Below, piece by piece: positions 1-32,000 of a stretch of DNA of 32,000 nt. The stretch is taken from contig JBHLRO010000007.1 in the NCBI GenBank assembly GCA_048882505.1, positions 60,001-92,000 on the forward strand. Reading direction: 5' to 3'. The stretch is from Candidatus Thorarchaeota archaeon. Lineage in GTDB: Archaea > Asgardarchaeota > Heimdallarchaeia > Hodarchaeales > Hodarchaeaceae. The position numbers and the translations under genes are program-made. Under the pieces are notes generated by a model. That model worked only from the letters and a program-made list of their open reading frames with translations. It was not told where the DNA came from and ran no database searches. Within the stretch, counting starts at the first letter, position 1, and each line of letters starts with the position of its first letter.

Positions 1-1101
1 GTCACAGGCGATACAACCACCGCCGGTCATCTCGGTCATGCCGTAAGAGTCCCGAATGAAGGGGACACCGTAAAATTTCAAGCATTTCTCGTACCAGCCA
101 TCAGGCGGTTGATAATTTTTCATGCCACCTCCAGTAACTATCCCAGTTCCAGGGCCGAAGACGTTTTTGGCCCCTTGTTCGATCCCCGCCAAGGCGGTTT
201 CGATAATCGGCTGCCATACGGACATGAATAGCACATCTCGTCCAGCGTACTCGGTAATAAGTTTGTTGATGAACGCCTCCATCATTTTTGGAGCTTGACG
301 TTTCATCTTGATGAGCTCACCCTTGTTATGTGCGAGGGCCTTGATTAACTGGAGCTTTCCCAGTTCACCTTTGGCTTTGGCCGCCCTTACTCTTCCAGCT
401 AGACTCATAAAATCGGCGCTCATGAATCCTTCAAAGGCGGTGTGGAATTCTGCGTCCGAACCCGCGATTTCGGGACCAAAACGGCCTATGACCCGCTGCT
501 GGAGCTGGCGTCCATCCCGATACCCTGGGAAGAAGACAGGCATCTTGACCTTACGGTAGTTGTTACCTGTTATTCCTTCGAGTAACAGGTAGAACCCGTC
601 AGAGTAGGCCGCCATCTCAGACGCGGAACGGGGCAAGAAAGAGAGCTTCCCCGTAGTCCCACTACTGTGAACGATTTCAATGTCGGTAGCATCTTCAATG
701 GCCTGTAACCAGCCATCTATGGTTTTTACTCCCTTCGTATTAACTGTGGAGAGATCGTGGGTAGTTAATTTCTGAAGCCACTCCGTAAGTTTGTCAAAGC
801 GTTTTTTTTCGATGAGGAAAAGCGGGTAACTCTTATAGAGACTATGTTGAAAAAGCAGCGGCCCAGCATCCTCCAAGGTTGCGATTTCTTGGATACCTTG
901 TTCATTGGCCAGCTTTTCGAGGGCCTGGATTCGCGGTCGGAAGTATTCAAAGCGGCGCTTAAGCGCCTCTAATTGGATCTGTTCAACCGTACTAGCATCT
1001 AGATCCAATACCTGGGAGATTGGGAGTTTAGCTAACTCCGCAGGATCTGAAACATATCGTCCCACCTCGTTTTGGACGATTTTTTTGATAATAGATGTCA
1101 T
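1..1101 (-). CDS. LuxE/PaaK-like acyl-adenylate-forming ligase (ANL superfamily); runs off the left edge, 367 codons visible
   Basis: Hand translation from ATG at 1101 (MTSIIKKIVQNEVGRY...) is open to position 1. It contains HSSGTTGKLSFLPR (adenylation P-loop-like motif), GGGMK and YGMTE. The ORF track omits it because no stop lies in the window. Confidence 0.78.
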   Translation of the reverse strand, partial: MTSIIKKIVQNEVGRYVSDPAELAKLPISQVLDLDASTVEQIQLEALKRRFEYFRPRIQALEKLANEQGIQEIATLEDAGPLLFQHSLYKSYPLFLIEKKRFDKLTEWLQKLTTHDLSTVNTKGVKTIDGWLQAIEDATDIEIVHSSGTTGKLSFLPRSASEMAAYSDGFYLLLEGITGNNYRKVKMPVFFPGYRDGRQLQQRVIGRFGPEIAGSDAEFHTAFEGFMSADFMSLAGRVRAAKAKGELGKLQLIKALAHNKGELIKMKRQAPKMMEAFINKLITEYAGRDVLFMSVWQPIIETALAGIEQGAKNVFGPGTGIVTGGGMKNYQPPDGWYEKCLKFYGVPFIRDSYGMTEMTGGGCIACD

Positions 1102-1152
1102 TTCTTTTTCACTGTTTTATTTTTCACCGTATTTCAGGATTTTTCCCACTAG

Positions 1153-1175
1153 AACCCGTTACGGTCCGTAGGGTT
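1153..1175. promoter_or_regulatory. Interrupted palindrome, possible operator or hairpin
   Basis: AACCC-GT-TACGG-T-CCGTA-GGGTT in the divergent intergenic region, about 50 bp upstream of the ligase start. Confidence 0.3.
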
Positions 1176-1465
1176 GACGTGTATCAGAAGAAACACATCG
1201 AATCTCCCACTGAAGTCTAAGGGTGTTTATATACTTGAAGTGGAAAACATGTTGGACCATCAATCGATCTTGAACTGGCTTTCGTTTCAGATGTGATGAA
1301 TACCGAGTGTGTATTGGATCCCTCACAAATAGCCCCATCTGCGCTATGATGACCGATTAAGAAGTTTCGGATAACGATTCATAGATCCATTTTCTCGATG
1401 TCCGATTAAGGCCGCTTTCCGTTTTCCTGTTTGAGTTTGTTGGGAGCTTTTAAAGGGGTATTTAA

Positions 1466-1588
1466 ATGCCCGAAACTCTTTATAAGAGGTCATCCTATTC
1501 ATCCCTTTTCGAGCAGTTTGGAACGCGTAAAGTTTCGAACTGGCAGGAAAGTGATGAAGAATGGGTTCCAACCATACAGATGGGGTAA
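1466..1588 (+). CDS. 40-aa ORF (MPETLYKRSSYSSLFEQFGTRKVSNWQESDEEWVPTIQMG); homologous to the ORF at 4381..4650; may be the frameshifted N-terminus of 1561..2631
   Basis: SD-like GGGGT at 1455-1459, 6 nt before the ATG; shares TRKV and ESDExWVP[TS]I with 4381..4650, mostly via synonymous differences. Confidence 0.5.
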   Translation: MPETLYKRSSYSSLFEQFGTRKVSNWQESDEEWVPTIQMG

Positions 1589-2631
1589 TAGCCCCGTCTC
1601 CTCAATTCGCGGGCCTAGTTGCCCCACCAGATGACTATGATACACGGCGAGGCCATCCTGATCGTCAACGGATCTGGATCAATGGAACTCGTGCCGGTAT
1701 CAGCGAATGGGCCTGTTATGGGCCCAATTTTCGGCGTCTTGCACGTCTTCACAACCGGATTCGCGGTCAGGAGACGGAATACGCGGCAAATAGCCGTATG
1801 GCCTCGTATTTGAAAACCGTAAATCGGTTATCGGAGTTTTTTTCATATCCGATGATGGTCGAATGCGCAATTAGCCTTTCTCGGGTCCCAGATTTGTTTT
1901 ATTCTTCTGAACGGAATAGGTATGTGGGTATAATTGCCATGATAGAATTGCAGCGCAGTCTCCATGATGCAATCTTGACGGACAGTGAATTAGAACGAAT
2001 CAACGACTCTCTCCAGTTCTCAGAAATGATTACCAGGATAGATCTAAATCGGGAAAGACGCAAAATCTTGTGGAAATCACCAACGCTACGGAAACAATGG
2101 AAGGAAATTCGGACACGGACTCATGACCAAGCTCTTCAGCATGCGGTTCACCAAAGTTTCGAGCAGGATTTGAACCTAAATGTATTATCGAGGACACAGG
2201 TTAAACGAATCTGGCGTGTAATTGTCTCTGTAACGAAAAGGTTCCTTAAAACTGATGAAGGTCGTCGAATAAACGCTTATCAATCGTGGGCACGAGCAAT
2301 AGTCTACCACACTCTCAAGGAGTTTTCCAACTTAGATATAAAGTCAATATTCTGCGTAACAAAGTTAAATGTGATCTGTACCACCCGAACCAGACTTAAT
2401 AAGGCACTTAATAGGTTTAAGTCTGAGACTGGCTCCCTGGAATTGACTGTTCCTAAACCACCTGAATCAGCTATAAGCACAAGAGCAAAGATAAGGAAAA
2501 TTCCTCAGGAGTTCAATGGCTTTAGGATAGGGACGCAGAAAGAAGTAAATGATACTGAGGATAATCTTCTCTACCCTGGCCGGCGGGCGTGGATGCATCT
2601 TACCCCTGAAACTGGGTTGGCAGCTGGATGA
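1561..2631 (+). CDS. Divergent TFB/TFIIB-like protein (two cyclin-fold repeats), no Zn ribbon visible
   Basis: RRLARLHNRIR resembles the B-linker. RMASYLKTVNRLSEFFSYP, ITRIDLNRERRKI, GRRINAYQSWARAIVY and TTRTRLNKAL resemble TFB core helices as recalled from memory. The CDS is solid; the family call is tentative. Confidence 0.55.
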   Translation: MGSNHTDGVIAPSPQFAGLVAPPDDYDTRRGHPDRQRIWINGTRAGISEWACYGPNFRRLARLHNRIRGQETEYAANSRMASYLKTVNRLSEFFSYPMMVECAISLSRVPDLFYSSERNRYVGIIAMIELQRSLHDAILTDSELERINDSLQFSEMITRIDLNRERRKILWKSPTLRKQWKEIRTRTHDQALQHAVHQSFEQDLNLNVLSRTQVKRIWRVIVSVTKRFLKTDEGRRINAYQSWARAIVYHTLKEFSNLDIKSIFCVTKLNVICTTRTRLNKALNRFKSETGSLELTVPKPPESAISTRAKIRKIPQEFNGFRIGTQKEVNDTEDNLLYPGRRAWMHLTPETGLAAG

Positions 2632-3308
2632 CAACGGGTATGGATGATCTCCACCTTGAGGTACCTGGGCGAATCACTTCAAGTTCTGGTTTTCTGTCCC
2701 CTCATCTGGTATCCGTAAACGTCTATCGATTTGGGGAACGCGGTCCAGAACCTGTTATCGTATCAGATGTCCCGTTTCTATCAGAAGATCCCGAGAATGA
2801 TATAAAATTTCATTTTCAGGTTGCTGCCAGATATATGACAGCTTTGGGCCACTGTGGTGCATTAGGCGGCAGCTCAATCTATCGGTTACCCGTTCCTGGC
2901 CATCCATACTTCGGCCTTGTGTATCCATTTAGAATTACGGATCCTGATTGTGATCCCCGGTACGCAGGAACGAACTACAGCATCCTCGTGATATTTGTCC
3001 CAAATTCATTTGAAATGGCAATCCCGCCATCCTATTTTCTTATCCGTGGAATGAAGGATATTCTTCAAAATTATTCTAAGCTTCTCGAGATTACCACGGA
3101 TGTTGTGAGCGAAATTCATGCCACAGTATATGGCTTAATGGAGAAATATTATTCAGTAATGATCCAGGATTTGATTTGGCAAAAGATCCGTTTTTCTCCC
3201 CTTCAGAACTCTCGGATGAATAAATCCCAAAGAATACGTCTGGATAACACACAGGCCCTAATGTATGCCATAGAATTATACGAAAGAGGCCAGATAAAGA
3301 CTCAGTGA
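2628..3308 (+). CDS. uDENN/longin-like domain protein (Asgard type)
   Basis: VNVYRFGERGPEP matches the F-x-x-x-GP first-strand motif of uDENN/longin folds, followed by YMTALG, LPVP and D..DPR..NYSILVIFVP; ATGA overlap with the upstream gene. Confidence 0.55.
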   Translation: MTTGMDDLHLEVPGRITSSSGFLSPHLVSVNVYRFGERGPEPVIVSDVPFLSEDPENDIKFHFQVAARYMTALGHCGALGGSSIYRLPVPGHPYFGLVYPFRITDPDCDPRYAGTNYSILVIFVPNSFEMAIPPSYFLIRGMKDILQNYSKLLEITTDVVSEIHATVYGLMEKYYSVMIQDLIWQKIRFSPLQNSRMNKSQRIRLDNTQALMYAIELYERGQIKTQ

Positions 3309-3482
3309 TCCCTGCTCAGCATTAGATCTGGTTAGCCAATTCTAAGGTCGGTTATCTCTTTGATTGTTGTTTGAATGTCATGATTGCAGCAGGGCAAATC
3401 TAAGGATCGTTAGGCGAAACTGATACAACCATCTATTGATCTGAGAGCATCCTTTGCTACTTTTTACTTCTTTTATTCAATT

Positions 3483-4337
3483 CTAATCAAAATAGGCGAC
3501 AGCTCTTACCCACGCTGCACTCGCTTTTGCTATTTTAATGGGAAAGCAACATATTGTTGCTCCGACAGGAGGTACTTGCTCCAAGTTCGTTAATTTCTCC
3601 ATCTGAAAATATCCCCGTTTGATTCCGGCGAAATGGCCTTCCCAAATTATCGACGGGTCACGAATGTCTTCTTTAAGACCCTTTTGCCATTTTTCTGAGG
3701 TAAGGGCGAACGGTGCATCCCAGGACCAAGCATCGGTTCCCACGATCTTTATCCCTTGTCTTAGTATATGCAAGGTACCTTCTAATCCTACTCCGACCCC
3801 GTGATTTATGTACTCATCCGTTCCAATATAATTGGGAGCGTTTGTATGAATAGAAAGAACATCCCCATGATTTAGGGTATAATTTAATTCAGCCAGCTTT
3901 TGATCAATATCTTCTGGTTGCATGATATATCCGTCCTCCAGATCTGTACAATCTAGGATCACCAGCGGGGCCATACACCATTCTAAAGGAATTTCGTCAA
4001 TGGTCATTGCTGGTTTTTCCGCTATTTCCTTGTCCATTACTGGGGCATAGTGCCACGGAGCATCCATATGAGTACCATTATGCGTGGATAATCGCACATT
4101 TTCGGTTGCCCAACCCTTACCAAGAGGTAGCTCTTTCTCTGGGATCAAATCAGGAAAGAAAAAGCCCATCTCCAAGGCCCCGCGCTCATGATCATTATAT
4201 TCAATCTCAGGATACATAAGTGGAGGGTCACAGGGCCAATTATTCTTAATTGGAATGGATAAATCAACAAATTTCATAATCTTCACCAGAGTTTCTTTAT
4301 TTGATTGAGTGATATTAGCGGGGACAAGTAGGTCCAT
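3483..4337 (-). CDS. Cyclase family metal-dependent hydrolase (kynurenine formamidase-like fold)
   Basis: HNGTHMDAPWH (HxGTHxDxPxH), GTDAWSWD, EKLTNL and VRAVA family motifs. Confidence 0.92.
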   Translation of the reverse strand: MDLLVPANITQSNKETLVKIMKFVDLSIPIKNNWPCDPPLMYPEIEYNDHERGALEMGFFFPDLIPEKELPLGKGWATENVRLSTHNGTHMDAPWHYAPVMDKEIAEKPAMTIDEIPLEWCMAPLVILDCTDLEDGYIMQPEDIDQKLAELNYTLNHGDVLSIHTNAPNYIGTDEYINHGVGVGLEGTLHILRQGIKIVGTDAWSWDAPFALTSEKWQKGLKEDIRDPSIIWEGHFAGIKRGYFQMEKLTNLEQVPPVGATICCFPIKIAKASAAWVRAVAYFD

Positions 4338-4380
4338 TTAAGAGGTACGGTTCTGTCTGTATTTTTACCCCATAAGCGTT

Positions 4381-4650
4381 TCAGTGTCTATTTTGCCAAT
4401 CCCCTTTTCGAGACCGCGATTCATACTTCTGGTCGTTTCCTTTTGTATAATCTTTGAAAAACTTGGAAGCCTTTATAAGGTTGATGAGAACGGGAAGAAT
4501 GGGTGACACTCGCGAGTATTTTGTGAAGAGGATGCTTGGAACCCATCCCTCGTCACTTTCCAAACTCGTCACCCACCTCACTTTTCGTGTAAACTTTCTA
4601 CAAAATACCCAGGTGGCCCTTTTACCGAATGAATACTCCTTTTCAGACAT
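4381..4650 (-). CDS. 89-aa hypothetical protein, N-terminal half homologous to ORF 1466..1588
   Basis: ATG start; TATA-like TTTAAATA 28-35 nt upstream (4678-4685); stop 43 bp before the co-oriented cyclase gene; shared ESDEGWVPSI motif. Confidence 0.55.
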   Translation of the reverse strand: MSEKEYSFGKRATWVFCRKFTRKVRWVTSLESDEGWVPSILFTKYSRVSPILPVLINLIKASKFFKDYTKGNDQKYESRSRKGDWQNRH

Positions 4651-4804
4651 AAAAACTTCGGTAGATTATACTGTTTTTATTTAAATGGCAATGAATGAAG
4701 GATTTGCCATGATTTCAGCTAAATTTCGAAGAAATTTCGGTTTTACCAGGATGCCAGTAACCTCGAGGATATAATTTATCTAGAAAAATGCTTTGGCGAT
4801 TTAA

Positions 4805-5845
4805 ATGAACGTCGTGGTCAGCATATTTGATCCAAAATCCACTGATACAGATCTATGGGACTTGATATTGGATTTTTTTGAGAAGTTTTGGCTGGAATTG
4901 AATCCTGATGACCCGCTGCCGGCAAGAGAGGTCGTGAAAAAAGAATTTTATCTGCCCAACCCCGATCTACGACATTCAAGATGGATAGTGTTTATGCCAG
5001 ACAGAACTCAAGTTATTGGCTACGGAAGAGTTTCCGTCTATAAAGAATCGTCCCCTGCATACGAAGAGAACAAACATGTGGCATTTGGAGCTCTGTTTAT
5101 CGATGCCCAGCATCGCCGCAATAAAATTGGAACTCAATTACTGGATACTCTTGTTCCCGCAGTGATGAAAGAGTTCAAAACGGTCTTTCAGGTTACCGCC
5201 CTTAACCCGGGGGGCATTGCTTTTTGTGAAGCATTTGGAGGACTTTCTGCGCTCACAGAGGAAGAAAGCCGCCTCAAAATCGAGGAAGTCGATTGGGAAA
5301 TGATCAGAAAATGGCGTGAGGAAGGACCACGACGTGCACCGGGCGTTACTATTGAAAAATTCGAAACTGTAGATGAAACGGATATTGTAAATTATTGTAA
5401 CCTCTATACCGAAGTATTAAATCAAGTTCCGAAAGGCGAAACAGAATGGGAGGACAAAGAAACTCCAAAAACGCGACGAGAACGCGAAGACAGGGAAAAA
5501 CAATTAGGCACTATTTGGACAACGATGATTACTAGAGAGAAAGACGGCGCTATCAGTGGATTAACAGAAACAACATTCAGATCTGATCGTTCGTCTTTAC
5601 TGTATCAAGGTCTTACGGGCGTCCGTGAAAAATATAGAGGTAGAGGTTTAGGAAAATGGCTAAAAGCCGAAATGTTGACTTTCACCAAAAACAACCTCCC
5701 TTCAGTACGTTCTGTCGCCACTGACTTTGCAGTGACTAATGATCCGATGATATCGATTAATAGAAGGCTTGGTTTTAGGTTTTATAAGAAACACGTGGAG
5801 TATAAATTCAATATAAATGATTTGCTTAATAAAATGAAGAGATAA
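4805..5845 (+). CDS. Tandem-domain GNAT N-acetyltransferase
   Basis: Two acetyl-CoA-binding motifs (FIDAQHRRNKIGTQLL; TGVREKYRGRGLGKWLK) and the C-terminal NDPMISINRRLGF. Confidence 0.9.
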   Translation: MNVVVSIFDPKSTDTDLWDLILDFFEKFWLELNPDDPLPAREVVKKEFYLPNPDLRHSRWIVFMPDRTQVIGYGRVSVYKESSPAYEENKHVAFGALFIDAQHRRNKIGTQLLDTLVPAVMKEFKTVFQVTALNPGGIAFCEAFGGLSALTEEESRLKIEEVDWEMIRKWREEGPRRAPGVTIEKFETVDETDIVNYCNLYTEVLNQVPKGETEWEDKETPKTRREREDREKQLGTIWTTMITREKDGAISGLTETTFRSDRSSLLYQGLTGVREKYRGRGLGKWLKAEMLTFTKNNLPSVRSVATDFAVTNDPMISINRRLGFRFYKKHVEYKFNINDLLNKMKR

Positions 5846-5890
5846 AGCCACAGGAAATTGGAAAAACGGTTACGATTTGAATCTCTAGAT

Positions 5891-8107
5891 TCAAACAAAA
5901 ACCTGTTCCAGTACGTTATCAAGCGCTTCTTTCACAAGGTGAGTGCGCCCTTTGGCCTTTATATTGACCAAGGCATTCCATAATTCGTCAGAAGCTTGAA
6001 TATTATCAATGAATTTCTCGAGCTTTTGGAGAGCGGAGTAGGATTGCCCCTGGAATGCATAGCAAAAAAGAAAGGGTTCAATAGTCTTTAGGAGGAGGGT
6101 ATTCTCCCTATGTTTAATTCGTTCAATGGAACCGGAAACCGAAAAAGCTTCTTGCATAAAGGCATTAATGGCATTGAGAAAACCTGCAATTAATTGTTCT
6201 TTCAAGGGCTCCGTTCCAAAGTTCTTTGAAAAAATACTAATCCCTCCTTCGTCCAATATTAGCAGCATTAATGGTTGTTCTTCGGGTAGTTCGTCGTCAC
6301 TCATTACTTTTTTCTGGAGTAGGGCACTCATCATTTTTTCTAGTTCAGCTAGCTCGTATCGTTCGCTAATCGAAGCTTGGCGATCAACGTAATCATCCCA
6401 TTTAGATAACTGAGTTAAAAGAGTATCGTACTCATTGGAGATACTAATGGCCAATTTTTGTAATCCTTTGGTTTCTGCGATTAATTGGGCTTGAGTTAGC
6501 AATTGTTGACATTTTTTTACATCTAATTCTAACAACGCCAGTTTTGCCTGGAGGCGATAGGTTTCAGCCAACTTCGAAAAAGAACTTTGTGACTTGGCAA
6601 TTTCTAGGAGATTCTCGGACAACTGTTTCACTTCGTTAAGGACATCTGTTCTCCCTGTCGTCCGTAATTCATTAAGAAGTAATTCAAAGAGATTAAGCAT
6701 CGCCTCGAAGGTTAGATGGTGATTTAAAACTTCTTCATTGGAGATGTCCTGAAAAATCTCCTGGGCCTTGGCTTGACTAGTAACCCTCGTACTCATTTTT
6801 AGAACCAGGGCTCGAGCCAGACGAAAATGTTGGTTTATTAACTTATTTCCTGCTTTATCGTTAATTTCCTGCAATTTTTGAAGATATAAACGAGCCTGTT
6901 CCTCGTTTTCAGCATGTACACTCGATCTCACAAGATTGTAAAGAGTCTCACACGTATCAGTGTCATTGCCGATCTCCTCACTCAAAAGAAAGCTTTGCAT
7001 GTAATATGACGAGGATTCGACATAATCTCCTCGCATTTCAAGAAGAGCGCCTATATTGTTGTAACTTTCGGCAATTTCTTGCTTGTTCCCTAGTTCTTCT
7101 CTTTTCTCCAAACTTTTCTTGTAATGCTTCAATGCTTGATCTAATTCCCCTTTTACCTGAAAAACTATTCCAACATTGTTTAAGCAAGTAGCTACGTTGT
7201 GGGCATTGTTTAATTCTTCAAAAATTGGAAGACTAGTTTGATAGTAGTTCAGAGCGCTATCTAGATCTCCTTTTTTTTGTTGGATCAGACCGATGTTCAT
7301 GGAAATAGCGGCCACATAGGACTTAATACCGAGTTTTTCACTCATCCGCAAACTTCGTTCGTAATTCTCAATAGCTTGATCTAATTCCCCCTTCATCGAT
7401 AAACATAAGCCCATGTTGTTCAGGATTTTAATACTAGACTTTAGGTTGCCAATTTCTTCGAATAATTCCAGGCTTGATCCAAAGTGTTCCAACGCAAGAT
7501 CAAAATCCCCTTTTTGTGCATAAATAATGCCAAGAACATTCAAAGGTTCAGCCGTATCTAGTACACCATTTAAACTTCGCTGAAGAGATAAAGATTCTTG
7601 TACATTCTCAAGCGCCGAGTTTAAGTCCCCCTTTTTTTGATATAATTTACCTTTCAGGTACTTTAAAGCTGACTTTCTCTCGAGAAAATCTGCTTTTCGT
7701 GCCTTTTTTACTAAGGTTAGCATTGTTTCTCCCCTCTCGATCGCCTTTCCGCTCTTGATCAAATCACCAAGTTCGATCAATCCAATGGTTTTAGAAATAA
7801 GAGAATCAAACGTCAATAAAGGATTTTCTAATCCCCTACACCTGACGATAAGCTTTTCAGCTAGTTCGAGTCCTTCGCTCGGACTCCCTTTCCAGGATAG
7901 AATTCGGCTCTTTAAAATTAGGCCTTGAACCAAGTCAACTTCCGCCAGATCTTCAGATTTTTCCAATTTCTCTAGCTCTCGAAGACCTTCGTCAAAGCTT
8001 CCTTTATGAGAAAGAAGCTTAATTTTTTCGAGTTCTGTCGGAGGAACTAGAGAAAATGGACGTCTAAGCTTGTGCAGGATAAATTGATAAAGAGACTGAA
8101 ATGGCAA
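5891..8107 (-). CDS. TPR-repeat protein (40-aa repeats) with C-terminal longin-like domain
   Basis: At least 6 repeats of LNNxGxxxxxKGxLDxALxxYxxSL at 40-aa spacing; C-terminal LLILDEGGISIFSKNF...LIAGFLNAINAFMQEAF...IERIKHRENTLLL resembles a longin fold. Confidence 0.85.
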   Translation of the reverse strand: MPFQSLYQFILHKLRRPFSLVPPTELEKIKLLSHKGSFDEGLRELEKLEKSEDLAEVDLVQGLILKSRILSWKGSPSEGLELAEKLIVRCRGLENPLLTFDSLISKTIGLIELGDLIKSGKAIERGETMLTLVKKARKADFLERKSALKYLKGKLYQKKGDLNSALENVQESLSLQRSLNGVLDTAEPLNVLGIIYAQKGDFDLALEHFGSSLELFEEIGNLKSSIKILNNMGLCLSMKGELDQAIENYERSLRMSEKLGIKSYVAAISMNIGLIQQKKGDLDSALNYYQTSLPIFEELNNAHNVATCLNNVGIVFQVKGELDQALKHYKKSLEKREELGNKQEIAESYNNIGALLEMRGDYVESSSYYMQSFLLSEEIGNDTDTCETLYNLVRSSVHAENEEQARLYLQKLQEINDKAGNKLINQHFRLARALVLKMSTRVTSQAKAQEIFQDISNEEVLNHHLTFEAMLNLFELLLNELRTTGRTDVLNEVKQLSENLLEIAKSQSSFSKLAETYRLQAKLALLELDVKKCQQLLTQAQLIAETKGLQKLAISISNEYDTLLTQLSKWDDYVDRQASISERYELAELEKMMSALLQKKVMSDDELPEEQPLMLLILDEGGISIFSKNFGTEPLKEQLIAGFLNAINAFMQEAFSVSGSIERIKHRENTLLLKTIEPFLFCYAFQGQSYSALQKLEKFIDNIQASDELWNALVNIKAKGRTHLVKEALDNVLEQVFV

Positions 8108-8260
8108 GGGAAAATCCCCGCTGTTCTCGCTTCAGCTATGACTTAGGTGTTTAGCCAAACTAAATATTTTCTGCTTTATAGCAATTCATAAAGTTATATT
8201 GAACCAAGTTCAAAATTAATTCAAAAAGCGTTTCATTGGGGTATTCTCATGGCCCGTTGG

Positions 8261-11047
8261 TCATAGTCGCCGCCCCTTGTCTTTATTTCTTAATATGCCG
8301 ATTGTAGCGACCATTGTAACCAGCAAAATGCCCATAGACCAACTTGGGGATATTCTAGGTTGAGTAGTTGTCGTTGTACCAACCTCTATCTCGGTATTGT
8401 TTATCGAAAAAGCTCCATCAGACAGATCACTAGCAAGGAAACCCTCGGAATTCATTATTACAACCTTTATCAGATATTCCTCGCCATTATTTACGGTCTT
8501 TGTATCCCACTCAATTGAAAAATCAGTTATAGTTCCGGGGAAGATCACCTGGCCAGCCATGTCGGTGAGAATGGACTGCCAATTGAGCCCTGCATCGTCA
8601 GAAGAGAATACCCAATACGTAACAGCTTCGTTATAGGACATCTTCCATTGAACGGACGCAATGTCTGAGAGAATCTCTCCACCATTAGGGTACTGAATTA
8701 CCGGTGGGAGGAGCTGATTGTCGGGAAAATGAAATGGAGTGAGGGACGGATTATTGTCTGAATTCCCCGCCAAGCCATCGATCTTATAGGAGGTTTGCCC
8801 CTCTTGAAGGTCACTCCAGTAATTCATATCAAAGAGATTGCCGTCACCATCGTCAAAGGCTTGAGACCCCGCATCTGGATTTAGTAGATTATTCTCCCCG
8901 AAATCATTATAAGTGATCGTCGAACTGGTAACTCCTCCGGTAAGGTAAATCCCATAAAGACCATTCACTGAAACCACGTTATCGGAGACCGTTATCCCCG
9001 TGGAATCAATGAGACAGATTCCATGTCCAGTATTTCCAAAAACATGATTTCCGAAAATATCGTTATAATCGGAGGGATCCAGGAAGATCCCACTTCCTCT
9101 TAAAGCCTGATTGATCGCAAAACTTGTATCAGGTTCTGCTGGAACCGTACCTTGATTTTCTTGTCCATTATCGAAAACATAGTTTTCAGAAATGGTATTG
9201 TGTGCTGACCCCTGCAGGAAAATTCCGTTTAGGTTATCTGAAACGATATTATTCGCAATCTGAGTATTATCTGAACCGAATAGGTGGATTCCATTTTCTC
9301 CATTATACGTGATGTAGTTATTTACGATTATATTGAAATTGGAGGGATCAAGAAAGATGCCACTTCCGCGTAAAGCCTGTTTCGTACTCAACCGCGCATT
9401 AGCCGCAATCGATGAGCCAGAACCTCCATACCCGTTCCAAGATATGTCGTTATCATCAATGACATTGTAATGAGAATTGACGAGTGCAATCCCATCCAGA
9501 AAGTTCTGATAGATCGTATTGAAATAAACAAAATTATTATTCGAATTCTCAAGGTAAATTCCGTGAGCCAGATTGGAGTCGACAAAATTATCGCTAATGT
9601 TATTATACGAGCTATTGATGATTAAAATTCCCGTCCAAGTATTGCTGTAGAATGAGTTGAACTCAATTACGTTATTACTTGAGTTATATAGCTCAATTCC
9701 GTCCTCCATATTATCATGGACATCGTTGTAGGTAATAATATTACTACTCGAAAATTCGACCCTAATCCCTCTATATCTATTATTGTATATGTAGTTAGAA
9801 TGAATTTGGAAATAGGTATCGGTAGGGGGCTTTGTCGGATCGCCAAGAGTAATTCCATTACCAAGATCATGATTGTAAACGTAATTATCACTCACCTTGC
9901 TTCCATTTGACAACCCAAGTTCGATTCCAGCCCATCCATGGTTATCAGACACATTATTATACACAATCTCTAGGTTGTTAGTATTTGCTCCAACGGTAAT
10001 ACCATTCCAAGAATTATAGGCAATGATGTTGCTATCGATGTAACTGTTATTGATATAATCAACACCGAGCCCGTTCTGGCCACTACTCATTATCTTATTA
10101 TTTGAGAAAATGCTGTTGGTTGATCTCATAAGTGCAATTCCATTCCCCATGTTATTCTCAACGAAATTGTCCTTTAGAGTAAGAACCGATGAATTAAACC
10201 CTGAAATCCCGTTTAGACTATTGTTTAACACAACATTTTCAGAGATGGTTGTATTTGAAGAAGCTGTCAAAGATATGCCATGCGCAGAGTTGGCAATCAC
10301 GTCATTTCCGCCAATAGTGTTAAGTGGCGAATCATCAAGAAATATTCCATTGTACAAACTCTTGGTGATCGAGTTATTCAGTAAATATGTGTGATTGGTT
10401 TTCTGTAAATAGATTCCGTAGCTTGTATTTTGAATAAAATTCAGTAAAATTGTTCCATTTGTAACCTCGTTAAGGAAGATACCAGTATTGAATTTATCAA
10501 TCCCATTCAAAATGTTATCATATATTTTGAAGTGAGCAGTGGTGTTTTGAATACTTATTAAAGTGCCTGTTTTATCTGTAAAGTTGAATCCGGTAAGTGT
10601 GTAGGGATTTGACTCAGTACCTACGCCTGTAAAGCTATTGATGGGATTAGTAAAATCACTATCTTTGGTTATGTAGATAGGAGCGTGAGGAGCATATGTC
10701 CCCCCATTAATCTTCATTGAATCAAGTGGAGGTTCCAATAAAGTTTGCTCGGAGTTATCTTTCGTATCGGCCATATCCCGAATACTCCATGAAATCCCTC
10801 CTTCACCAATTCTACGTTTTATAGATATTAAATCGCCTAACTGCCTGTAGGTGTCTCCGAAGGCAGTCCTGTTTTGTATTTTCTCTGAGAAGGACGAATT
10901 ATTGCTCTGTGGATTACTGTTACTCCGATTTGGAGCCAAACTATCGACATTAACATTTAGATCCATGGCAATTAGAAAGGAATTTACTCCAATTAATATA
11001 ATCACTAAAAATTTTGAGAATCTTTTACGAAACATGTTTATTATCAC
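8261..11047 (-). CDS. Secreted, membrane-anchored parallel beta-helix (NosD/CASH) repeat protein with C-terminal Ig-like domain
   Basis: N-terminal signal peptide (start possibly ATG 11035); many GIxL...N.I..N repeats; YPNGGE...WDT...SDGAFSINN Ig-like module; Thr-rich linker, TM helix and basic tail. Confidence 0.88.
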   Translation of the reverse strand: MIINMFRKRFSKFLVIILIGVNSFLIAMDLNVNVDSLAPNRSNSNPQSNNSSFSEKIQNRTAFGDTYRQLGDLISIKRRIGEGGISWSIRDMADTKDNSEQTLLEPPLDSMKINGGTYAPHAPIYITKDSDFTNPINSFTGVGTESNPYTLTGFNFTDKTGTLISIQNTTAHFKIYDNILNGIDKFNTGIFLNEVTNGTILLNFIQNTSYGIYLQKTNHTYLLNNSITKSLYNGIFLDDSPLNTIGGNDVIANSAHGISLTASSNTTISENVVLNNSLNGISGFNSSVLTLKDNFVENNMGNGIALMRSTNSIFSNNKIMSSGQNGLGVDYINNSYIDSNIIAYNSWNGITVGANTNNLEIVYNNVSDNHGWAGIELGLSNGSKVSDNYVYNHDLGNGITLGDPTKPPTDTYFQIHSNYIYNNRYRGIRVEFSSSNIITYNDVHDNMEDGIELYNSSNNVIEFNSFYSNTWTGILIINSSYNNISDNFVDSNLAHGIYLENSNNNFVYFNTIYQNFLDGIALVNSHYNVIDDNDISWNGYGGSGSSIAANARLSTKQALRGSGIFLDPSNFNIIVNNYITYNGENGIHLFGSDNTQIANNIVSDNLNGIFLQGSAHNTISENYVFDNGQENQGTVPAEPDTSFAINQALRGSGIFLDPSDYNDIFGNHVFGNTGHGICLIDSTGITVSDNVVSVNGLYGIYLTGGVTSSTITYNDFGENNLLNPDAGSQAFDDGDGNLFDMNYWSDLQEGQTSYKIDGLAGNSDNNPSLTPFHFPDNQLLPPVIQYPNGGEILSDIASVQWKMSYNEAVTYWVFSSDDAGLNWQSILTDMAGQVIFPGTITDFSIEWDTKTVNNGEEYLIKVVIMNSEGFLASDLSDGAFSINNTEIEVGTTTTTQPRISPSWSMGILLVTMVATIGILRNKDKGRRL
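9071..9379 (-). repeat. Intragenic duplication of QALRGSGIFLDPS (copies at 9071-9109 and 9341-9379)
   Basis: 34/39 nt identical, 270 nt (90 codons) apart, same 13-aa peptide. Confidence 0.8.
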
Positions 11048-11320
11048 CCAGATGATCTATAATAACTCAATGAATGGCTTTTAGGGCAATAATGTCCTAT
11101 TGAACTAGGTTGAAGGTCCTAGATGCATCGTAGAACAAATCCTTTTTTAAATCTAATTAAACGCCAAGATCCTTCATCAGACCTACCACTTGGCGTACCA
11201 GTAAAAATTTATATAATTGGATGAGTCAGAATTCTTCAATGGCCTCATTCAATTGTTAGAACGAAGATGAGGTAAAAAAGTGAACTCCTGTTTCATAAGA
11301 ATCGAATAAAAAGGCAAAAA

Positions 11321-12547
11321 TTACATCAGCGTTTCAATTACCTCACAAAACCGATCAATTTCATCTTCAGTATTGTAATAATGAACCGATGCGCGAATAA
11401 CTGAATCTAAAGACCGAGATGCCATATCTAGTCGGGTAGCTTCCTTTGAAGATATGGAAACGTTAATATGCTTCTCATTCAATTGAATCTTTATGTCCCG
11501 TGGATCCTGGCCTCTGACGTTGAAAGAAACAATCCCGCATTTGACGATCCCAATATCGTTAAGCTCTACACTTGGTATATTTCCTAATCTTTTACGAAAT
11601 CTATAGCCAAGTTTTTGAATTCTACTCCAGATGTTTTCTAAACCCCAATTCGCCGCGTAGCTTACAGCTTCGCCTAAGGCTAGTTTTCCTCCTACAAAAG
11701 ACTCCCAGTTTTCAAAGCGTTTAGCATCTTCTCGAATACGGAATTCATGATCTGATATCCATTCAGCGGCGTGCAAATCAACAAAAGGTGGTTCAAGCTT
11801 TTCAATAAGATTTTCATTCACAAAGAGGAATCCGGTTCCTCGGGGTCCTCTGAGATATTTGCGGCCAGTAGCCGAGAGAATGTCACAACCGATCTTTTTA
11901 ACATCAATTGGCAATTGCCCGACGGACTGACATGCGTCAACAAGAAAAATTATATTGTTTTCGTTTGCTATGTGCCCAATTTTCTCTATAGGGTTCACTA
12001 ATCCACTATTGGTTGGAACATGAGTGATACTTATCAGTTTCACATCATCATCAATCATTTGCCTTAGTTCCTCAATAGAAACCTGACCAAATTCGTCATT
12101 AGGAATTACATCAATACTGGTCCCAAATCGTTTGGCAATTTGCAAATAGGCAAGAAAATTGCTCGCATACTCGGCCCTAGCGGTCAAAATTCGATCGTTT
12201 GTATTGAACGGAATTGAATAAAAGGCCATATCCCAAGCCCTTGTTGCATTCTCTATTAACGCGATTTCTATTGGACTAGCATTTATCAAAGAAGCAATAG
12301 TCTTGTAAACAGCCTCGATTTTCTTCTTTTCTCGTGATTCTGCTTCATAGCCCCCTATCGTGGCTTCAAGGTTAAGATGTCCTATCAGAGAATTTAAGAC
12401 AGGTTTAGGCATAAGGGCCGCTCCCGCGTTGTTAAAGTGGATAACATTCTCACACGCAGGTGTATCCAATCGGGCTTTTTCCACATCTATCTCTTTTGTG
12501 ACCAATCTATCACCTTCTAGCACGACTCGGTCAACTTCAAGACGCAT
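11321..12547 (-). CDS. Class V (fold type I) PLP-dependent enzyme, SufS/EgtE-like
   Basis: HFNNAGAA, DACQSVGQ, SATGRKYLRGPRGTG (PLP Lys) and IRASVHYYNT motifs. Confidence 0.9.
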   Translation of the reverse strand: MRLEVDRVVLEGDRLVTKEIDVEKARLDTPACENVIHFNNAGAALMPKPVLNSLIGHLNLEATIGGYEAESREKKKIEAVYKTIASLINASPIEIALIENATRAWDMAFYSIPFNTNDRILTARAEYASNFLAYLQIAKRFGTSIDVIPNDEFGQVSIEELRQMIDDDVKLISITHVPTNSGLVNPIEKIGHIANENNIIFLVDACQSVGQLPIDVKKIGCDILSATGRKYLRGPRGTGFLFVNENLIEKLEPPFVDLHAAEWISDHEFRIREDAKRFENWESFVGGKLALGEAVSYAANWGLENIWSRIQKLGYRFRKRLGNIPSVELNDIGIVKCGIVSFNVRGQDPRDIKIQLNEKHINVSISSKEATRLDMASRSLDSVIRASVHYYNTEDEIDRFCEVIETLM

Positions 12548-12610
12548 ACTATTAATTTAGGAGGATATTTAAGAAAGGAGTCGAAGAACGAACTAAATAG
12601 ATCCTTCAGA

Positions 12611-12618
12611 TTTATATT
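12611..12618 (+). promoter_or_regulatory. Candidate TATA box for scpA
   Basis: TTTATATT 20-27 nt upstream of ATG 12638. Confidence 0.35.
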
Positions 12619-12637
12619 CCTAGAATGATGATAGTCA

Positions 12638-13513
12638 ATGAGCCAATTCGAAGAGGCAATAAATGAACAGGATGAGAGCACGGAGGAGGAAGAAGGAGAT
12701 CTTGAAGATGATTACATCCGTTTGTTTAGCAGCAAACAATCATTTTTCCTAGAGGAACCGTATGTATATCTCATCAATCCCGATTTATTTCCAGAACGCG
12801 TGTCCTATGTGAAGGATTTTAAATTAAAGGAAGTTATTCGAGACTTTTACAGTAAATTGCTGCAAGAAGGCCTCGACTTCAGGATCCTAGGGCAGGCGAT
12901 TTACAGTGCCAGCCGAATCCATAAGAAGAAAGTAAGTCTCGCTATCCAGTACGAGAAAAAACAGGAAGAGAGAATAGCAATCCGGACCAAGAGGCGCGCT
13001 TTCCAATTCAAAATTCCTCTCGAGCATTACATTACAAGAGATCTACTCGCCTTGGCGGAATCAGCCAACCCCGAGGCATTTTACGCTGAACTACTGCTCG
13101 GTCTGCAAGAGGAGGAAGAGAAGAAGAAACTAGAAAGAATTAAGGAAGAGCGAAAGAAATTAGGTGAAAAGGCAGGAGCGGAAAGACAACGCCGAAAGCT
13201 TGATCTAGCGGACTTCGAAAGCTTTGATTATGATATTGATTTAAGCAGGGTAAAGATTGAAGACATTGTAAAAGAAACCTTAACAACAATCATCAACTTG
13301 GCAAAACAGGATAAGAATAAGGAAGCGGAGTTCTCCAAGGTTGTTAGAATGATGGAGGAACGGGGACATACAGAGGAACAGAAGCGACTTACGAGGGCCC
13401 GAGTTTTGATATCGCTTTTGTATCTCTTCAGGGATGAAAAAATCACAGCTGAACAGGAATTGAACCCGCCCTATGAAATTTATATTTCTCCAACAAGGAG
13501 AGCAGAGGATTAG
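12638..13513 (+). CDS. scpA: Kleisin, ScpA family (SMC complex subunit)
   Basis: N-terminal LDFRILGQAIYSASRIHKKK resembles the ScpA N-helix; C-terminal RARVLISLLYLFRDEKITAEQELNPPYEIYI resembles the kleisin winged helix; acidic N-terminal tail. Confidence 0.8.
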   Translation: MSQFEEAINEQDESTEEEEGDLEDDYIRLFSSKQSFFLEEPYVYLINPDLFPERVSYVKDFKLKEVIRDFYSKLLQEGLDFRILGQAIYSASRIHKKKVSLAIQYEKKQEERIAIRTKRRAFQFKIPLEHYITRDLLALAESANPEAFYAELLLGLQEEEEKKKLERIKEERKKLGEKAGAERQRRKLDLADFESFDYDIDLSRVKIEDIVKETLTTIINLAKQDKNKEAEFSKVVRMMEERGHTEEQKRLTRARVLISLLYLFRDEKITAEQELNPPYEIYISPTRRAED

Positions 13514-13585
13514 GGCGTACCATTGAAAAAAAGGGAGCTAGCCGTCCCTCGCGGTTAATATGGGAGAAAGGGAGAAAATCCGCTT

Positions 13586-16024
13586 TTACATCCCGACTTG
13601 AGCCCGATTTATCTCCGTACTTTGGGCAAGAAAAGTGCCTCCAATTACGATCTTCCCCATGAGTTGTATAAAGGCCCTAGATTCGCTGGCAACTGAGATC
13701 GTTTCTCCTGAATCCTCTACAACGCCTATTATGACCTCTTCCCCATCTCGATCCGCCGCAATATTTCGCTCCACTCCAGGAAAACGAGATGGATCTACAC
13801 TTCTAACACGCACGTTAGGTTTTTGGAACAATTGTTTCAGTAAATCAGAGTGAGTCCCTGGATCTATGATTGAAACAACTTGAACTCGTTGGTGATTCTT
13901 GGTGGCCATGATACTCTCTATGGGGATTTCTTGAGGATCAGGAATCAGAAGCGTCAAACCCCCCTTCATTCTATTAAACATCTGGTTTATGTAATTAAGA
14001 GTTGCTGCTTTGGAGAAAATTGGAGCAGTCTGTACTTCTGGGCGCTTAATAGTGGTAGTGGCTGTGGAAAGTTGACGAAGACTACCTATATAGTTTTGGA
14101 ACATTTGATCTGTCTTTCTAGAGACCTCTTGGAATTTTTCCGTGAACCCAGTGAAGCCTGTTTCAAATGCTGCGATCTCCGCGTCGATACCTGTGGAAAT
14201 AAGGCTTCCTATGCTTGTGAGTGTTTGTAATGTAGCTTGAGATAGCTCATTAACCACCCCAATGGTTCTAGTTTTTAGTTCCTCTGTTTGGGCGATTATA
14301 TGTTCGCTATTCTTTATGGCGGAACTATTTAGCGCTTCTGAATATTGTTGATCATACAAAACAAACTGCTGGCGGATTTGATTCATTGTTTGGTCAATTG
14401 TTTCTTGCAGAGTGGCAATCGCTTGAGTAATATGATTCTGCGTTTCTTGATGGCGTAGTTCAACGCTTTCGGTCATACCTTGAAGAGTCGAAAGATAAAA
14501 CTCGAGAGATTCAGCCTGGGAAGCTGATAATGAAGATTTCAGCTTCGAGAACTCCTCGTTTAGGATTTGGATTTGAGGTGCCATAGAGGTTGAAAAAGAT
14601 TCAACCTGAGAATCAATTTCGCCTCTAAGGGTAGTAACTGTTGCAGAAATATCCTGTTGCGTTGTCGCTCTGAAGTCTGTCAATGTGGAATCAGTTGATT
14701 CAAGAAAGGCGCTAAAAGCCGCTGTGATTTCATCACGGGCCAATTCATTGGAGGAACGAGCTTCCTGAATGCTTTTATCGTGAAGTGATGTTGTGTCGGT
14801 TACTGCCCTCTGAACGTTCGTATCCACCTCTGAGGATATTTTTTCTGAATACTGATCGAGATTCGACTGAATCTGGTTTTGGGTTTGAGCCACAGTGCCA
14901 TCGACCTGGGTAACAATTTGAGATAGAGTTTCTTGGGCTTGGTTGATCAAAGCGTTAAGTTGGAGCTGCGTAGTTGTAAGAGTTTCTGATAATGTCTGTT
15001 TCAAAGTTTGAAGAGATTCCGAAGCCCTACCTTTGACAGAATTGCCAGCACCTGTCAAAACCTCAACTGCACTGGTTTTACTTGATTCTAATCGCTGTCG
15101 TATATTTTCGGTATTGGTGCTCAGAGAAGAACTAACCTGAGATCCACTTACCTCGTTCAGTTGTACAGCCTTTGCCTTAACACCTTCCGACACTTGAGTC
15201 AGATATGAGGATAAAGCGTTCTTTTGATCATCGATAGATTTAGCTAGAGTGTCTCCAGCTTTCGCGATGGAGGATTGGACATTTTGTATTCCTGTTGATA
15301 ATGCGGCCTGCGAACTGGATACTAATTCCTCAAGCTTGGTCGTCAGCTCGCTATTGCGAAGCGTCTCTTGTTCTTTCAAGGCCGTAAAACCTTCATTATA
15401 CTTCGATTGAAGACTGCTATTAACTTCATGAAGGTTATCGCCTATCTGTTTAGCAGATTGACTGAACTGGCTTTGAACTTGTTCTAAAACATCAGAGTGT
15501 TCGGATTGTTTGCCCTGGAAAATAGCGGTGATTTCGTTTTTCGTTTGATCCGTGGCTTGTTCAACCTCTAATGTATATCGTGCGATCCGCGCCTCGGTAT
15601 CTCCTTCTCCTTTCATTTCGGCTTGTTTAACGGCTGTCTGGGCTGCAGTTAATCCCTCGGAAATCTTTTGAGATTCTTCATTAATCTGTCCGCGAATTGC
15701 TGCCAATTTTTCTCCAATATAAGTATCCAGTTCTCCAGTAGTATCTTCAGATTCTTTAATAATTCCCTTAGCCGATGTTTCCAAATCTTTAAATGGGATG
15801 AGTGCCTGGTAACGATTAGTTATTCCTAGAACCTCTAGAACATGTCCCATCTTTTTTAGACTTTCTAATGATCTTGAAGTATCTTCGGCTGTAAATTCGG
15901 TAAGTTGGACGATCTCACCAAAACTTATTTGACCTAAAGTGAGTAATAAGGCATATATTTTGGATTCTTGAAAATCTAGATTCATTGTTCTTGCCAAATC
16001 ATCAAGTGACATTCCTTTGCACAC
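13586..16024 (-). CDS. TrmB-like wHTH + very long helical/coiled-coil rod + TrmB effector/PLD-like C-terminal domain
   Basis: ESKIYALLLTLGQISFGEIVQLTEFTAEDTSRSLESLKKMG...RYQA resembles a TrmB HTH; ~580 aa almost Pro-free S/T/Q/E/L/A-rich helix; C-terminal alpha/beta domain (LNYINQMFNRMKGGLTLLIP). Start may be ATG 16012. Confidence 0.75.
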   Translation of the reverse strand: MCKGMSLDDLARTMNLDFQESKIYALLLTLGQISFGEIVQLTEFTAEDTSRSLESLKKMGHVLEVLGITNRYQALIPFKDLETSAKGIIKESEDTTGELDTYIGEKLAAIRGQINEESQKISEGLTAAQTAVKQAEMKGEGDTEARIARYTLEVEQATDQTKNEITAIFQGKQSEHSDVLEQVQSQFSQSAKQIGDNLHEVNSSLQSKYNEGFTALKEQETLRNSELTTKLEELVSSSQAALSTGIQNVQSSIAKAGDTLAKSIDDQKNALSSYLTQVSEGVKAKAVQLNEVSGSQVSSSLSTNTENIRQRLESSKTSAVEVLTGAGNSVKGRASESLQTLKQTLSETLTTTQLQLNALINQAQETLSQIVTQVDGTVAQTQNQIQSNLDQYSEKISSEVDTNVQRAVTDTTSLHDKSIQEARSSNELARDEITAAFSAFLESTDSTLTDFRATTQQDISATVTTLRGEIDSQVESFSTSMAPQIQILNEEFSKLKSSLSASQAESLEFYLSTLQGMTESVELRHQETQNHITQAIATLQETIDQTMNQIRQQFVLYDQQYSEALNSSAIKNSEHIIAQTEELKTRTIGVVNELSQATLQTLTSIGSLISTGIDAEIAAFETGFTGFTEKFQEVSRKTDQMFQNYIGSLRQLSTATTTIKRPEVQTAPIFSKAATLNYINQMFNRMKGGLTLLIPDPQEIPIESIMATKNHQRVQVVSIIDPGTHSDLLKQLFQKPNVRVRSVDPSRFPGVERNIAADRDGEEVIIGVVEDSGETISVASESRAFIQLMGKIVIGGTFLAQSTEINRAQVGM

Positions 16025-16291
16025 TTCCTACTCTTCTGAATAGCCAAGAGCTGATGCTTTTTCCTTAAAAATTCTCCTCTTAAATGAATGCATATTCTTT
16101 GTCCTAGGAAACTTTAGAACTCTATCATGGAACCAAATGGATTCCATCCTCTAGATATTTAGCGTGGGCCAATTTACGTCTAGAACGGTCTGATCTAAAT
16201 AATCCTATCTAAGGAAAGGTTCTTCCAACCCCGAAAATATCTATGCAAGTTTTTTAAAAGATCGGTTTGCAGAATGCCATAGGTCGTAATA

Positions 16292-16855
16292 TTGGACGTT
16301 GAGAAATTAACTGAACGTAATGTTATCGAAGCAACTCTGTACCTTCTAGATAGGCCAGTGGCATATTCGGAACTCGCAGAGATTATACAGATTGAGGAGA
16401 GTGCGGTAGAAAAATATATTGAGGAACTACGGGATGAATATCTAGATCGAAAAACAGCATATACCATTGTTGATACAGAGAGAGGAAATGTGCAACTGAA
16501 ATTACGTGAGGAAGTGGCTGCACACCTTCCCTATCCGTTTGTTAAAAGATCAGAAGTGCCCCAACATTTATTGAAAATTCTCAGTTTAATAGCATTCAAA
16601 GAGTACGTCCTGGGAGAACAGGTGACACCAACCAAGTTGCAGCGGATTTTTGGCAAGAAAAAGGTAAGGGAGGACCTTGATGAGCTTTCAGCTATGTCTC
16701 TCGTCACTATCACGCTTAAAGGGAATAAGCGGGTAATCACGGTCACAGAGGAGTTCCTAGACCTATTCAAACTTCCAAAGGAAAGGGGAGAAACCAAGGA
16801 AGCGATTCAGGATGGATTACGAAATTACGCATTGAAGCAACTGCAGTACGAGTAG
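16292..16855 (+). CDS. scpB: ScpB-family KITE protein, paralogue 1 (short)
   Basis: IEATLYLLDRPVAYSELAEI, LRDEY, VQLKLR, LLKILSLIAF and VTEEFLDLFKL match the tandem winged-helix ScpB pattern; TTG start. Confidence 0.8.
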   Translation: MDVEKLTERNVIEATLYLLDRPVAYSELAEIIQIEESAVEKYIEELRDEYLDRKTAYTIVDTERGNVQLKLREEVAAHLPYPFVKRSEVPQHLLKILSLIAFKEYVLGEQVTPTKLQRIFGKKKVREDLDELSAMSLVTITLKGNKRVITVTEEFLDLFKLPKERGETKEAIQDGLRNYALKQLQYE

Positions 16856-16879
16856 GAAAGTTTACAAAAACTAGGCTTT

Positions 16880-16886
16880 GGGGTGA
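16880..16886 (+). promoter_or_regulatory. Shine-Dalgarno-like GGGGTGA
   Basis: 6 nt upstream of an in-frame ATT at 16893 that opens the scpB2 frame. Confidence 0.5.
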
Positions 16887-16892
16887 TTTATC

Positions 16893-18236
16893 ATTTTCAG
16901 GCGATTTAGACGAGGTAAAAAAGAGGACAAGAAAGAAAAAAAAACCGAGAACCAACCCGAGGTAGCCCCTCCCCGGGAGGATTATGTCGAAACGACCGGT
17001 CCCATTTCTCCACTGACGTCGTCTCTCCCTCTAGAAGAACAAGGAGTTCAAAAATTGGAGGGTTATACGGTTGAAGAAACCCCATTTGAAGAGCATTTTG
17101 ATACCCTTCCGACAGCACCCCCAACCGAAATTGCAGAGGAAATTGAACCAGAGACATCCTTACCTGAACCGAAAACTATACGTCCGTTAGATCTATCCCC
17201 TTATGTCGAGAAAATCCTTGATACTGAAGCATCGGTTGGAGGATTTGTCTCACCAGAAATGTTTATTTATAAGAAAGAGGAGGAAAAGAAGGAGGAGGAA
17301 GTTCAAGAAGAAGAAGCTCGACCCCTTGTACCGTCGTTTAAGTTACCTCCTATCACATTAGAAGAAAAGATTGAGGGAGCGATGTTTGCAGTTGGCCGTC
17401 CGATTCATGTGAGTGAACTGATCGAAAACCTACAGATAGAGTCGCCCGTAGTGAAAAGAACTCTAAGAAAGCTTCAGAGGGGACGAAAACCTACCTCCCC
17501 TATCGTTATTGATGAGATCTCCAAAGATCGTTGGGTTATGCAATTAAATCCGATGTATTATGAGCTTTTTTCTCCCCAAATGCCCGAGAGGTTTATGGAA
17601 GACGATGAACGACAAGTCATCACTGAAATTGCGTACCGTCAACCTATTTCTTTGGCATTGGTAAAAAAAATGGTTCGAGGGATCGGACCAGTTAAAGTAA
17701 ATGAAATCTGCAAACGCCTCGAATATCGCGGGCTTATTACAAGTGAAAAAAGAGCCCGTTCACTGGTATTTACGACTACTCCCTCGTTTGCAAAAGCTTT
17801 TGGGTTTGATGACGAAAGCAGGCGGCTAAAACTTCAAATGCTATGGCGACTAAAACGATTGATGGGAGATTATGATGCTGAGGAGGAGGAACAGGAAGTA
17901 GAGGAAGTAGAGGAAGTAGAAGAAGTAGAAGAGGAAGGACAGGAAGAAGAGGAGGAGGAACAGGAAGTAGAGGAAATAGAAGAGGAAGGACAGAGAGAAG
18001 AGGAGGAAGAGGAACAGGAAGGACAGGAAGTGGAAGAGGAAGGACAAGGAGAACAGGAACTTGACGATGAACTCGATGAGGAAGTTGAACGGAAACCTGA
18101 GGGGGCTACAATGGAAGTAGTACCAGAGACTGGCAACGAAGACCCTCCTGATATGCAATCAGCTCCCGTTCTAAATGAAAATAACCATAATCAAAATCCT
18201 GATCCCGAATCGGACGCCAAATCTCGTTTAGAATAG
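16893..18236 (+). CDS. scpB: ScpB-family KITE protein, paralogue 2, with disordered N-terminal arm and acidic C-terminal tail (447 aa from ATT 16893; 393 aa from TTG 17055)
   Basis: KIEGAMFAVGRPI, ITEIAYRQPIS..VRG, LEYRGLI and FTTTPSFAKAFG are ScpB hallmarks; the frame is open from 16887. Confidence 0.85.
   Translation: MFRRFRRGKKEDKKEKKTENQPEVAPPREDYVETTGPISPLTSSLPLEEQGVQKLEGYTVEETPFEEHFDTLPTAPPTEIAEEIEPETSLPEPKTIRPLDLSPYVEKILDTEASVGGFVSPEMFIYKKEEEKKEEEVQEEEARPLVPSFKLPPITLEEKIEGAMFAVGRPIHVSELIENLQIESPVVKRTLRKLQRGRKPTSPIVIDEISKDRWVMQLNPMYYELFSPQMPERFMEDDERQVITEIAYRQPISLALVKKMVRGIGPVKVNEICKRLEYRGLITSEKRARSLVFTTTPSFAKAFGFDDESRRLKLQMLWRLKRLMGDYDAEEEEQEVEEVEEVEEVEEEGQEEEEEEQEVEEIEEEGQREEEEEEQEGQEVEEEGQGEQELDDELDEEVERKPEGATMEVVPETGNEDPPDMQSAPVLNENNHNQNPDPESDAKSRLE
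17880..18089 (+). repeat. Purine-rich degenerate tandem repeats (GAGGAAGTA-type units) encoding a 70-aa Glu-rich tract
   Basis: EEEEQEVEEVEEVEEVEEEGQ... with 46 of 70 residues D/E. Confidence 0.9.
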
Positions 18237-18421
18237 CCATACATAGACTTTTAGGATTGTTATATCAACTCATTTCCTTCCAAATTTATATGAAATCATT
18301 TAAATGAGAGTTTCACATACTATAATGTAACAATCCGCAGAGACTCATATAGGAGAAAGGAACCACCTTTCCATATTGTGTGAAACAAACACGATCGAGT
18401 TTTAAATTTGATTAGAAAAAA

Positions 18422-21115
18422 ATGAAATACACCAATTCTTTGGTGGGATGTAACGTAATGAGAAACCTAAGATTTGTAAAATTAATGCTTATTGCTTTAT
18501 TTTTAATAACTGTATCACCAGTTTCATCTATTTTGCTAGATGTTAATCAAACACCTATTATTTTCATTGATGAACTTACAGATGATTTTACTCCAACGAT
18601 GTATGAAGGCTGGGATTACTACATACTGCCACCTGGTTCGAGTTTTCAAGATGTCTATTATTACGGAACAACAACCGATCTAACAGCCTATACTACTACT
18701 TCCCCAACAGCAAATGTTTTTGGTACAACTAGTGGTCTTACGCTAACACGAGGAAGCCCTGTTTCATCAACCCTGCTCCAAAACACCTCTCGTAATGGAA
18801 ATCATGACTTTTTTGATCCAGTTCCTTACCCAAGGGTTGTTAGAATTGATAACGGCACCCTACCCACATTTAATCAAACAATTAAAAGGCCCCTGAGCTT
18901 ACACATTGATTATGCATCAACTTTTTTCGCAGAAGGATTTGTAGAATACTGGGGATATGTCCAGATTAACGACACTATTCCTTTTCTAATGGATGTTACT
19001 TTTAGCGCAACCGATGTAGTAGGCTTATTGCTTTTTGACGATGCTTATCCTGAATCGGGGCATATTGTTGGATCGCCAGAGAATAAGATGACCTTCCCGA
19101 TTTTCCCCAAACAGGCAGGAGTCCAGAATTTCACCTTAATGACAGCCGGTTCAACCTTAGTAACCCTAACTCCACATTCGTGGGACTTTCCACCTTACCC
19201 AATACCTGAACTCAATACTAGCACATTGTTTGCTGGAGAATTGAATCAGGGGTCTCCATGGCTTTATAATGAATCCACTGATCAGTTACTCAAACAGGAT
19301 AATCCCGTATACAGCATTCGGATGTTCAATCTGTCCATAGTCCAAGATGAATTCTATCGGATTAATGCAATATTTGATATGGAAGAGGTTAAACCAGGGG
19401 TATCAAGTCCCGAACCTTTACGATTCTTGGTGGGTGAGCAATATGAATACATTTCAGGTAATATTGATCAAGATGGAATGATTATTCGAGCTCGTGAATC
19501 TGGGCACATTCTTCTCGTCTTATATTCACCTGGAGAAGCGAATGGTCAATATTCCATTTTCTATCAGAAAGAACTGCCTAGTCAACCCTTCAACACGGTT
19601 CCCCTAGAATTTGACACCCCATTATCCCCAGAATACAACGTGTTCTATACGTTTAGTTTTAGTTCTCCAGTCATGATGGGTGTAAATCGAACCGTCAGTT
19701 CTGGGACAAATAATCGATATGATTTTGAATTCTATGAGCCGGGGATTTATCCTGGTGAGTGGATTTCGGTATCAGATGACGCTTTCCTTACTATATTTGA
19801 AGGTAATTTGTTTGGTGATGCTCTGGGGGATATTGCAGGAAATTGGCAGTATATTCCTGCTGGATCATATGCCATAGAATTTACTAACATATTCGATTTC
19901 GCCGATGAAATCCAATTTACTGCTGTCCCTGTTCAGCAACCTTCAACTCTTCAGGTAAATCAGGACAGTATTTTTGCAATTGAACTCCCTCTCGTTAAAA
20001 ACCGGCTGAATTGGGTTAACCTATCAACGACAGATCAGGTCTATCCTGTCCAGCAAGTACGATACGAATGGACATTTGTGGGCAAATATAATGAGCAGAT
20101 CAGTGCAGGCACTAATTGGGATTGGTTTGGTAATGAGAATGAAACGACAAATCCTGGAGTTTGGGAAGCTTGGGATTATAATGACACTATTATTAATGCA
20201 TATCTCCCCACTCGCGATTATGAAGTACCAATATTAATGATACGGCCATTTGAGGCTTGGAATGCAACCCCAGCTCAATTGGAAACTTTTTCTGCTTCTC
20301 TGACCGTAAGTACGATCGTGGCAGCGCAGCAATCAGCCTACGACTTAAGTGCTTTAGGTGGTGTATCGCCCTTCCTGACGAATATTCCCCAAAACTACAT
20401 GTATAGTGATAGTGTTAGTGGACAACAGTATTTTATTCCGTTGTCTTCAATTAGTTCCTCAACGACTTTCCTTGTCAATGATGACTACACAACGGATGAT
20501 GACCATCTCTATGGCATCCCACTAGCCTTAGATCCCTACAGCATCTACAATATCACTGTATATCTCATTGGTAACTTTAGTACATATAATCCAGGGAACC
20601 CAAACTTCAACGAACCGGACGAATTTCTCAATGTTTCCTTCCAAGAAGAAGGTTGGAGTGATTATGAAGAAATCTACGTTCACGGGGGTAATTTACAAAG
20701 TTTAGAGATATTTGGAAGTGCAACCACCTATAACGGTGGTTTCGACAATACCAGCCAATGGCGTTCTGTTCTCATTCTCACCGTTTCTAGCATGTCTTAT
20801 CTCTTCGTCGATCTTGAACGAGAACCTGGTTCTGGTCCAGCATTGAATGGCACAATGCAGATTGTTATCCAAAAACTCAGTATAGCTGACATAGGATTCC
20901 AACTGGATTCGCAGTACAACCCAACAGTAAGCGAGCAGGAAGTTTTCACGGAAAATCCAGTAGTAAGCGATCTTATACCACCTGAACTCTATTCTATTCC
21001 AAGCACGCCTCCTTTTCCGCTGGAAGCTCTACTACTCGTTGGTGGGGTTGTGGGAGTCGGAGCTGTGGCTGCAGCAGGCGTTTATTTCGTGAGAAAAAGA
21101 AGACAAGGCTATTAG
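18422..21115 (+). CDS. Large secreted, C-terminally anchored surface (glyco)protein of unknown function
   Basis: Signal peptide MRNLRFVKLMLIALFLITVSPVSS (start probably 18458); many NxS/T sequons; C-terminal TM LLLVGGVVGVGAVAAAGVYFV followed by RKRR. Confidence 0.85.
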   Translation: MKYTNSLVGCNVMRNLRFVKLMLIALFLITVSPVSSILLDVNQTPIIFIDELTDDFTPTMYEGWDYYILPPGSSFQDVYYYGTTTDLTAYTTTSPTANVFGTTSGLTLTRGSPVSSTLLQNTSRNGNHDFFDPVPYPRVVRIDNGTLPTFNQTIKRPLSLHIDYASTFFAEGFVEYWGYVQINDTIPFLMDVTFSATDVVGLLLFDDAYPESGHIVGSPENKMTFPIFPKQAGVQNFTLMTAGSTLVTLTPHSWDFPPYPIPELNTSTLFAGELNQGSPWLYNESTDQLLKQDNPVYSIRMFNLSIVQDEFYRINAIFDMEEVKPGVSSPEPLRFLVGEQYEYISGNIDQDGMIIRARESGHILLVLYSPGEANGQYSIFYQKELPSQPFNTVPLEFDTPLSPEYNVFYTFSFSSPVMMGVNRTVSSGTNNRYDFEFYEPGIYPGEWISVSDDAFLTIFEGNLFGDALGDIAGNWQYIPAGSYAIEFTNIFDFADEIQFTAVPVQQPSTLQVNQDSIFAIELPLVKNRLNWVNLSTTDQVYPVQQVRYEWTFVGKYNEQISAGTNWDWFGNENETTNPGVWEAWDYNDTIINAYLPTRDYEVPILMIRPFEAWNATPAQLETFSASLTVSTIVAAQQSAYDLSALGGVSPFLTNIPQNYMYSDSVSGQQYFIPLSSISSSTTFLVNDDYTTDDDHLYGIPLALDPYSIYNITVYLIGNFSTYNPGNPNFNEPDEFLNVSFQEEGWSDYEEIYVHGGNLQSLEIFGSATTYNGGFDNTSQWRSVLILTVSSMSYLFVDLEREPGSGPALNGTMQIVIQKLSIADIGFQLDSQYNPTVSEQEVFTENPVVSDLIPPELYSIPSTPPFPLEALLLVGGVVGVGAVAAAGVYFVRKRRQGY

Positions 21116-21148
21116 GCTTTCCTTCCATCTCCTCCTTCTTTTTTTATT
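21116..21148 (+). terminator. Pyrimidine/oligo-T tract, candidate archaeal intrinsic terminator
   Basis: CCTTCCATCTCCTCCTTCTTTTTTTATTT immediately after the stop codon. Confidence 0.4.
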
Positions 21149-21261
21149 TGGCGGATAAAACACATTGGAACATTTCTGCAGTAGTGTCAAGTATCGTCAA
21201 TGGAAAGTGTGACCGAATAGTTCCGCTCTAATTTTTCAAATACAGCCAACTATTAAGTAGG

Positions 21262-21930
21262 TTAGAGGAATTCAGATAGAGTTGTTTTAGGTTTCTTCTT
21301 TTTAGCTGGTTTTATTGTTTTTGGCCCATTATCTCCTTTACTGGGCAAAGTATTGACAATCCAGCTATTAATTTCTCCTTCATGAGGCTTAAGTAATGCT
21401 AACAGCTCCTCTTGAGTCTTTTCGTGATCAAGCCATAAATCTACTTGTTTTTTATTGAAAATGACTGGCATCCTGTGAAAAATCCTTTCAACGACGGGGT
21501 GAGGTTCAGTTGTTAAAACTGCGCATTTATATTTCATCCTGCTCTCCTCTTCATCAAAATACGAATTATAATACCAGCGATTCCAAACAGCGGCTCATTT
21601 TTTAAAGAGAAACAATAAGGAATTCTTTCTCTACCAGAGCGCTCCCATTCAAAAAATCCATTTGCCAATATCACCCAACGTTTTTCCGCAAAGGCTTTCC
21701 TGAAGAGCTTTTTTTCATGAACAGTTTCACTTCTGGCTTTATATGACTGAAAACCCTTTGTATGCCCCAATACATTCGAACTAGTTTGTAACCTTCTTCA
21801 TTTGCAATTCCAGTTGCTCTGTTGGTTGGTTTCAAATTATAATAAGGATAGACTTCAAAATCCTGTGAAGAAATGCCATAGACTGATTCAATTTCGTCTT
21901 TTGAGGAAAAAAAGCTAATCTTGAAGGCAT
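21262..21930 (-). pseudogene. SRAP/YedK (HMCES-like, SOS response-associated peptidase) gene broken by three frameshifts
   Basis: MPSR (for MCGR), YNLKPT, MYWG, ARSETV.EK..FR.AF, ANGFFEW, VLTTEP and HRMPVI appear in order but in successive -1 frames; restoring 3 nt gives a 223-aa protein. Confidence 0.8.
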
Positions 21931-22047
21931 ACGATTCAATCTAGGACCAGTATCGACGATTATAAGTGTGGCTTTACGAGCTTAAACTTTAAGAAACAGA
22001 CGGGGTTAAAACAAGGATTGACTTCAGCCATAATTGGTAGAATGATT

Positions 22048-22581
22048 CTACCTCTGGACAGAATCAAGATATTGTTGGGCAAGATTTACATAAATCTCAG
22101 GAATTTCAGGCCCGCCTAGTTTTGCAGAACATTCATAGAATGGAACATTACCCTTTTCTTCTGCAAATTTCCGACCTTCTTCTGGATCGACCTTTCGATC
22201 AGCCTCGAGGTCGGTTTTATTTCCGATAATTACAATAGGGGTCGTTTCACGATCTTTACTAGAGCGGAAGTCTGAAACCCATCGATCAAGCGAATCAAAC
22301 GATTCTCTACGTGTAATATCATAGACAATGAGACAGCCAGCCGCACCATCGAAATATGATTTTCTTATATTTCCGAACATCTCCTGACCAGCCGTATCCA
22401 TGAGAATAAGTTTAATGGGCTTGCTATCAACGATGATACGTTTAGTGGTAATGTCTACACCTAATGTGGGAAGATAATCCTCGCTAAAAGTATTCTCCGC
22501 ATATCTACGGATGAGACTGGTTTTGCCAACTTGATAACTACCTGCTGAACAGATTTTTAGAATATACTCGTCCTCTACCAT
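22048..22581 (-). CDS. Rab-like small GTPase (Ras superfamily, Asgard type)
   Basis: G1 GSYQVGKT, G2 PTLGVD, G3 DTAGQE, G4 GNKTD, G5 CSAK; no C-terminal prenylation Cys. Confidence 0.95.
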   Translation of the reverse strand: MVEDEYILKICSAGSYQVGKTSLIRRYAENTFSEDYLPTLGVDITTKRIIVDSKPIKLILMDTAGQEMFGNIRKSYFDGAAGCLIVYDITRRESFDSLDRWVSDFRSSKDRETTPIVIIGNKTDLEADRKVDPEEGRKFAEEKGNVPFYECSAKLGGPEIPEIYVNLAQQYLDSVQR

Positions 22582-22741
22582 GTCTCAAACCTCGGGCGTA
22601 TTATGAGGATAAGCAACCTCATATATCTTTTTCCATATCATATGACGAAAATCTATCTCAATGATGTTTTAAAAGGACAACTTTAATATTAACAAGATAA
22701 AGCAAGCTTGTTTTGATCCATGTTAAAGTTGCGTTTCCTAA

Positions 22742-22921
22742 ATGGCGAAATCAGGAATTTCTGTTATAGAAACTGAGAAAGGCTTTCAATTAAGCCTTGA
22801 TGGCGAAATCTATCGAAAAATTGCCCAGGATTGGAACCAAGGGAAGATAAAACCGTTCTATACTAGGCTGAAGGATTTTATCAAGGCCTTGGAACATGAT
22901 TATGGATATTCCGATTCCTAG
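22742..22921 (+). CDS. 59-aa hypothetical protein (MAKSGISVIETEKGFQLSLDGEIYRKIAQDWNQGKIKPFYTRLKDFIKALEHDYGYSDS)
   Basis: Hand-found ATG..TAG ORF just below the track's apparent 60-aa cut-off; fills an otherwise empty gap; its stop overlaps the convergent gene's stop in CTAG. Confidence 0.55.
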   Translation: MAKSGISVIETEKGFQLSLDGEIYRKIAQDWNQGKIKPFYTRLKDFIKALEHDYGYSDS

Positions 22922-23265
22922 TCACTACCAATCCAATCATATGGATTTTTACCTTTGACTAACTCTCCCGAAAAGAGTAGTAGAAGATCGTATATCTCCC
23001 TGCACACCAGGAGAGTTTCTTCACTAATTTCTGAACCCGCCTGCAAACTGACCAGTAATCCGCCGTCCTCCTCCCAAATAACCTTGAAATTAATTTCTGG
23101 ACTTTTATAAAAAACATGAAACGACGGGGTTTTCTCTGAATATTGGTATTTTATCTTCCGCTCGCGCAGGATAGGTTTAAGATCTTCTTTGAATTCGTTC
23201 CATGAATTTTTGTCTGCGAAACGTACACTATAATGGTTTTTTGGTTGGGATACGTTATTCACCAA
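22918..23265 (-). CDS. Hypothetical protein, ~115 aa
   Basis: Overlaps the hydrolase stop (TTG 23265 or GTG 23262 start); protein-like composition. Confidence 0.7.
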   Translation of the reverse strand: MVNNVSQPKNHYSVRFADKNSWNEFKEDLKPILRERKIKYQYSEKTPSFHVFYKSPEINFKVIWEEDGGLLVSLQAGSEISEETLLVCREIYDLLLLFSGELVKGKNPYDWIGSD

Positions 23266-24604
23266 CTGAGATCACATACCTCTGTGCCATAAACTTGTTA
23301 ATCTCACTACCAACTGCCTCAGGTGATTCTAATATCACATAATGCCCTCCAGGAATTAATCGATGGACAAGAGTCGTTGTAGAAATAAGCGAGATCATCT
23401 CCTCTCGTAAAGAACTGGGGATCAAAGAATCGCTGTCTCCCCAAATTAATAGAACAGGTTTCTCTAGCAGCCTGATTTGTTTGGTGTAATCGAACTGAGG
23501 CAAGAAATCCTTAAGTAGATTATAATAGACCGTATCTGGAATTGTAAACGCCTGATCAATGTAGCTACGCGTTAAGGCCTGATTGGCGGCAGTGGAAAAA
23601 AGTACCTTGGGTGCTATTTTCTTAACCTGACCTTTGAAAGGCCAAAGCCTAGGAGGCGGTAACGCCCGAATACCTGTACGATAATTGTCTGGAGCTTTGT
23701 GAGCACCCGAAATCAGGATTAGCTTTTCAATATAGGGAGAATTTGAATCAATAAACCCCTCGAGTACAATTGCAGCGAAGATTGAATGAGCGCAGAGAAC
23801 AATTCTCCGCTCGTGAATAGATCTGACATACCCCAGAAAATCCCTTAGGTCCTGGACATAGCTTTTTAGAGTAAATTCCGTATCCTGCTCAATAGGTGAC
23901 GTGAAACCCCGCATCCCCAAAATATAAACCTGGTAATTTCCTAAAAACGAGCCAATCAAGGGAAATAAATCCTTTATTTGACCCCCCACGGGAGAAAGCA
24001 TTACCAAAGCTAGAGGATAGCTTTTGGCGGTCTTAAAGAAGGTAAAATGCCTTTTGTTTACTTCAATAGTTTGAGTTTCATACTCGTATTTTGGTTCAAG
24101 CGTTGTGATGAGAGGACGGGCCGTAAATGATAATATTCGATTCGTGGCAGCCCGAATCGGTTCGAGAATCTGTTGAATCTGACCAATAGGCGTCGTAAGA
24201 AGTTGAGCTAAAGTTTCCAAGAAATCTGGTTCAACTTGGGATGGTTCCAAATCAATTTTTGCCTTGTATTCTTCAAAAAATTCCTGAATCTCAATTTGTA
24301 CTTCTTTGGGTTCCACTAGGCCGAAAGAAAACAACGGACGCATCTGAGTGGGGGGAGACCCAAGAACTAACTGTAAATATACCTTTTTCTTCAACTTTTG
24401 TCGTTTTTCAATGACTTGAACACTGTGAAAATGTTCGAGTGGATAGTTCACCAAAATAATGGGGGAAGACTCCTTTTCAGTTGTTTGAACCGCGAATTCA
24501 ACACGGAGCTTTTCTGGATTTAGTTGTAGGATCCCATTTCGTGAGTTTTTCAACCGTGGATCTCCCTCGTGATAGGTGGCTAGCCATTCACTCCGTGCCT
24601 TCAT
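23255..24604 (-). CDS. Alpha/beta hydrolase with ~170-aa N-terminal extension (possibly PH-like)
   Basis: YILGMRGF, AHSIFA (nucleophile elbow variant), PVLLIWGDSDSLIP (Asp) and GGHYVILESPEAV (His). Confidence 0.85.
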   Translation of the reverse strand: MKARSEWLATYHEGDPRLKNSRNGILQLNPEKLRVEFAVQTTEKESSPIILVNYPLEHFHSVQVIEKRQKLKKKVYLQLVLGSPPTQMRPLFSFGLVEPKEVQIEIQEFFEEYKAKIDLEPSQVEPDFLETLAQLLTTPIGQIQQILEPIRAATNRILSFTARPLITTLEPKYEYETQTIEVNKRHFTFFKTAKSYPLALVMLSPVGGQIKDLFPLIGSFLGNYQVYILGMRGFTSPIEQDTEFTLKSYVQDLRDFLGYVRSIHERRIVLCAHSIFAAIVLEGFIDSNSPYIEKLILISGAHKAPDNYRTGIRALPPPRLWPFKGQVKKIAPKVLFSTAANQALTRSYIDQAFTIPDTVYYNLLKDFLPQFDYTKQIRLLEKPVLLIWGDSDSLIPSSLREEMISLISTTTLVHRLIPGGHYVILESPEAVGSEINKFMAQRYVISVGE

Positions 24605-24635
24605 ACTTTATGACTCCGCCCAAATGGTAGCCTTT

Positions 24636-24992
24636 TTACGCGTTATCCTTGGATAATCGCGGGATGATGCACAAAAAGGTTAAATTTGATGTTCCCGTAT
24701 TTTTATACCCATGAGGTTCGTCGGGAGGAACAAATAATGAGTCTCCGGGTCTTATGGCGATTTCTCGACCTGAACCGTCAAAAACAATTCCCTCTCCTGA
24801 CAGAACAAAAATTTCATGTTCCTCCAAATGATCATGCAATCCAATGTGATTGCCAGGAGTTATCGCAAATCTTCGGAGAAAAAAGTTTGGTACCTCGTCT
24901 TTCTTTCCCCATATCCATTGGATGGTTGTTCCTGTCGATCCGAACGCAGTCACATCTTCTTTTGAAACGTCATCTACACTTTTCATTTTCAT
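24636..24992 (-). CDS. Cupin domain protein
   Basis: LHDHLEEHEIFVLSGEG and GDSLFVPPDEPHGYKN metal-binding cupin motifs. Confidence 0.92.
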   Translation of the reverse strand: MKMKSVDDVSKEDVTAFGSTGTTIQWIWGKKDEVPNFFLRRFAITPGNHIGLHDHLEEHEIFVLSGEGIVFDGSGREIAIRPGDSLFVPPDEPHGYKNTGTSNLTFLCIIPRLSKDNA

Positions 24993-25043
24993 TTTTATAC
25001 AGCACCACTCGAGGGGCCAAATTCCACAAAAAAGCTTGTAGGT

Positions 25044-25244
25044 TTATCTCTTCGGGAGTCGTTTTTTCACTGGACCGAATGCTTTTTCCTTTACCGTTTC
25101 TGTTACTCCAGATTCATCCAATTTCGCTTTTATTGTTTCTTTTGCGATGCTCGCCGCATCAGAAGAGACACCGCTTAGCTTTAATGCCTTTTTCCCGCCT
25201 TCTTTTACTAATTTTTTAGAGAATTTTGAAATTCGCTCGCTCAC
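25044..25244 (-). CDS. Small Lys-rich hypothetical protein, 66 aa
   Basis: GTG start preceded by AAGGAG; co-oriented with and 51 bp upstream of the cupin gene. Confidence 0.65.
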   Translation of the reverse strand: MSERISKFSKKLVKEGGKKALKLSGVSSDAASIAKETIKAKLDESGVTETVKEKAFGPVKKRLPKR

Positions 25245-25498
25245 TTAGGTTACTCCTTCAAATAGGAATTACTTCATTTCATTTTAGTACAGGAATTGGC
25301 CTTTTTGAAGTTTTTTTTTATGCCAAACAAAGGGCCTATCGTTTTTTATCGTGAATCTATTCTCAAGTTTAATCATGAATAAGATATCTGTTTTTAAGAT
25401 CAACCCTAGACTCCTTCAAAAGATATGTGCGATAGTTCTTGGCAGGCTCTTCTTGATAAATTGTTTGGATCTGTAAACTCTCCAAATTCAATTATCAG

Positions 25499-27331
25499 TC
25501 ATTCTACGGATATCGTTGCCCGAAAAAAGAGATAAATTCGTTCTGCCAAAGCCCGATTAATCCCCTCAACTTGAGCTAACTCTTCAACAGTCGCTTTCTT
25601 GATTTGAGGTAGATCTCCGAAATATTGTAACAGAGCGTTCCTTCTTTTAGCACCAACTCCAGGAATGAGGTCTAGCTGTGATCGTGGATGAACTAGGCGC
25701 CGCTTCTGGTGATAAGTTATCGCAAATCGATGAGCTTCATCACGAATCTGCTGAAGCAGGAGTAGAGCTGGACTCTTCTTAGGGATGGGAACAGGATTAG
25801 GTTGATGAGGAAGAAACACATCTTCTTCCTTCTTGGCCAACCCGATCACTGGAATCTGATGTTTTTGTTTCTTTAAAATGCGCGCTATGGTATTTACTTG
25901 AGGTTTTCCTCCATCTACTACAATTAAATCAGGCAGGGCCCTCGCAAAGCCCAGATCGGTATGTTTAAGACGCCTTTCAATCATTTCTGCAAGCATCGCT
26001 ACATCGTTGGCTTCTCCCGTTATAGATTTAATCTTAAACTTACGATATTGGGATTTATCCAGTGTTCCACTTTGATAGACTACCATTGATCCTACTGGAA
26101 GCGTTCCTTGCGTAGTTGAAATATCAAAGCATTCTATTCGAGTTGGAAGATCATCTAGACCTAGATAATCCATAAGTTGATGGAGTGCAGTATCTTGTTG
26201 CACTTCTGTCCTTATTCCTCTGCGGATCTCTTCACCCAACAAAAGTTTCTTCTCTGAAATGAGAGATTTAAGCTGGGAAGGAAAGGAAAGATCAGCATTC
26301 TTAATGTGCACAGTTGTTCCTTGCTTTTTTGAAAGCCAGAGCTCCAATACTTCTTTGTTATCTGTTAGATCGAAATTAACTTCCACATTCGGGGGAATGA
26401 ATTCTGAATTCATATAATAATGTCGTACAAATGATTGGAGTATCTCAGACCCAGTGAGATGTTCTAGCTGGCCAAGATAGCGAACTTCGGAATTCAAAAC
26501 TGAATCGTCTTTAATCCAATAAATAACCAACATAAAATGGTTAGACTCTTCTAAAACAAGGAAAACGTCTCGGTTTCGGGATTGAGGAAATCCGTGCTGT
26601 GAGTCAATCGTTCGTTCAATTTGAGCTATTCTGTCTCTGAGAGTAGCCGCGCGTTCAAACTCTAGGGACTTCGAGGCGTCTTCCATTTCTTTATATAAAG
26701 TTTCCATTAAATCCTGTCTTTTTCCTTGAAGGAATAGCACCAATTGACCCACAATGGATTGATATCGTTCTAATGAGATTTTATTTGCACATGGCGCAAC
26801 ACAACGTTTTACAGAATAATCTAGACATGGCTTTTTGACATTAAAGCAATAACCTTTGTTTGCAATTGGAAAAAGCCTACGCAAGGAACGAATACTTCTT
26901 CTGAGCGCCTTAACATCAGTTTTACGTCCAAAGTGCCAGTCATGGGATCCAGAAACCTCCCTAACAACAAATAAACGAGAGAATAACTCCGTTGAAGATG
27001 GTTTCGTTATCCGTATCATTGGATATTCTTTGTCATCTCTCCATTCTATATTATACTTAGGGTGGTGAATTCGGATTAGCTCACGTTCACGTAGAAAGGC
27101 TTTCTCGTCGGATTCATGGATTTCATAGTCGAGAAAATGAACATGGGTCAGTAGACGCTTTGTTTTCTGGTCAGCAATGTCTTTGGCAAAATAGGAGGTA
27201 ACCCGTTTTTTTAAATTTGTGGCACCACCGATATAAACTATCCTTTCATGCTCATCTAACATAAGATAGATCCCTGGCCGCTCCGGTATCTTTTTCAGGA
27301 GTTCTGCACGTGGTACTATGGGGATGGGCAT
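25499..27331 (-). CDS. uvrC: Excinuclease ABC subunit C
   Basis: GIY-YIG (PGIYLM...YIG...KRVTSYF), Cys-rich region, UVR domain (LEFERAATLRDRI), RNase H-like domain (RIECFDIS, DLIVVDGGKPQ) and HhH (IPGVGAKRR). Confidence 0.96.
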   Translation of the reverse strand: MPIPIVPRAELLKKIPERPGIYLMLDEHERIVYIGGATNLKKRVTSYFAKDIADQKTKRLLTHVHFLDYEIHESDEKAFLRERELIRIHHPKYNIEWRDDKEYPMIRITKPSSTELFSRLFVVREVSGSHDWHFGRKTDVKALRRSIRSLRRLFPIANKGYCFNVKKPCLDYSVKRCVAPCANKISLERYQSIVGQLVLFLQGKRQDLMETLYKEMEDASKSLEFERAATLRDRIAQIERTIDSQHGFPQSRNRDVFLVLEESNHFMLVIYWIKDDSVLNSEVRYLGQLEHLTGSEILQSFVRHYYMNSEFIPPNVEVNFDLTDNKEVLELWLSKKQGTTVHIKNADLSFPSQLKSLISEKKLLLGEEIRRGIRTEVQQDTALHQLMDYLGLDDLPTRIECFDISTTQGTLPVGSMVVYQSGTLDKSQYRKFKIKSITGEANDVAMLAEMIERRLKHTDLGFARALPDLIVVDGGKPQVNTIARILKKQKHQIPVIGLAKKEEDVFLPHQPNPVPIPKKSPALLLLQQIRDEAHRFAITYHQKRRLVHPRSQLDLIPGVGAKRRNALLQYFGDLPQIKKATVEELAQVEGINRALAERIYLFFRATISVE

Positions 27332-27572
27332 TTGGTTTTCTACTATCTCCTTACGTAGATATAAACGAACCGATGACCCAAATTAATAACTGTTGTTACG
27401 AGCATTTGAATATTATAAAATTCATCTGACTCGTAGGTTGGGTGAATCATTTAGTTTTTCCAAGTAACGTTCTGATACAAACAAAGATTAGGGTTGGACA
27501 GATAGAAAGCAGGAATTAATCCAGAATTAAGGGAATTCCAATCGGATCTCCACATCCAGGCCAGCCAGGCCC

Positions 27573-30500
27573 TCAGGCCTTTTGGAACGTTTTCAACCTT
27601 TTATATGCTTGAATCTCCTCTAATTTCTCAATAAAAACAAGGAAACAAGTGTAACTCCACGTCTCACCAGGTGCGATAGAAATTTCCCCGCCAGGAAAGA
27701 TCAGTCGAGTTTTTTCAGCAATTTCGATCCTATCCTTCCACGTCTGGTGTGAACGTCCCGCAAAAAATCCAAGATAGTAGGAAATTGTGTCCTCTGAATT
27801 GGAATAAAACAGGGCCCAAGGATCCTCCCTTGGCAGCAAAAAGCTATTTTCAAGATTTTCCACTGCCTTGATATCGACGGTGCCGTCCTGTGACGTGAAG
27901 TGAACGCGGTCGATTTCCGTACTGAGGAATAACTCATAACCACAGCGAAGCTGGACGGGGCTTAACCGGTGATTTGTGATATCTAGGTCAATCCGAAGAA
28001 TATTCGACTCAGGGAGCATGAGATAACTTAACTTCGCCTGAATATTGGTTAAAAGATTGTTTTGGGATAAATCAAGGAGGAATTGAATCCCCTTCCAATC
28101 TGCTATATCGATTTCTTGAACTTCGATGGCGGGGAACTTATAGACGATTCCTTCGCCATAGTCTTGAGATTTCTCGCGTAATGTAACCTGTAAACCCCCT
28201 AAAAACGGATTGTACCATAAATATGGTTTTTTATTTGGATAAGAACTCATGACATAATTGAAGGAAGACCCTTTTACCTCTAACAGATGGAGAGAGCCTG
28301 AAAACTGTTTTGTGGCCATAAGGCGGATCAGCCCGTTTTCCAATATGTTAACCGTGTTCCCATGCGAATCTAGCACCTCAGTAACATTGACTTCTGCTTC
28401 TTGAGAACCACCGTAATAGAAAATGGAAGTAAAATATCGTCGGATTGAAGTATTTGTTTCGTAAGATACCTCGAGCTGATCGTGATAAAGATGAGGATCA
28501 GCCGGACAACGTACGGTAATAGGCATCCCTCCTTCTGATTCGGGCGTCATTGTAAGAGTTATTGCTTCATCTGGTATTTCTAAATTGGAGAAACCACCAA
28601 AACTGATCTTTCCTTCTAATTTCCTTCGGAAATCATTGACATAATTCAAGAATAGAGTTTGAAGGTTGCCACGAGGCAAAAAAAGTGGTTTTTGCTTCCG
28701 TTCATCGATGCAATCGCATATTGAGATTCCTATTGCTTTTTGGGTATCGATTTCGCGAGAGGTTTTTAGCGGAGTATTTTTATTTCCATAGAAGCGTTCC
28801 CATGTTCGTTTGGCTTCTTTCCAGTTTTCTAAACCAAAAATTAGATAAATAGGTGCAAGGTGCTCTGTCTGATTTGCCAATAAAGGAAACCGATACTCAA
28901 TGTAAAAAGAACGGTTCCTGTGTAATCGAATCCTGTGGACAGATTCTGGGTTCCAGATGACTGCAAACGATCCCGTCCTGCGGTTATGAAAGATCCAACC
29001 TTCATTGGCCCGATCACTTAGGCCTTTTAAGTCATTAGCGCCGCCCCATTCGATATCGTCAACTATCACCACTTGATTAGGAGTTTGGACGGTGATTTCA
29101 TTACCTGTTTCCCATAATCCAAAACCCCATGTCAGAAAACCCACTTCTGGAAAATCCACTCCTCCTACGTTTCGGATGTGTTGGGTTAACTGAATAATAG
29201 GTTCGCCTGGAAGAAGAGATATCTTTTTTATGAGTTTTAGAGCTGGAAATTTCTTTGATTCGGCCAATAATTCCAGTCGACATGTTTCAGAGTTCCATAA
29301 GGTTGTATACGGGTGAACGGTCAAATCCTCTGTTGCATAGGGAAATGGAACTCCTAATGCATCCAATCCAGCCTGGAGAGTATGACTTTCATCCCTCAAG
29401 AGATCGATGACATGTGTTATTCCACACCATTTGCTCGTTCGAACTTTCGCCTGGAGTCTGGTATTTTCAACAAGAAATTCATCATTAGGAAGCGAACGTA
29501 TGGAAACCCCTCCCGTCAAGACCCCAAGTTCTCGGGTTTTCCTCAAAGGATCAGTGAAACGATCTGATCTCAAAGTGATAATCAGTTTAGCATTTTGTAG
29601 GTCTAGACCATTCAAATCTGGATTTACCGTTACTTCAAGTTTCTCTGATTCGTAAGCCCCCAATTGTATGGATTGACCTTGCGTTGGTTCGATTGAACCT
29701 CCTTCCAATGCTAGTTCCACTACAAGAGATTGGAATGAATCCATGTTATTGGTTATGACCAGTCCGAACTTTTCGAATTCCTTGCCAGACCGTATGGTTG
29801 GATAGAGTGGATCAAATGAGAGTTCGAAGGGTTCTTTTATTATGAAACCTGATGTGAGTGTTATTTCTGGATAACTCTCAATCTTAAAATGGCTGGTAAT
29901 TGTTGAATTAGTCCTTTCTGAAACTTCCCATCGTTTGTTTGTTGGTTTGACATCGGAACCAATAGCAATGTCAAAATCAAAAATCTTTTTATCTCCAGGG
30001 TTAAGATTTATATTAAATTCTCCTACTTCAGATTTTACTAGCTTGATTCCATCTGAGAGAATGAGGCCTCCTTTTATGGTAATTCTCTTGGCGGAGTGGT
30101 TGGTGAGCTTCCAAAAGACCTTATTGTTCGCGGATCCGATATATCCTGACTGATCCAACAAACTAGTTTCAATCTGAAGGGCCAACTTAGGGGATTGTAG
30201 ATGAAAACCACTTACAGTTTTTGCTTCTCTATCCACGAGAATATCCAAGAAATCCGAGGAATTGTCCAATTTAAAATGATATTTAAAAACAGACGAACCA
30301 TCAATTTTGTGGATGTCAGGTGATTGCTGAATAGGACGGTCTAGTCGAGCATACCAATTTCCCTTGTTTATAAACCGAGAAAAGAATGAAGAGGTAAGAA
30401 TTGGAGGAATATAAGACTCCATAAGTACAGATGTTTCAGGAAACCAATTAAATCCAGTACGCTTGTATAGGGGCATCGCCTTGAGATTTCCACCCCATGT

Positions 30501-30902
30501 ATGAAGATCTAAATGTGTTCCCTTCAGTCGTGTAACTAGTTCGGTTGCACATAACAAGAGTGCCTTTCCAAAACCCTTCCCTTGGAACTTCGGATTCACA
30601 CCGAATAAACCCACATAAAACGATGTCGGATCATTAAAGTTTACGTGAATGGTGCAGATACCCACAATCTGGTTGTCAACAAATGGCACCAGACGAGCTA
30701 TGGCCTCCTCTCGGCCAAACGCATCCATAACACGTTCGACGGTAAATGGATTACCATGCGTAAATCCGCCTGGCCAGCTTTCCGAATCATCAAATGAATT
30801 CAGGCAATCTGCAAGTTTGGATGCGTTATCTCTGTTGAGATCCATGTCTGAGATAATAAAATCCTTATAATCCCATCTAGATGGGATTTCTGATATGGTC
30901 AT
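27573..30902 (-). CDS. Large multidomain protein with N-terminal GNAT domain (1109 aa from ATG 30902)
   Basis: VGLFGVNPKFQGKGFGKALL and HTWGGNLKAMPLYKRTGF GNAT motifs, followed by ~900 aa of beta-rich domains; the ORF-track TTG at 30971 is probably too far upstream. Confidence 0.85.
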   Translation of the reverse strand: MTISEIPSRWDYKDFIISDMDLNRDNASKLADCLNSFDDSESWPGGFTHGNPFTVERVMDAFGREEAIARLVPFVDNQIVGICTIHVNFNDPTSFYVGLFGVNPKFQGKGFGKALLLCATELVTRLKGTHLDLHTWGGNLKAMPLYKRTGFNWFPETSVLMESYIPPILTSSFFSRFINKGNWYARLDRPIQQSPDIHKIDGSSVFKYHFKLDNSSDFLDILVDREAKTVSGFHLQSPKLALQIETSLLDQSGYIGSANNKVFWKLTNHSAKRITIKGGLILSDGIKLVKSEVGEFNINLNPGDKKIFDFDIAIGSDVKPTNKRWEVSERTNSTITSHFKIESYPEITLTSGFIIKEPFELSFDPLYPTIRSGKEFEKFGLVITNNMDSFQSLVVELALEGGSIEPTQGQSIQLGAYESEKLEVTVNPDLNGLDLQNAKLIITLRSDRFTDPLRKTRELGVLTGGVSIRSLPNDEFLVENTRLQAKVRTSKWCGITHVIDLLRDESHTLQAGLDALGVPFPYATEDLTVHPYTTLWNSETCRLELLAESKKFPALKLIKKISLLPGEPIIQLTQHIRNVGGVDFPEVGFLTWGFGLWETGNEITVQTPNQVVIVDDIEWGGANDLKGLSDRANEGWIFHNRRTGSFAVIWNPESVHRIRLHRNRSFYIEYRFPLLANQTEHLAPIYLIFGLENWKEAKRTWERFYGNKNTPLKTSREIDTQKAIGISICDCIDERKQKPLFLPRGNLQTLFLNYVNDFRRKLEGKISFGGFSNLEIPDEAITLTMTPESEGGMPITVRCPADPHLYHDQLEVSYETNTSIRRYFTSIFYYGGSQEAEVNVTEVLDSHGNTVNILENGLIRLMATKQFSGSLHLLEVKGSSFNYVMSSYPNKKPYLWYNPFLGGLQVTLREKSQDYGEGIVYKFPAIEVQEIDIADWKGIQFLLDLSQNNLLTNIQAKLSYLMLPESNILRIDLDITNHRLSPVQLRCGYELFLSTEIDRVHFTSQDGTVDIKAVENLENSFLLPREDPWALFYSNSEDTISYYLGFFAGRSHQTWKDRIEIAEKTRLIFPGGEISIAPGETWSYTCFLVFIEKLEEIQAYKRLKTFQKA

Positions 30903-31101
30903 GAAATATTTCTCCGAATAACATGTACGGAAGATCAGAAGAGGGAGAGGGGTTGTTTGAGGGCAATGCAAATAGTTCTAATATTGTCTTTTAAATTTGA
31001 GATTCGGGCAAACGTGGTTTTTTCCAGATATAGGAATTGAATTCTTGAAGGTTTTTAAACCACCCATTTTTTTAAAGATCTATACCTAGGAAGGTGTCAA
31101 A

Positions 31102-31908
31102 GTGGAACCGCTAGTCCGTGAGTTTTTTTGTGTACCACCCGTAGAAATTCCAAAAACGAAAAAAATTACCGTTCTAGCAAAAAGAGGTTATTTCGAGATT
31201 TCAGAAAATAGAATTGTCTATACGGTTTCCCGAAAGACATTAGAATACATAACTCTGGAACCAGAAACAGGGACCGGAAGAATGCAATCCTCCGAGATTC
31301 TTGGGGATCTTGACCCTATGCTCTTGCTGTACACATTAACAAAAGAGAAAACTGAACTATGTTTTTTCCCTAAAAGTAGTGAGAGCAATCAGTTTTTGAT
31401 GGATTTTATTTTCGGTGACCTCCTACCTTTTCCGCATAGTTCATACCCAAATTTCTACTTATTGAAACGGTTTGTCCCAAATATTTACGAAGAGTTCTAC
31501 AGATTGGCTGCGGATTTGGAGGATCCGATATCAACTACAATGGCGACATTTGAAAACAACGTGTTCCTTCCATTTAAACAAAAGGTTATTTCTGCTCAAA
31601 CCTTGAAAGAAGATCGGGCAAAGGTGGCAATAGATATTACTACTAGGGAATTTCCGCGATTTATAGGCCGTCACGGCGATCTTCAAAAAATTCTAAATAT
31701 ACGTTCGGAACAGATATCTGAGTTCCAGCAGATATCGATGGCTTTAATTTCCCCTTTCCTCCGCAAAATTCGCATGATATCGACTTTGAAGGAGCATCTG
31801 GAATCAGTGCCGTTAAAGAAAAAAGAGGGAGCATCAATTAAGCTAAGACCTCTAGTATTAGATCCATCCGCTTTAGTAGAACTTCTTAATCCCTTGGTAA
31901 AACCCTAG
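31102..31908 (+). CDS. Hypothetical protein, 268 aa
   Basis: Long GTG-start ORF with protein-like composition and a weak KH-like segment (FIGRHG). Confidence 0.75.
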   Translation: MEPLVREFFCVPPVEIPKTKKITVLAKRGYFEISENRIVYTVSRKTLEYITLEPETGTGRMQSSEILGDLDPMLLLYTLTKEKTELCFFPKSSESNQFLMDFIFGDLLPFPHSSYPNFYLLKRFVPNIYEEFYRLAADLEDPISTTMATFENNVFLPFKQKVISAQTLKEDRAKVAIDITTREFPRFIGRHGDLQKILNIRSEQISEFQQISMALISPFLRKIRMISTLKEHLESVPLKKKEGASIKLRPLVLDPSALVELLNPLVKP

Positions 31909-32000
31909 AGAGTTATGTCTGGTATAAATATACTTTGAGAACTTCGAAAAGTTTATCTACAGCTCTGTAGGGGGAGTAGATAGCTGAAAGGTAGGTTATT

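Follow-up and report, generated by a model that had tools for sequence, protein, structure and literature searches.

A divergent ScpA kleisin with two tandem ScpB paralogues of ancient divergence in Hodarchaeales: candidate accessory subunits of a single Smc complex

The accessory subunits of prokaryotic SMC complexes are, by textbook account, symmetric, with a homodimer of ScpB or of MukE seated on an asymmetric kleisin, whilst eukaryotic SMC complexes have different subunits at each position. A locus from the Hodarchaeales, which are at present placed closer to eukaryotes than any other archaeal order, raises the question of whether two different kites can share one prokaryotic kleisin. We analysed a stretch of 32 000 nt (the window) from genome G000, a metagenome-assembled bin of 83 contigs with 3.7 % contamination, in which one ScpA-like and two ScpB-like genes had been noted. 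In the original prediction these were read as a kleisin with what may be an obligate ScpB1–ScpB2 heterodimer, an arrangement intermediate toward, or parallel to, the eukaryotic Nse1–Nse3 pair. A literature search of incomplete coverage returned no prior description of tandem ScpB paralogues.

The two ScpB-like genes are real: they lie in the same orientation, and both products exceed the curated cut-off of the Pfam family SMC_ScpB (PF04079; 27.4 bits), such that neither fails this KITE profile. The shorter paralogue, scpB1 (16292–16855, plus strand, 187 aa, containing LIAFKEYVLGEQ), specifies two winged helices and matches profile positions 2–152 of 160 (8.6e-19, 68.1 bits; window positions 16322–16777). 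For the longer paralogue, scpB2, the ORF at 17055–18236 (plus strand, 393 aa, with EIAYRQPIS and an acidic tail) matches positions 2–153 of 160 (5.4e-17, ∼62.3–65 bits) over a core of N- and C-terminal winged helices at 17367–17813 (77367–77813 of contig C7). As each protein covers the whole profile, a split gene cannot account for the pair. Searches of solved structures gave a concordant picture, with the ScpB1 profile (A3) matching the archaeal ScpB 6juv_A (3.5e-20), 1t6s_A (1.5e-7) and 3w6j_B (2.4e-5), and the ScpB2 profile (A4) matching 6juv_A (4.4e-22), 3w6j_B (2.5e-9), 4i98_B (1.1e-6) and 2z99_A (1.3e-6). Both are nevertheless divergent members of the family, because they score below the cut-off of the NCBIfam ScpB equivalog (35 bits for ScpB1 and 40 for ScpB2, against 89.2). 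Moreover, they are more similar to canonical ScpB (∼57–60 bits each) than to each other (∼24 bits), and their PF04079 scores (68 bits for ScpB1 and 65 for ScpB2) are about half those of canonical copies (100–131 bits); we therefore consider both to be under altered constraint. ScpB2 keeps the canonical IAYRQP motif and a C-terminal basic helix. Every ScpB2 has a deletion of one Tyr, located beside the interface predicted below, that canonical Asgard ScpBs retain without exception. Of the pair, scpB1 is the more divergent copy. Neither MAGE (PF01454) nor Nse1 (PF07574) was listed for either protein at E ≤ 1, and no Cys/His-rich segment of the RING kind occurs in their sequences; whole-genome searches with the MAGE and Nse1 profiles also gave no match, a result that is uninformative given that control genomes were silent too.

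Translation of scpB2 most likely begins upstream of its first canonical start codon (TTG at 17055, 393 aa), at the ATT at 16893, which would extend the gene to 16893–18236 and its product to 447 aa. The in-frame upstream peptide, FRRFRRGKKEDKKEKK, fits a conserved MFR(L/R/F)FRR N-terminus, for which nine relatives use an ATG start; this genome and G052, the relative nearest to it, have ATT at that site. Depending on the start chosen, ∼40–200 nt separate scpB1 from scpB2. Read from the ATT, ScpB2 would open with a basic N-terminal peptide, followed by an arm of ∼100 aa and the ScpB core; a conserved basic helix (LKLQMLWRLKRL) comes next, and the protein ends in an E-rich acidic tail of low complexity (17862–18233). 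This tail is present in the family to which the genome belongs (f1). Sister family f2 lacks it or has it in short form, its orthologues ending at or just past the basic helix.

The putative kleisin gene (12638–13513, plus strand, 291 aa) was more difficult to place. It has no match in Pfam or NCBIfam, and the ScpA family SMC_ScpA (PF02616) is not matched at E ≤ 1 by the protein, anywhere in the G000 genome or in 23 further Hodarchaeales genomes. PF02616 detects orthologues in family f4 weakly (four of six over the cut-off), as well as a distant relative, P0083 (3.5e-8). Profile A1, built from close homologues alone, retrieved nothing relevant from the PDB, and a link to solved structures was seen only once distant relatives from an exhaustive representative search had joined the profile (A2); its matches were then the ScpA N-terminal domain 6ivh_A (5.8e-7, positions 38–152) and the ScpA C-terminal winged helix 4i99_C (3.5e-4, positions 173–268), which were still the top two for a stricter profile (A5) without the three most distant rows (0.014 and 0.067, respectively). 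AlphaFold modelling of the protein was poor from a shallow alignment (pLDDT 52) and reached pLDDT 76 with the A2 alignment. The C-terminal winged helix matched in fold those of the kleisins 6qpq_D and 1w1w_E (both Z 10.2) and 4i99_C (Z 9.5), and seven of the nine top Foldseek matches to the model were kleisins, including full-length Brn1 and RAD21; as the Foldseek E-values are weak (0.006–0.04), the rank and identity of these matches were used jointly with the sequence-profile matches. Gene context agrees with this assignment. Orthologues of the gene lie 22–78 nt behind smc in four relatives (G042, G046, G050 and G054) and immediately before scpB1 in the latter two, and in eight other Asgard families an HMM built on these proteins locates the gene upstream of scpB, in addition to recovering the f4 genes found by PF02616 (four of them over its cut-off). 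On profile, fold and context, the ORF is thus a divergent ScpA kleisin, and the original description of it as ScpA-like holds for kleisin identity, although not for membership of the Pfam ScpA family. The protein consists of an N-terminal helical domain (∼36–177), which aligns with the short archaeal type (Thermococcus onnurineus, 6ivh_A), a conserved middle segment modelled at low confidence (∼119–145) and a C-terminal winged helix (∼205–286). We had also considered two conserved linker motifs as two kite-binding sites; this idea was dropped, as the second motif (∼185–204) corresponds in alignment to the beginning of the C-terminal fragment of Pyrococcus ScpA and therefore belongs to the Smc-head-binding portion.

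The absence of smc from the window, remarked upon originally, was confirmed, and the gene was found outside it on the same contig (G000:C7:771-4376), ∼68 kb upstream of scpA. It is the one hinge-bearing SMC gene of the genome: the other large SMC_N-positive frames, examined as a possible second SMC, specify ABC ATPases, a UvrA-like protein and a Rad50 whose gene sits in an Mre11 cluster, with no second hinge. Additionally, scpA and scpB1 are not neighbours, as a gene of 812 aa lies between them on the minus strand (13586–16024), oriented divergently from scpB1. With smc 68 kb away and an opposite-strand gene splitting scpA from scpB1, the scp genes and smc do not form one transcript in this genome. 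The 812-aa protein has a TrmB-like winged helix–turn–helix N-terminus (PF01978, 7e-4 over residues 13–75), a helical rod of ∼580 aa with apolipoprotein-like repeats and a C-terminal globular domain. Its gene occupies the same site in the complete genomes G042 and G046 and adjoins scpB1 in 14 f1 genomes, this one included, and it is missing from the compact f2 operons and from locus L039. It is an insertion specific to family f1, and its position does not imply membership of the complex.

A tighter organization is seen in relatives. Both f2 genomes (G050 and G054) carry a compact smc–scpA–scpB1–scpB2 operon with gaps of 3–160 nt, a third compact scpA–scpB1–scpB2 locus lies on a very divergent contig of G048, and in G042 and G046 smc adjoins scpA, followed by the inserted gene and then by scpB1–scpB2. 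The tandem pair itself is present in this genome and in 21 of the 23 other Hodarchaeales genomes sampled (19 of 21 in f1 and two of two in f2), the two without it being 80 % and 71 % complete. Neither scpB1 nor scpB2 was ever found as a single copy among the sampled genomes of the order, and gene order is fixed in all 22 genomes with the pair. Outside the order, no sampled Asgard genome has a tandem ScpB pair; one canonical ScpB is the rule in the rest of the phylum, and in four genomes with two ScpBs that were examined (G142, G228, G150 and G208) these sit at separate smc loci. Comparison across Asgard genomes thus bears out the expectation of two separate, conserved groups: in the tree, ScpB1 and ScpB2 form well-supported clades (100/99 and 99/95, respectively) with mirrored internal branching, and the duplication is therefore old and not species-specific. 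As to where ScpB1 came from, the tree cannot say whether it arose by tandem duplication; a clade of ScpB1 with ScpB2 is not rejected (p-AU 0.39), and nor is one of ScpB1 with the short SMC2-linked kites (p-AU 0.48).

In order to examine how the two proteins might associate, we modelled them as a complex. The ScpB1–ScpB2 model scored 0.78 against 0.00 for the best control and placed the interface between the two N-terminal winged-helix domains (nWHD). Of 80 solved complexes, 58 attain the mark set for this score, as do two of 110 mismatched pairs. At least 65 % of contacts were common to the model runs, and partner pLDDT was at least 69. The interface is thus predicted with clean controls, with the proviso that the score does not discriminate ScpB1–ScpB2 from ScpB1–ScpB1 or ScpB2–ScpB2 and may only echo the solved ScpB homodimers.

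We put at about even the chance that the locus specifies the non-SMC subunits of a single condensin-like Smc complex, namely one divergent ScpA and two anciently diverged ScpB (KITE) paralogues. In such a complex, ScpA would bridge an Smc homodimer, with its N-terminal domain on the neck of one Smc and its C-terminal winged helix on the head of the other, and ScpB1 and ScpB2 would pair through their N-terminal winged helices, as in ScpB homodimers, giving a pseudo-symmetric heterodimer on the kleisin. Since a kleisin is intrinsically asymmetric, duplicated kites could specialize for its two non-equivalent positions: ScpB2 would have retained the canonical motif and helix and gained arms, whilst ScpB1 would be short and more derived. 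That the dimer sits on ScpA and is obligate is what we infer from these observations, and the full proposal, an obligate heterodimeric kite in the Hodarchaeales Smc complex in which ScpB1 and ScpB2 are each specialized for one position on a single ScpA, is tentative, falling somewhat short of an even chance. The heterodimer reading first made from the locus is hence supported in part, by two HMM-positive paralogues, two order-wide clades and a predicted interface, whereas its extension to an intermediate toward Nse1/Nse3 is not.

Two other accounts of the pair deserve consideration. According to the first, ScpB1 and ScpB2 would dimerize away from the kleisin, as a free winged-helix complex that probably binds DNA and is co-regulated with smc–scpA, leaving a binary Smc–ScpA complex. 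Six euryarchaeal ScpA–ScpB pairs, one of them encoded by direct gene neighbours, showed no binding in vitro, even though archaeal ScpB homodimerizes, and the bacterial ScpB-binding segment is absent from archaeal ScpAs (PMC7055376); the Hodarchaeal ScpA N-terminal domain is of this short archaeal type. The predicted interface would also suit such a free dimer, and the basic N-terminal peptide and conserved basic helix of ScpB2 could bind DNA. We consider this account unlikely, however, as scpA directly precedes scpB at each of the three compact loci in Hodarchaeales and does so too in eight further Asgard families, a linkage far tighter than in many Euryarchaeota. Furthermore, segment 119–145 of ScpA is invariant across the order yet modelled as disordered, which is suggestive of a partner-binding motif.

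The second account posits separate homodimers, in which ScpB2 would be the working ScpB of Smc and ScpB1 would have been neofunctionalized, for example as a DNA-binding regulator resembling MarR, or as an alternative kite that would give the complex a second form. In keeping with this, ScpB2 retains the canonical IAYRQP motif together with the basic helix at its C-terminus, the latter common to f4 ScpB, the longest branch of the tree is that of ScpB1, and a weakly supported maximum-likelihood placement puts ScpB2 nearest to the single-copy ScpB of the sister order; MarR regulators, moreover, resemble ScpB-fold proteins (PMC7055376). Nevertheless, ScpB2 is as distant from the Pfam model as ScpB1 and is itself without the invariant Tyr beside the dimer interface, neither gene is found alone or out of order, and modelling predicts a hetero-interface, such that this account too appears improbable. 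An artefactual origin of the pair (a species-specific duplication of recent date, faulty assembly or binning, contamination or a split gene), for which the binned origin of this assembly might speak, is rejected as exceedingly improbable, given full-profile matches, copies only ∼24 bits alike, two distinct clades and the recurrence of the pair in 21 other genomes of two families, three single-contig genomes among them.

Returning to a heterodimeric kite on one kleisin, one of the closest known systems is bacterial Smc-ScpAB (Bacillus subtilis; Geobacillus stearothermophilus ScpA–ScpB dimer, 3W6J; Streptococcus pneumoniae, 4I98), two of whose structures were among the profile matches (3w6j_B for both paralogues and 4i98_B for ScpB2). 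The order of smc, scpA and scpB is shared, as are an Smc homodimer, a ScpA that combines a helical domain at the N-terminus with a winged helix at the C-terminus, and a pair of ScpB-fold kites, whose dimerization through N-terminal winged helices is here a prediction. The bacterial kites are, however, copies of one gene, whilst the Hodarchaeal kites are products of two; the Hodarchaeal kleisin lies beyond the reach of PF02616 and has a short, archaeal middle region in place of the bacterial ScpB-binding type; and ScpB2 has long extra arms. Among solved structures, those most closely related to the three proteins are euryarchaeal (Pyrococcus yayanosii ScpB, 6JUV; T. onnurineus ScpA N-terminal domain, 6IVH; Jeon et al., 2020, PMC7055376), and the nWHD homodimer interface of euryarchaeal ScpB is of the type predicted for ScpB1–ScpB2. 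Euryarchaea have one scpB, often far from scpA, whereas in Hodarchaeales two paralogues ancestrally lay directly behind it. The initial premise of a ScpB homodimer in euryarchaeal Smc-ScpAB accordingly stands for the homodimer itself and not for its binding to ScpA, which went undetected in the six pairs cited above.

With the Nse1–Nse3–Nse4 module of Smc5/6, the Hodarchaeal set would have in common two different tandem-winged-helix kites forming a heterodimer on one kleisin, as proposed here. It differs in that ScpB1 and ScpB2 are ScpB-like, with neither a MAGE/Nse1 Pfam signal nor a RING, and in that their partner is a single condensin-like Smc and not an Smc5/6-like pair. In a published kite phylogeny, Nse1/Nse3 derive from another archaeal kite clade (bioRxiv 10.1101/2024.01.07.573240). 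The resemblance is one of parallel and not of ancestry; of the two wordings initially offered, "parallel to" is tenable and "intermediate toward" is not. The same survey (van Hooff et al.) describes several kite paralogues in Asgard genomes, including Hodarchaeales. Those paralogues go back to duplications of entire SMC complexes in Asgard and TACK archaea and have their own SMC and kleisin each, whilst here a single kleisin and a single smc are common to the two kites; its Supplementary Table 3 gives one ScpB-like kite per Hodarchaeales genome.

These findings point to a kite that was counted once in these genomes by the most thorough published survey, and they bear on whether ScpB belongs to the Smc complex of archaea in the first place. 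An order-wide ScpB pair on one kleisin would offer a natural and experimentally tractable case of a symmetric kite turning asymmetric, and of the role of each position. If the kite is indeed an obligate heterodimer, the Hodarchaeales would have the first SMC complex among prokaryotes to combine two different kites, and the shift of SMC accessory subunits from homomer to heteromer, a eukaryotic hallmark, would already have happened independently in this order.

The 11–21 kb portion of the window carries, in order, a gene for a class-V aminotransferase (11321–12547, minus strand), a 291-aa ORF assigned to scpA (12638–13513, plus), an 812-aa ORF (13586–16024, minus) whose product has a TrmB-like winged HTH at its N-terminus, ~580 aa of helical rod and a globular domain at its C-terminus, the 187-aa scpB1 (16292–16855, plus), scpB2 (17055–18236, plus; 393 aa from the first canonical start codon) and a gene for an 897-aa secreted or membrane protein (18422–21115, plus). 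Both ScpB1 (B1; 8.6e-19) and residues 105–253 of ScpB2 (B2; 5.4e-17) aligned to nearly the whole Pfam SMC_ScpB profile (PF04079), far over its curated cut-off, and were the only matches to it in the entire source assembly (G000; 4.3 Mb, 83 contigs, 94.6 % complete). The window corresponds to G000:C7:60001–92000, and the names carried by close homologues assign the genome to Hodarchaeales (Heimdallarchaeia, Asgard). Among solved structures, the best match to each profile was the archaeal ScpB 6juv_A (3.5e-20 for B1, 4.4e-22 for B2). The two ScpB-like genes of the original prediction are thus borne out as paralogues by the kite profile search, and the motifs it had read in each are present in the translations. 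Upstream of the first canonical start of scpB2 the frame stays open and encodes FRRFRRGKKEDKKEKK. As this peptide agrees with MFR(L/R/F)FRR(R/G/K)KK, the conserved N-terminus of all B2 orthologues, B2 very probably starts earlier, at ATT 16893, which on sequence grounds would yield 447 aa and lie 37 nt past the B1 stop. At the initiator position nine relatives have ATG, and G000 and its nearest relative, G052, have ATT (window 16890–16898); an ATT start could lower the rate of B2 translation, or the codon could simply have been overlooked by gene callers.

The 291-aa ORF had been called ScpA-like, a reading that stands by profile, fold and gene context but finds no Pfam or NCBIfam match; nor did Pfam SMC_ScpA (PF02616) match anything in G000 or in any of 23 further genomes from the order. 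We identify it as ScpA on five independent lines of evidence, and consider the gene identities, jointly with conservation of the pair across the order, to be highly probable. An exhaustive profile search with the ORF family recovered only 28 representatives, of which a distant one, P0083, itself matches PF02616 (3.5e-8). With distant relatives included, the N-terminal half of the profile matched the T. onnurineus ScpA N-domain (6ivh_A, 5.8e-7) and its C-terminal part the C-terminal winged helix of Pyrococcus ScpA (4i99_C, 3.5e-4); after removal of the three most distant rows, these were still the best two of 177,635 sequences (0.014 and 0.067, respectively). The C-terminal domain was modelled as a winged helix, with Scc1-C (Z 10.2) and ScpA-C (Z 9.5, 23 % identity) as best matches among 48,161 chains, and for a better model (pLDDT 76) seven of the nine top Foldseek rows were kleisins, including full-length Brn1 and RAD21. 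The orthologue lies 22–78 nt after smc in G042 and G046 (single-contig genomes), G050 and G054. Furthermore, in eight other Asgard families the scpA-family HMM finds the gene that directly precedes canonical scpB (1e-17 to 1e-41), and it also finds the genes detected by PF02616 in another Heimdallarchaeia family, f4 (four of six over the PF02616 cut-off).

Whilst the window contains no smc, a clearly orthologous gene (1201 aa) is located ~68 kb upstream of scpA on the same contig, at C7:771–4376, where the next gene, of 220 aa, is unrelated; smc and scpA are therefore separated in G000. No other SMC with a hinge is encoded in the assembly. Other large SMC_N-positive frames, considered as a second SMC, proved to be a UvrA-like protein, Rad50 in an Mre11 cluster and ABC ATPases. 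The sister family within Hodarchaeales (G050 and G054) has a compact smc-scpA-scpB1-scpB2 operon, from which the ~800-aa TrmB-like rod gene is absent; in the window's family this gene is inserted on the opposite strand between scpA and scpB1, adjoining the latter divergently in 14 genomes, G000 included. Its location points to a possible role in chromatin or regulation tied to the Smc genes. Directly downstream of scpB2, small Ras/Rab-like GTPase genes are found in relatives (loci L041:5439-6428, L042:4913-5971 and L043:10318-11631), and a KaiC/RecA-like gene too in the sister family; in G000 the 897-aa protein gene, not a GTPase gene, occupies this place.

Distribution was assessed in 81 genomes at the class level and 201 at the phylum level. 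Besides G000, the tandem pair, a short gene followed by a long one, is present in 19 of the 21 other genomes sampled from the window's family (the remaining two are 80 % and 71 % complete) and in both of the sister family; none of the sampled Hodarchaeales genomes has just one of the two genes. Family f4 has one canonical ScpB (E ~1e-33 to 1e-35), and 44 genomes from three further Heimdallarchaeia families gave no credible PF04079 match, the sole match being weak and below cut-off. Kites seem to have disappeared more than once in the class. Across the phylum-level sample one canonical ScpB is the rule (E 1e-28 to 1e-38). In all four non-Hodarchaeales genomes examined that have two matches, the copies occupy separate smc loci: G142 carries the smc-scpA-scpB operon twice, complete each time, and in G228, G150 and G208 a second SMC is directly followed by a short ScpB-like gene and no kleisin was found. 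In three Asgard genomes of other families (loci L083:4177-8393, L084:4043-8239 and L085:3546-7707) a second SMC of ~1200 aa precedes a divergent ScpB-like gene of 189–196 aa by no more than ~15 nt, overlapping it in one; no kleisin was found there by the scpA-family HMM, and these may be kleisin-less or cryptic-kleisin SMC-kite pairs. A very divergent contig of G048 bears a second scpA-scpB1-scpB2 locus (L039:1465-3474 on G048:C485; end branches of 2–3 substitutions per site). Whether the contig comes from a deep relative binned together with G048 or is a second copy, the arrangement of three genes has endured at great divergence.

A recent species-specific duplication is ruled out by the ScpB tree (178 core columns), in which B1 and B2, each with its extra G048 copy, form order-wide clades (support 100/99 and 99/95, respectively). 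Their internal branching is mirrored (sister versus window's family, G000+G052, G005+G008, G029+G035), and the duplication is therefore older than the split of the sampled families. Both paralogues are closer to canonical ScpB (57–60 bits) than to one another (24 bits). A grouping of B1 with the short SMC2-linked kites was not rejected (p-AU 0.48); a single B1+B2 clade was the maximum-likelihood result of the first tree (support 29/39) and was not rejected with the second (p-AU 0.39). Because B1 and B2 are adjacent, the most parsimonious, though presumptive, origin is a tandem duplication in the stem lineage of the order.

For complex prediction, full-length B1 and the B2 core were used with a 14-row alignment each. 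The pair scored 0.78 (best control 0.00), passing a mark that 58 of 80 solved complexes and two of 110 mismatched pairs attain, and runs had at least 65 % of contacts in common with partner pLDDT of at least 69. Each N-terminal winged helix contributes helix 1, the loop that follows helix 3 and the segment beyond the wing to the predicted interface, which is that of the ScpB homodimer. As such homodimers have been solved, the predictor may be reproducing them, and the model shows likeness to this mode, not preference over homodimers. In a descriptive comparison, interface-proximal positions have diverged in both proteins; for instance, 44 canonical Asgard ScpBs share an invariant Tyr that every B2 has lost by deletion and that is mostly His in B1. 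Binding between B1 and B2 we consider probable; that they form a heterodimeric kite seated on the Smc-ScpA ring is about as likely as not. Six euryarchaeal ScpA–ScpB pairs, one of them gene neighbours, did not bind in vitro, and archaeal ScpAs are without the bacterial ScpB-binding segment, although archaeal ScpB nonetheless homodimerises via its N-terminal winged helix (Jeon et al., PMC7055376). The Hodarchaeal ScpA N-domain aligns with this archaeal type, the short one. Across Asgard lineages scpA and scpB are tightly linked, and ScpA has an invariant middle segment that is modelled as disordered; both argue for seating of the pair on ScpA, but are not proof.

The original observation is confirmed with corrections and its heterodimer interpretation partly supported. 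A literature search, incomplete in coverage, returned no report of a tandem ScpB pair with one kleisin. In the published kite phylogeny, Nse1/3 derive from a separate archaeal 'Nse1/3-like' clade, multiple Hodarchaeales kites are members of different SMC5/6-like complexes and a single ScpB-like kite is tabulated per Hodarchaeales genome (van Hooff et al., bioRxiv 10.1101/2024.01.07.573240). The separate-locus pattern of G142, G228, G150 and G208 agrees with the whole-complex duplications of that study, whereas the Hodarchaeales tandem pair differs. The arrangement had been proposed as an intermediate toward, or a parallel to, Nse1/Nse3; a Pfam search found no MAGE or Nse1 signal in B1 or B2, which together with the separate Nse1/3 clade speaks against the former. 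Two ScpB-like kites here accompany one kleisin and one Smc, and the Hodarchaeales pair thus represents a parallel case of kite asymmetry.
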